Source of the DNA: Chiloscyllium plagiosum
Taxonomy: Eukaryota
DNA length: 64,000 bases
Direction: 5' to 3'
NCBI RefSeq assembly: GCF_004010195.1
Contig: NC_057718.1
Coordinates: 89,469,062-89,533,061 of the forward strand
Shown: positions 1-64,000 of the stretch, in pieces
Layout: the number at the start of each line of letters is the position of its first letter
Numbering within the stretch: the stretch's first letter is position 1
Notes under the pieces: generated by a model
Told to the model about the DNA's origin: nothing
The model's input: only the letters and a program-made list of their open reading frames with translations
The model's database searches: none
Made by a program: the position numbers and the translations under genes

Positions 1-34
1 TCTCTGTCTCTATCTCTCTCTCTCACACGCACAG

Positions 35-65
<31 letters not shown>

Positions 66-416
66 GTCTCTCTGTCTCTATCGCTCTCTCGCACACACAC
101 ACAGTCTCTCTGTCTCAATCTCTCTCTCTCACACACACAGCCTCTCAGTCTCTATATCTCTCTCTCTCACACACACAGTCTCTCTCTCTCTCTTGCACAC
201 ACTCACACACAGTCTCTCTGTCTCTATCCCTCTCTCTCTCACATACACACACACACTCTCTCTGTCTCTATCTCGCTCTCTCTCACACACACATACACAC
301 ACACACACACTCTCTCTGTCTCTGTGTCTCTCTCTCTTACACATACACACACTCTCTCTGTCTCTGTGTCACACACACACACACACAATCTCTCTCTCTC
401 TCTCTCTGTCTCTCTC
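1..416. repeat. Compound (CT)n/(CA)n microsatellite
   Basis: direct inspection. Confidence 0.95.
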
Positions 417-424
417 ATGCTCAC

Positions 425-690
425 CTTGCTAAGTTGTCCCACTCTTTTGTGAACTTGTCCAAAAGCACTTCCACAACGCTCACTCGGTCGTGGTAATCTC
501 TGGCTCTCTGCTGGTCCTCCTCACTCAGAGAGAGAAGGGCATTGATCTGGTGACACAGCTCCAGCCACTGGTTACTCAGCTGCCCGATCTCGGAGTGTTC
601 AGGTGACTCCTGACCCTCTGTCAGAGCACTGACCTTCTCTGTCAGGGCAGTGATGTTTGCCTGCCTGGACTGGAAATGACGACCCAGCTC
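425..690 (-). CDS. SYNE1: SYNE1 exon Y (266 nt) ELGRHFQSRQANIT...KFTKEWDNLA
   Basis: hand-translated; acceptor gtttag|GAG, donor GCAAG|gtgagc. Confidence 0.93.
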
Positions 691-929
691 CTAAACAGAA
701 GAAATAACACCAGTGTCTCTTTCTCCAATGGAATAAAATGCCAGCGACTCATGAACTCCGAACGCGGCTGCTCAGTGTCAACGTGCCCTCATCAGGAAAA
801 GCTCATTCAGGTCAAAGGTGGGGGAAACTCATTTCAAACCATCGCTTATTTCCTTGGGACCAGAGCTAGACTTGTTCAGCCCTGTCTCCTTATTGCAAAG
901 TGAGTCCAGATTTTGTGAATTTAATTTGA

Positions 930-1450
930 ATGGAAGGTTATAGTTACAAGAATGGTATTGATCCCAGATAAAGACGATTGTTAGTCAGATCACATCAGGA
1001 GTGTGGCATTCATGTGGGGACCCCCATCGCACAGAGGACCATTCACCTTGGAGGGAGCAGAGTGAAGATTCATCAGAACCTCGTGTCTTCGAGGGTTGAA
1101 TTAGGAGGATTTAAGTCCGGCGTTTAGAAAGCTAAGGGTGATCGAATCGAAGTGTGTAAAATCAATCCGGGCTTCAACAGGTAGGTACTGCAAAACCTAT
1201 TCTCCCCGGTACAGGGGTCCAGAAAAGTTGTGAGGTGTTACCTTAACAATGTGGTCAGACAGAATGGGAATTGTAAAGGGTAGTGGAAATCTTTCCCCCA
1301 CAGTGCTGGGGATCCACGGGCCCCAGCAGTAGTGGTATTGGTAATGTTTTGTTTGCTAATGGTATCAAACGATTATGAAGCGACAGTTGGGAGGTGGGTG
1401 AATGCAGCTGAGGTATAGGTTAGCCATGAAAGAATTGAATATTTAGATCA
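930..1450 (+). mobile_element. Old degenerate CR1-type LINE fragment
   Basis: remnants of CR1 ORF2 3' region (gttagtcagatcacatcaggagtgtg, ctaagggtgatcgaatcgaagtgtgtaaaat). Confidence 0.55.
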
Positions 1451-1571
1451 TCAATATCTCTAATCCAACTGTTCAATCATGTTATAACACACATAAAGGG
1501 TGGGTGAGACTTGAACCCAGACCTTATAGCTCAGAGGTAGAGACATTATCACCGCACCACAGTAGCCTTAA

Positions 1572-1775
1572 CAAAGATGTGCAGGTTAGGTGGATTGGCT
1601 ATGGTATATTGTCCATAGTGTCCAGGGATGTGCAAGTTAGGTGGATTAGCCATGAGCAATGCAGGGTTACAGGGAGAGGGTGGTGGATGGATCTGGGTGG
1701 GATGCTCTTCAGAGGGTTGGTATGAATCCGATGGGCCGAATGGCCTGCTTCCACACTGCAGGGATTCTATGATTC
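1572..1775 (+). mobile_element. 5'-truncated HE1-type V-SINE
   Basis: aaagatgtgcaggttaggtggattgg body, gggattctatgattct tail. Confidence 0.8.
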
Positions 1776-1811
1776 TGTGATTTCCCGATCAGCACAAGCA
1801 CGTTTTCTTAC

Positions 1812-1988
1812 CTGCACCTGGGCCACCTGTTTCTGAGCGATTTTCAGTTCCAGTTCCGCGGGCCTCCTCTTCAGGCTGTGCAGCTGCTGCTCGGTCTCCA
1901 GGAAGCAGGCTCCTAGTTCGGCCTTCTGTCGCTTTACCTCCTCCCAGCCCAGGGCCAGTTCCTGCGACCTGACCAGCCGCTGCTCAAT
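1812..1988 (-). CDS. SYNE1: SYNE1 exon X (177 nt) IEQRLVRSQELALGWEEVK...KQVAQVQ
   Basis: acceptor ttgcag|ATT, donor CAG|gtaaga. Confidence 0.93.
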
Positions 1989-2071
1989 CTGCAACACACA
2001 ACAGTCTGGCTTCACAGAGTGCACAGACACAGATGCAGCCACACGAGGACTGCACCCACACCACGCACTGT

Positions 2072-2101
2072 CACACACACGCACACACACACACGCACAC
2101 A

Positions 2102-2137
<36 letters not shown>
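2072..2137. repeat. (CA)n microsatellite
   Basis: direct inspection. Confidence 0.95.
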
Positions 2138-2138
<1 letters not shown>

Positions 2139-3839
2139 CAGCCAGATGTAACCGTGAGGTGAGGTGCTCTCAGTAGCACACCCTTCTCTCAGGGTCGGGA
2201 GGTCCTGAGTTCAAGACCCCCTTCCTTGGGGTTGACTGCATAATCTGGACATTCTGATGCCAAGCCCTCACTGGGTCAAAACTCTGGAACTCCCTTCTTA
2301 ACTGCACATTGATTGGGCTTATTCCCTGTGCATTGCAATGGTCAAAGAAGGCAGCTTAATACCACTTCCCCCCAGTCAGAGGCAATAAGAAATGGGCATT
2401 ACCCAGACAGCACACAGCATGTGGGATGTTATAATTCCCAGTGACCCAGGGATGGAGGTCCTTGAACAGCACCCTTTCCCTATTGCACCTCTGCAGACCT
2501 GTACCACAAACAGCAACAGGGAGGACGCCCCAAACTATAGGTTAATGACTACGTTCTCACCCCAACAATGGAGAAGGGTCATGTCTACTAGCTCCTTCCA
2601 GTTCTTAGCATACTCCTCAGTTCCTCTGAACCAAATCCCCAGCCCCTTCCGGTAACCTAACCTGAACTGACAGAAAGGAGGATGAAGGATAGTTCAGTAC
2701 CCGAAAGAACGTAGTCTCGCTCTGATCTCAATCTACCTCGGCTTCCAAGGCCAGCTGGAACTGGGGATAGTTGCTATACAGTCTGCACAATGACAGCCAA
2801 TCTGAGCAGTAAATGGTGACGTTACCCACGTACAGGAAAGCTTTGACCTGACTGTCTCCATTATTTAGGATCTACGCTGCATCCTTGTGAACGGACTCGG
2901 CAAAAAGTTCTACGTAACACAGGAACCGGACAAGACAGAGATGGCAGCCTTGCCAGACTCTGGAATGGAGTGAAAGGGTGGTCACTCAGCGCTCTTCTGG
3001 TGTTGGTGGAGAGCGCTTGCGGATTGAGCGAAAGTGAGGACTGCAGAAGCTGGAGATTAGAGTCGTGAGTGTGTTGCTGGAAAAGCACAGCAGGTCACTG
3101 GATAATTTTCTTCTGATCCTTTCTTCCTCATGTGTTTCTCAGAATACTATTATGCCTCTTGCTCCCAGCAGTCCATCTGCTAGTGAGTTCTACATTATAA
3201 TCATTCCCATCATTATCAGGTAGCATTTTAGACAATGTCTGGGCTGCACTATTCTAAGATAGACATCTGACCAAGCTCTTAAGGTGTTCTAAAATAAATG
3301 CTCATTTGTGTAACACGAGCTGCACAATTTCAAACACACCCAGAGGTCAGACCTCCTTCTTGATCATGACGTCAGCCCGACACAACTTTCTGTGTCCATT
3401 CTCAGGAGTTAATCTTTTCTTTCCTTCCACAAAGGCTTTCTCTTTCAGTCCTGTTCAGATTGATCAGTAACTATCTCACAATCGTGGCTGCAGGGTTTCG
3501 ACTCCTGCTCATTAGTCATCCTGAAGGAGTCTGAACAGTGTGGCGCTCCGTGTATATTTATATCTGCCTGCAGCAAGGCCAGCATTCTCTACCCTTCCAC
3601 ATTCTGACAAGACCTGTAAAGTTTTATACAACTCAACGATAAATGAAGCCCCCTTTAAGTGCTGTTCTGCGCAATATAACCTCACCCATGGCTAATCAAA
3701 GGTGAGACTGAGGGAAATAACTGGACAGAGAGTGGTATCCCGTCACCAAGTCACCCTTTATTTACTTATGCACAGTACACTGGCTGTGGCCAGCCAGCTC
3801 AGAGTCAGTTGCCTGAACTGAGGGGATTCTAGACATATA

Positions 3840-3981
3840 CAGAGGAACCTTGATTCTCCAAATTTTGGATTATTCGAATGAGATTGCAAGGTCCCGATTA
3901 CATCACCCAGCATCAATATTCGGCATTCAATTAACCGAATGAATACTCTCCGCCTGTGCCCTTCAGATAATCAAGGTTCCT
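3840..3981. mobile_element. Tigger/pogo-type MITE; right end split by SINE, resumes at ctctgta 4293-4299
   Basis: TA-cagaggaaccttgatt...aatcaaggttcct termini; same family as 45805-45978. Confidence 0.65.
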
Positions 3982-3990
3982 TAAGAGCTT

Positions 3991-4288
3991 TTAGATTAGA
4001 TTCCCTACAGTGTGGAAACAGGCCTTTTGTCCCAACAAGTCCCCACTGACCCTCCGAAGAGTAACCCACCCAGACCCATTTCCCTCTGAATGATGCACCT
4101 AACACTACGGGCAATTTAGTATGGCCAATTCACCTGACCCTGCACATCTTTGGACTGTGGGAGGAAACTGGAGCACCCGGAGGAAACCCACACAGACACG
4201 GGGAGAATGTGCAAACTCCACACAGACAGTCACCCGAGGCTGGAATCGAACCCAGCTGTGAGGTGACCACTGAGCCGCCGTGCCACCC
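3991..4288 (-). mobile_element. HE1-type tRNA-derived V-SINE
   Basis: gggtggcacggcggctcagtgg head, (tagat)n tail. Confidence 0.9.
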
Positions 4289-4843
4289 AAATCTCTGTAT
4301 TTATTTTTTTACGCACAAAAACAAAAAAAAAAGGAGGGCAATGTTTCTACTCAGGAGAACTTTTCCCCACAGTACACTGGCTGTGGCCAGCGAGCTGCCT
4401 GAACTGAGGGGATTCAAAACCCATTTATATTTTTTTTCTTTTTTAGGGGAGGGTAGGGACTAAATCAAAATAGAGTTGGAGGGGGAAAAAAACACATTTA
4501 TATAAGTCAGCCAGGGCTTCCCTGATTGGGCCAGGTTAACAACCCCAATCAAAGAATTCACAATCAACAAGGTTCCAATCAGCAAGAAATTAATTTAGTT
4601 TTTAAGTATAAAGGATATGACAGATGATACAGACAATATTCAAGACTTGAACTGTCAATTACTGTATGTTACGGGTGTGAAAACGCAAAGTTTTTTTACG
4701 TAAATGAGAAAAGTTGATAACGTACAAGCCTCTTTACACACTTTGCAAAGAAGAGTTGTGGGTTCTTAGTAAGTTGGCAATGGGAAAGTACGTCTAGAAG
4801 CTTGGTGGTTTGGGAGCTGAAGAGGGCCAAATGTAGAGCTTAC

Positions 4844-4969
4844 CGCTTGTTTGGTGTGTTGGATATCTGCAGCTGCTATCTTCACAGTGTCATCAGACAG
4901 GTCACACATCGAGCAAAGCAGTTCCAGGTAAGTACTGGCCTGCTCCTGTAGAGCCCGATAATGTTTCAC
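4844..4969 (-). CDS. SYNE1: SYNE1 exon W (126 nt) VKHYRALQEQASTYLELLCSMCDLS...QHTKQA
   Basis: acceptor ttgcag|GTG, donor GCG|gtaagc. Confidence 0.93.
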
Positions 4970-5184
4970 CTGCAACAAGATGGAGCCTAGCGTTAGTAAC
5001 ACCTCCCAACATTCACACCTGTCCAGGTGCAATGCACCAGCAGTGACCGCAAAGTGAATACATCCAAAAGGAAGGGCTGAGGAAAGATGCCATGTAAACC
5101 AAATCACCGTCTATAAGCAGAAGTGTGAACACATTCATGTTGCACGGAATTACCAGGACAGACAAGAAGTCTGTAAGGACTCTT

Positions 5185-5672
5185 AACAATATTTACAGAT
5201 GCATCATAGAAAGCATTCTATCTGGATGCATCACGGCCTGGTATGACAACAGCTCTGCCCAGGACTGTAAGAAACTAGAGTTCTGAACAAAGCCCAGTCC
5301 GTCACACAACCCAACCTTCCACCCATTGACTCCATCTACACCTTTCACTGCCTCAGGAAGGCAGCCAACATCATCAAACACCCCTCCCACCCCGGTTATA
5401 ATCTCTTCCAACCTCTTCCACCGGGCAAAAGACACAAAAGCTTAAACACAGGTACTGACAGGTTCACAAACAGCTTCTTCCGCGCTGATACAGACCTCCC
5501 AAATTTCAAATTTAACGTTTGTATCTCACTCTTTGTGCACCTTGGATTGTATTTCTTGTTCTGTTCTATTACCCGAATGCACTTTGTGTGGTGTACCTGC
5601 CTTTACCGCAGGCAAAACAAAACCTTTCACTGTGCCTAGGTATATGACAATAATAAATCAAATCAAATCAAA
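5185..5672 (+). mobile_element. Rex1/Babar-like LINE 3' end
   Basis: frame reading YRCIIESILSGCITAWY...HCLRKAANIIKHPSHPG; (aaatc)n tail. Confidence 0.75.
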
Positions 5673-6078
5673 GTTCCAAAGAGATCACAGGAACAAAATG
5701 ACCTGAAGTGCCTTTTGCACAAACCATTAAAGGTGGCAGGGCAGGTTGTGAATGTGATTAAAAAGGTATAAAAGATCTTTATTAATAGAGACAGAGTACT
5801 GAAGCAATGAAGAACCTTTACAAGTTACTGCTCTGGCCTCAGGTCCAAAACTGGACACAGAACTTTCAAATTTGGGGAGAATTCAGAAAAGACTATCAAG
5901 ACGGGGGATAATTGGGAAAAGCTGGCGCTGTTCTCCCGAGAAACGTTTGAGATGAGATTTAACTGAGGCGCTTCAGGTCTCGACTGAGTGGTACTCAGAA
6001 TTAGACCCAATGGTCTGGCTGATTAATAAAGATCTATCCATAACTCCCTCGCTTTTGTCGCCTCTGTCTCCAGTTTTA

Positions 6079-6672
6079 GAGCATGCTCAAGTTCCAGCAG
6101 GTGGGTGTGTGGCTCTCTGACCTCGTGGGCAAAGTCAATCTCCGGACGGGGAGGAAGTCTGACCAAGACAGAAAGCAGACTCAGCTACAGCAGTTACAGG
6201 TGTGTTCAGTGCAAACAGAGATCTCCACACATTGCCCTGTCACACTGCGAACTCCTTCAGCCCATTCCTGTCAGGGTTACATAGTGACTGAAGCTGCTTA
6301 ACTGACTTATCCATCTACTGTGAACATTCACCATTCACAAGAATGTTATCTCTGAAGTTGAAATAGTGTTGAAGACTAGTTTTAGGAACAAGAGTTGGCC
6401 ATTCAGTCCCTCTAATCCATTCCATTGGATTCATCTTGGCTGATCTGTATTGTAATCCCACTGTGGGAGGTTGGCGTCTGGTAGCAATGTCCCTGGACTA
6501 GTAACCCAGAATCTCAGGCCAAAGCCCTGGGGATATAAATTCAAATCTCAAACATGACAGGTGGTGAAGTTTGAATTCAATCAAATACAGGATAAAGAGC
6601 TGACCTAACTGTAGATTGCCATTAAAACCCCACCTACCTCACTAACGTCCTTTAGGGGAGGAAATCTGTCAT
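6079..6672 (+). pseudogene. Inverted partial copy of SYNE1 exon O (3' part) plus downstream intron; source 20988-21614
   Basis: reverse complement of 20988-21614; 6172-6331 identical to 21347-21506; ORF 6083..6301 repeats the C-terminus of ORF 21377..21793. Confidence 0.95.
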
Positions 6673-6834
6673 CCTTACCTGGTCTGACCTACACATGGCT
6701 GCAGACTCATAGCTTCTGTCACTTGGGGTAATTAGGAATGGCCTAGTCTGCACCACCCACATAAGGAAAAAGCCCTAGATACCTCTCTCCCTGCCTCCTG
6801 AGCTGCTGTCAGGATATGGCTTGTGAGTTTGCAT

Positions 6835-7476
6835 GTACCTGTTCCCTCCCTGTGGGGGAACACTTCAGTGGTCCAGGACATTCGACCTCGGACCTTTGGG
6901 TGACCATCCTCCAAGGCGGGCAGTCATTACACACACACATACACTTTCTCACACTCACAACCCCCAACCCAGACAGACACACACACACAGACAAAGACCC
7001 ACATATACACATATATTTTGTGGGATGAATTTGTACTTTCAGAGTTACATTGTACTTTGCTCAAAAACTGCATGAATTTATGTAAAACTCCGTTATCTCA
7101 CTTTTTAGATTAGAATCAATCTAAACGTCATGGCATAGACAGAGAACACAGGGGGCTAACACCTTCAACATATTGGCGAGCTATCACCATTGTGAACAGC
7201 TAACCCGAGAATGCAACTTTTTAAAAAAAGGTTTTGTGATTTACACATGAAAGAAGTGAAACTATCACTGTATTCTAACAGATGAAAGTCTTAACAGACA
7301 ATCAATTTTTCAATGCATAATTTCAGTTACATCACACTGTCAATTTTTGCTATAAATTCTGTGTGTTAGGATTGAACCCTCCACAATCACCTGATGAAGG
7401 AGCGACACTCCGGAAGCTAGTGCTTCCAATTAAACCTGTTGGACTATAACCTGGTGTTGTGTGTTTTTTAACTTTG
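6835..7476 (+). mobile_element. Penelope-like element remnant with degenerate hammerhead (7388-7422)
   Basis: GIY-YIG C-terminal-like peptide SLPVGEHFSGPGHSTSDLWVTILQGG; pLTR ctgatgaaggagc...aaacctgttggactataacctggtg. Confidence 0.75.
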
Positions 7477-7485
7477 CACTGTTAC

Positions 7486-7632
7486 CTGTTTGAGTGATTT
7501 CCGTGGGCTGGTGGGCGGGTGGTCTCGGGGCTTCAGTTCCTGCTGCACAGAATGGAGCCAGGCCTGACATTGCTGCAGGGTGTCCTGGTGACTGACGTGC
7601 TTCTGTAGCTCACGTTCCAGACTCTGGTACAG
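7486..7632 (-). CDS. SYNE1: SYNE1 exon V (147 nt) LYQSLERELQKHVSHQDTLQQCQAWL...PRKSLKQ
   Basis: hand-translated; acceptor ccccag|CTG, donor CAG|gtaaca. Confidence 0.93.
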
Positions 7633-7700
7633 CTGGGGAGGAACGAGTCAGACAGAATCAGCAAAAGGTGCAGGTTCAACCCGCCACTGGTTCCAGCTTT

Positions 7701-8043
7701 CATAGAATCCCGACAGTGGGGGAGCAGGCCATTCAGCCCATCGAGTCCTTCCGAAGAGCATCCCACCCAGACCAACCCCCCAACCCTATCTCTGCGTTTC
7801 CCACAGCTGAGCCACCTAGCCTGCGCATCCCTAGACACTATGGGCAATTTCCCATGGCCAATTCACCTGACCCGCACATCTTTGGACTGTAAGAGGAAAC
7901 CGGAGCACCCAGAGGAAACCCAAGCAGACACGGGGAGAACGCACAAACTCCACACAGTCAGTCGTCCAATGACAGACTCAAACCTGGGTCCCTGGCGCTG
8001 TGAGGCAGCTGTGCTAATCACTGAGCCACCGTGCTACCACCCA
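7701..8043 (-). mobile_element. HE1-type V-SINE
   Basis: conserved V-SINE core ctgtgtggagtttg...gggtttcctc on minus strand. Confidence 0.9.
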
Positions 8044-8714
8044 TTGTATACACCACATCACCTGGCCTTTGCAAAGCAGGATGGGAAAATGTCAAGGATT
8101 TGTCCGACCAAGTCTCTGTGCGGACGCCGGCTCACCATGATGGAGGGGTGGGAAAGCAGTCGGCATTCTCATTGCCAATCGAGCTCGCTCCTTCAGACTG
8201 CATTGGAAGGAGGCAGGGCAGGTGGTGAGGAAACGCCCATCCTCACCCAACACCAGGCAGCAGCGCTGGGAACACACAGGCCCGTGACCAGCCTCACCCG
8301 GGGCAGCAGGCCACGGGGAGGGATTGACCCCAGGGATGGCACAGGTAGGAATTCATTGCTCCTCCGTCTGGGAAACATCGAGCGGCCCGAGATGGGAAAT
8401 CCGCTCCCCGGGTCAAAACGCAAGGGCAGGAGGCTTTGGGGTGGCCTCTTGTATCCCAACAACTCATGAAGCCCGGCGTCCTCATTAGTTTAGTTGGCAG
8501 CTGAAGCCTGGCCCAGAGGGCACTGGGATCTTCGACGTGTCTATGTAAATACTGCAGGTTTCCACAGTTCAACAAAGGAAAGAATACCATTCAGGCAGAC
8601 GTCGGTGTCAAGGAGATAGATGGGGGTTAGAAAGTGCCTGGTTTGCGCCTCTCTGACTCAGAAAGAGACTAGAACCTGCTCAATCCAGCTGTGAGTATGA
8701 TGAACGTTCCTTAC

Positions 8715-8891
8715 TCTCTGAGCTGTGCTACAGATGGCAGAGTAACTGTCCCGGATGCCCTGCAGGTGGCCTTGGACTTGATGCTTAAACTTTCCTTGGA
8801 GTCCCTCTGAGCAGTTGGCAACCAGGCTGTCCCCTTTGCTTCTCAGGCTCGCCAAAGCGTGTTCAAAGCCTGCTATCTCCTCCATGATAGG
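8715..8891 (-). CDS. SYNE1: SYNE1 exon U (177 nt) PIMEEIAGFE...DSYSAICSTAQR
   Basis: acceptor tgacag|CCT, donor AGA|gtaagg. Confidence 0.93.
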
Positions 8892-9325
8892 CTGTCAGGG
8901 CAGAAGAAAATCGGGAGGTCACATTAGGTCACCGTGCAGACATCACGCTCAGTGCAACGCTAGTTGAGAATACGTTTGGGAACATGGGAACGGGGGGAGG
9001 CCACTCAGCCCTCTAGCCCGTATTGCCATTTAGTCAGGTCATGGTGGATCTATGCCTTAATTTCCACCTCACAGTGTTTGTTCCGTCACCCCCGGCTACT
9101 GTTGCAAGCAAATATCTATCAACCACAGTTCTGGAAATTTCCACTGGCCCCCAGCCTTACCACCGTTTTGAGGGTGCAGAATCCAGATTTTCCCTCACCT
9201 TTATGTGAAGGAACATTTCCTGACATCGCTGTTCAGCTGTAGCTCTCACTGAATGGCCATCCATCTCTACCTGAGGAAATAGTTTTCCTCTGTCCACCTG
9301 ATAAACTCCTGTAAGCGTTCCAAAC

Positions 9326-9789
9326 ACCTCAACTGGGATTGGAGGGTTTGGACTATAGGGAGAGGCTGAACAGGCTGGGGCTGTTTGCCCTGGAGCGTCG
9401 GAGGCTGAGGGGTGACCTTATAGAGGTTGATAAAATCATGAGGGGCAGGGGTAGGGTAAATAATCAAGGTATTTTCCCTGGGGTGGGGGAATCCAGAACT
9501 AGACGGCATAGGTTTAGGCTGAGAGGGGAAAGATATAAAAGGGACCTAAGGGGCAACTTTTTCACGCAGAGGATGGTGCGTGTATGGAATGAACTGCCAG
9601 AGGAAGTGGTGGAGGCTGGTACAATTACAATATTCAAAAGGTGTATGGATGGGTATATGAATAGGGAGGGTTTAGCGGGATATGGGCCAAGTGCTGGCAA
9701 ATAGGACTAGATTAGGTTAGGATATCTAGTCAGCATGGACAAGTTGGACCGAAGGGTCTGTTTCCATGCTGTATGTCTCTATGACTCTA
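9326..9789 (+). mobile_element. CR1 (HER1-like) LINE 3' end
   Basis: ORF 9339..9704 RERLNRLGLFALERRRLRGDLIEV...FFTQRMVRVWNELP; ctatgactcta tail. Confidence 0.9.
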
Positions 9790-11022
9790 AACCTGTTGTT
9801 CCTTCAGCCTCTGTACCAGCCAATTCTTTACATCGTTGAATCTCACGATGGGTTCTTTCAGCCCCACCAGCACTCTGGTGAATCTGCATCACATTCACTC
9901 CAAAACCAACACTTGAAGCAAAGTGGAGAGCTCTCTTTGTCTGGAGAATTAGCTCAGGGTTTCTGCAATGGGCCGAACAACCCCACCACCGACTGAAATG
10001 AGAGTCCTGAGGATGCCAATGTTCATAAGGTCAAACGAGGAGGACATGACATTGGCAGGAAGTGCAGGTTGCACTGACACTCACCCGCCCAGACCCCACC
10101 AATGGAGCTCACCTCAGCTCACCTCCATCCATGCAGACCCTTCTTTCCAGGACATTATTTGTGCCATTGGGCCTTCACAGACATACCAGGTTATTCCTGT
10201 ACTAACAGACTGGACAGGCCTGGCTGAAGAGGTATCCCACCCTCCCTGTAAGGGACAATGGGGGGGGGGGGTTCTGTACCTTTAATGAGCTGTGTTAGAG
10301 TATTTCTCCCAGTCTCCCAGCCCTCACTTGATCTAAATTACTTCCCGCGACTGTGGGAGCTCCTGGGCATTGCAAACCTACACAGCTCTTCATCTTTAAC
10401 AGGAAGCTGATAAACCACCATGAAGGATCAGGAGAAACATTCTCAGAGCAAACGGACAGTGAATCAAGGGGGAGCTTCTGAAATACCAATTACATTGACA
10501 GGCTGTGAGTCAAGGTTAAATACTGACAAGGCTTATAATTCCTTCAGAACAGGAGGTTAAGGGGGAATGTAAGTGAGATGTTTAAGGAACAGGTTGGGTG
10601 AACTACAGAGAAACAAACTGGACAGACAGTGGAGGTAGAGATCAGAACTACTTCCACCAGTGGAAGGATCCAGCCAAAGGGGTCTCAGTTAAATTGAGAG
10701 TTATGGCATCCAGGGTTGATATCAGAGTGCACGTCTTCACTCAAAATATTACAACTTCTGGAATTCCCTTCCCCTGCCAAGGGGGTGATTGGAATTTTCC
10801 AGACTGGAGTTTTATGGATGAGGGTATTAAAGGATATGGTATCGAGTTGGATGGGGAAATGGAGTTGAAGTATTGGTCAGCCTTGACCCAGGGGTTTGAC
10901 GACTGGCTTGTGTTCCTATATTCTGTCAGGCGGCCATTGTGAACAGCAGGCCCCCCAGCCTCCATCGCGAGTGTTGCCCGAGAAGGAAAGTAATTTGCTT
11001 GAACCGTAAGCTTGCTGCGTAC

Positions 11023-11190
11023 CTTGTGCCTTGCCAAGTGCTGGGTTGCCATCTCCAGGTTGGTGCTCTGGGTGGTGTCAGGAGCCACCAGCCTAGTGGA
11101 GATCTGTAGCAGCCACTTCTCCACTTCCTGCAGGTTGCTGTTATAATCCTCGTGCTCCCTCACCTTCTCTCCCAGATTCTGGACACACAC
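11023..11190 (-). CDS. SYNE1: SYNE1 exon T (168 nt) VCVQNLGEKVREHEDYNS...QHLARHK
   Basis: acceptor ttccaag|GTG, donor AAG|gtacgc; LQEVEKWLLQ motif. Confidence 0.92.
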
Positions 11191-11561
11191 CTTGGAAAGA
11201 AAGAATAATGAAACATTGGGTTTGTAGGAGCCCCACAAGTCTGTACGGTTTAGTTACATTTATTCTTGGGACATCAGCATTGTGCCATGTCCGTCCATCT
11301 CCTGCTGACCTGAGATGGGGGTAATGCAACAGAGGGCATTGGCAACCACCTCAGAGAACAATAAAGAGTTAACTACATCAATAGGGACTGGAGTCTCACA
11401 TATGCCCAGCCGAATCACCTGTATAGTAATCAAACCATCAGTTCCGTGTGTATCCAGACTGGGAAGTTGCAATGCAGCCCTTTCTCTGGGCTGTTTCCCT
11501 AATACTTGTTTCTCTACCACACCCCAGGACTGCACTTATACCTTATCTTGACCCCTAGATA

Positions 11562-11883
11562 GGGGTGGCACGGTGGCTCAGTGGTTAGCACTGCTACCTC
11601 GCAGCTCTAGGGACCTGGGTTCGATTCCAGCCTCAGGTGACTGTCTGTGTGCAGTCTGCACATTCTCTGCGTGGGTTTCCTCCCACAATCCAAGGATGTG
11701 TAGGTTAGATTAACTGACTATGCCCAATTGCCTATCAGGAATATGTGGGATAGGTGCCTTTGTCAGGGGGAAATGTAGGGTAGGGGGAATGGGTCTGGGT
11801 GGGTTACTCTTCGGAGGGTTGGTGTGGACTTGTTGGGCTGAACGGTCTCTTTCCACATTGTGGGGATTCTAATTCTAATTCTA
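11562..11883 (+). mobile_element. HE1-type V-SINE
   Basis: A-box tggctcagtgg, B-box ggttcgattcc, (attcta)n tail. Confidence 0.9.
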
Positions 11884-12021
11884 CTTTTCCAGACTCAGAA
11901 CCTTACTCTGACCCTTCTGCCCTTAACCTCATCATGGGTTCCTATCCCCTTACCTTGAAGCCCTCATCTTGGCTCCGGGACCCATAGTGAGCACTCACCC
12001 TGACAACCCTCAGGAGCTTAC

Positions 12022-12174
12022 CATCACCGTTGAGCGGAGCTCCTGGTAATCTGTCTGCAGCCTCTTCAGATTGTCACTGACTGCGGGGTCATGAATGAGC
12101 TCGAAGACAGCCTGCCCCTTCTCGATCACCAACTTTATCCCCGGCTCGTGAGACACGATGGTTTGCTGGATGGC
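12022..12174 (-). CDS. SYNE1: SYNE1 exon S (153 nt) AIQQTIVSHEPGIKLVIEKGQ...DYQELRSTVM
   Basis: hand-translated; acceptor tcacag|GCC, donor ATG|gtaagc. Confidence 0.92.
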
Positions 12175-14232
12175 CTGTGACAAATAGGAGGCATCAGGTC
12201 TGCACTGCAGAGGCAGTTACTCTGCAACACTCGTGTACTACAATGAATTATTGTCAATCGCACACTGAGAACAATTTTGATGATTGCGTAACTAAGTGGT
12301 TGAGATGTTTGGGAGAATGGGGTTTGCAGTGAAGCAAGGTACCAGGAAGTAGCTGAGGGATTATTAATATAAGGCACTCCATACACTCAAACCTCTGCTA
12401 CTCGAATCTTGTCCAGTCTCTCTCATTGCATCATGGCTCACCGTGTCTTCAGCTGTCTGTCTCTTTGATTCTCATCTTGAGACCCTGTTCCTCCTGCTTT
12501 GTAAGATGCTTCCTAAAAACGAAAACCTGTCCTAAGATCTCCTCATGTGATTTGATGTCAAATCTTGCCTGAAAATGCTCCTGTGGATGGGGTGTTCCAC
12601 TTACGTTAAAAGGTGCTATATAAATGCAAGTCGCCCTGCCATCTCTGGGCCTTGTGCTCAGATCCCAAGTGAGGTAAAAGGATGGAAACCCAACTGCTAC
12701 AACAGAATGTGCAGAAATTCAAAAGCCCCAACACACCAGCTTAATAGGAGGTCCATGCTACAATCTGCGGCGCTAGTGCAGGGCAGACTTAGCTCATGGG
12801 GAAATGATTCAGATATTTGGTTCGATTCAAACCAGACAGTGGTGAGCCAATCTGCAGACTGGATCTCACCGTTGGCAAAGAGAGTATTAATAGGCTGCTG
12901 TGGGATGCCCTGAAAATGTTCGCTTCTTTCAGAGGCAGTTACTGGATTCTCTCTTACATTGACAGAACTAGATGAGAAGATAATAGAACAGGGACCAAAG
13001 GCTTGATCAGGATTTTAAGGAGCACCTTAAAGAAGGATAGAGCTGGAGCTAAGTAGGGAACTCCAGATTAAATCTGAAGGCACAGCCATCAACGATGGAA
13101 TGTAGGAAATGGGGGGGGGGGGGTTGGCAAGATTCTAAACATCTGCCCAAAACATGGTCAAAGCGTTTGAAGTCCCTGAGTCTGAGCCTGGAATAGCAGG
13201 AGACAAGCAGAAGAATTCAGGATTACATTGGCCACTGAATGGCACCCCGAACTTTCCCATCTCTCCACAGTGCTCGGAGTCAGCTCCGATCACCAAAGTG
13301 GGAATCTCCTCTCGATCTAACGACTGCAACGGAACAGTTTGCTGAAACCGATCTTCTCCCACTGACAAATATTCCCCCCCAAAAAAAAACCCACTGCAGG
13401 CCCGGTGAAATTCAGCCGATTCATTCACTCAGCATGGACGGATGTTCAGGGCAAACGTGTCATATTCTGGGCGTCACAATTTGGAGAGGAGACTGAGGCT
13501 CTGCTGAGCTTGGCTGAGATAGTTCTGGCAATGAGAGATTTTAATGATATGGAGGAGGATAGAGGAGTTGAGATTGTTGCTCTTGGTAGAAAGAAATTTA
13601 ACTGAACATTTAATTACAATTTTGAGGGATTTGGATAGAGTAGATAAGCATAAACTGTTTCCACACTTTGTACTGGTCTAACTGATTGATCGAACAGACG
13701 AGAGAGACAAAGGGGACGATTTCTTTTCCTATGTTCCACTAAGAGGAAGGTTCTTAAACTCCAGCTTTAAGAAAACGAACAAAAGAATTAGTGCAAAAAT
13801 CAGGAGTTTTTTTAATACAGTGAATTGTTAGCATCTAGAAATGTTCTACCTACGAGGTAATTGTTACTTTCAATAGGGAAATGGATGTGTATTTGAAAAA
13901 TAACAATATAGCAGTGGTGGGCAAAAGCAGGGGTGTGAGATTGATTGCATTTCTCTTTTGCACAATGGACCGAACGGCCTGTTTCTATGTGGTTGGGTGC
14001 TGGTCTATGAATCCAGCCCGGCAGCAATCTGACTGTACAACATCACAAACAAAATCAGAAATTACTAAATTGACTATCAGCTACAGTTGAAGCTTATGTT
14101 ATTGGAGGCAAATTATTGGCCTGGTTGGAAGATGGGCTGAGCAAAAGGAAGACAGAGAAAAATATTAATTAGATGGATACGATTTGGGATATTCTTTGTG
14201 GATTTGTGACAAGCCTGTAATATTCACTGTAA

Positions 14233-14437
14233 CAGGTCGCTCTGCTATAACATGCATTTCGTTAACACTAATTTGCTGTAACACTATTGAATTGGGGACA
14301 CTGTTTCTAAAGCGCAAAGTCTTAAAAGCGTGTATTGGTTATAATGCCATTAGTTTAAATGCTGCTGCTATTGCATGCTTTTTTTATAACACGGATTGCA
14401 TGAGAATGGAACGAAAGTGTTATAGCAGAACTGACCG
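14233..14437. mobile_element. Tigger/pogo-type MITE (TIR reminiscent of Tigger13-like elements)
   Basis: imperfect TIR tctgctataaca / tgttatagcaga; TA after right end. Confidence 0.55.
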
Positions 14438-14534
14438 TATTTATTCATGAGTGAGATTATGGGATAGAAAGACTTCACCTAAAATTTGCCAATAGCAACA
14501 ATTACTTCGTTGGTGTCTGTGGGCCCTTGCTGTG

Positions 14535-14878
14535 ACATGGATAGTGTGAATAGCCAAGGTCTTTTTCCTGGGATAGGGGAGTCCAAAACTAGAGGGAATA
14601 GGTTTAGGGTGAGAGGGCAAAGATTTAAAATAGACCTAAGGGGCAACTTTATCACACAGAGGGTGGTACGTGTATGGAATGAGCTGCCAGAGGATGTGGT
14701 GGAGGCTGGTACAATTACAACATTTAAGAGGCATTTGGATGGGTATATGAATAGGAAGGATTTGGAGGAATATGGGCCGGGTGCTGGCAAATGGGATTAG
14801 ATTAATTTCAGATATCTAGTTGGCATGGATGAGTTCGATAGAAGGGTCTGTTTCCGAGCTGTACACCCCAATGACTCT
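14535..14878 (+). mobile_element. CR1 LINE 3' end
   Basis: ORF 14486..14800 KTRGNRFRV...QRVVRVWNELP. Confidence 0.9.
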
Positions 14879-14949
14879 CTGACATAACTTGACTGTCACT
14901 GTTCCAACAGCGGCTACATTCCTTAAAGATGGTCTGGCGGTCATGAAAG

Positions 14950-15725
14950 GTCGTGAACCTAACCTTCTTTATCCTGTGGTACGTTTGACTGTTTGTATTG
15001 TTACAAAGACCCTCAGAATGAGGGACCCCTTCACAGAATACCTCTATTCAGTCCACAAGCGTGAGCCTGAGCTCCCTGTCATTTTAATTCTCCATCTTGC
15101 TTCCGCTCTGACCTCTCTGACCTCTCTGTCCTTGGCCTGCTATTCTGTTCCAGTGAAGCTCTGTGCAAACCCGAGGAACAGCACCTCACCTTTCCATTTG
15201 GCTAAAGCCTTCTGGATTCAATGTGGAGTTCAACAGTTTTAGATCTAGCCCCTGCCTCCACTTTGTGTCAGCGTGTATTTATTTTTGCTGGTTTATTTAT
15301 TTCTTCATTCCTTCTGTATTGGGATGACTGCTTTCCACCAATCACGCCTCACACCTTTCGTTTCGGTACGACACCCCCTTTGGCTTTGCACCCCGAAACC
15401 ATCTGTTGGTTAATTCACCTCCTGGCCACCAACCCTATCATAAAACTTCCCCTTCTGTTCCTCCTTCACCCTTTTCAGGAGATCACAAGAAGAAATAGGC
15501 CATTCAGCCCATCAAATCTGCTCCACCATTCATGAGATTGTGGCTGATCTGAAATTCCTCAACTCCACTTCCTCTCCACTTTCCTCCAATGGCTTTGAAC
15601 CAATCACTTTTCTGTCTCTCTTCAGTTCTGACAGGAACTCATCGACCTGGAAGGTGAACTTCCTCCACCTGCCAGACCTGCTGAGTATTTCCAGCACGTT
15701 CAGTTTCTGTTTCAGATTTCCTGCG
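14950..15725 (+). mobile_element. Degenerate Penelope-like fragments
   Basis: gaggaacagcacctcacc...gagttcaacagttttaga (EEQHL..F-like GIY-YIG tail); pLTR-like cagacctgctgagtatttccagc. Confidence 0.5.
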
Positions 15726-15764
15726 GGGTTCCACTTAGGGGACTACTCTTTTGGTTTCCGTTAC

Positions 15765-16091
15765 CTTGTACTTTGCCAGTTGGGCCTTCTTCTCAAACAG
15801 TTCCACTTTGGGCTCCACTGGGATCTGCAAGATGGCCTGGTACTCTGCCAACCACTTGGTCTGGCTCTGGTACTTGTCCAGGAACTCCTTCGTGAGGTAC
15901 AGGCATTTCTCCAGGTTGCCACGCTCCCTCCTAATGGAACTGGTCAACTCATTCAGTTGGCCAATATGGCCGTCCATGGATTTCCGCAGACCTTGAGCCT
16001 CCGGCCCCTCCAGATACTCTATAGCCCTCTCACTCTTCTCAAGGATCATCTTCAGTAGGCTGTTCCCCATGTCGATGTCATTGTGCAGCGT
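15765..16091 (-). CDS. SYNE1: SYNE1 exon R (327 nt) TLHNDIDMGNSLLK...EKKAQLAKYK
   Basis: acceptor ttccag|ACG, donor AAG|gtaacg. Confidence 0.94.
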
Positions 16092-17209
16092 CTGGAAATT
16101 AAAACAGTGTCTCTCAAAGCGAAAAGGGTATGGCAACAGACCAAAACTGACCACAATGGTGGTCAACTAAACGCCAACATCATGGACAGCTCCACAATTC
16201 CCTTAGGAGTTGTCAAACACTCATATTTTTTACTCAATAGAGTGTTTTGAGTAATTTGCTACCTCAATAGAGAGGTTTGGATCAAAGGAATTGATTTGTG
16301 ATAATCAAAGGGTCTCACATTTTCACATAGACAACGATGAAACAGAGAGGACAGAGTGGAGTGAAAATTATTCTCAAGGTGGACATCCCTGCATGAGCTC
16401 AGGGTGGTACTGAGCCACAGGAATTTGTGTCAGACATCAAGGTTTTCTGAGCTCTGTTAAAGTGACACGTGTTCTCCTCTTTCTTTTCGCCTGTTCTCCT
16501 GTCCTTTCTCCCCTCCCCCCACCTCCCATCCCAGTGTCTGTTCTATCCAGTCTGGCAGGAGACACACCATTGTTCTGACATGCCAATCCCTTAATCTGAA
16601 CTATCAACATCGTTTCATCACCAACACCCTGCGCCCACTACCCACCCTCCACCTCCCAAACTATAGCATAAGTGCTGCTCCCTCCACGCTTCGCGTCATC
16701 TAGCCTGGAAACGTTAGCTTGCTCTCTCTCCATGGATGCTGCCGGACCCGCAGCATTTGTTGTTTCCAGTGTTCTCCTCGTAATCACTAAATTCAACCCA
16801 CTGACCCAATCTCTCCTCTGCTCTCTCCCCACTGCCTCATCCTCTCCATATCGCCATGGGTTTCAATCCCAAAACTTATCCCACTGCCCCATTCTTCCTC
16901 ACTGTCCCAGTCTCTTCCCACTTCTCTCCCTACTGCTCATAGTCCTGTATCAAGCCCAAAATATATTGCGCTACCCAGCCCTCCCTGTGGCCCAATATCA
17001 ACCACTGCCCATTTCTCCCTCCACATTGTCTTGTATCCCCCCCCCCCCCCATGCCCCAAATGCCTCCTACGACCTATTCTCTCCTCTCAGGTACCAGGCA
17101 CTAAACTTATCGCACTGTCCTGCTCATTTCTCTGAAACCTCTTCCCCATGGCTCACTAGCAATCCTGAAATGAATCCCACCCTCTCACTTTCTCCCACAG
17201 CCCTGTCGA

Positions 17210-17630
17210 AGCAGCCCGTGTGATTGGCACCACATCCACAAGCATCCATTCCCTCCACCACCGACCCTCAGTAGCAGCAGTGTGTACTATCTACAGGATG
17301 CACCGCAGAAATTCACCAAAGATCCTCAGACAGCATGTTCCAAACCCATCTGGAAGGACAAGGGCAGCAGATACATGGGAACACCACCACCTTCAAGTTC
17401 CCCTCCGAACCACTCACCATCCTGACTTGGAAATATATCGCTGTTCCCTTCACTGTCACCTGGTCTAGATCCTGCAATTCCCTCCCGAAGGGTATTGTGG
17501 GTCAACCCACAGCAGGTGGACTGCAGCGGTTTAAGAAGACAGCTCACCCCCACCTTCTCAGGGGGCAACTGGGGACAGGCAATAAATGCTGGGCCCAGCC
17601 AGCAACGCCCACATCCCACAACTGAATAAA
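17210..17630 (+). mobile_element. CR1/L2-clade LINE 3' end (family unresolved)
   Basis: IHSLHHRPSVAAVCTIYRMH...WNSLP-like; ggcaataaatgctggg tail. Confidence 0.7.
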
Positions 17631-17762
17631 TTTTAAAAATTCCCAATGTGTCCACACAAAATGTACAACCCTTGAAGTTTGAATGTGTAACATCCATCCT
17701 GTTCCATCAGCCCATCTATGAAGGATTCCAAGGCGCACGCACACAGTTCCTCTGCTCTTTAC

Positions 17763-17933
17763 CTCAAATTTTTTAATTTTGTTTTCCATGGCGGTTTTGT
17801 CCACTACATTCAAAGCCACCGCCATGTTTTTAAAGTTCTTCTGGGTGGCACGGAGCCAGTCTGTGTAGGTGCCCAGCGCCAAATCAGCTTCTTCTAAAGC
17901 CCTCAGTTCCTCTTTCAGCAACTTGGTCTGGTC
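17763..17933 (-). CDS. SYNE1: SYNE1 exon Q (171 nt) DQTKLLKEELRALEE...ENKIKKFE
   Basis: acceptor ttacag|GAC, donor GAG|gtaaag. Confidence 0.93.
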
Positions 17934-18592
17934 CTGTAAGACAAGACAGATTGCCCATTGTGGTACAAGGCACACAACTCAGAACGTTCAGGAGCTCGGT
18001 GCAACAGAACATTGACACTGCAATGACAACCCGCTTGTGCTAACATGGCACTTATAACATGGCACTCCCTTCACCAAAGGCCAGGGTTCAAATCCACCCT
18101 ACCACCATATCCAGACTGCCACTTTCAGAAGGCATACTGTACTGGCACAGGTGCCATCTATTGACATGGGATACCAAACTGGTAGTCCATCTACCCTCTC
18201 AACAAGAAAGATCCGGTGGCTCTATTCTGTAGACGAGCAGAGGGGACCGCCTCAGTACTTGAAGCAATAATTAACCCACAACTACCAGCGAAAAGCAAAT
18301 GATCACATTGCTGATTGTGTGGCCCAGCTGTCTGCAGATTAGCAGTCACATTTCCCGACTTTTAATTCCCTCCAGATTTGGTTTCCATCGATTTGGAATT
18401 ACAGAATACTGGTCTGGTGTTGGTCCCTCCCAGGTTATGCACTTCCCACTCTGAGATTTGAAGTCCCCATGTCTTGGTGACTTTCACTTCTTGGTAAGCA
18501 TAGACCAGTGGGATTAATTTGGGGATTGCCAGTGAGCTGTGGGGGAAGACATTTCAGAGAATTGAGCAGGACAGTGTGATGCGTTTTGTGTT

Positions 18593-18768
18593 AAGATTAG
18601 AGTGGTGCTGGAAAAGCACAGCAGGTCAGGCAGCATCCGAGGAGCAGGATTCCTGATGAAGGGCTTTTGCCCGAAGTGTCGATTTTCCTGCCTGACCTGA
18701 TGTGCTTTTCCAGCACCACTCTAATCTTGACTCTAATCTCCAGCATCTGCAGACGTCACTTTAATCTC
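18593..18768 (+). mobile_element. Penelope-derived inverted-pLTR insertion with degenerate hammerhead
   Basis: arms aagattagagtggtgctggaaaagcac / gtgcttttccagcaccactctaatctt; core ctgatga agggc tttt gccc gaag tgtc. Confidence 0.75.
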
Positions 18769-18914
18769 AATGAGTTTTATACCTAGTACCTGACAGCGAG
18801 ACAAGAAAACTAGTAGTGGACGGTTTCACACACATGTCCATGGATGACCCAAAATGGGGACTGGATCATAGCATGTTCTAAGTTAGGACAGTTTATTCAG
18901 CCCATATGTAGTTA

Positions 18915-19170
18915 TCCCATCTCTTCCTCAATCTCCATTCCCTTTGATATCCAATTTAGTCTAATCCCACTCCATCCCCTTTAATATCCTCCTCAGTCTA
19001 AATTCACTCTCTTCCTCACTCCCCATTCCCTTTAATATCCTCCTTAGCCCAATCCCAGTCTCCATCTCACTCCCCATACCCTTTAATATCATCCTCAACC
19101 CAATCCCAGTCTCCATCTCACTCCCATTCCCTTCAATATCCAATTAAGTCTAATCTCTCCTTCTCCTCCA
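18915..19170. repeat. Degenerate ~51-bp minisatellite
   Basis: unit like ctccccattccctttaatatcctccttagcccaatcccagtctccatctca; 17-aa periodic ORF 18961..19143. Confidence 0.8.
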
Positions 19171-19631
19171 ATGAGTGTTTGTCTTTTTCAAGCCCCTCAT
19201 ATCCTATTAAAGCAATGTATGTGGTCTACTGCAATTAAACTGTGGCAGAGAAGTCTAAATTCTAATCGGCCTTGGTGGAAAGGAGCATTTCTCTTTGCTT
19301 CCCTTTATTTATTTTGTCTCTGCCCTTAGAGTCCACCCTCTTAATGCCCGCTGTAGACCAGCTGATACTTTGTCGTAACGTTTTCAGTGTGGGAGACCCT
19401 GTCTCAAGCCACCCCTTAGCCATCACATGCTGGCAAAAAAAATGACCATATATATCTTTGTTCCTGTAAAATTTCAGGGAATGGACCCAACAGCCCTGCG
19501 TTGACAGAGGTACAGTGCTCAGTGAAAGTAAGGAACCTTTCAAAGGGTAATTGATGTCTGAATACACAATACGTTCCACTAGAAGTTTCAGTGCCCAGTT
19601 TGGCACAGACTTGATTCCTTGAACTACGTAC

Positions 19632-19787
19632 CACCACATGCAGCAGAATGCCCTGATATCGGGCAGCAAGATGGGTAGCTTGACTTCCCACACTGCTGTT
19701 GATGTGACTCTCCTCTAGCACTTGATGAGCAAGCAGCCCAACCCTTTCCACTTCATCCTTCCGAGCAAGAATTTCCTCGTTCCATTT
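19632..19787 (-). CDS. SYNE1: SYNE1 exon P (156 nt) KWNEEILARKDEVE...YQGILLHVV
   Basis: acceptor tttcag|AAA, donor GTG|gtacgt. Confidence 0.92.
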
Positions 19788-20019
19788 CTGAAACAGCAGA
19801 AGAGGAAATAAATACAAATAAATAAAGCCAACTAATAAAAGTGACCGATCATCAGAAGGGGGGCAGGGGGCAAAATATCAGTCATACCGTCCAAACCATT
19901 TTGCAAAGTACTGAGCTATCTCCAAGCTGTGCACAGATTATTAGTTACACAAGCTTCTTATTAACTGTCAAAAGCCTGAGTGACTGAAGCTCCACTGTAG
20001 GTTATACAAAAACATGTGA

Positions 20020-20276
20020 CAGGGTGGCTCACTGCTGCCTCACAGCACCAGGGTCCCAGGTTGGATACCAGCCTCAGACGACTGTCTGTGTGTGGGTTTC
20101 CTCCAGGTGCTCCGGTTTCCACAGGTTAGGTGGACTGGCAATGCTAAATGGCCCATAGTGTCCAGGGTTGTGCAGGCTAAGTGAACAAGCCATGGGAAAA
20201 GCGGGGTTACAGGGATAGAGTAGGTGGTGTGGATTCAATGGACCATATGGCCTGCTTCCAACACTGTTGGGAATCT
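20020..20276 (+). mobile_element. HE1-type V-SINE (internally deleted)
   Basis: cactgctgcctcacagcaccaggg head and HE1 tail. Confidence 0.8.
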
Positions 20277-20669
20277 ACCCTTCAGATGGAATCTGTAGTT
20301 ATTTTAACTAACTTCTATTAAGTTAAAATAAGGTGCAATTTGCAACTGTGATAGCCTTAAGCAACAGAGTCAGACAGCTTAGAGAAGGATTGTTATCAGC
20401 AGGAGATGTGTGTAGTGGTGTACCATACATGTGCATTATAACAACAAGTAACATCATTTGAACCAAATTGTTATGAACAATTATACAAACAAAAATGGAA
20501 TCCTGTCCTTTATCTTAAGCAGATTGGAAACCTCAGGGCCACAGGAAATACATAAAGATCTGATTGGTTCCCATTTGGGAAAATGCAGATTCATCATAAT
20601 GCTGCTGGGATGAAAGGGTTAAATTATGAGGACAGGTTGCAGTTATTTCCAGTTCCTGGATCTTTGGTT

Positions 20670-20885
20670 TTTATTCATCCACGGGATGAGGGCATCACTG
20701 GCTGAGTCAGCATTTATGGCCCATCCCTAAATGCCCAGAGGGGGCAGTTAAGTGTCAACCCCATTGCTGTGGGTCTGGAGTCACATGGAGGCCTGACCAG
20801 GTAAGGATGGTAGTTTCCTTCCCTAAAGGACGCTGGTAAACTGGTGGGTTGTTCCTGACAATTGACAGAGTGGATTCATGGTCAT
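20670..20885 (-). mobile_element. Second shark SINE family (copies also near 6470-6770, 30515-30815, 49290-49590, 52955-53420, 53810-54105)
   Basis: shared ggtctggagtcacatgtaggccagaccaggtaaggatggcagtttccttccctaaagg. Confidence 0.7.
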
Positions 20886-21478
20886 AAGGACAGGTTGCAT
20901 TCACCAAAATTACACGTATAGAATACTAAGGGATGATGTTATCAAAGTGTTTCGGATAATTAAAGCATTTCGTAGGGTAAACAAGCTGGCAGGTTTTCCT
21001 CCCCGAATGGACGTTAAGGAGAAGCTGATGGGTTTTTATGACAATCGACAAAGGCTTCTTGATTGTCCTTAGGTCAACTCTCTGTTCCAGATTTTATTGA
21101 GTTCAAACTTCATCACCTGTCATGTTTGAGATTTGAACATATATCCCCAGGACATTGGCCTGAGATTCTGGGTTGCTAGTCCAGGGACATTACTACCACA
21201 CAACAAACTCCTATAGCAGGATTACAATACAGATCAGCCAAGATGAATTGTACAATGAAATAGATTAGAGGGAATGAATGACCTACTCTTGTTCCTAAGA
21301 CCAGGCTTCAACACTACTTCAAATTCAGCTAATATTCTTGTGAGCAGTGAATGTTCACAGTAGATGGATAAGTCAGTTAAGCAGCTTCAGTCACTATGTA
21401 ACCCTGACAGGAATGGGCTGAAGGAGTTCGCAGTGTGACAGGGCAATGTGTGGAGATCTCTGTTTGCACTGAACACAC

Positions 21479-21796
21479 CTGTAACTGCTGTAGCTGAGTC
21501 TGCTTTGTGTCTCGGTCAGACTTCCTCCCCGTCCGGATATTGACTTTGCCCTCGAGATCAGAGAGCCACACATTCACCTGCTGGAACATCTTCTCCAACT
21601 TCCTGAGCATGCTCAGGGTGGCATTGACCTTCTCCTTTGTCTCAGCCAGCCTCCGCTGGTACAGGTGCCAGTCCCGTTGCGCGGACTCGAGAATGCGATC
21701 CTCCATATATGTAGACCCTGATAAGGTCATCTTCTCCTGGCTCTGAAGAACTGCACTCATTAAAGTCTGGCCTTCAGTGCAATGCTTCTCCAAGTC
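21479..21796 (-). CDS. SYNE1: SYNE1 exon O (318 nt) DLEKHCTEGQTL...TKQTQLQQLQ
   Basis: acceptor cctcag|GAC, donor CAG|gtgtgt. Confidence 0.93.
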
Positions 21797-21925
21797 CTGA
21801 GGAACAAAATGGTGGTACTCTGCTGGATTAATATAATTAAAGGCAGCTCCTTGGGATATATACCTGAAGTGAAATGCATGACTTATGTCAGGTACAATGT
21901 AATATCAGGCTTTAGTCAAAGGTAA

Positions 21926-22083
21926 AAATGTGTTGCTGGAACAGCGCAGCAGGTCAGCCCTGAAGAAGGGCTTACGCCCGAAACGTCGATTCTCCTGTTC
22001 CCTGGATGCTGCCTGACCTGCTGCGCTGTTCCAGCAACACATTTTCGGCTCTGATCTCCAGCATCTGCAGACCTCACTTTCTC
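21926..22083 (+). mobile_element. Penelope-derived hairpin insertion with intact minimal hammerhead core
   Basis: 16-bp TSD ctttagtcaaaggtaa (21910-21925, 22084-22099); 33-bp perfect inverted arms. Confidence 0.85.
21960..21990 (+). ncRNA. Minimal hammerhead ribozyme core motif
   Basis: CUGAAGA-A-GGGC(UUAC)GCCC-GAAA-CG-UC; stem I partner not intact. Confidence 0.65.
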
Positions 22084-22104
22084 CTTTAGTCAAAGGTAAT
22101 ACAC

Positions 22105-23566
22105 AGAACATAGAACAGCACAGCACAATACAGGCCCTTCGACCCTCGATGTTGTACCAACCTTTTATCCTACTCCAAGATCAAACTAACCGACATACCC
22201 TTCATTTTACTCTCACCCATGTGCCTCTCCAACAGTTGCTTAAATGCTCTTAATGTATCTGACTCTACTACCACTGCTGGCAATGCATTCCACACACCCA
22301 CCACTCTCTGAGTAAAGAACCAATCTCTGGCATCTGCCCTGAGCCTTCTTCCAATCACCTTAAAATTATGCCCTACAATCAGGTGACCAGAATTGAACAC
22401 AATATTTCAAGTGTGTTCTAACCAGGACTCTATAGAGCTGCTCTTAAACTCAATCTCCCTGCTCATGAAAGCCAACACACCATACACCTTCTTAACAACC
22501 CTATCAACTTGGGTGGCAACTTTGAGAGATCTATTGACATGAACCCCAAGATCCCACTGTTCCTCCACACTGCCTTTAACCCTGTAACCTCCATTCAAAT
22601 TTGACCTTCCAAAGTGAACAACTTCACACTTTTCCAGGTTGAACTTAATCTGCCACCTCTCAGCCCAGCTCTGCAATCTGTCAATGTCCCATTGCAACCT
22701 TAAACAGCCCTCCACACTATCCAAAACTCTACCAACATTCATGTCATTACTAACCCACCCTTCCACTTCCTCATCCAAGTCATTTATAAAAATCACAAAG
22801 AGCAGAGGCCCCAGAACCAATCCCTGTGGAACACCACTGGTCACCAAGCTCCAGGCTTAATACTCTGTTTTCTATGGGCCAGCCAATTCTATATCCAGAC
22901 AGCCAAATTTACCTCTATCCCTACTTTCTGAATGAGCCTACCATGGGGAAACTTATCAAACTCCTTGCTAAAATCCATATACACCACATCCACTGTTTTA
23001 CCTTCATCAATGTGTTTTGTCACGTCAAAGAATTCAATAAGGCTTGTGAGACCTGACCTGCCCCTCACAAAGCCATGCTGACGATCTTGAATCACACTAT
23101 GCTTTCCCAAATAATCATAAATCCTGTCTCTCCAATAATCTGCCCACCACCGATGTAAGACTGTAATTCCCAGGGTTATCCTTGTTCCCGTTCTTGAACA
23201 AGGGAATAACATTTGCCACCCTTTAATCATCTAGTACTACTCCAGTGAGGATGCAAAGATCACCACCAAAGGTGCAGCAATCTCTTCCCTCACCTCCTGT
23301 AATAACCTTGGGTATATCCTGTCTGGACTTATCTATCCTCATGTTTTTTCAATATGTCCAGCACATCCTCCTTCCTAACATCAAACTGTTTGTGCATATC
23401 AGCCTGTTTCACACTGTCCTCACAAGTGACAAGGTCCCTCTCACTAATGAATACTGAAGCAAAGTATTCATTAAGGATCTTCCCTACTTCGTCTGACTCC
23501 AGGCACAAGTTCCCTCCACTATCCCTGATCGGTCCTACCCTCACTCTGGCCATTCTTTTGTCCCTG
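22105..23566 (-). mobile_element. Decayed CR1 LINE ORF2 (reverse transcriptase) fragment
   Basis: QHGFVRGRSGLTSLIEFF, VDVVYMDFSKEFDKFPH, VTSGVPQGLVLGPLLFVIFINDLD; frameshifts and deletions; (agaacat)n tail. Confidence 0.93.
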
Positions 23567-24310
23567 ATTCCAAAGGTCGTAGGGTCAAGCCCTCCTCCAA
23601 TATCCTAGCCATCTCAGCGAGACTTCAATCGTGAGGGCACTGAAATATCAGAGTGCCATCTTTCAGAAGTTGTTACCCTGAGGCTCACTCTACCCTGACA
23701 GGTGCTGGTAAAAGGACCCATCACATTATTCTGAAGGAGAGCAGGCGAATTGTCCTGGTTAATAATCGGTCCCTTTACCAACATCACTAAAACGTTTATT
23801 TGTGATTCATTCTCGAGATGTGGGTGCCCCTGGCTACACCAGTGTTTTGGTGCCCATCCAGAATTGTCCTGGAGAAGGTGGCAGTGAGCTACATGGCTTC
23901 CAACATTGTTTCCCTCTGTGCAGACCTCCACAGTCTGTGCAGTGATTTCCAAAACCAGAACAACTAGGGACGGAGGCAGGAAGCCAACGGGCTGGCATGG
24001 ACCCTCAGAGCAGCTTGTACAACCGTGCAGCTTCCAGGGAAGCGTAGGCAGTGCCTTGAACTGCATGATGGGAGAGTGAGTGGCTCTGAGGGCAGGTTGC
24101 GAGAGGTGGCCATGTACCTGCTGGTCCTTCTAGCTGGAAGAGGTTGTGGTTTTGCAAAGCGCTGAAGCACCGTTCGCATCATGTGCAGTTCAGCTCTTGC
24201 GTGCTGCCCACCTTACAGCAGTGTCTCCCCTTCAAAGGATGTACATCAGCAACAGTGAAGAACTCTGGGAGCTGCTGAGGTGGTGAAAAATGCGGTCTGT
24301 TCCTTCTTAC

Positions 24311-24475
24311 CTCTAGGTCACGGAGCGTGCTTTCCAGTGTCTCCACATCGTTCCCCAGGTGGGAGCAGCAGCAGAGATTCTCCTTCTCCTGCTCCAGCCA
24401 CTCCTCAAATGATTTCAGACCCAGCTGGTACTCCTGGTGCAGCAGAAGCTGCTCTTCAGCCTTTCTGGTGCCCTC
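24311..24475 (-). CDS. SYNE1: SYNE1 exon N (165 nt) EGTRKAEEQLLLHQEYQ...ESTLRDLE
   Basis: acceptor ttccag|GAG, donor GAG|gtaaga. Confidence 0.93.
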
Positions 24476-25711
24476 CTGGAAACCAGAGGAAACAGTTTCA
24501 CGTCCACATTGTAGGGAAAACAGCAGCATCATTCACTCTCTGAGTGCGACGTGGGGAAGCCTGGTGAAGGGGGAGGCTCAGGGAAGTCAACACACAGAAA
24601 CTGCGCTGATCAGGAAGGGGCAGCAAGGAGCCAGCGTTCCTTGTTAAATAGAAGGGGAGGTTAACTGACATCTCCTATAAATAGGCAAAACAGGAATGCA
24701 CTAAAGCTTAGACCAGCAGCCAGAGGAGTAATGCCTGACTGGCACAGCCTTTCAACCTTACGTTACTGACTCTGGCTGTACAGTTACAGACCCTCCCAGC
24801 CTGTACGCTTGCTGTTGAAGGTCTAGAGTTAACATCACGTGCATTACAATTGTGTTGAACTAACTCAGTAAGCAATATAATCTGCAGAGAAAATTACTGC
24901 GCTTTCTGTTAAGTCCAATTGAAGTGTTTTGCAATGTCCAATTAGATATTTTATAAATAAAGCACTTTTTTTGGGAAAGCAAAATAGGAATAGAATGGGA
25001 ACTGAAGCAGACCACTCATTCATCCAAATCTGCAACCTCAAATCTCATCAGGACCAATCTGTACCTCAACCCCGTTTACTCGACTTGGTTGCATATTGTT
25101 TGAAATCCCGACCAAATAAAATCTGTTTCTCTCACCCTCACTTCTGAGAGAGGGTCAATCGGCCCCCACACGTTAACCCTGATCTCTCTTCACAGATGCT
25201 GCCAGACCTGCTGAGCTTTTCAGTGACTTCTGTTTTTGTTCCTGATTGACAGCATCTGCAGTTCTTTCGATATTGTCTCAGTTTTGAAAGTTGCCATTGA
25301 GCTTAAGCTTTTGGGGAAAGACAGTTCCTGAATCCTCTACCCGTGAGCATGAAGAAATGGCACAGAACACAGAACATTACAGCGCAGTACAGGTCCTTCC
25401 TTCCCTGACGTTGCACCGACCTGTGAAACCGATCTGAAGCCGATCCAAGCGACACTATCGGACATCGCGCCCACTGATGTAGCCCATTAATTTTAAAGTT
25501 ATGTCCCCTTTGGTTGTGGACTTGCCACCAGAAGGAATAGTTTTTTTCTCTCTCTCTCTTTGTACCCTACAAATTCTTCAATCATCATTAATGTCTCAAT
25601 TGTGCCAATACTTTAATTTAGTATCTTCAGGGACTACAGTCTATGAAATAAGTCATCATAATATGACCCATTCAGAATTCTACTGAATTTGCACTGTACA
25701 CTGTTCCAGGT

Positions 25712-26372
25712 CATAGAGTCATAGAAATGTACAGCACAGAAACAGACCCTTCGATCCATGCCGACCTGATATCCCAACCAAATTTAGTCTCATTTGCCAG
25801 CACCTGGCCCATATCCCTCTAAACCCTTCCTATTCATGTACCCATCCAGATGTCTCTTAAATGCTGTAATTGTACCAGCCTCCACCACTTCCTCTGGCAG
25901 CTCATTCCATACACGTACCACCCTCTGAGTGAAAAGGTTATCGCCAAGTCCCTTTATATCTTTCCTCTCTCATCCTGAGCCTATTTAGATTAGATTAGAT
26001 TACTTACAGTGCTGAAACAGGCCCTTCGGCCCAACAAGTCCACACCGACCCTCCGAACAGCAACCCATCCAGACCCATTCCCCTACATTTGCCCCTTCAT
26101 CTAACATTATGGGCAATTTAGCATGGTCAATTCACCTAACCTGCACATTTTTGGACTGTGGGAGGAAACAGGAGCACCCGGAGGAAACCCACGCAGACAC
26201 GGGGAGAATGTGCAAACTCCACACAGACAGTTGCCTGAGGCGGGAGTTGAACTTGGGTCTCTGGCGCTGTGAGGCAGCAGTGCTAACCACGGTGCCACCC
26301 TGCCACCCATATGCCCTCTAGTTCTATACTCCCCCACCACAGGGGAAAGACCTTGTCTATTTACCCTATCCA
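25712..26372 (-). mobile_element. CR1 3' end interrupted by HE1 SINE
   Basis: (gagtcata)n tail; CR1 resumes at atgccctctagtt near 26311. Confidence 0.85.
25985..26308 (-). mobile_element. Full-length HE1-type V-SINE
   Basis: head, V-core and (tagat)n tail. Confidence 0.9.
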
Positions 26373-26899
26373 ATATATTCTTCCTGACAAATAGTTCCCT
26401 GAATTGAATGCAGTGCTATAAATACGTGTAACCAGAGATCTGTGTAGCTGCAAGATAAATTCCACCCATTTCTTTGAGCTGTCTTGAGAGAAAGGCAATC
26501 AGCCCATTAGCATCCAATGATTGTTTGTCCCTGTCCATTTTAATAGTTTCTGTTCATGGACCCCTAAATTATTCTGGTCCTCTACAGATCCTAGCTTCCC
26601 ACCACCTGAAGATTATTCTGCTTTTACCTTTACCTTTCACTGAACTCCATCTGCCTTAGTTCTGCCCTTTCGAATCCCCTTCCCCTTGCAGATTGTCAGC
26701 ACTATGTAGTGTGTCACCTTTATGTCAAGGACATCGAGGTGGCCTGCTGCCATTCCTGTCATTTTGGGCACTGTGCAGCCTGCACCTAATACCAGCAGCA
26801 GCCATCAGACAATACAGGATTGCACCGACAGATTAGGGATGTCCAGAATAAACAGACGCTTTCCTCAGTTGTTGCTCAGGGTGGCATTCTGCCCTGAGA

Positions 26900-27180
26900 T
26901 GATTATCAGTAGAAGTCTCACTCCAGGGCCTTGGCAGACATTCCAATGTCACACTGAGGGGGTGCTGCACTGTCATACTGCCATCCTTGCGATGAGGCAT
27001 TAAGCCATTGCCCTATCTGCTGTCTGAGTTTGACATAAAGGGCTCCCGAGGCACGATTTCAATGAGAAAAGGCAATTTGTAACCTTCGAGGAACATAGAC
27101 TGACGACCATGTGCGCAGTTTGGCAATGTGGTAATGCTTCAAGACATATTTCAGTGAGCTTTGGTCTGAAGTTCTGAGCG
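26900..27180 (+). mobile_element. Deu-domain SINE remnant (SacSINE1/AmnSINE-like)
   Basis: actgagggggtgctgcactgtc...gatgaggcattaagcc. Confidence 0.55.
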
Positions 27181-27246
27181 GCGCAATGACACTGTGGATT
27201 TTTTTTTCGATTACCTCCTTGATTGGTTGCTTTCTCTGTCACTTAC

Positions 27247-27390
27247 CTTGGCCTTTTCACTCAGGTTACTGAACCTCTCCTGGAGTTCCTGCAGTTCCAA
27301 GCGGCTGACGTAGTGCTGGGCCATGCTCTCGCCTTTCGCCTGGATCGTCTCCAACAGGCGGCTGTGACTCCGGGTATCCTCGTACAGTAA
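27247..27390 (-). CDS. SYNE1: SYNE1 exon M (144 nt) LLYEDTRSHSRLLETI...NLSEKAK
   Basis: acceptor ttgcag|TTA, donor AAG|gtaagt. Confidence 0.93.
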
Positions 27391-27658
27391 CTGCAACAGG
27401 AGAGGACACACGTGGCTGCCAGCTCACAGGGAACAGCCGCTAGTTAAGGAACTCATGCATCTATCAGAACGGAACTTACTACTGCCTTCCCACCACAGTA
27501 TGGGGGCAGCGGGAAGCTGGACCTGGGGGAGCGGGGGGTGGAGGGGAAGGGGATGGAGGGGGTGAAGTGGAGGGAGTGAGGTGCAGGGGAATGAGGTGAG
27601 GCTGGGGCGAGGATGTGAGATGTAGGAGGTACGTTGGGCTGGTCAGGGAGTGGGTGCA

Positions 27659-28068
27659 NNNNNNNNNNNNNNNNNNNNNNNNNNNNNNNNNNNNNNNNNN
27701 NNNNNNNNNNNNNNNNNNNNNNNNNNNNNNNNNNNNNNNNNNNNNNNNNNNNNNNNNNNNNNNNNNNNNNNNNNNNNNNNNNNNNNNNNNNNNNNNNNNN
27801 NNNNNNNNNNNNNNNNNNNNNNNNNNNNNNNNNNNNNNNNNNNNNNNNNNNNNNNNNNNNNNNNNNNNNNNNNNNNNNNNNNNNNNNNNNNNNNNNNNNN
27901 NNNNNNNNNNNNNNNNNNNNNNNNNNNNNNNNNNNNNNNNNNNNNNNNNNNNNNNNNNNNNNNNNNNNNNNNNNNNNNNNNNNNNNNNNNNNNNNNNNNN
28001 NNNNNNNNNNNNNNNNNNNNNNNNNNNNNNNNNNNNNNNNNNNNNNNNNNNNNNNNNNNNNNNNNNNN
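27659..28068. other. Assembly gap (410 N) with G-rich flanks
   Basis: direct inspection. Confidence 0.99.
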
Positions 28069-28820
28069 AAAGTGGAGCTGGGGGAGGGGGGGTGAGGTGA
28101 TGGGGATGAGGTGGAGCTGGGGGAGGGGGTGAGTTGATGTCAAAACCACCATTTTTAAAAATCTAGGGTAATACATATTTTGCATAACTTGGTATTCGAC
28201 ACCTCTCTTTCGAATGTTTCGTTTCCCTGTCCTGCCAACTTCACAGGTTGGGTTGTCAAACAATGGCTGCATTTCAAAAGTAATCCACTGGTGTATAGCA
28301 CTTTGCAAAGACAAGCTAATCTAAACTCAGCTGAATATAGAAGCCAAGCCCTTTCTTTTTTGTTATGAATAAGCCTGAAGGTAAATGGACAGATAGATAG
28401 GGTGGTCATGAGGTGTATGAGATTAGACAATCTCATTAGACAAAGCACACAATAGAAGACCTGGAGACTCGTGCTGGAACTAGATAAACACTGCCAAGCC
28501 ACCACCGGAGTATAACCTAATCTTTATCCTTGCAACATTTAGAAAGTATTTGGAAAAGTATTCAAAATTCTGTAAACAACAGAAGCTGGTGTGTGGCATT
28601 AGGCTGGATGGCTACTGGCCAGCCAGCACTGATATGATGGGGCTGAATGGCCTCCTTCTATACTGTAAATTTCTAATGGGGTGGGGGTGGGGAATGCCAA
28701 GGATTGTTCAAGTTTCCCTGCATCACCAAGTTAACTAAAAATATTGGCCAGCTTCCCACTGTCCCAGAGGCCTGGGTCATTCGAACCTGACCCATCTTGG
28801 CTTTATCCATCTCTACGCAC

Positions 28821-28974
28821 CTTCGCTTTGCCCAGAGCCGTTGCTTTGTCCCGAAGTTCAGTACATTGTCGTTCCGAGGCTTTCAGGTCTCCCTCCATCC
28901 GATCCATCCAGCTCATAAACTGCCGGACATCGTCCTGGTAACTGGTCCACTGGGATAGCGCTCCCTCTAGTTGG
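28821..28974 (-). CDS. SYNE1: SYNE1 exon L (154 nt) SQLEGALSQWTSYQD...ATALGKAK
   Basis: acceptor tttcag|C, donor AAG|gtgcgt. Confidence 0.94.
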
Positions 28975-29887
28975 CTGAAAGCAGAATTTTGCGGGAAAAA
29001 AAAAGTTACGGGAGTGTGATCTGTCTGAAAGGCTAATTCATAACATCTGTCCCCCCACCCTTCAAGTGAAATAATTGCAGCGTTTTTTGTCCTAATAAAT
29101 TTCACTTACAACACGAATGGCACTTAAATGGTTGGTATGACTGCACCTTATTTCAATCAGATGATTATTAACACATGGCAACTGATGGAGGCTGGGGGAC
29201 ACAGTGTTTTTCGAATGAGGAATAATTGGTTTCTGGCTTTGAAACTGTGCTCAAGCACCGAGTTAGGACACGTCATAATCAATCATTTCAGTCAGCCTTT
29301 GCCTATGAAATCTAGGGAGCAGCGAGCTGAAAATACAGGCAGCAAGGAATGGCCACATGCACTGAACCTGGTCAACGTGAGGTCAATCAAGCCCTCCGTT
29401 AACTGGAACACATGAACTTTTTTACGACCATATCCTGCCTGCTGTCCTTTAATCAGTGCGTGGCTTTAATCAAGTCCGATTCCTGACACTTCAACACACA
29501 ATCCAGGCTCACATCCTCATGCGGTGCTTCAGAATGTAAGAGGTGGGAACAGGAGTCGGTCATAGGGTCCTCAAACTATCCTGCCTTCAACACAAATCAC
29601 TGCTGACCTTCTGCATCAACTTCACTTGCCTTTATATCCCCGTATCTCTCAATCCCCTGAATGAGGGGGATCTATCCATCCCAGCATTGAATCATGGAGC
29701 GTCCGGAATTATTTGGAGTAGATGATTCCGAAGAGCGACAACTCTTTACGGGTGAAGCAATAAACCCTCACTTCAATCCTGAATGACCAGTCCTTTATTC
29801 TGAGATAGTGACCGCCCCACCCCTATCCCATTCTAGATTTCCCAGCCTGGGAAAACAACATCTCGGTGTCGACTTTGTCAAGCCTCT

Positions 29888-30247
29888 TAGAATAGAATAG
29901 AATCTCTACAGTGTGGAAACAGGCCATTTGGCCCAACAGGTCCATACTGACCCTCTGAAGAGTAACCCACCCAGATCCATTCCCCTATCCTATTTCTCTA
30001 CATTTATACCTGACTAATGCACCTAGCGTACACATTCTTGAACACTATGGGGCAATTTCCCATGGCCAATCCACCTGATCTGCACATCATTGAACTGTGG
30101 GAGGAAACCAGAGCACCCAGAGGAAACCCACGCAGACATAGGGAAGAATGTGCAAACTCCACACAGACAGTCACCCGCGGCTGGAATCGAACCCAGGTCC
30201 CTGGGGCTGAGAGGCAGCAGTGCCAACCACTGAGCCAGCATGCTGTC
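29888..30247 (-). mobile_element. HE1-type V-SINE
   Basis: full head/core/tail. Confidence 0.9.
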
Positions 30248-31149
30248 CATAAACATCTGAATGTTACGTTTCAATGCGATGATCCATTCGCTCCTCCAGA
30301 GGGTGTGGGGCCAATTTACTCAGCCTGGCATTGTACAACAAACCTCCGAAACCTTCAGAGATTCTAGTCGCGGCCTCAAAGGACAGTGTCTAGTCCCTGA
30401 TTAATACTGTCCCAAGTCACTCTCACACTGGTTAACACTCCCCACTTGAATGGTCCTCCCTCATCTTGGTTCAAAGGTTAGTTATGGCATCCTGCTGTCC
30501 CTGTTCCCAACATTTTTTATTCATTCACGGGATGAGGGAGTCACTGACTAGGCCAGCATTTATTGTCCATCCCTAATTGCTCAGAAAGCAGTTAAAAGTC
30601 AGCCACATTGCCATGGGTCTGGAGTCACATGTAGGCGAGACTGGGTGAGGATGGCAGTTTCCTTCCCTAAGGGGGAATTAGTGAACAATTGGTAATAGAT
30701 TCATGGTCATCATTCCAGATATTTATTAGGGTAGGGTTCGAACCTGGGTCCAGGATGTTATTTGGGTCTCAGGGTAACAGTGCAATGGTAATACCACTAG
30801 GCCATCACCTCCTCCTCCACGTGCATAGGTAGCAAGGCTCTTCTATCAACATATTCTGAATCGCGGAACCTGTCTGAATGACTGCCTGTGATCATTTGAT
30901 CAACTCAATGTAATCCAAAGGATGAAACTGCCTTGAGCAAAGAAAGGGACCAAGTACCCCGCCCCGTGCAAAGAAGATAACTCGGACGCCACCGTAACAG
31001 CCTTGCACCAAAATTGCTTTGGCTGCAGGTACCCATTGTGGTTATGGTTATGTGGGATTGGAATGCTCTCCACAGCTTCCCACATAGTGGAGGCCATCTG
31101 GCTCTTCGTGTCTGCCATTCATCACTATCAAGGCTAATCGTCCAACTCA

Positions 31150-31385
31150 ACAGCCTAATCCTGCTGTCTCCCCTTAACCTTTGATCCCATTCGCCCTAAG
31201 TGCTATATCTAGCTGCCTCTTGAATCTATCCAATGTTTTGGCATCAGCTACTTCCTGTGGTAATGAATTCCACATGCCCACCACTCTCTGGGTGAAGAAG
31301 TGTCTCCTCATCTCCTTCCTAAATGGTCCACCCCAAATCCTCAGGCTGTGACCCCCTGGTTCTGGAGACACCCACCATCGGGAAC
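31150..31385 (-). mobile_element. CR1 3' fragment
   Basis: ORF 31174..31371 GHSLRI...FFTQRVVGMWNSLP. Confidence 0.8.
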
Positions 31386-31799
31386 ATGCTGCTATTACAC
31401 CACTGCCATGTCCACCAATCCCGGTTTATGCATTTATTTGGGTAACTAGTTATTAGTTATTAATTTGTGCATTAAAGAATTGTAACTGAGACATAAACGT
31501 TTAGTAGTGACTGGATCTAAGAAGAAAAAGCAGCACTATCTTGCACCTCACCCCCTCCACTTCACCGAATTTCCACTCACACCATACCACTGACGCTGGC
31601 ACCCTGCCCACTCTGAGGGAGTGCCACACCGTTAGAGATGCCACCTTTCAGGTGAGATATTAAATATCGGGCCCGACTGTCCCCTCAGCCCACATCACTA
31701 TTCAGAGAGGAGTAGGAGTGTGCCAACAATCTGGTTAACACGCCTGTCTTAACCAGCAACACCAAACGGCAATTAACCAGTCGTTCATTAGGGAACTCA

Positions 31800-32135
31800 A
31801 CCAGGTGAATGTTGAAAAGATGCTTCCTCTTGTGGGCGAATCCAGAACCAGGGGTCATAGTTTAAAAGTAAAGAAGCACCCTTTAAATGAGGAAATACTT
31901 TTTATATCAGAGGGTTGAGAGTCTTTGGAATTCCTTTCCTCAAAAGGCAGTGGATGGAGAATTTTGAAATATTTTTAAGGCAGCGATAGATGGATTCTTG
32001 ATTGGAAAGGGGATGAAAGATTAGTGGGGATGCGCAGTAATGTAGAGTTGAGGTTACAATGAGATCAGCCAAGATTTTGCAGAATGATAGAGCAGGATTG
32101 AAGGGCCGAGTGGCCTAATGTTATCCCTTGTTCAT
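31800..32135 (+). mobile_element. CR1 3' fragment
   Basis: gaatccagaaccaggggtcatagtttaaaa...agagggttgagagtctttggaattc. Confidence 0.75.
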
Positions 32136-32597
32136 ATAATTACTGATGTGATAGTAATCGGACATAAGGCAAATATCAGGCTCAAATGTGCACCTCCTGA
32201 TTCAGAGGTATTGCCATGGATGGACTGAGCTGAATTGTCTAGGCCAATGCGCGGTCAGGAGAGGAGGCAGGTAGGCCTGTAAATGAGAGTGATGGGGGAG
32301 AGACCAAGTGGGCCCCCAACCAAGGCCCTGAGAGTAGGCAATGAGAGTTCATCCCACCACAGTCTAGATTAAACTGGGTGAGGCACATGCGATAAACAGC
32401 CTGCACAGTAGGATTTCTCACCTCAAGGCTGAAGGACTAACAACACCCCCAGCCTCACTCCCCGAACCCCTCCCCCACCCTCTGAAACCATTGTTCCCCA
32501 CCGCCCCTCTCATTGATGACCCATTGCAGCACAACCTCATCATGTGGGTGCAGTACCCGCGATGGCCACCGCTCCCACTGGCATCTGCCTATCAATG

Positions 32598-32808
32598 GGG
32601 AGAAAGTGAGGACTGCAGATGCTGGAGATCTGGGTCAAAACGTGTGGCGCTGGAAAAGCACAGCAGGTCAGGCAGCCTCCGAGGAGCAGGGGAATCAACG
32701 TTTCGAGCATAAGACCTTCATCAGGAATGAAGATGAAGAGCTTATGCTCAAAACGCCTCAGATGCTGCCTGACCGGCTGTATTTTTCCAGCACAGCTCTT
32801 TTTGACAT
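32598..32808 (-). mobile_element. Penelope-derived inverted-pLTR insertion; degenerate hammerhead on minus strand (32695-32725)
   Basis: revcomp ctgatga aggtc ttat gctc gaaa cgtt. Confidence 0.75.
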
Positions 32809-32944
32809 CTGCCGATCAATAACCAATTGGCAGGTCCTCCCCAACGCAGTCATTTAAGAGGCTCCCCCTCCCCCGGCCCTGTAGTTCAGCCCAGCAGCAG
32901 GGGGCGACGTTGTGGATGCCTGACTCTACCGTGCAGGGACTGAC

Positions 32945-33117
32945 CTTTTGCACTGGATGGAGAAGGACAGTAGCGAGTCCCAGGAATCCTTGAGACCCGC
33001 CATCTGCTGGCGAATGGCAACGGTGCCCTCAGGAGAGGTGCTCCTGAGTACCGACTCCCCGCGGGTCAGCACCATCTTCAGCTGGATCTCCTTCTCTTGT
33101 CGGAGGGCGAGCAGAGC
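32945..33117 (-). CDS. SYNE1: SYNE1 exon K (173 nt) ALLALRQEKEIQLKMVLTRGESVL...SLLSFSIQCK
   Basis: hand-translated; acceptor ccacag|GCT, donor AAAAG|gtcagt; end phase 2 joins exon L. Confidence 0.93.
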
Positions 33118-33297
33118 CTGTGGAAAAGAGCTGCGGTTAATGGAAGCCTTGGCGAGCTGTCTGCTTCACCCGTGCGCACCGTGCGTGGGCATCCACCAGC
33201 CCATCGTCCCTGAGAATAGGTGTCACCTTCCTCTCAAAATACCCGTGTCCAGTGAAGACCCGGCCCCAAAGCTGCCAGAGAGGGACTTCAAACATTT

Positions 33298-34096
33298 AAA
33301 TTGACAAGGATGTTGCCAGGGTTGGAGGGTTTGAGCTACAGGACGAGGCTGAACAGGCTGGGGCTGTTTTCCCTGGAGAGTCAGAAGCTGAAGGGTGACC
33401 TTATAGAGGTTTATAAAGTCATGAGGGGCATGGATAGGATAAATAGAGAAGGTGTTTTCCCTGGAGTCCAGGGAAGTCCTGAACTCGTGGGCATAGATTG
33501 AGGGTGAGAGGGGAAAAATTTAAAAGGGACCTAAGGAGCAACTTTTTCACACAGAGAGTGGTGCGTGTATGGAATGAGCTGCCAGAGGACGTGGTGGAGG
33601 CTGGTACAATTACAGCATTAAAAGGGCATCTGGATAGGTATATGAATAGATTAGATTCCCTACAGTATGGGGACAGGTCCTTCGGCCCAACAAGTCCACA
33701 CAGACCCTCCAAAGAGTAATCCACCCAGACTCATTTCCCTCTGACTAATGTATCTAACACTATGGGCAATTTAGCATGGCCAATTCACCTGACCTGTACA
33801 CCTTTGGACTGTGGGAGGAAACCAGAGCACCCGGAGGAAACCCACGCAGACACGGGGAGAACTGTGGAAAAGAGCTGCGGTTAACGGAAGCCTTGGCGAG
33901 CTGTCTGCTTCACCCGTGCGTGGAATTGGCTGAAATTGAACCTGGGTTCCTGGCACTGAGCCACCATGCCACTCCAGTTTACAGGGATATGGGCCAAGTG
34001 CTGGCAAGTGGCACTAGATTAGGTTGGGATATCAGGTCGGCACGGATGAGTTGGACCGATGGGTCTGTTTGTGTGCTGTACGTCTCTATGACTCTA
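33298..34096 (+). mobile_element. CR1 3' end interrupted by HE1 SINE
   Basis: ORFs 33301..33501 and 33498..33719; CR1 tail resumes near 33975. Confidence 0.88.
33647..33971 (-). mobile_element. HE1-type SINE carrying a 59-bp copy of the exon K acceptor
   Basis: SINE core interrupted at 33862-33920. Confidence 0.88.
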
Positions 34097-34804
34097 AGAA
34101 TAAAGAAAAGGGCGGAAAGTATTCCCAGTCGGGATGTTGTGTGGGTTCCAAGCAAAGGCGGGAAGCGATGGTATTTCCCGGGTGGTGGAGTCAATGGCCA
34201 CAGTGTGGATAACCTGCACTATCGGTGGGTCTGTGCTGCTGGTGAAACATCTAACGGTCAAGGATTTGATATCTGCTTCCATATATTCCTCATGGTTTGC
34301 CAAGCAATGAGTAATCCTGCCCGCCACTCTGGCACACTGCCCGTGCCTGTTTAAGAGTCTAATTGCATTCAATTCATTCCAGTGGTTTGGAAGAACGCAA
34401 GCTGAATAGCACCAGGATGAAGTATTTAGGCAGCTCGACTGCACTGAGAAACTGAGGCATCTTCCTCACATTGACACACTTCTTCAGAAGAACTCTCTCC
34501 TTTCAAAAAAATTCCTGGGCTCGTTTTTATCTTCAAAAAGTTACTTTTGCTGCACAGAACTGTCTATTTCACTCACTGCTCAATCGTCATCCATTCCTCC
34601 TCTTTTGTGTCTCACGTGGCACTCAAATGTGTCATCAAAGATTAGACATATTTTCTTTTATTAGCTGAATTCCCCTCAATACCGGAGAGTAAAGTTAATA
34701 CCTTCCCTGCTATATAGCAATTAAGACTCCTTCCCACATCCAACCCAATATTTCTCTAAATCCCTGGAATGAACCCAACATTAGAAACAATGTGTTTTAT
34801 CAAA

Positions 34805-35075
34805 GAATCCCTACAGTGGGAAAGCAGGCCATTCAGCCCATAGGGTTCACACCAACCTTCCAAAGAGCTCCCACCTAGACCCAACTCTATTCTTGTAACC
34901 CTGCATTTCCCATGACCAATCTATCTAAGCTGCACATCTTTGGACTGTGAGAGGAAACGGGAGCACCCAGAGGAAACCCACAAAGACACAGGGAGAATGT
35001 GCAAACTCCCCACAGGAATCGAACCCAGCTCCCTGGCGCAGTGAGGCAGCAGCGCTAACCACTGAGCCACCACGC
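34805..35075 (-). mobile_element. HE1-type V-SINE
   Basis: head/core/tail. Confidence 0.85.
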
Positions 35076-35477
35076 AGCTTCATATTGTTAAAAAATCTTA
35101 TGTTTGGTAAAATTCACTGAACCACAAACTCCAGTGAAACTATACAAGAACGCTGAAAGGAGGAGGCCATGCACACTCATTACTAGCTGTGTCAAAAATA
35201 AAGGGTTTGAACACAAAACTCAGGCTGATCCTTTTCAGAGCAATCCTGAGGGAGTGCTGCACTGTTGAAGATGCCATCTTTTCAATCACCCTCCCAGGCC
35301 AATGGAGGAAGTCCCCTGGTGTTATTCTGGGAAGGAGCTGAGAGGTTCTCCACCATGGCCTGATCAAAACAACGACTAATGTCCCCAAGCAGCTCATCTC
35401 CCCTGGGTCACGGCTCCAGGCAGGGGTTAGATACGGACAACCAGCTCAGCAGAGTGAACATACCCTAGCGAACTCAC

Positions 35478-35642
35478 CTCGACCTTTGCCATCCGACTGT
35501 CCAGCAGGTTTTTATCAGCAGTGGGAGCACAGTAAGACTCCAGCATGTGCCTGGCATCAGCCAGCCAATCCTGTAGTTCCTTCAGACCCTGGGAGAACTG
35601 CTGATGTTCTGACACAGTTCGCTGAGCTCTTAGTGTCTTCTC
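35478..35642 (-). CDS. SYNE1: SYNE1 exon J (165 nt) EKTLRAQRTVSEHQQFS...LDSRMAKVE
   Basis: acceptor tttcag|GAG, donor GAG|gtgagt. Confidence 0.94.
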
Positions 35643-36244
35643 CTGAAAGCCAGAAGAGGGGAGAACATTACAACAAGTCCTTCCCAATTCTAATCATGCC
35701 TTTCATTTCTCCCCAGACCCCCAAGTAATAGTGAGCAAATCCAGGTTAGCTCCAGCAATGTTACAGTTCCTTTTAAGATGTGGAGGTGCTAATGTTGGAC
35801 CGGGGTGGACAAAGTTAAAAATCACACAACACCAGTAAAATATTTTCAAGCAGCATTCTTACGCTCATAGCAACTCACTGTGTAAAATAAAATGTCAACT
35901 CTAACTCGTTCTTCTGCCAATAGTTTTAAATCTGGCTATTGATCATTTCACCAATAGTTTCTCTGTACTTACTCTATTAAAAACAAACCCCTCAAAATTT
36001 GGAAGCACTTACGTTTAACGTCCCCTTGGCCCTCTCAGAGCCAAGGAATCACAAACCCTTCTCCAGCCTCTGAGTGGGGCAAAAGCTTGTCTGAATCCCG
36101 AGTCTCACGGACTGGAAGAATGCTCCTGTGCTGCAGCCCGACGCCGATGTGTAACATTGCAGAGCTAAAGAGCTGTGTCTGCCCTCCCCAGAGCCCCATC
36201 GCTCCCTCCATATCACCACCAAGTCCTAGTGACTCCCAGAAATG

Positions 36245-36656
36245 GATAGGCTGGATATTTTCTTTTTTCCCTGGAGTGTAGGAAGTTAAGGAGTGACCTT
36301 GTAGAGGTCTATAAAATCATGAGAGGTTTAGATAGGGTGAGTAGCAGGGTTCCTTTCCTTAGGTCGGGGGAGTTCAAGATGAGAAGTTCTAGAGAGGAGA
36401 AAGCTTTAAAAAACACACGAGAGGTAACATTTTTACACAGAGGATGGCTCGTGTGTGGAATGAACTTCCAGAGGAAGTGGTGGATGTGGGTACGGTTACA
36501 ACATTTAAAAGACATTTGGATAAGTCCATGAATAGGAAATGTTTAGAGGGATATGGGCCAGGAGTTGGCGGGTGGGACTAGTTTAGTTTGGGATTATGGT
36601 CGGCCTGGACTTGTCAGACCGAAGAGTCTGGTTCCATCGTGTATGACTCAATGACT
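36245..36656 (+). mobile_element. CR1 3' end
   Basis: gacctt gtagaggtctataaaatcatgagagg...tggaatgaacttccagagg. Confidence 0.85.
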
Positions 36657-37144
36657 GCTTCCCTTCCCCTTCACCACCCAGTCCCCACTGCTACAGAAAG
36701 GGTAACAACAAAGGAGGGTGTGAGGCAGCCAACAGTGAAGCAGCACAGTAACCAGTCGCTAACCACTGGAAGTTATCTCCACAGAGAGCAGGGTACAAAT
36801 GCCTACAACAGGCAGTCCGTTCACAGGGTCGGGCTGAGTGTCGAGAAGCAATTAGAAAAACAAGGGCAGAGCATCCTGAAAATTGTGGGAGTCTCCCAGC
36901 GAGCACGACTCTGCCCTGGGGACACCTGTTCATATGGTGTACCTTTAAATCAGATCACTCAATGGGCATTCAGTAAGCTGCAGGTCCTGCTCAATCTCTA
37001 AACATGGCCTGATGTTGCCGTTCAATGCCACCCACTGAGCAACAAAGCAAATCAGCTCCTGGGGTCAACAGGTGGCTCTGAACACTCTCAAACATCACAC
37101 TGATCCTTGCAAGGATCATCTCGCCCATTCACGCATTTCCTTCT

Positions 37145-37650
37145 GTCACAAACCTCCTGCTGGAATGTGCCTTTGCAAAGCAATTCTGGAGGAAGACACA
37201 GTGGTTTTTGCCGAGGGGTATCTCGAGCAGCTGGGAGACGCAGGACTCTGTACTCTACGGTCTGGCCCCCAGGACGCAGAGACCAATTGCGCTTGGAGAG
37301 CCGTCAACTCAGTGAACTCTGGTCTGCCCAAACCTTGTTGGCCTTCCAGTGGTAAGAGTTGACCTCAACCAAGTGTTGCAGACTGGCACACCCCAGGGTC
37401 CAGGGCTATGGGCTGAGGGATGCATTAAGCTTGGGCCAGCTGCCACAGTGGGGAAAGACCACTGTCTGAGGTCTTTCTGCCAAACTATAATGAGGATCTG
37501 ATCAGTTATCAGGTTATTTCAAATTCCAATTGTTTTTTTCTTTCTACGCAAAAACTGTACAGAATTGCTTCAATATCTGTGTCTGAATTAAAGATTTTTT
37601 TTGATGGATAAAGTATATTTTTGCAATAAAAAATATGAACAAATAAAAAA
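37145..37650 (+). mobile_element. Tx1/L1-clade LINE 3' end
   Basis: decayed LLLECAFAKQFWR..QDSVLYGL..NCAWRAVNSV..LWSAQTLL; A-rich tail. Confidence 0.7.
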
Positions 37651-37795
37651 TCTCAAGGATTCACACATCTGGGACAGGCACACAAGAACTGAGCTTCACG
37701 TGTGTTGCTAACTCGAAACACCCCATGAATGGTATGGGGAAGCCAAGGAACTGAGACACTATTTACCATTCCCAGCACTGCATCCATGTTATTTG

Positions 37796-38771
37796 AGTCA
37801 TAGAGACATGCACGGAAACAGACTTTTCAGTCCAACTCGTCCATGCCGACCAGATATCCCAACCTCGTCTAATCCCATTTGCCAGCACTTGGCCCATATC
37901 CCTCTAAACCCTTCCTATTCATATACCCATCCAGATGCCTTTTAAATGCTGTAATTGTACCAGCCTCCACCACATCCTCTGGCAGCCCATTCCATACACA
38001 TACCACCCTCTGTGTGAAAAAGTTGCCCCTTCCGTCTCTTTTATATCTTTCCCCTCTCACCCTAAACCTATGCCCCTCTAGTTCTGGACTCCCCCACCTC
38101 GGGGAAAAGACCTTGTCTATCCATGCCCCTCATGACTTTATAAACCTCTATAATGTCACCCTTCAGCCTCTGACGCTCCCCACCCTATTCAGTCTCTCCC
38201 TATAACTCAAATCCTCCAACCCTGGCAACATCTTTTCTGAACCCTCTCAAGTTTCACGTCATCTTTCCGATAGGAAGGAGACCAGAATTCACACAATATT
38301 CCAACAGTGGCCTAACCAGTGTCCTGTACAGCCACAACATGACGTCCCAACTCCTATATTCGATGCTTTGACCAATAAGGGATAGCATGGTGGCTCAGTG
38401 GTTAGCACTGCTGCCTCACGGCGCTAGGTACCTGGGCTCGATTCCACTGTCGGGCCACAGTCTGGGTGGAGTTTGCGCATTCTTCCCGTGTCTGCGTGGG
38501 TTTCCTCCCACTATCCAAAGGTTAGGTGGATTGGCCATGTTAAATTGCCCAGAGTGTTAGGTGCATCGGTCAGGGGTAAATATAGGATAGGGGGAATGGG
38601 TCTGTACGGGATACTCATTGGAGGGTCGGTATGGACTTGTTGGGCCAAATAGTCTGTTTCCATTCTGTAGGGAAGCTAATCTAAAGGAAAGCTTACCAAA
38701 TGCCTTATCCACTACCCTGTCTACCTGCGACTCTATGTTCAAGGAACTATGAACCTGCACTCCAAGGTCTT
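37796..38771 (-). mobile_element. CR1 3' region interrupted by plus-strand HE1 SINE (38379-38683)
   Basis: ORFs 37869..38060 and 38557..38760; SINE head tggctcagtggttagcactgctgcc. Confidence 0.88.
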
Positions 38772-38889
38772 CACAGGGGACTTTCTAAGGAAGCAGGAGG
38801 TTGGGGTGGGGGGGACAGGAATGCTGATGAATGAATGAATAAATCAATCAATCAATGAACCAATCAATCCAAACTCCTCAGTACAGCCA

Positions 38890-39295
38890 GGTTTTTTGAA
38901 TTCAAGATGGCGCCTGAACGTGGCGACATATTGTGAACTGTCTACAGCAGATCTTATTCTTGAATACCTTTTAATTGTTCTGCTCTTCTAACCTCAAATC
39001 TAAGTCTATCAGAATTACTAACAACGCTTTCTTAAATCTACTTTCAGGATTAAAGATTACACGTACAAATAGACTCAAGTACAGCTTCTTCCCTGCTGTT
39101 ATTGGACTTCTGAATGGACCTTTCAAATTTTAAATTTGATGCTGACCTCCCTCCCTCCTCTGCAGGCATAACACTGTATTCCTCGCTCTGTTCTATTGCC
39201 CTGATGCTCTTTGCAATGACGTGATCTGCCTGAACTGCATGCAAAACTAAACCTTTCACTGTGTGTAGGTGCAATAATGAATCGAATCGAATCAG
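38890..39295 (+). mobile_element. Short Rex1/Babar-related element (caagatggcg head plus Rex1-like 3' end)
   Basis: 3' half resembles 5460-5672 (cagcttcttccctgctg...aaacctttcactgtg); (gaatc)n tail. Confidence 0.6.
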
Positions 39296-39462
39296 ACCCA
39301 GGCGAATTTGAGGTTGAGTTTGAGAAGACAGCAGGCTGGTCACTCGCTCCCTGTGACCAGTAAGATCTGAGAATTTACTGGAAAAAGTTCGGTTTTAGAC
39401 AGTGAACATGTCCGATTGATTTTGGTTTTGTCAAGTGGAACACATTCCCTCCTGGGCCTTAC

Positions 39463-39618
39463 CTTGGCTAAGTTACTTAAGGCTAAATACCAAGCGGACA
39501 GCTGAGAGACTCTGTGCATAAAGCTCTTGTTGGAAGCTTGATCTTCCCATAGGTGCTGAGCTTTCTCTTTCAGCTTGTTTAGCTGGGGTTCGCGGTAGGT
39601 TATATCCTCTAGGACAGA
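39463..39618 (-). CDS. SYNE1: SYNE1 exon I (156 nt) SVLEDITYREPQLNKLKEKAQ...YLALSNLAK
   Basis: acceptor ttccag|TCT, donor AAG|gtaagg. Confidence 0.94.
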
Positions 39619-40004
39619 CTGGAAGGCACAAGCAGGTTTGCAAAAAACACAGCACAGGTTAGCGCACATATCGTACTTAGCGGGGGGCAGGGAGCGTGTT
39701 AATATACCCCCCCACCCATTCAGGAGGTGGAAGCAAAGCACATCGAGAACGCGTCAAAAGGCACGGAACAGATACAATCACGACTGACATGAAGGCAAGC
39801 GCATCACTGAGGTGAGCAGAATGGAGGCCCTGGTTTAGGCCGAGGGGTGTACATGCATCACGGTGATAAAGCGAACTATCCCGCTGAAGGGAGCGAGCCC
39901 ATAGGGTATGAACTGGCTGGAGAGTTGCGGTGAAATGTGCTGTGCACGGTGTGGGAACGATGGGGATACAGTCTGAGCCAGGAGTTCACCGGATGCTGGA
40001 CTAC

Positions 40005-40148
40005 CTGAAGCCTGAACTGCTCGTTTTTCTTGGCCACGAGGTCGGGCAGCTGGCTGTTGCTCCCTTGTACGGCCGCTTCCGTGGCAATCAACCACTCCTG
40101 CACAGGCCCGACCCCAGCTTCGAAATCCTTCATCTGAGACTGCAGGTT
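40005..40148 (-). CDS. SYNE1: SYNE1 exon H (144 nt) NLQSQMKDFEAG...KKNEQFRLQ
   Basis: acceptor cctcag|AAC, donor CAG|gtagtc. Confidence 0.92.
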
Positions 40149-40724
40149 CTGAGGGGAGAAGGGAGGGGAGTAAGAAAAGTCAGAAAGAGAAAAGGAAATG
40201 GCTCCCAGTTGACGTCAGCATTTAAAACCCTGAAATGTAAAACATTATGGCAACCTTTCTCGACCACCAGGATTTCACACCCTCCTCTCCCTCCAAGGAC
40301 CCTCCTGGGAGTCAGCTAGCAACCAATCAAGGAGGCGGGGGGAGGGCATAAAGGTTACAGGCCGGGTGGTAGAGAATATCCTGCTCATTGCTGAGGCTCA
40401 TGTTTTATTTAACCTACTTTTTTTCCTATTACTTAACCTATTTTTTCCTCTTTAATCAACCTGTTCAGAGAATTTACTACACACCTCTTGAGCAAACGGG
40501 AATTGAAATGGGCCTCCCCATCCCGGGGTAAGGACATTGCCACTGCGCCACAAGAAAGGCCCTTAAAGGCCATGGCAGCCATAGCTGTTTGGAGGAGGGG
40601 GAGAGGGAGGGGCCTAGGCAGGGAGTCTCACGACCCTCCAAGGTCTGCACCCGAACGACACACAACAAAACCATGGATACGATTTCCACTTTACCTTTAG
40701 CTGTTCACTGAGCAATAGGATATA

Positions 40725-41100
40725 CAGTAGAACTCCCGTATCCGCGGATTTGGTTTCCGCGGTTTCAGTTATCCGCGGTTTACCATAGCCCGAAATTATT
40801 GAATGGAAAATTCCACAAATACACAATTCATTTTTTTTCGTTGCTCCATTGAGAGTTAAGCCAAAACTTCAGAATCCCGTTTATTCGAGAGCGAGAGAGA
40901 GAACACAAGTATAACAATGTACAATGTATTTTTATTATTATTTAATGTTGGCAATGTCTTATTGCGTGTAATTTATCAATTTATGTACGTAAACAAAAAA
41001 TGACCTACATATAGGGTTTGCTACTATCCGCAGTTTTGGCTATCCGCGGTAAGTCTTGGAATGTATCACCCACGGACCCACGGATACAGGAGGGCTACTG
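40725..41100. mobile_element. Tigger/pogo MITE, MER44/Tigger7-like
   Basis: TA on both sides; 23-bp TIR cagtagaactcccgtatccgcgg versus revcomp cagtagccctcctgtatccgtgg. Confidence 0.85.
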
Positions 41101-42602
41101 TACCCGCTGTGCCAGATGCACAGTGAGATCCCGTATGTAACAGCTCATTACCGAGTGTTCAATGCACCGATGAATTCTCCGTATGGCTTCCCAAGACTTA
41201 TGGGGGCCCGCGGGTGGGGCCGCGGGGGTGGTCACCGGCTCCCTGAGATTATCTCGGGCAAGAAATATGTGGTTTGGTGGTACAGCGTCCACCAGGATGG
41301 TGACTGTCACCATAGCCCCCACTCGATCTGTGTCACAACCCACCCCGAGCCTCCGTATGGCAAGGTTTCCCACGGTCTGGTTGCTCAATCCGGTGGGGGG
41401 TGTGGGGGGGTCGAATGAGGAGGGAGTGGTTCCTCCTCTCTGGGGATCCTGTCCCACCGACAGAAGGTCACATTCCATTAGCTTCCCAATCACTACAGCT
41501 CCCCCCCACCCCCTCCACATTCCTCCCTTCGCCAGGACCTGTGTGAGACCACTCCACGTTTTGCATTCCAATCTCCGGCGATGATCCTGTGCCGGGGACG
41601 CAATCCCAGCAGTGACCACCATCAGATTGACCAGCCGCTCTCAGGAGAGTGGACATTCTCCCACACGGGGGCACCATGGGTAACCACGGTCAGTTTACTA
41701 CTCAGCCGCCATTAACTCCGGTCATAGCGCCTCACGCAGGCCGAGCCTGGGGCGACCTGACTTTTCAGACAGCGGGCAGAGCCAACTGTCTGCCACCTAT
41801 AAAACTAAGCCCCTTCCAACTGAAGGAGGCATTGCTTTCAACATAGCAACAGTTCAGAAACAAAGGCCAGATTGAGTCCACAGTGACAGGATTGGCTCAG
41901 CTGACCTGCATAAACACAATGTAGTTGGAAAGAAGGCTGACAGAGAGGCAGCAAAATGGAGTTGAGGAATATCAGAGCACTCATAATCTACCCTGCACCA
42001 GGGCAGACTGCACAGAAGGGGTGAATGGCCTTAATCCACTCCGTCAGTGGGTTCCAGTGCCACGGAACTGGTGAGCTGCTGAGGAGGCCATTCTCAGCCC
42101 ATTGTACTTGCACCAGCCCCATTACCTGACTCTGACCGCCTCCCCACATCCCTGCACACCATTACGATTCAAGGAAACCACACACCCACGGCCCTCAGCT
42201 CAAGTTGTCTCCAGCACGGTTGTCGTGACTGAGAGGATTCTGAGGTCAGTGAACTGGAAAACACAGCCCTGACACTCCCAGCCTAACACCTACCCAGCCC
42301 CCAAAACCATGCCCATGATCACGCTCAAATACACAGCCCACACTCCTCGCCCCCCCCGCCCCCCATAGCCTGATGCTGTGTCCATGATCACGCTCAAATA
42401 GAATCCCCCCACCCCCATTGCCCAATATTGTGTTCCATGACTACACTGATAGAGACAAGGAATGGGAATTGAAATGATACAGTATAGACAGTGACCTTTC
42501 ACCCCTTTCTATCCATGCTGGCTATCTGAGAGGAGCTATCCGATGAGGCATTTTCCTTGATCGAAAGTTTATTTTTATTTCGTGAGGTGTTGATGGACCG
42601 AC

Positions 42603-42785
42603 CTGTAAGGCGGCTTCCTTTCGGTGCAGGCTTGTGAGCAGGTTCTTCCAGTCCTCCTTGGCAGTGGACACTTTGGTCTGGATGGCTTCGGCCTTGTCCT
42701 TGCTGAGAATCCTGCCCAGCAGCTCGCCTTTGGAGATGAGAGTGTTGAGTTTGCTCTGACAGGCCTCGCTCTCTGACAGGAAATC
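42603..42785 (-). CDS. SYNE1: SYNE1 exon G (183 nt) DFLSESEACQSKLN...AKEDWKNLLTSLHRKEAALQ
   Basis: hand-translated; acceptor tttcag|GAT, donor CAG|gtcggt. Confidence 0.92.
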
Positions 42786-43906
42786 CTGAAAGCAACACCA
42801 AAATGGCCGTCAGCAGGAGAGGAAGTGGCACCACCTCAGGATCTCCTGAAAAGTGCAGCCGCCGCAGGAAACCAAGCAACCGATTTGCGCACAGCAAGAT
42901 CCCACAAACAGCAATGACTGCACAGTTAAACAGGAGAAGAACTTACATTTATATAGCACCTCATCACACCCTCCACAAGTACAAACAAACCAAGGAGTCT
43001 CTGTCACTACTGAAAGGTTGTCAGGTACAATGGGAAGCCATCACAGACACCAGTTGTGTGGAGGTAAACACGCAGCAAACATTTTGTGCGAAATGACTTG
43101 TCTCTGAATTTTACTGTCAGCACAGTTTGATGCATAATTCGGATAACCAATTAAATTCTTTCATCTTATTGCTTAAGGGATAAATATTGACCAATGCACT
43201 AGGAAAGCTTCCTCAGCAGCGCCATGTGATGCTACAATGCTTTTTAAGATTATCATCCTTCTTTGGCGATAAAAGCACCTTTGGGCAGCTTGAGGTTGCA
43301 AGAGGCACTACATAAATGCACATATTCGTTTCAAAGCCGACTCTACAGGCATACAGGACCTCAGTTCAGCACCTCACCTGATTAAGTGGCGTCCCCAGCT
43401 CTACAGCACTGCCACAGCCCTGCACTGGAATGTTTGAATCTACAGGGGGCGCTCAGAGATCTGGAGTGGAATCGGATTTGAACCCCTCTTCCTGCTGACT
43501 CAGGAGTAGGAGTCCTACCAACACAATATCAGTACAACTGCAGAGCCCTGGATGTTACATTCTCAAAGAGCTCAGCCCTTGCACTCCTAGAATGAACTGA
43601 CAGGTCTGAATATGTGGTATTAGCTGTGCTCTGCCTGTAACAGTCAGCTTCAGGCCCCAAGAAGTCCTGATTCAGCTACTGATATCGGAGGTTGAAGGCC
43701 CCCTAGCCTGAACACAGAAATATATTCATCAGTTACACACTTGAACTGGAGCCCAAAGGGGACGAGGATCCAAATGTTAACTTGCAAGTAGCATCTTAAC
43801 TGGAGGGATCACCTTGTGAGCTGGCACTGGGGAAAGTGCCCACCAAAGTTGTTGCAAAAGATCAAATGAATTGCCAATGCCCTTCAGGACAGAGAATCTA
43901 ACGTCA

Positions 43907-44259
43907 GGGTGGCACGGTGGCTCAGTGGTTAGCCCTGCTGCCTCACAGCACCAGGGACCTGGGTTCAATCCCACCCTCTGCTAACTGTCTTTGTGGAGTT
44001 TACATGTTGTCCGTGTGGGTTTCCCTTGGTGCTCCAGTTTCCTCCCACAGTCCAAAGATGTGCAGCTCAGGTAAATTGGCCATGGTCAATTACCCATAGT
44101 GTTCAGCGGGTGTGCAGGCTAGGTGGATTAGCCATGGAAAATGCAGGCTTACAGGGATAGGGTAGGAGGTGTGGTTCTGGGTGCGATGCTCTTCAGAGGA
44201 TCGGCATGGACACACTGGGCTGAATGGCCTCCTTCCACACTGTAGGGATTCTATGATTC
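43907..44259 (+). mobile_element. HE1-type V-SINE
   Basis: gggtggcacggtggctcagtgg...gggattctatgattct. Confidence 0.9.
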
Positions 44260-44334
44260 TGTCAGCCTTAGCTGGTCTAGCTTTCACTGTATCCCACTAC
44301 AGCCTCACAACTTCAATGCATTATCTGGGCCGCC

Positions 44335-44620
44335 ATGGCACCTATTGTTAAAGTTCACTTGAGAATGTAACTTCAAGAAAGTTCTGGGAATTACATATGA
44401 TAGAACTGAAACCAACATGGTCATTCTAAAAGATGAGAGACTTAACCAACAATCCAGGTCTTTTTCAATATATAATTTCAGTTACATCACACTGTGAACT
44501 TTTGCTATAAATTCTGTGTCTTACGATCTTATTCTCCACTTAAACCTGTGGACTACAACCTGGTGTTGTGTGATTTTTAACTTTGTCCACCCCAGTCTAA
44601 CACCGGCACCTCCACATCAT
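44335..44620 (+). mobile_element. Penelope-like pLTR fragment with hammerhead segment deleted
   Basis: matches 7180-7476 but lacks ctgatga...gctagtg. Confidence 0.7.
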
Positions 44621-45256
44621 CCCACCTGGACATGGCTGATTTGCATTGCTTTGTGCAAATGACCCAGCATGCATTCAGCTGGAACACAATTGTTTCCAGG
44701 AGCAATCTCAGTCCTTCCCCCTCAAGGCAATAATGGTCAGGAAACACACATTCCAATACTGTTCTCTGCTCCACCAATGTCCTGGACTTCATACGTGGGG
44801 TTTGTACCCTTCACTCCATCTTCCTCATGTGCTTCACATTAATCTTCCTCTGCAGGACGCTGAAACACTGAACTCTCGACATAAGCACAACTCCCTTCTC
44901 ATTTACAATTCAGTGCCAAGTGCTAAATTGGACGAATCTCTTGTCCTCTACACTGTGACTTAATCACTGCCTCATTAAAAATAGAACAACTTTAGCACAA
45001 AGATAGAGAAATCTCGACTATAAAGAGATTCTTCTGCTGGGCAAGTACAGAAGAAACAAATTAACCTGCTCAACCTCACCATAAACCCGACACAACAGTA
45101 TCTTCAGTTAGAACTTGGGTACCTGTCTGTAACTTCTTCCAGACAGATACTAATGTGATTCTAAACCCCTCAATATGAAAACCTATACAAACAAGACCGT
45201 GGCCATATACTCAATTCAAATACAAACTTGATCTTGGACATATACTCAATACAGCA

Positions 45257-45794
45257 TTCAATTCTGGTCTCCCTTCTATAGAAAGGATGTTGTGAAACTT
45301 GAAAGGGTTCAGAAGAGATTTACAAGGATGTTGCCAGGATTGGAGGATTTGAGCGATAGGGAGATGGTTGTTTTCCCTGGAGCGTCAGAGGCTGGGCAGG
45401 GGGGGGGGGTGGGGGGGTGACTTTATAGAGGTTTATAAAGTCGTGAGGGGCATGAATAGGGTAAATAGACAAGGTCTTTTCTCTGGGGTGGGGGAGTCCA
45501 GAACTAGGGGGCATAGGTTTAAGGTGGGAGGAGAAAGATTTAAAAGGGACCTAAGAAGAAACCTTTTCACACAGAAGGTGGTACGGGTATGGAATGAGCT
45601 GCCAGAGGAAGTGGTGGAGGCTGGTGCAATTACAACATTTAAATGACATCTGGATGGGTATATGAATAGGAAGGGTTTGGAGGGATATGGGCCAAGCGCT
45701 GGCAAATGGGATGAGATTAGGTTGGGATATCTGGTCGGCATGGACGGGTGGGACTGAAGGGTCTGCTTCTGTGCTGTACATCTCTATGACTCTC
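45257..45794 (+). mobile_element. CR1 3' end
   Basis: ORF 45368..45646. Confidence 0.9.
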
Positions 45795-45804
45795 TGAGTG
45801 TATA

Positions 45805-45978
45805 CAGAGGAACCACGATTATCCAAAGGACATGGGCAGGCAGTATTGCATTTGGTTAATCGAATTCCGGATAATTGAATGCTGGATAACACAGTTTAGC
45901 CGAGCGTCGGGACCTTGCGACCTTGCCGGATATTCTGATATTCGGATAATCGAATGTTGGATAATTGAGGTTCCTCTG
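45805..45978. mobile_element. Tigger/pogo-type MITE
   Basis: TIR cagaggaaccacgattatcc / ggataattgaggttcctctg; TA left, TG right. Confidence 0.75.
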
Positions 45979-46233
45979 TGAATTGAATTCAAATACAAAC
46001 CTGACCCTGGCCATGTATTCAGTTCAAATACAAACACTACCTCCAATTCAGATAGAAAGTATTGGAAGGTAATTTTCACCCAAAATCGGTGAGAAGTCAA
46101 GAAACCAACAAGTGCAAAGGGATTTTCTGAACTCATTCCCTTTCATTCAGCTTTGCATTTTTGCATGTTTTCCTTTTTCCTTGTGTTTTATCACAATGAC
46201 TACTGTCACCCCTGTGCTCTGTGAGCTCCTTAC

Positions 46234-46405
46234 CTGCAGTTTCTGAATGATTGCAGTTGCTTCATCGATGTTTTGAGGTGTATCGAAGCAGGTGGTGATC
46301 TTGGTGTTGATCATCCACTGCTGGAACTCCCTGAAGGTGGTACGGAATCGCTGCTCCAGTGCCCTCTCCTTATTCTGACAATACTTTGCAGTCTGTAAAC
46401 AAAGG
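46234..46405 (-). CDS. SYNE1: SYNE1 exon F (172 nt) LCLQTAKYCQNKE...ATAIIQKLQ
   Basis: acceptor ctacag|C, donor CAG|gtaagg; phase matches exon E. Confidence 0.93.
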
Positions 46406-46684
46406 CTGTAGTGAGCAGAAACAAGGAGACGCCAAGTTATACGAAGGCTTGGGCATGAGAAATGTTGTAGCCTGTCTTCTCCATTTACAGGTGAGACTGA
46501 GCTTTTTTTGTCAATTTCCAAAATGTTCCGTTTCGAGCACAAAGTCACAACCCGAGTTTCTGATATTTCTGACCAAGCAGCAGTCTGGACTGCTTAGATC
46601 AACAGTGTAAGTGGAAACATCAAGGCTCCTCCAACACCCAGCCACTATTGGGCACCTAAGGAGACCGCACCATTCTAGGCTCAG

Positions 46685-46922
46685 TGCATCAGTCAGTTCA
46701 GGGACAGTTTCTTCCCGGCTGTTATTAGACTACTGAATGGACTCTCTAGCATCAAATAATTCTGTTCTAGCTAATGTTGATCTCTCGTGTACACCCTGCA
46801 TTGCCTGTGTCTAAATTTTCTGATCTGTACAACCTTGCTTACTATGATCTGCCTGTACTGTTCGTAAACAAAGCATCTCACTGTACTTCGGTACAAGTGA
46901 CAATATATAAGTTAATAAATTA
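46685..46922 (+). mobile_element. Rex1-like 3' end fragment
   Basis: cagtttcttcccggctgttattagactactgaatggac. Confidence 0.6.
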
Positions 46923-47185
46923 ATACGTTAGTCCACTACATGACAACTTTGGCACTTTTCATCAAAACCAACCACTACAGTGGCTTCATAACAGCTTCCA
47001 TCAGAATCAACTGAACAGAAACCCAACAGGTTCCACTACAACAATTTACAAAGAATTTTACAGATTAGAAACAGGGTATTCAGCCTACCTGAGTATTTAT
47101 GCTTCCTGAATCTCCTCACACTTGTTTTATCTAGCTCAATCACCACATCCTTCTGTTTATTTACCCTTCCTATAAGTTATCAGCG

Positions 47186-47712
47186 AGTCATGGAGATGTA
47201 CAGCACGGAAACAGACCCTTCGGTCCCACTCGTCCATACCGACCAGATATCCCAACCCAATCTAACCCCACCTGCCAGCACCTGGCCCATATCCCTCTAA
47301 ACCCTCCCTATTGATATACCCATCCAGATGCCTTTTAAATGTTGCAATTGTACCAGACTCCACCACTTCCTGTGGCAGCTCATTCCACACACACACCACC
47401 CTCTGTGTGAAAAAGTTGCCCCGTAGGTCTCTTTTATATCTTTCCCCTCTCACCCTAAACCTATGCCCTCTAGTTCTGGACTCCCCCACTACAGGGAAAA
47501 GATTTTGTCTATTTATCTTATTCATGTCCCTCATGATTTTATAAACCTCAATAAGGTCATCCCTGAGCTTCCAACATGCCAGGGAAAACAGCCCCAGCCT
47601 ATTCAGCCTCTCCCATATCTCAAACTCTCCGATGCTTGTAAATCTTTTCTGGATTTTTTCAAGTATAACAACATTTTCCTACAGCAGGGAGAACAGAATT
47701 GAAAAAAGTGGC
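47186..47712 (-). mobile_element. CR1 3' end
   Basis: ORF 47262..47534. Confidence 0.9.
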
Positions 47713-47726
47713 CCTTAAATGTATGC

Positions 47727-48592
47727 TGTGGTGAAAGTTATCTGATTTATAGACAGAAGTATGTTTTTGTGTAAGTTTTTAGAGTTAGGATTTCAAAATA
47801 GTGGCATATGGGGAACAGTATTTTTTGTGAAAGGTTTAAAGAGAAACTGCCTTTCAGGAACATTGACCTGATCCAGTATGTATCAGACAGTAGAGATCCC
47901 TGGAGTGTTAATGATTAATTGTTAACACTGTGCTGGTAGGAATGTAAACATTGAGGTCTATTTGCTTTTTTATTGGTTTATGATAACCAGGCATTTATTT
48001 AGTTTAGGAAACCTAAGAGATTAAAAGTTTTTGAGCAGTTATGGAAGAAATGTGACTGGAGCCAGAATCACAATGAAGTTTCTGTCCTAGAAAGGAATAT
48101 AGAACAGTTCAGGGAATATGCTACCTTAATTAAGTGCTAATTTATGAAATTTACAGACTAGGAACACTTGGTTAAGAAGCGACAGGCAATTAAAAGCTGG
48201 GCAAGTCTAAGCTCTCAGTTTTGTGCTCACTTAAGACTGCACAGTTCACTGGAAGGAACTGAGAACAATGAGCTGGGTCAAAATTATAGATTTGGGATAG
48301 AGAAAGTTCTTTCTCTGAATGTCAAATTGTAAAGTGATGGTTTTGGGTAATAGATGACCTGTTGTTTTGCTGCGTGTTTTAAGAGTTTTTCAGCTATGTC
48401 CTATATTTAGATAGCTTGGCTTGTCTTATTTTATGGTTTTCCTTTTATTTAATAAACTTATGTTTTTACGGTTAAATAAAATCTGCAGCTTTGTGTGCTT
48501 ATGCAGTGACACCACATTAAAATATGAAAGTTATGATCTATCAAGCCAGGTTTCAGACCTGTCCCAATGGTAACATCAGCTGGCTTTGCAAC
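47727..48592 (+). mobile_element. Possible solo LTR (AT-rich)
   Basis: starts TGT; AATAAA signals near 3' end; appears to interrupt CR1-like sequence; no clean TSD. Confidence 0.35.
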
Positions 48593-49802
48593 TATCTGTA
48601 CACTCCTTGCAATTGTGCATTTTGCATTCAGACTGCTCCCTGAGTAAAGAACCGAAAGTGGGCCATTCTTTCAACTAGCTAGACGTGGGTGGCATGATGG
48701 CACACTGCTGCCTCAGAGCCTCAAAGACCCGGGTTCGATTCCACCCTCCGGCGACTGTCTGTGTGGAGTTTGTAAGTTCACCCTGTGTCTGTATTCCTCT
48801 GGATGATCTGGTTTCCTCCTGCAGCCTAGGCAGATCAGCCCATGGGGGATGCCAGGTTATGGGGACAGGATGGGTCTGGGACTTGGTGTGATGGAGGGTC
48901 AGTGCGGAATGAAGGTGAAAGTGACCCCCTCTGGCCTTGGTGGTGCTCCTAACAGTGGCCTTTCATCAAAGGACACCAGTGCTGAACTCCAGCTTCAACC
49001 AGTCTCCTCAGATTGAGGCAGGGCTGCCTGGCCTGAAAATCCGTCACCAACTTAAACACCGACCTGCGAGTGAGGAATCAAACCTGGATAGAAAGGATAC
49101 ACCCCTAGTCACCTCCGTGCTGTGCTGTGTAAAGCATTATGGTTCATCTGGTGGAGTTTAAGACTTCCTTCGAAAAGAACCTACACCATCCACAATGCAA
49201 CAAACTCTCAGAACTGTAGCCGGGCAATGCCTGGAGTATAATCTGAACACATCCCCGGCTCTGGAGGTGAGGGTAATACTCACCAGGGAGAGATGATATC
49301 CTGTCACTGGACCAGTCAGCAAAAGGCCAGGCTAAAACTCTAGGCACATGGGCTCAAATCCCACCACCACAGCAACTGGGGCAATTTAAATTTGACTAAT
49401 AACATTAAACCGTGAAACTCTCATCGCTTGTCATTGAAGTTCATCTGATTCATAAATCTCCCTTAGGGAAGGAAATCTGCAATCTTCATCTGACCAGACC
49501 TACATAAGACCCCAGGCTCACAGCAATATGATTAGCTGCCCTCTGAAATGGCCCGGAGAGGCACCTCCTTAGTGGGCAATGAGGGATGGGTGAAAATGAG
49601 GACTGCAGTTGCTGGAGATCAGAGTCTAGATTAGAGTGGTGCTGGAAAAGCACAGCAGGTCAGGCAGCATCCCAGGAGCAGGAAAATTGACATTTTGGGC
49701 AGGAGCCTGATCTGTTCAGTGACACCCATATTCCACAAAAGTATAAATTAGCAGAAATCTTCAACAGGACGCAAACTGATTTCAATATAAATGGAGACTT
49801 AC

Positions 49803-49939
49803 CTGTTGTATTCTTTGATCAGAGACGAAACTTTATCTGAATGTGAACTCAAATCCTTGGAAAATCTGCAGAGGTCATTGAGTTGACCTTTCAGGGACTC
49901 ACTCATGCTTTCTGCCTCTTTCAGAGCTTCCTCTGTCTC
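49803..49939 (-). CDS. SYNE1: SYNE1 exon E (137 nt) ETEEALKEAESMSESLKGQLNDLCRFSKDLSSHSDKVSSLIKEYN
   Basis: hand-translated (not in ORF track); acceptor gtgcag|GAG, donor AACAG|gtaagt. Confidence 0.92.
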
Positions 49940-50353
49940 CTGCACCAGAAATTGTACACTGAGTCACTGAGCGGACAGCACAGATTACAATAACATTCAT
50001 CCTTCAGGAGACAAAACGATGGAAAATTGTACATCAGCAACTGCATGGAAGAGTGAGAGTGGCCAAAACACTGCAGGGAGACCTCCTCTCATTGGCTGCT
50101 GGGGGAGGTGACACCACTAGAGGCTGCCTCCAGGAGCTGCGAGCCAATCAAAACGCTAGTACCTCAGCAGCGCCACAGGGCAGCGGTGGCCATGACCAGG
50201 ATTGCACCATAAAAAGGACTGACCCCTCCAACAGCCCAACCTGACTCCCACCCTCTATGACACCACAGCCAGGAAAGTGGGGTCAAGGGACCAAGAGGGA
50301 TTGTTCTCCAGGAGAGGCAATGTGCATTAGGACGCAGTATGTGTCAGAGAGAC

Positions 50354-50405
<52 letters not shown>

Positions 50406-50487
50406 TCAGTGTGTGTGCGAGGGGGATATGGCGTGAGAGAGGAACAGTGTATGAGAGAGGGACAGTGTGTGTGTGAGGGGCGTCAGT

Positions 50488-50953
50488 ATAAGAACATAAG
50501 AAATAGAAGTAGGTCAGCCCACTCCACAATTCTGATCTTGTAGTGGCTTCACCTCCACTTACCCGCTCGCTCACCATAATCCTTAACTCCTTCACTGTTC
50601 AAAAATCTATTTATCTTTGCCTTAAAAATGCAGAAGCCTCAACTGCTTCACTGGGCAGGGAATTCCACCGATTCACAACCCTCGGGGTGAAGAATTTCCT
50701 CCTCAACTCAGTCCGAAATCTGCTCCCTCTTATTTTGATGCTATGCCCCCTGGTTATAGTTGCACCCACCAGCAGAAACAACCACCCAGCTTCTGTCTGA
50801 TCCATTCCCTTCATAATTTTAAATGCTTCTATAAGATTCCCCCCAGTACTTCTAAATTCCAATGTGTATAGTTCCAGTCTACTCAATCTCTCCTCATAAG
50901 CCATCCCCCTCGACTCCGGAATCAACCCAGTGAACCTCCTCTGTACTCCCTGT
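50488..50953 (-). mobile_element. CR1 3' fragment with imperfect TSD
   Basis: ORF 50611..51027 VQRRFTGLIP...FFTPRVVNRWNSLP; flanks tgtgagggg(c/cg)tcagt. Confidence 0.88.
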
Positions 50954-51538
50954 AAATGTGAGGGGCTCAGTGTGTGGGAGACAGACAGTGTTTGTGAGAA
51001 GGTTAGAGTGCATAGGGTAGGCAGCATTTATGGCAGGAATTTGTGTGCAGAGTGGTGGATAGTGTGTCGAAGAGCAAGTATGAGCAGCAGGAATAATGTG
51101 TGTCGCAAGGGACACGTACTATCTTTGACCTAGTTAGCGGTGCTAGAAGTAACACTTAAAGTTGTCAAACCATTTACACCTGAAAGCAATATATTCTGCT
51201 ACAAAATAAATTGTGGGATAGCGTCTGCTTGAGTCTAACGGAACATTTTCCTTCAGATGTGAGTCACTGGTTTAGTCATTGATTTAATGACTCACCAGTC
51301 AAATCTGCTTTCCAGAAAACAGCCAAAGTTTCAGCTTTCAAGGTTGGAATTACTGTCACTGAGCCTAAACTGTTTAAGCTGTTAGGTACTGCTGTGAACG
51401 GTGTACAATTACCAGTTAGGAAAGAGTTGTGTAAATGCCCTGTTAACAATATCAGAGCCCGGAGCAAGCTGATGTTAAATTGCTTTGCTCAGAGATTCCC
51501 TGGTCCCCTGCAGAGAGCCCACAGGGCCCCACACAAAC

Positions 51539-51895
51539 CTTTGCTTTCTGCCAGCATTCTACAAGCTCTTCGTCTGTTGTTTTGTCCTGCAGCTGGGACA
51601 GGCTGTGTGAGCAGGCCGTGAGACTGGCCTTGAACTCCGTAAGGTCCTTGTCCAGCTGAGCGACCTGTGCCTGGAACTCCTGCTCGGAGCTAGTGGTCTG
51701 ACTGAGCATGGTCTCCAGGCCGCTCTGCGCCTGCAGGGTGCTCTCCTCCCACTGCTGCCAGTCCGTCCGCAGGGCATCCAACTCCCTGGCCAGTGCCTCC
51801 CGCCCGCTCGCTGCCGTCTGCTCGCCCACCTCTGCGGCCAGAGCCTCCACTCTGTTCAGACGCTCCCTGCCATTCCGTCTGGAAACGATCAGCTC
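51539..51895 (-). CDS. SYNE1: SYNE1 exon D (357 nt) ELIVSRRNGRERL...EELVECWQKAK
   Basis: acceptor tctcag|GAG, donor AAG|gtttgt; ORF 51452..51913. Confidence 0.94.
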
Positions 51896-52429
51896 CTGAG
51901 AAATGGAAAGCATTCACTGTCACCAGTCCTGTCATAACTGTTTGTGTAAGCCCTCCTGAAAGTTCACAGTTGAGCAAGCGCTGCGTAACATCCTGCAGAG
52001 GATGTTAACCCTCACACTGCCCACGGGCAAGGTAAGGGAGGAGGCTTTCCACAGACCCAATCACCCTCGACATTTCTTCGCAACAACTGACTGCATTTAC
52101 GTAACTCCTGGAACGAAGTAAAAACCCCCCTCCTGCCTCCCCCCAGAGCAACAGACAAAACTAACACAGAGGCACGTGAGGGAGTCTGTTAAAAATACAC
52201 AACATACAGTCAAAGGTAAAGTAAAATTTCAGATCGTGAGCAGGATAAACTGTACAGTTGATCTTCAGGACATTCACCACACAGCGATCTTACTAACCCT
52301 GCAGGGCAAGCTTTCGGGAGATAATTAAGGACAGTTTCAACACCTCAAAAGTAAGCATTTGCAAAGTACAATGATATGGCGCCTGTTGTAACACTCTTGC
52401 CCTGGAGTAACGCAGTTTCAGGACCAAGT

Positions 52430-52795
52430 GCCCACACTGGGGATGGCACACTAGTAATAACGCTGACACTGGAGTGCAGTGCTGAGGTGGTGCTGCCCTG
52501 TCAACAGTGCTATATCTCAATGAGAATTTGAACCAGTCTGCCAGCATGGGTAGACGTAAAGGATCCTGTGGCCCTATTTTGGGAGTAGAGCACGGGTGTC
52601 CTTGTCAATATTAAGTTCTCAAACAGCAGATTACCGGGTCAATTGCTATCGCATTGCTGACTGTGGGAGCTTGCTGTGCACAAATTGACTGCCACACATC
52701 CTACTTTATGATATTGACAAAGTATACTCCATTGGTTGTAAAGTGCTTTGAGAATGTCCAGTGGTTAAGAAAGGTGCTACATAAATGCAAGTCCT
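52430..52795 (+). mobile_element. Deu-domain SINE (SacSINE1-like) with L2-type tail
   Basis: gctgacactggagtgcagtgctgagg...gtgggagcttgctgtgcacaaattg...aaaggtgctacataaatgcaagt. Confidence 0.7.
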
Positions 52796-53429
52796 TAATC
52801 GTTCTGGGTCTGTTCTGGGCACTGCACTTTTTAAAGGATATCAGGGGTTTGGAGAGAGTGGGGTGGAGGTGTAAGGAACGAAGGATTTCAGTTATATGTG
52901 GAGGCTAGAGAAACTGGGATTATCCTCTTTAGAGCTGGGGAAAATATTGGGGAGGTGATGGCCTAATGGGAGAATTGCTGGATTGTTAATCCAGGTAATG
53001 GCTTTGGGGATTCAGGTTTGAATCCTTCCATGTCAGATGGGGAATTTGAATTCAATAAAAGTCTGGAATTAAGAGTCTTGGATTTGAACCCGAGTCCCCA
53101 GAACGTTACGTGGCTCACTGGATTACCAGCCCAGCGATTATACCATGAGGCCATCACCTTCCGCAGCTCTGAGAAGGACAATCTCAATTTCTCTAGTCTC
53201 CACTAATATTGAACCATTACAAACCCATTGTCAATTGTTAAAAAAAACCCACCTGGTTCACTAACTCCCTTTAGGGAAGGAAGCTGCCATCCTTACCTGG
53301 TCAGGCCTACATGTGACTCCAGACCCACTGCAATGTGGCTGGCTCTCAATCGCCCACTGGACAATTAGGGATGGGCAATAAATGCTGACTAGTCAGTGTT
53401 GCCCCATGTCATGAATGAATTAAAGAAAA

Positions 53430-53732
53430 CGGGATGGCTCAGTGGTTAGCACTGCTGCCTCACAGCGGCTGGGACCCAGGTTGGATTCCAGCCTCGGGTG
53501 ACTATCTGTGTGGAGTTTGTACATTCTCCCCGTGTCTGTGTGGGTTTCCTCCGGGTGCTCCAGTTCCAAAGATGTACAGGTCAGGTGATTTGGCCGTGTT
53601 AAATTGCCCATAGTATTCAGGGATGTGCAGGTTAGGTGCATTGGTCAGGGCTAAGTGTAGAGTAATAGGGTAGGGGAGTGGGTCTGGGTGGGTTACTCTT
53701 CGGAGAGTCGGTGTGGACTTAGGGATTCTATG
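53430..53732 (+). mobile_element. HE1-type V-SINE
   Basis: head/core/tail. Confidence 0.9.
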
Positions 53733-54939
53733 ACAAAAATGATGCAAGGCATAAAACCCCTAAGGGACAATGATGATGATAATACTGCACTGAATACTAC
53801 ACCCATCACTGGTTGCCCAGAGGGCAGCTGAGAGCCAGCCATAATACAGCGGGTCTGGAGTCATATGTAGGCCAGACCAGGTAAGGATGGCATTTTCCTT
53901 CCCTAAAGGGCATCAATGAACCAGGTGGGTTTTTCCAACAATTGACAAGGGATTTATAGTCATCATGAGACTCTTAATTCCAGATTTTTATTGAATTCAA
54001 ATTTCCCCATCTGCCATGGAAGGATTTGAACCCGAGTCCCCAGAACATTACGTGGCTCACTGGATTACCAGCCCAGCGATTATACCATGAGGCCATCACC
54101 TTCCGCAGCTCTGAGAAGTTCAATCCCAATTTCTCTAGTCTCCACTAATATTGAACCATTACAAAGCTCCAACAATCAACAGAGAGGCGAACATGGAGGA
54201 ACAACATTAGGAAAATCAATCAATAAAGTTGCTAAGGATGGAGCTAGAGAGAGTAAAACCCTTGGTCTGCATCAAACAGATCTGCACATCATAAGGCAAT
54301 TTAGCAAAAAGACAGCCGAGGTGCAGTTACACCTTTGCAAGATGTCACTAGAAATAGAAATTATTCCCGAAAACTGGGAGAGCAGGTAGTGTTATTCCTA
54401 TGTTTTAAAAGGGAACTAGAACAAGGAGATATAGACTGGCTTGATACTTGTGATAAAAATGGTAATTATTATCCTTACTCAAAGTGACAATGGGGAGTAA
54501 TGTCAGAAATAGAAGCAGAATGAAATGTGCTCAGGGGAGATATGAATCTTTTGAACACTGGAACAACACAAGGGAAAGAGGAGATGAGGGTCATGTGCTC
54601 GATGTAATATAGTTGGACTTTCTAACAACTTTCCACAAAGTCCTCAACCGTAGACTCATGACTAAGACCACAGCAGGGGTCATAGGACAAGAAGCAGAAT
54701 GAATCAAAATCTGACAACAAAATGACAGAAAAGAAAGTCAAGGCAAAGCATAGCCAGACAAATTAGTAAATGGAGTGGCACAGCATTCCACAGGGGATGG
54801 GCGCTGGGCCGTGCTGTGAAGAGACAGTCACCACTTGGATTGAGAAACTCTCTCATCTACTACACCGCCGCGTTTCCCAGGTCCTGGGAATCCCATGCAA
54901 CAGCTATTACATTAACTGCACCGTGAGAGCCTCTTACTG

Positions 54940-55222
54940 TGGCACGGTGGCTCAGTGGTTAGCACTGCTGCCTCCTAACAGTAGGGACTAGGTTCAATTC
55001 CACACTTGGGCGACTGTTTGCATGTGGAGTTTGCATGCTCTCCCATGTCTGTGTGGTGCTCCGGTTTCCTCCCACAGTCCAAAGATGTGTGGATTAGGTG
55101 GATTGGCCATGAGGAAATGCAGGGTTATAGGTAGGGGGTAGTGCTCAGTGCCTTTGAATGGGTGGTGTGGGACCCGATGGGCCAAATGGCCTGCTTCCAT
55201 ACTATAGCGATTCTATGATTCT
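54940..55222 (+). mobile_element. HE1-type V-SINE
   Basis: head/core/tail. Confidence 0.88.
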
Positions 55223-55329
55223 TAGAACAGGGCCACTGCAAATGCAGTGAGTTTTGAAGGGTAGTCACTGTTGTAATCTTGGAAAAATAGCAGGCAATAT
55301 GGGCACAGCAAGACTAAAAAAAAACGACC

Positions 55330-55956
55330 ATAGAGTCTTAGAGTCATAGAGATGTACAGCACGGAAACAGACCCTTCAGTCCAACCTCTCCATGCCGACC
55401 AGACATCCCAATCCAATCTAGTCCCACCTGCCAGCACCTGGCCGATGTCCCTCTAAACCCTTCCTATTCATATATCCATCCAGATGCCTTTTAAATGCTG
55501 TAATTGTACCAGTCTCCACCACTTCCTCTGGCAGCTCATTCCATACACACACCACCCTCTGTGTGAAAAAGTTGCCCCTTCCGTCTCTTTTATATCTTTC
55601 CCCTCTCACCCTAAACCTATGCCCCTCTAGTTCTGGACTCCCCCACCTCGGGGAAAAGGCTTTGTCTATTTACCCTATCCATACCCTTCATGATTTTATA
55701 AACCTCTATGAGGTCACCCCTCAGCCTTCGATGCTCCAGGGAAAACAGCCCCAGCCTATTCAGCGTCTCCCTGTAGCTCAAGCTCTCCTACCCGGGCAAC
55801 ATCCTTGTAAATCCTTTCTGAACCCTTTCAAGTTTCACAACATCCTTCCTATAGGAGGAAGACCAGAATTTCACACAATATTCCAAAAGTGGCCTAACCA
55901 ATGTCCTGTACAGCCACAACATGACCTCCCAACTCCTGTACTCATACTCTGACCAA
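55330..55956 (-). mobile_element. CR1 3' end
   Basis: ORF 55418..55609; gagtcata tail. Confidence 0.9.
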
Positions 55957-56264
55957 TTCCAAACGTGACCAGATCATCTGTTTGAAGGTTTGAGGGATAA
56001 ATGATGTTAGGAAACTGGGGAGAGCTCCCTGTGGGTCCTTGGTTTAATGTCTCATCTGATAGATGGCACCACTGCGCTGTCTTTCAGTGCTGCACTGCCC
56101 AGCCAAGGTGCCCAGGTTTCTGAAGAGGGGCTTGAACCCGTGACCAATGAATTCAGAAGGAAGAGGGGACCTCTGCTGACACTGTACTGATCGATCTATC
56201 CTGCTGCTTATCAGATTCCCATTGTCTAGTTTCTGCGGATCAGAGGCCGGGTAATGATTCCCAC

Positions 56265-56429
56265 CGTGACTTTCTTCAGCTTTCTCTGCAGGGCTGTCGA
56301 GTCTCCCGATAAGTCTGACCAGCGGTGAAGTTCCTCCTTAGCCGAGGTCAGCCAGTTTGTTAGTTCTTGCACGGCGATGTTATACTGCTGATGGTCTTGC
56401 ACCTGATCCTCCAGCTTCTTCACCTTCCC
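56265..56429 (-). CDS. SYNE1: SYNE1 exon C (165 nt) GKVKKLEDQVQDH...LQRKLKKVT
   Basis: acceptor ttgcag|GGG, donor ACG|gtggga; SAKEELHRWSD motif. Confidence 0.93.
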
Positions 56430-56519
56430 CTGCAAACAAGAGCAAATCAAGCTGTAAATGCCACCATGTTGAACACTGGAAATGTTGTGACCCACAACAC
56501 ATGTGCTTTACACACTGTT

Positions 56520-56875
56520 TCACATCCCCTAACAACATCCCACCTCCCAGTTTCCTCATTTCCCCTTCCCCCACCTTATCCCAGATCCAACATTCCAACT
56601 CGGCACTGCCCTCTTGAGCTGTCCTACCTGTCCATCTTCCTTCCCAAATATCCACTCTCCCCTCCTCTCCGACCTTTATCTACCTTCCCCCCAGCCCCAC
56701 CCCCTTCCCATTTATCTCTCAGCACCCTTGGGCCAGCTCATCATTCCGGATGAAGACCTTATGCCCAAAACATTGATTCCCCTGCTCCTCGGATGCTGCC
56801 TGACCGGCTGTGCTTTTCCAGCACCACACTCTTCGACTCTGATCTCCAGCATCAGCAGTCCTCACTTTCCCCTTC
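56520..56875 (+). mobile_element. Penelope-like pLTR with degenerate hammerhead
   Basis: attccggatgaagaccttatgcccaaaacattgattcc...ctccagcatcagcagtcctcactt. Confidence 0.7.
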
Positions 56876-56964
56876 CCCTCCAGACCTGCTGAGCTTCCCT
56901 AGCAATTGTTTGATTCAGGTGAGTCCCCTTGGCTTCAGGAAGTTCACTTGAGAGACTGAAATGT

Positions 56965-57470
56965 TATCTGCATAGATAGGGCCGAGAGTCAGGATCTTTT
57001 GCCCAAATGGCTAAAACAAGGGGGCGTGCATTTAAGGTGAGAGGCAGAAAGTTCAAAGGAGATGTGAGGGGTGCGTTTTTTGATTAGAGATTAGATTCCC
57101 TACAGTGTGGAAACAGGCCCATCAGCCCAACAAGTCCACATGGACCCTCTAAAGAGCAACCCACCCAGACCCATCTCCCTCTGACTAATGCACCTAACAC
57201 TACGGGCAATTTAGCGCAGCCAATTCACCTGACCTGTACATCTTTGGACTGAAAATGGTAGGACTCTGCAGTGCGCTACCAGGAGTGATGGTGGAGGCAG
57301 ATACATTAGAAGCTTTTAAGGGATTTTTAGATAAACACATCAATATGCAAGGAATGGAGGGATATGGACCAAGGGCAGGCAGAAGGGATTAGTGTAATTT
57401 GGTGTCATGCTCAGCACAACTTCATGGGCCAAAGGGCCTGTTCCAGTGCTGTGCTATTCTATGTTCTATG
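56965..57470 (+). mobile_element. CR1 3' end interrupted by truncated minus-strand HE1 SINE (57083-57251)
   Basis: tttaaggtgagaggcagaaagttcaaaggagatgtgaggg...ctatgttctatg. Confidence 0.8.
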
Positions 57471-57614
57471 CTCGACTTGCAGATAAATTCAATTGTTATT
57501 GAGTAGTTACATATTTTAAGAGTATCTAGGACTATTCCTGCATTCTTTGATTTATTAATATGAGGTGCAATCAGCATATTGTTGTATACTTATTAATGTT
57601 TATCTAGGCTACAG

Positions 57615-57911
57615 GAGTGGCATAGTGGTTAGCACTGCTGCCTCACAGTGCCAGAGACCTGGGTTCAATTCTAGCAAAAGGCAACTGTCTGTGTGGAGTT
57701 TGCACGTTCTCCCTGTGTCTGCGTGGGTTTCCCCCGTGTGTTCCAGTTTCCTCCCACAGTCCAAAAATGTACAGATCAGGTGAATTGGCCATGCTAAATT
57801 GCCCGTAGATGTAGGTGTAGGGGAATGGGTCTGGGTGGGTTGCTCTTCAGAGGTTCGGTGTGGACTTGTTGGGCCGAAGGGCCTGTTTCCACACTGTAAG
57901 TAATCTAATCT
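57615..57911 (+). mobile_element. HE1-type V-SINE
   Basis: head/core/(taatc)n tail. Confidence 0.9.
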
Positions 57912-59783
57912 TAAAAAAAAATGTTAAATTTCTCAGCAAAAATCTTTATCAAGTAGTCAAGTGTGTCATTGTTTGAAATGAGGGAAACCAAGCACATTGA
58001 ACAGATGTATCCTTAAGCATAAGCCAGTTTGAAATACTCTAATGATTCATTAGGTTTATTTAAAATTCCTACCACTCTCTGCCCACGTTCTCTGTTTGTG
58101 CAGAGACTACTGAAGTTACCTTACTTAGAAAATGCCTGCAGGATGTTAAGTAGCAGAATACCTTGTATTCAGAAATAAAGGAGATATTACAGAGATAGGA
58201 AAGGGTTAGAGGAATATGGGCCAAACAGAGGAAAATGGGACTAGTTCAATTTAGGAACGGGCCAGTTGGGTTTAAGGGCCTGTTTCCATGCGGTATAACT
58301 GTGACTCTGCTGGAACTGGGGACTCCTACTGAGCTGTGACTCTCAGGTCCCCTTTCACCCTTCACCCTTGCGCCTCTGCCAGAGTCAGCACAGTTTCTAC
58401 ACCTTGAAACTCAGACAGATCACATGCCCTGCACAGCAGTGACAGAGTTGGTTACTGTCACACACACACATACATTGATAAAATGATTAGCAGTGAACAT
58501 GGATCACTTTACTCTACACAGGAACTGGAAAAATCAGTTTGGCATTGGTACCCAAGAGAGGAGTTCACAAAATTATTTCAAAATAATATCTTAGAGCGGG
58601 ATATTCTGCAACTGGCCAGAGATGAGGCTATAATAGGCTTGATATTGTGTCATGTGGCAGGAACGACGAATGACCTCAGAGTAAAGGCACCATAATGCAG
58701 CAACAATGCCAGCATGATTAAAGTTTACATCCCGTGTGAAAGAGAGAAGAGTGAGTCAAAGACTAGTATCTTAAACTTGAAAACTGGCAACTGTCTGGAC
58801 ACGAAAGCTGGGTGAGATGAAGGGGATAATCAATAGAGACACAGTGACTGACGTAGAGTCATAGAGATGTACAGCATGGAAACAGAGCCTTTGGTCCAAC
58901 CTGTCCATGCTGACCAGATATCCCAACCCAATCTAGTCCCATTTGCCAACACTTGGCCCGTAGGTATTTGAGAAGGAAAGCAGAAGTAATGTGAGGGCTG
59001 GTTCTCTACAGAGTGAGAATGAGGTGGTGGGGGAGGGGTGTTAATAGTAGATAATAAGGATCTGGTAGATGGAATACAATGGGGAGAAATGCAAAGATTT
59101 TCACTTTAAGAATAAGAAGAGCAGAGCATTATTAAAATGGAAAACAACTGTGGACTCTTGAGGTGTAGAGGGATTGAAATGTCCTGGTGAGTCCCAAGCA
59201 GTTAGTATGCTAGCTTAGCACTGTAATTCAGTGAAAGGGGCCACCTCAGTGTAGACCTGTGATGGAGTCTGGATGGCTCATGGGGCAGTGAGCCCCCCCA
59301 CTCGGGTGTTAAGACGGCCAGGGGAGTGGTTTCCCCAGATAATGTCCGATGGGCACAGAGTGAACATGTCCTTCAACCTTACCCTCTCATGGAGCTGAAA
59401 ATGCAAACTATATTGCGCAAAGGAAGGCTCTTGAACCAGAGAGCAGTTAATTCTGCAACCCTCACATTGGGTTACCCATAGAGCAGTGAGGGTGTCAATG
59501 GAGGCAAGATGGCGCCAAAGATGGCGACTTCCATTCCAGCAGTAGTGGCGATGGGGACTCATACAAGCCATGACAGAGCACTTAACAAGAGGAACTGTAA
59601 AGTTGGACACTTGTTTAAATTCTTAATTTTCTGCCTTTATATTTTTTTTGGTTTATTTTCCTGTGTTTTAAGATGACGTTGGAGAGCATGACAATAAATA
59701 CACCAAATAAAAACACAATTGTAGTCGATGCTACTTCCCTTACAATGCTGGAGAATCAGACAGGAGCAGAAAGGGGCAGTTAC

Positions 59784-60093
59784 CTTGGCAACCACAACAA
59801 TATCGGCAAACTGGGTCCTCATCTCCAGCTGTGCATCCTCCGTGAAAGACGTGTCTCCAGTTCTCTCCAGCAGCTCCTTGGCTTTCTCAATCAACCGGGA
59901 GAGAACGGCCGAGTGCTTCTCGATGTCGGCCAGCAGACTCTGGTGTCGCTCCAGCTGCAAGAGCTTGTCCTTCAGGTCGTTCTGCAGCTCCAGGCCCTGG
60001 CTCACTCCCTGCTCCGTCGCCTCCATCCACTGCTGGAGCTGCTTCTTACTTTCCTGGAACCCGTTCCACTGCACCACCACACATTCCAGCTGG
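59784..60093 (-). CDS. SYNE1: SYNE1 exon B (310 nt) SQLECVVVQWNGFQ...QFADIVVVAK
   Basis: acceptor ttccag|C, donor AAG|gtaact; ORF 59637..60104. Confidence 0.94.
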
Positions 60094-60837
60094 CTGGAAG
60101 GCAAAGGAGCAACACACGGTTACCAATGGGACACTACTGATGGAAGAATAGCACAAGGATAGATGCTATTCGTAATGCATTCCTAACATGCACAACAGGG
60201 ATTGGTTACACAGTTGAGCAGGCCTGATTTTCTACGGACAGCAGATCCTCCTTTGCATTGGAAATGTGTCTGTGGCAGGCCTTTCCAGTGTTATCGGTGT
60301 TTCCCAGACCTCAGACAGGACCATTGTCCTTTTACAGAAAGAAACCTGATTTAACTCCAGCTAGATGGATGGGTTTTGAATGGACTAAGTCCTGTCCGTT
60401 CAAAGGGTGAGATAACAAGGACCCCCATCAATGGTGGGGAATGGAGATCGTGAAGGTGAGATTATATTCACTATACAAGACAGAGGTGTAAGTCACCATC
60501 ATCCCAGAGTCTGTTCTCTCATTGGAGAGAGGGTCACCACGCCTGGGCGAAAGGTAAGCTTTAGAATTCAGGGCCTTGATTGGTGGACTTCAGCCGACAC
60601 AGGGATTAAATCCTCTGTTGGCAAACCATCTACTCAGCTGTGCTGACCTCTGCCTGGTCACGCGTTGAGCTCTTTAACTCGGCATTATCAGCCTCCCCTC
60701 ATATTACCTCACAACGTTAGACGCTGGCAATCCTGAAATACAGAGGGCGGGCTAGAGATCCTGATCAGGGATCCGAAAGGTGGAAATTGTGAGTTCAAAA
60801 CTCACCAAGGTCAGCTGTGACCGATCTCATCATTTGA

Positions 60838-61064
60838 AGTCATTGAGATGTACAGCTATGGAAACAGACCCTTCGGTCCAACCCGTCCATGCCGAGCAGA
60901 TATCCCAACCCAATCTAGTCCCACCTGCCAGCACCCGGCCCATTTCCCTCCAAACCCTTCCCATTCATGTACCCATCTAAATGCCTCTTAAATGTTGCAA
61001 TTGTACCAACCTCCACCACATCCTCTGGCAGTTCATTCCATACATGTACCACCCTCTGCTTGAA
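60838..61064 (-). mobile_element. CR1 3' end fragment
   Basis: ggaaacagacccttcggtccaac...ctggcagttcattccatac. Confidence 0.85.
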
Positions 61065-61200
61065 GGGGCACTGACTGAAAGTTGGGTTGGAGATGGGTTT
61101 AGGTCGAGAAACAGTTTTTTTTTGTTTGGACTTTAAACCTATCTCCGACCAAACATCTGAAGATTAAAATTCTGCTCATATTATCTGAATGTTTTACAGA

Positions 61201-61396
61201 GTTTGGAGGAGCTGGTGTTGGACTGGGGTGGACAAAGTTAAAAACCACACGACACCAGGTTATAGTCCAACAGGTTTATTTGGAAGCACTAGCTTTCGGA
61301 GGTGGTTGGCCTGATGAAGGAGCAGCGCTCCGAAAGCTAGTGCTTCCAAATAAACCTGTTGGACTATAACCTGGTGTCGTGTGGTTTTTAACTTTA
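61201..61396 (+). mobile_element. Penelope-derived perfect hairpin insertion with hammerhead core
   Basis: 68-bp perfect inverted arms 61234-61301 / 61328-61395; 9-bp TSD ttttacaga. Confidence 0.85.
61311..61342 (+). ncRNA. Minimal hammerhead ribozyme core motif
   Basis: CUGAUGA-A-GGAGC(AGC)GCUCC-GAAA-GC-UA. Confidence 0.65.
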
Positions 61397-61533
61397 TTTT
61401 ACAGAAAATAGGCAACAAACTGCACCAGAAAATTCAGCAGATAATCAGTAAAATTAACTGTTACTTTTGCGACATAAAGCTGGTTTGCGACTTCAATGAG
61501 CGTGCCCACAGTTAGTTCGGAGTCAGGCTGTAC

Positions 61534-61706
61534 CTGTGACAGTTCACGGAGCTACTGACGACCTTGGCCCAAGCCTCTTTAAGAGCCTGAAGCTGGTTCT
61601 GAATAGCATCCCTTGCCTCCTGGTTACTGCTCTTCAGAGACTGTTCCCCTTTACCAAGCGTCATGTTCAGCTTCACCTCGCCTTCACCCTTCATCAGCAG
61701 GATCTC
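61534..61706 (-). CDS. SYNE1: SYNE1 exon A (173 nt) EILLMKGEGEVKLNMTLGKGEQ...SSSVNCH
   Basis: acceptor gtctag|GAG, donor CACAG|gtacag; end phase 2 joins exon B. Confidence 0.93.
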
Positions 61707-61946
61707 CTAGACAGGATAACACAACAAGTTCAAAACAAGTATAGTGTCCTTTTTTTTTAAACACTGGCTGCACCAGGAGAGCCTGCGTTGTTAAATCTCC
61801 CCATTCGCTGTGAGGGGGGGAAGACTGTACCATTCTGTTCCACAGTAAAGTCAGAAATACACACAGCAGGTTTTGGTGTGTGAGTTGATGTTTCAGTATG
61901 ACTTTACCTCAGAACGCTGAAGAAGGGTCAAAAAGGGATGGATTTC

Positions 61947-62470
61947 AATCCAACTTGTCCATACTGACCAGGTATCCTAACTAAACTAGTCCACTACAAT
62001 ACTCCACAACCACCTGATGAAGGAGCACTCTGAAAGCTAGTGCTTCCAATTAAACCTGTTGGACTTTAACCTGGTGTTGTGTGATTGTTAACTTTGTACA
62101 CCCCTGTCCAACACCAGCACCTCCAAATCATAAACTAGTCCCATTTGCCTACGTTTGGCCCATATCTCTCTAAACCTTCCCTATTCATGTACCTATTTTT
62201 TTAAACATTGTAATTGTACCAGCCCCCACCACTTCCTCTGGCAGCTCATTCCACACACACACCACCCTCTGTGTATAAATGTTGTTCTTCACGTCCCTTT
62301 TAAATCTTTCCCCTCTCACCTTCAACCTATGCCCTCTAGTTTTGGACTCCCCTATTCTGGGGAAAAGACCTTGGTTATTCACCCTATCCATGTCCCTGAT
62401 GATTTTATAGACCTCTATAAGGTCACCCCTCAGCCTCCAACCCTCCAGTGTGAAAAATCCCAGCTCGGCC
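61947..62470 (-). mobile_element. CR1 3' end
   Basis: ORF 62185..62529 RLRGDLIEVYKII...QRVVCVWNELP. Confidence 0.88.
61993..62130 (+). mobile_element. Penelope pLTR with hammerhead core inserted into a CR1 tail
   Basis: 11-bp TSD taaactagtcc (61982-61992, 62131-62141); cac-ctgatga-aggagcactct-gaaa-gcta-gtg. Confidence 0.8.
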
Positions 62471-62489
62471 ACACATACTAGACTGCCTA

Positions 62490-63038
62490 TGAGAATCATA
62501 GAATTACCTACTGTGTGGGTGCAGGCCATTCAGCCCATCAAATTCACACCAACCCTCCAAAGAGCAACTCACCCAGACCCACTCCCCTACCCTATCCCCT
62601 GCAACCCTGCATTTCCCATGGCCAATCCACCCTAACCTACACTTCCTGGGCATCATGGGCAACTTAGCATGATCAATCCACCTAACCCACACACCCCTGT
62701 GCACTATGGGCAATTTAGCATGGCCAATTCACCTAGCCTACACATCCCTAAGCACTATGGGCAATTTATCATGGCCAACCCACCTAACCTACACATCCCT
62801 GGACACCAATGGCAATTTAGCATGGCCAATCCACCTGATCTGCACATCTTTGGAGTGTAGGAGGACACTGGAGCACCCGGAGGAAATCCATGCAGACATG
62901 GGGAGAATATGCAAACTCCAGACAGTTGTCTGAGGGCGGGATCGGAATATGCAAACTCCAGACAGTTGTCTGAGGGCGGGATCGAACCCGGGTCCCTGGT
63001 GCTGTGAGGTAGCAGTGCTGACCACTGAGCCATCGTGG
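62490..63038 (-). mobile_element. HE1-type SINE with expanded internal tandem repeats
   Basis: repeated gggcaatttagcatggccaa units and a duplicated gaatatgcaaactccagacagttgtctgagggcgggatcg. Confidence 0.88.
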
Positions 63039-63808
63039 TGGTGCTGATGAGCTGCTCCTTTGAATAATATATGGTGTTCATTACACAGAAGGTTGTGAAG
63101 GCCGAGTCACTCAAGGAAGAATTTGATCAATTTTTAGATACTAAAGGCATCATGGGATATGAAGAGAAAGTGGAAATATGGCGATGAGATAGAGGATCAG
63201 CCACGATAATTCGGGTTGGCAGGGCAGGCTCAAAGGACTGAACAGCCTACTCCTGCTCTGATTTTTGATGTTTCAAACATTCTATCACTGCAGTCTATCT
63301 TACATTGGTACATTCACAGTACTGATTGGAAAGGTACTCCAGGATTTTGACCCAGCAGCAATGAAGGAACAGCGATATATGTCTAAGTCAGGGATGGTGT
63401 GTTGCTTGGAGGGGAACTTGCTGGTGGTGGTACTCCCATGTATCTGTTATTGTTGTCATCCTGGATGGTACACGTCATGGGTTTGGTGGGTGATGTAAAT
63501 GGTATTTGTGACTCCAGTCAGACACCAATGTGCTTGACTCTTAACTGCCCTGTGCAGTGGGCATTAACTGAAACATTATTTTCTGAAGGGAAATAAGGCT
63601 TGCACAACAAATGAATTGGTTTGCCAGCAATGCCCTCATTTTGAGGCTGAGTCAAGAGATGTGAGTTGACTCACATGCACACAGATCAGGCAGCACCGGG
63701 TAAGAAAACAAACCGAAAAAGACAGAGTGGGGGAGCGTCAGTATTTTCAGTTCCTTGAGCAGCTCTGCCCAAGAAAGCTCCCGTTTGAAGAGGTGCAGGG
63801 GTAAATCT

Positions 63809-64000
63809 GGATCTGGTTACCCACATCCATACCACACCAGGATCTGGTTACCCATGTCCATACCTCACCAGGATCTGGTTACCCATGTCCATACCACAGC
63901 AAGATATGGTTACCCATGTCCATACCACAGCAGGATAAGGTTACCCATGTCCATATCACACCAGGACCTGGTTACCTGTATCTCTACCACACCAGGATCT
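63809..64000. repeat. 31-bp minisatellite running off the window end
   Basis: unit ggatctggttacccatgtccataccacacca, about 6 copies. Confidence 0.9.

Follow-up and report, generated by a model that had tools for sequence, protein, structure and literature searches.

SYNE1 and the inverted copy of exon O

The window, i.e., the whole stretch of 64,000 nucleotides analysed here, holds SYNE1 exons N-X, and every SYNE1 exon in it lies on the minus strand. Exon O was matched to nesprin-1 proteins, and shark models were then used to map the exons of the window, which agree at 94-100% per exon with the models of Chiloscyllium punctatum and Hemiscyllium ocellatum, with the exception of one shortened exon in the C. 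punctatum model. Antisense to the gene, within intron V-W, lies an inverted copy of the end of exon O and the start of its intron. We refer to this copy as the left arm and to its source, 15 kb away, as the right arm.

6079..6672, + strand: left arm, the inverted copy (self-BLAST, pairwise alignment); runs from the 3' part of exon O through the donor into the beginning of intron O, with a repeat fragment and the head of a SINE
6172..6331, + strand: identical core, equal to 21506-21347 in this assembly (pairwise alignment)
6461..6768, + strand: SINE-like repeat, common to both arms up to about 6665, then running on to a tail absent from the source arm
6040..6079, + strand: pyrimidine-rich tract with AG at 6072-73 and 6078-79, directly before the copy; putative acceptor-like tract on the antisense strand
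20988..21614, - strand: source (right) arm, exon O 3' part and first ~490 bp of intron O (alignments)
21479..21796, - strand: SYNE1 exon O, 318 nt, phase 0/0
7486..19787, - strand: exons P to V of SYNE1, seven in number and enclosed by the arms; phase 0 throughout, together 1299 nt = 433 aa
19787-19632, - strand: exon P, phase 0
17933-17763, - strand: exon Q, phase 0
16091-15765, - strand: exon R, phase 0
12174-12022, - strand: exon S, phase 0
11190-11023, - strand: exon T, phase 0
8891-8715, - strand: exon U, phase 0
7632-7486, - strand: exon V, phase 0
4844..4969, - strand: SYNE1 exon W, first past the left arm, phase 0

These seven in-frame exons between the arms were not mentioned in the original prediction. 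Exons P-V appear to form four repeat units in register, because their lengths group into 109, 109, 107, and 108 residues and a Trp-Leu motif recurs at 77, 184, 295, 401, and 515; from the Pfam labels of the models, we take these units to be spectrin repeats. The exon O donor is the only one of the 11 (N-X) without A at +3 and looks the weakest of them. Elsewhere in the gene, two teleost nesprin-1 models (P0015, P0024) start at or just past an exon at 49805-49939 (minus strand), and many vertebrate nesprin isoform models of about 5800 aa were among the matches; there may be a conserved internal SYNE1 start near 50-51 kb.

In self-BLAST the arms form the top-scoring repeat pair of the window: 6091-6664 aligns with 21587-20995 on the minus strand at 86.2% identity over 596 columns. 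Their divergence is uneven. Pairwise alignment gave 7 mismatches in 81 aligned bases for the outer exonic part, together with a 15-nt deletion near the start of the copy, and 50 mismatches in 330 (15.2%) for the intronic side. The core at 6172-6331 has 0 mismatches in 160 and comprises 28 exonic and 132 intronic bases, given exon O at 21796-21479. No other exact inverted match in the window is as long, the next ones measuring 68 and 45 nt, although its length is a property of this assembly and contigs from reads yield other lengths. When 64 breaks were placed at random over 571 columns, the longest run in 200,000 placements was 119 and never 160 (7 gap breaks were allowed, against 5 in the actual alignment). 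The original prediction had described this inverted copy, its outer exonic substitutions and deletion, its roughly 15% intronic divergence, and a perfect core across the donor of a length very improbable by chance, and each of these held on re-measurement.

Rfam returned 0 matches over 5900-6900 to E = 1, and the core is without an intrinsic fold of its own (z = -0.24). Within both arms, 6383-6425 is a piece of a very high-copy repeat with a depth of 300-2000 in DNA runs. Elsewhere in the window, 61234-61395 is a short fold-back with 68-nt exact arms, and 53080-53223 and 54022-54165, which lie among SINE copies at a distance of 0.9 kb, form a direct repeat of 144 bp with 97% identity.

The arms have derived SINE letters in common to about 6665, and the SINE of the copy extends to a tail near 6768 that is absent from the source. 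A LINE-made retrocopy of pre-mRNA, primed at a SINE tail, would be expected to end 3' at that tail, to have a cut 5' end, and to carry a target-site duplication; the copy is cut inside exon O and runs to a SINE tail which the source lacks, and no duplication was seen by eye. Copying may have taken in the whole SINE, with later loss of the tail from the source, or it may have begun at a resident SINE, and both a DNA template switch and RNA-templated copying from the SINE end fit. Since six changes of the copy would alter an amino acid (6105, 6110, 6126, 6165, 6171, and 6189) against one silent change (6148), the copy looks unconstrained as coding sequence.

The arms in two organisms

A search of public runs listed 24, with 0.48-0.72 of words for organism A and 0.28-0.32 for organism B; the word shares place B roughly 2-3% from the window. 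Four of the 24 were mapped to 5950-6470 with a likeness threshold of 80%, which brings the sequences of both arms to this stretch: X2 (organism A, DNA), X9 and X14 (organism B, DNA), and X15 (RNA). The comparison therefore spans two organisms and three DNA runs, and all run data are contigs, in which rare variants are dropped, bubbles may vanish, and phase does not carry across an identical block. Contigs of X2, X9, and X14 run unbroken from the left flank over the junction at 6079 into the copy. Because these contigs bridge the left junction, the copy is real, not invented by assembly, and older than the split between A and B. At the rate of 7e-10 per generation given for the epaulette shark (PMC10587355; wide interval), should it hold here, the A-B split alone lies about 2e7 generations back, which is a rough lower bound on the age of the copy. 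An age taken from the 15% divergence was rejected as firm, because conversion would reset parts of the arms.

X2 differs from the window at left-arm sites 6000, 6060, 6148, and 6278, where organism B matches the window; organism A either carries about 1% variation over 5950-6470 or includes mixed populations. At 21573-21574 of exon O (6104-6105 in copy coordinates), the window encodes Asn where five cartilaginous-fish models have Asp, while X2, X15, and organism B have one difference fewer at this end of exon O. This Asn probably occurs in the present assembly alone, as an allele or an error. A Leu-to-Ile change at 21538 is common to X2 and X15.

The stretch over which the arms are identical is not the same in each genome:

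6111..6171, + strand: exonic stretch; the window arms differ at 5 sites, the organism-B arms are identical
6172..6223, + strand: core part with the donor at 6199/6200; arms identical in the window and in both B runs (identity reaches 6219 in X2 and 6259 in X9)
6260..6331, + strand: far core part; arms identical only in the window, organism-B arms differ

Specifically, both B arms enter one contig over 6111-6223 in X14 (depth 41.6 vs 22.6 + 20 incoming), and depth bins show their paths separating again at about 6224-6229. In X9, both enter one contig over 6111-6259 (depth 9.61 vs 6.09 + 3.45) and appear to re-merge over 6401-6458, where the window arms have 4 differing sites and an indel. The B arms differ at 6260, 6288, 6306, 6307, 6322, 6325, and 6329, as well as in a patch at 6291-6300. 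The arms of X2 are common over 6172-6219, except at 6189 in one left allele, its right arm being covered to 6219. Farther on, the X2 left arm departs from the window at 6278 and at 6292-6300, where it holds a pure 4-base microsatellite, as does the B left arm; the left arm of the window has right-arm letters in place of this microsatellite. The window patch at 6278-6300 is probably the trace of a very recent right-to-left conversion, and an assembly collapse is the less probable account. Sites at which the arms of one organism alone differ fall into 7 runs among 25 sites (hand tally, p = 0.008). This test left out 6105, 6332, 6333, 6357, and 6378, where the arms of both organisms differ, the complex stretch 6349-6353, and 6396/6399, which lie under the repeat pile-up; 6104 was deduced, and 6306/6307 are adjacent. 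The donor fell within the identical block in every genome examined.

Changes carried by both arms were also seen. At 6283, a listed row, both B arms have C, against A in the two arms of the window and in the left arm of X2. Two further B changes common to both arms were deduced from contig letter counts in 6230-6259, where both B inner contigs start and rows near contig ends are not listed. Divergence between A and B was 2/88 in 6172-6259 (wide limits, 0.3-8.0%) vs 2/107 in the left flank, which has one deletion in addition; the intronic core alone gave 2/60 vs 2/107 (Fisher P = 0.62, low power). Arm identity is thus a feature within genomes, not across them, and shifting within-genome identity without extra conservation across organisms is what recurrent, lineage-specific gene conversion, a known process, is expected to leave. 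The original prediction had offered selection and gene conversion as ways in which the core may be kept, and had asked whether the arms co-vary. It had also named a core conserved no more than its flanks as a refuting result, and within the limits of two organisms this is what was observed. The arms do co-vary, but as shifting blocks of complete identity, as conversion predicts; conversion as the cause gained support from the organism-specific blocks and the changes in both arms, whereas selection on the core was not supported in this low-powered comparison of two organisms.

Pairing, assembly, and inversion as alternatives

Selection might keep the arms as an RNA pair, with conversion as the means, that masks donor O or loops out P-V, the product being either a circular RNA or a nesprin-1 that skips these exons in frame and is four spectrin units shorter. 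The arms lie in the two introns (O and V) flanking P-V, no other long inverted match links those introns, and P-V encode 433 aa, at phase 0 and aligned with the repeat register. Back-splicing and skipping are promoted by reverse-complementary matches (PMC8330042), and the computed duplex reaches -330 kcal/mol for the core and -968 for the whole. However, two ordinary repeat pairs of 186-205 nt gave -291 and -312 kcal/mol, the window holds 27 inverted pairs of at least 200 nt and at least 80% identity, and the pairing region is not conserved above its flank and has edges that vary between genomes. In X15, one RNA run whose contigs drop rare forms, a 6640-nt contig (depth 37.9) carries exon O alleles with the start of exon P directly after the donor, and continues 5519 nt unbroken past it; no contig reading through the donor and none with the copy's alleles occurred in that run over the mapped 5950-6470, where the intronic core had no coverage. 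Among 151 nesprin protein models with both O and W (from 160 long proteins fetched; gene models, mostly of species that may lack the copy), 0 join O directly to W, and the smallest gap is 314 aa. Furthermore, splicing is co-transcriptional, and intron O (1.7 kb), whose acceptor is transcribed 13 kb ahead of the left arm, is probably often spliced before that arm is made. We consider it unlikely that selection for pairing maintains the arms, and quite unlikely that conversion renews an antisense arm at a weak donor which the shark uses to loop out P-V, although the constant presence of the donor inside the block and its weakness are what selection for pairing would also predict. As for the duplex originally proposed to mask donor O, its formation is possible on paper, but the donor is used normally in the one RNA run. 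Judged from the layout, low-level circular RNA, in-frame skipping, or in-frame DNA inversion through the arms is possible. Reading through donor O (21478-21377, minus strand) would add 33 codons before a stop inside the core, and a SINE end with AATAAA near 20675 might provide an alternative 3' end; X15 showed no such end.

Three further readings fare worse. The inverted arms with their identical block could be a recombination substrate through which the 15-kb segment flips, past flips having shaped the mosaic; in humans, inversions between inverted repeats arise repeatedly, with breakpoints where identity is highest (PMC3961182), and, O and W both being phase 0, such a flip would create an allele with an in-frame O-W junction. 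Against this, all SYNE1 exons of the window are on one strand, the left outer alleles of X2 join the left inner contig, a reciprocal swap of alleles between A and B was not seen, the C. punctatum model has O-W in order, and crossing-over alone cannot make arms identical, which leaves inversion improbable. It is still less probable that the copy is an exon of an antisense (plus-strand) transcript, bounded by the acceptor-like stretch of 6040-6079 and the donor within the copy. The AG at 6073 is in the top 1-2% of plus-strand AGs, ranking 35 and 77 of 4385 by two rough matrices (the first built on 22 training sites, about 5 of them misplaced, the second on 12 checked acceptors), a frame is open over 6080-6199, and a change at 6071 in organism B keeps the AG. 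Yet both flanks are pyrimidine-rich (74% and 67%), the changes of the copy are mostly amino-acid changing, the single RNA run yielded no contig with the copy's alleles (a weak point, given contigs), and a weak search with its 40-residue peptide returned 2 candidate proteins, none passing. Finally, the whole perfect core could be an assembly or gap-filling artefact, as had been allowed for originally, which now seems barely credible. The assembly does have an N gap, and the differences of the X2 left arm at 6278 and 6292-6300 mean that the far part may be collapsed; but the sole N gap of the window is at 27659-28068, far from both arms, and the arms enter shared contigs over 6172-6219 in X2 and over 6111-6223 or 6259 in B. 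These shared contigs in independent runs refute an artefact for the donor-proximal core, and collapse may hold for 6260-6331.

Probable gene conversion between the arms

The arms are a real local inverted duplication that predates the A-B split, and we infer, with a probability of roughly 0.7, that they have been overwritten by intrachromosomal gene conversion. They would keep overwriting each other, and in this way 50-160 identical bases would persist as a block at the donor of exon O, with edges that vary by genome. The remaining identical block may seed the next event. Selection on the real exon and donor would remove harmful copy-to-exon events and slow divergence there, and, because conversion is easiest where the identical stretch is longest, the exon end would tend to be the last place at which identity survives. 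The copy could in this way remain a good antisense match without selection for pairing, any RNA duplex being a by-product, although a duplex that results from conversion may still be used.

Conversion between duplicates is favoured by location on the same chromosome, short distance, more than 80% identity, and long identical stretches, with tract estimates of 50 to several hundred bp (PMC3924818). The arms share one chromosome at 86.2% identity over 596 columns and a distance of 15 kb, both copies carry the same changes (6283, and probably two more in 6230-6259), and block edges vary by lineage (6172-6331 in the window, 6111-6223/6259 in B, and also 6401-6458 in X9). The same source gives a minimal segment of ~200 bp, with slower conversion allowed below it; the identical block here is shorter, which counts against conversion.

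The copy is best explained by this already known process, and the arms have relatives in several systems. As in interlocus conversion between nearby same-chromosome paralogues of more than 80% identity, with overlapping events and blocks of identity from 50 bases to a few hundred (PMC3924818), the arms share short perfect tracts; here, in contrast, they are a live exon end and an inverted intronic copy in one transcription unit, only ~600 bp long, one of them under coding and splice-site constraint. Palindromes of the primate X, kept identical by arm-to-arm conversion (PMC8981503), likewise have inverted arms more alike within than between species and edges that move, but their arms are long (median 37 kb, >99.9%), whereas ours measure 0.6 kb, are 86% identical, and have a single small island of conversion, far from the many kb and >99% identity of large palindromes. 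F8 int22h, IDS/IDS2, and SORD/SORD2P (PMC12632684, PMC3961182) also pair a gene with a partial copy in opposite orientation, with exchange that permits inversion; here no inversion was seen, both arms are inside the gene, and, from the exon phases, a flip would delete 433 codons in frame and leave the gene unbroken. Matches that promote back-splicing or loop-out (PMC8330042, PMC13019027) similarly place inverted sequence in two introns flanking an exon block. Unlike those, the pair here has one arm lying over the upstream donor itself, encloses seven exons and 15 kb, and shows no conservation above the flank.

The Alu pair of TBXT, which reportedly puts inverted sequence in introns flanking an exon block, is kin to such loop-out systems. 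By analogy, the arms have a layout known to promote back-splicing and skipping, and minor products are possible. No paper on this locus was found in the literature searched, in which coverage of subscription papers was thin.

If loop-out or a flip were true, the product would be a skipped or circular RNA, or a flipped DNA allele, with nesprin-1 shorter by exactly four spectrin units, i.e., an in-frame length change of a giant nuclear-envelope linker and a self-renewing splicing element. Under recurrent conversion, the locus is a small, clear example of how conversion can create and renew an antisense sequence that matches a splice site perfectly, and conversion would still be active between 600-bp arms at about 85% identity. 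Identity between arms, and even their co-variation between species, is therefore not proof of a selected RNA structure.
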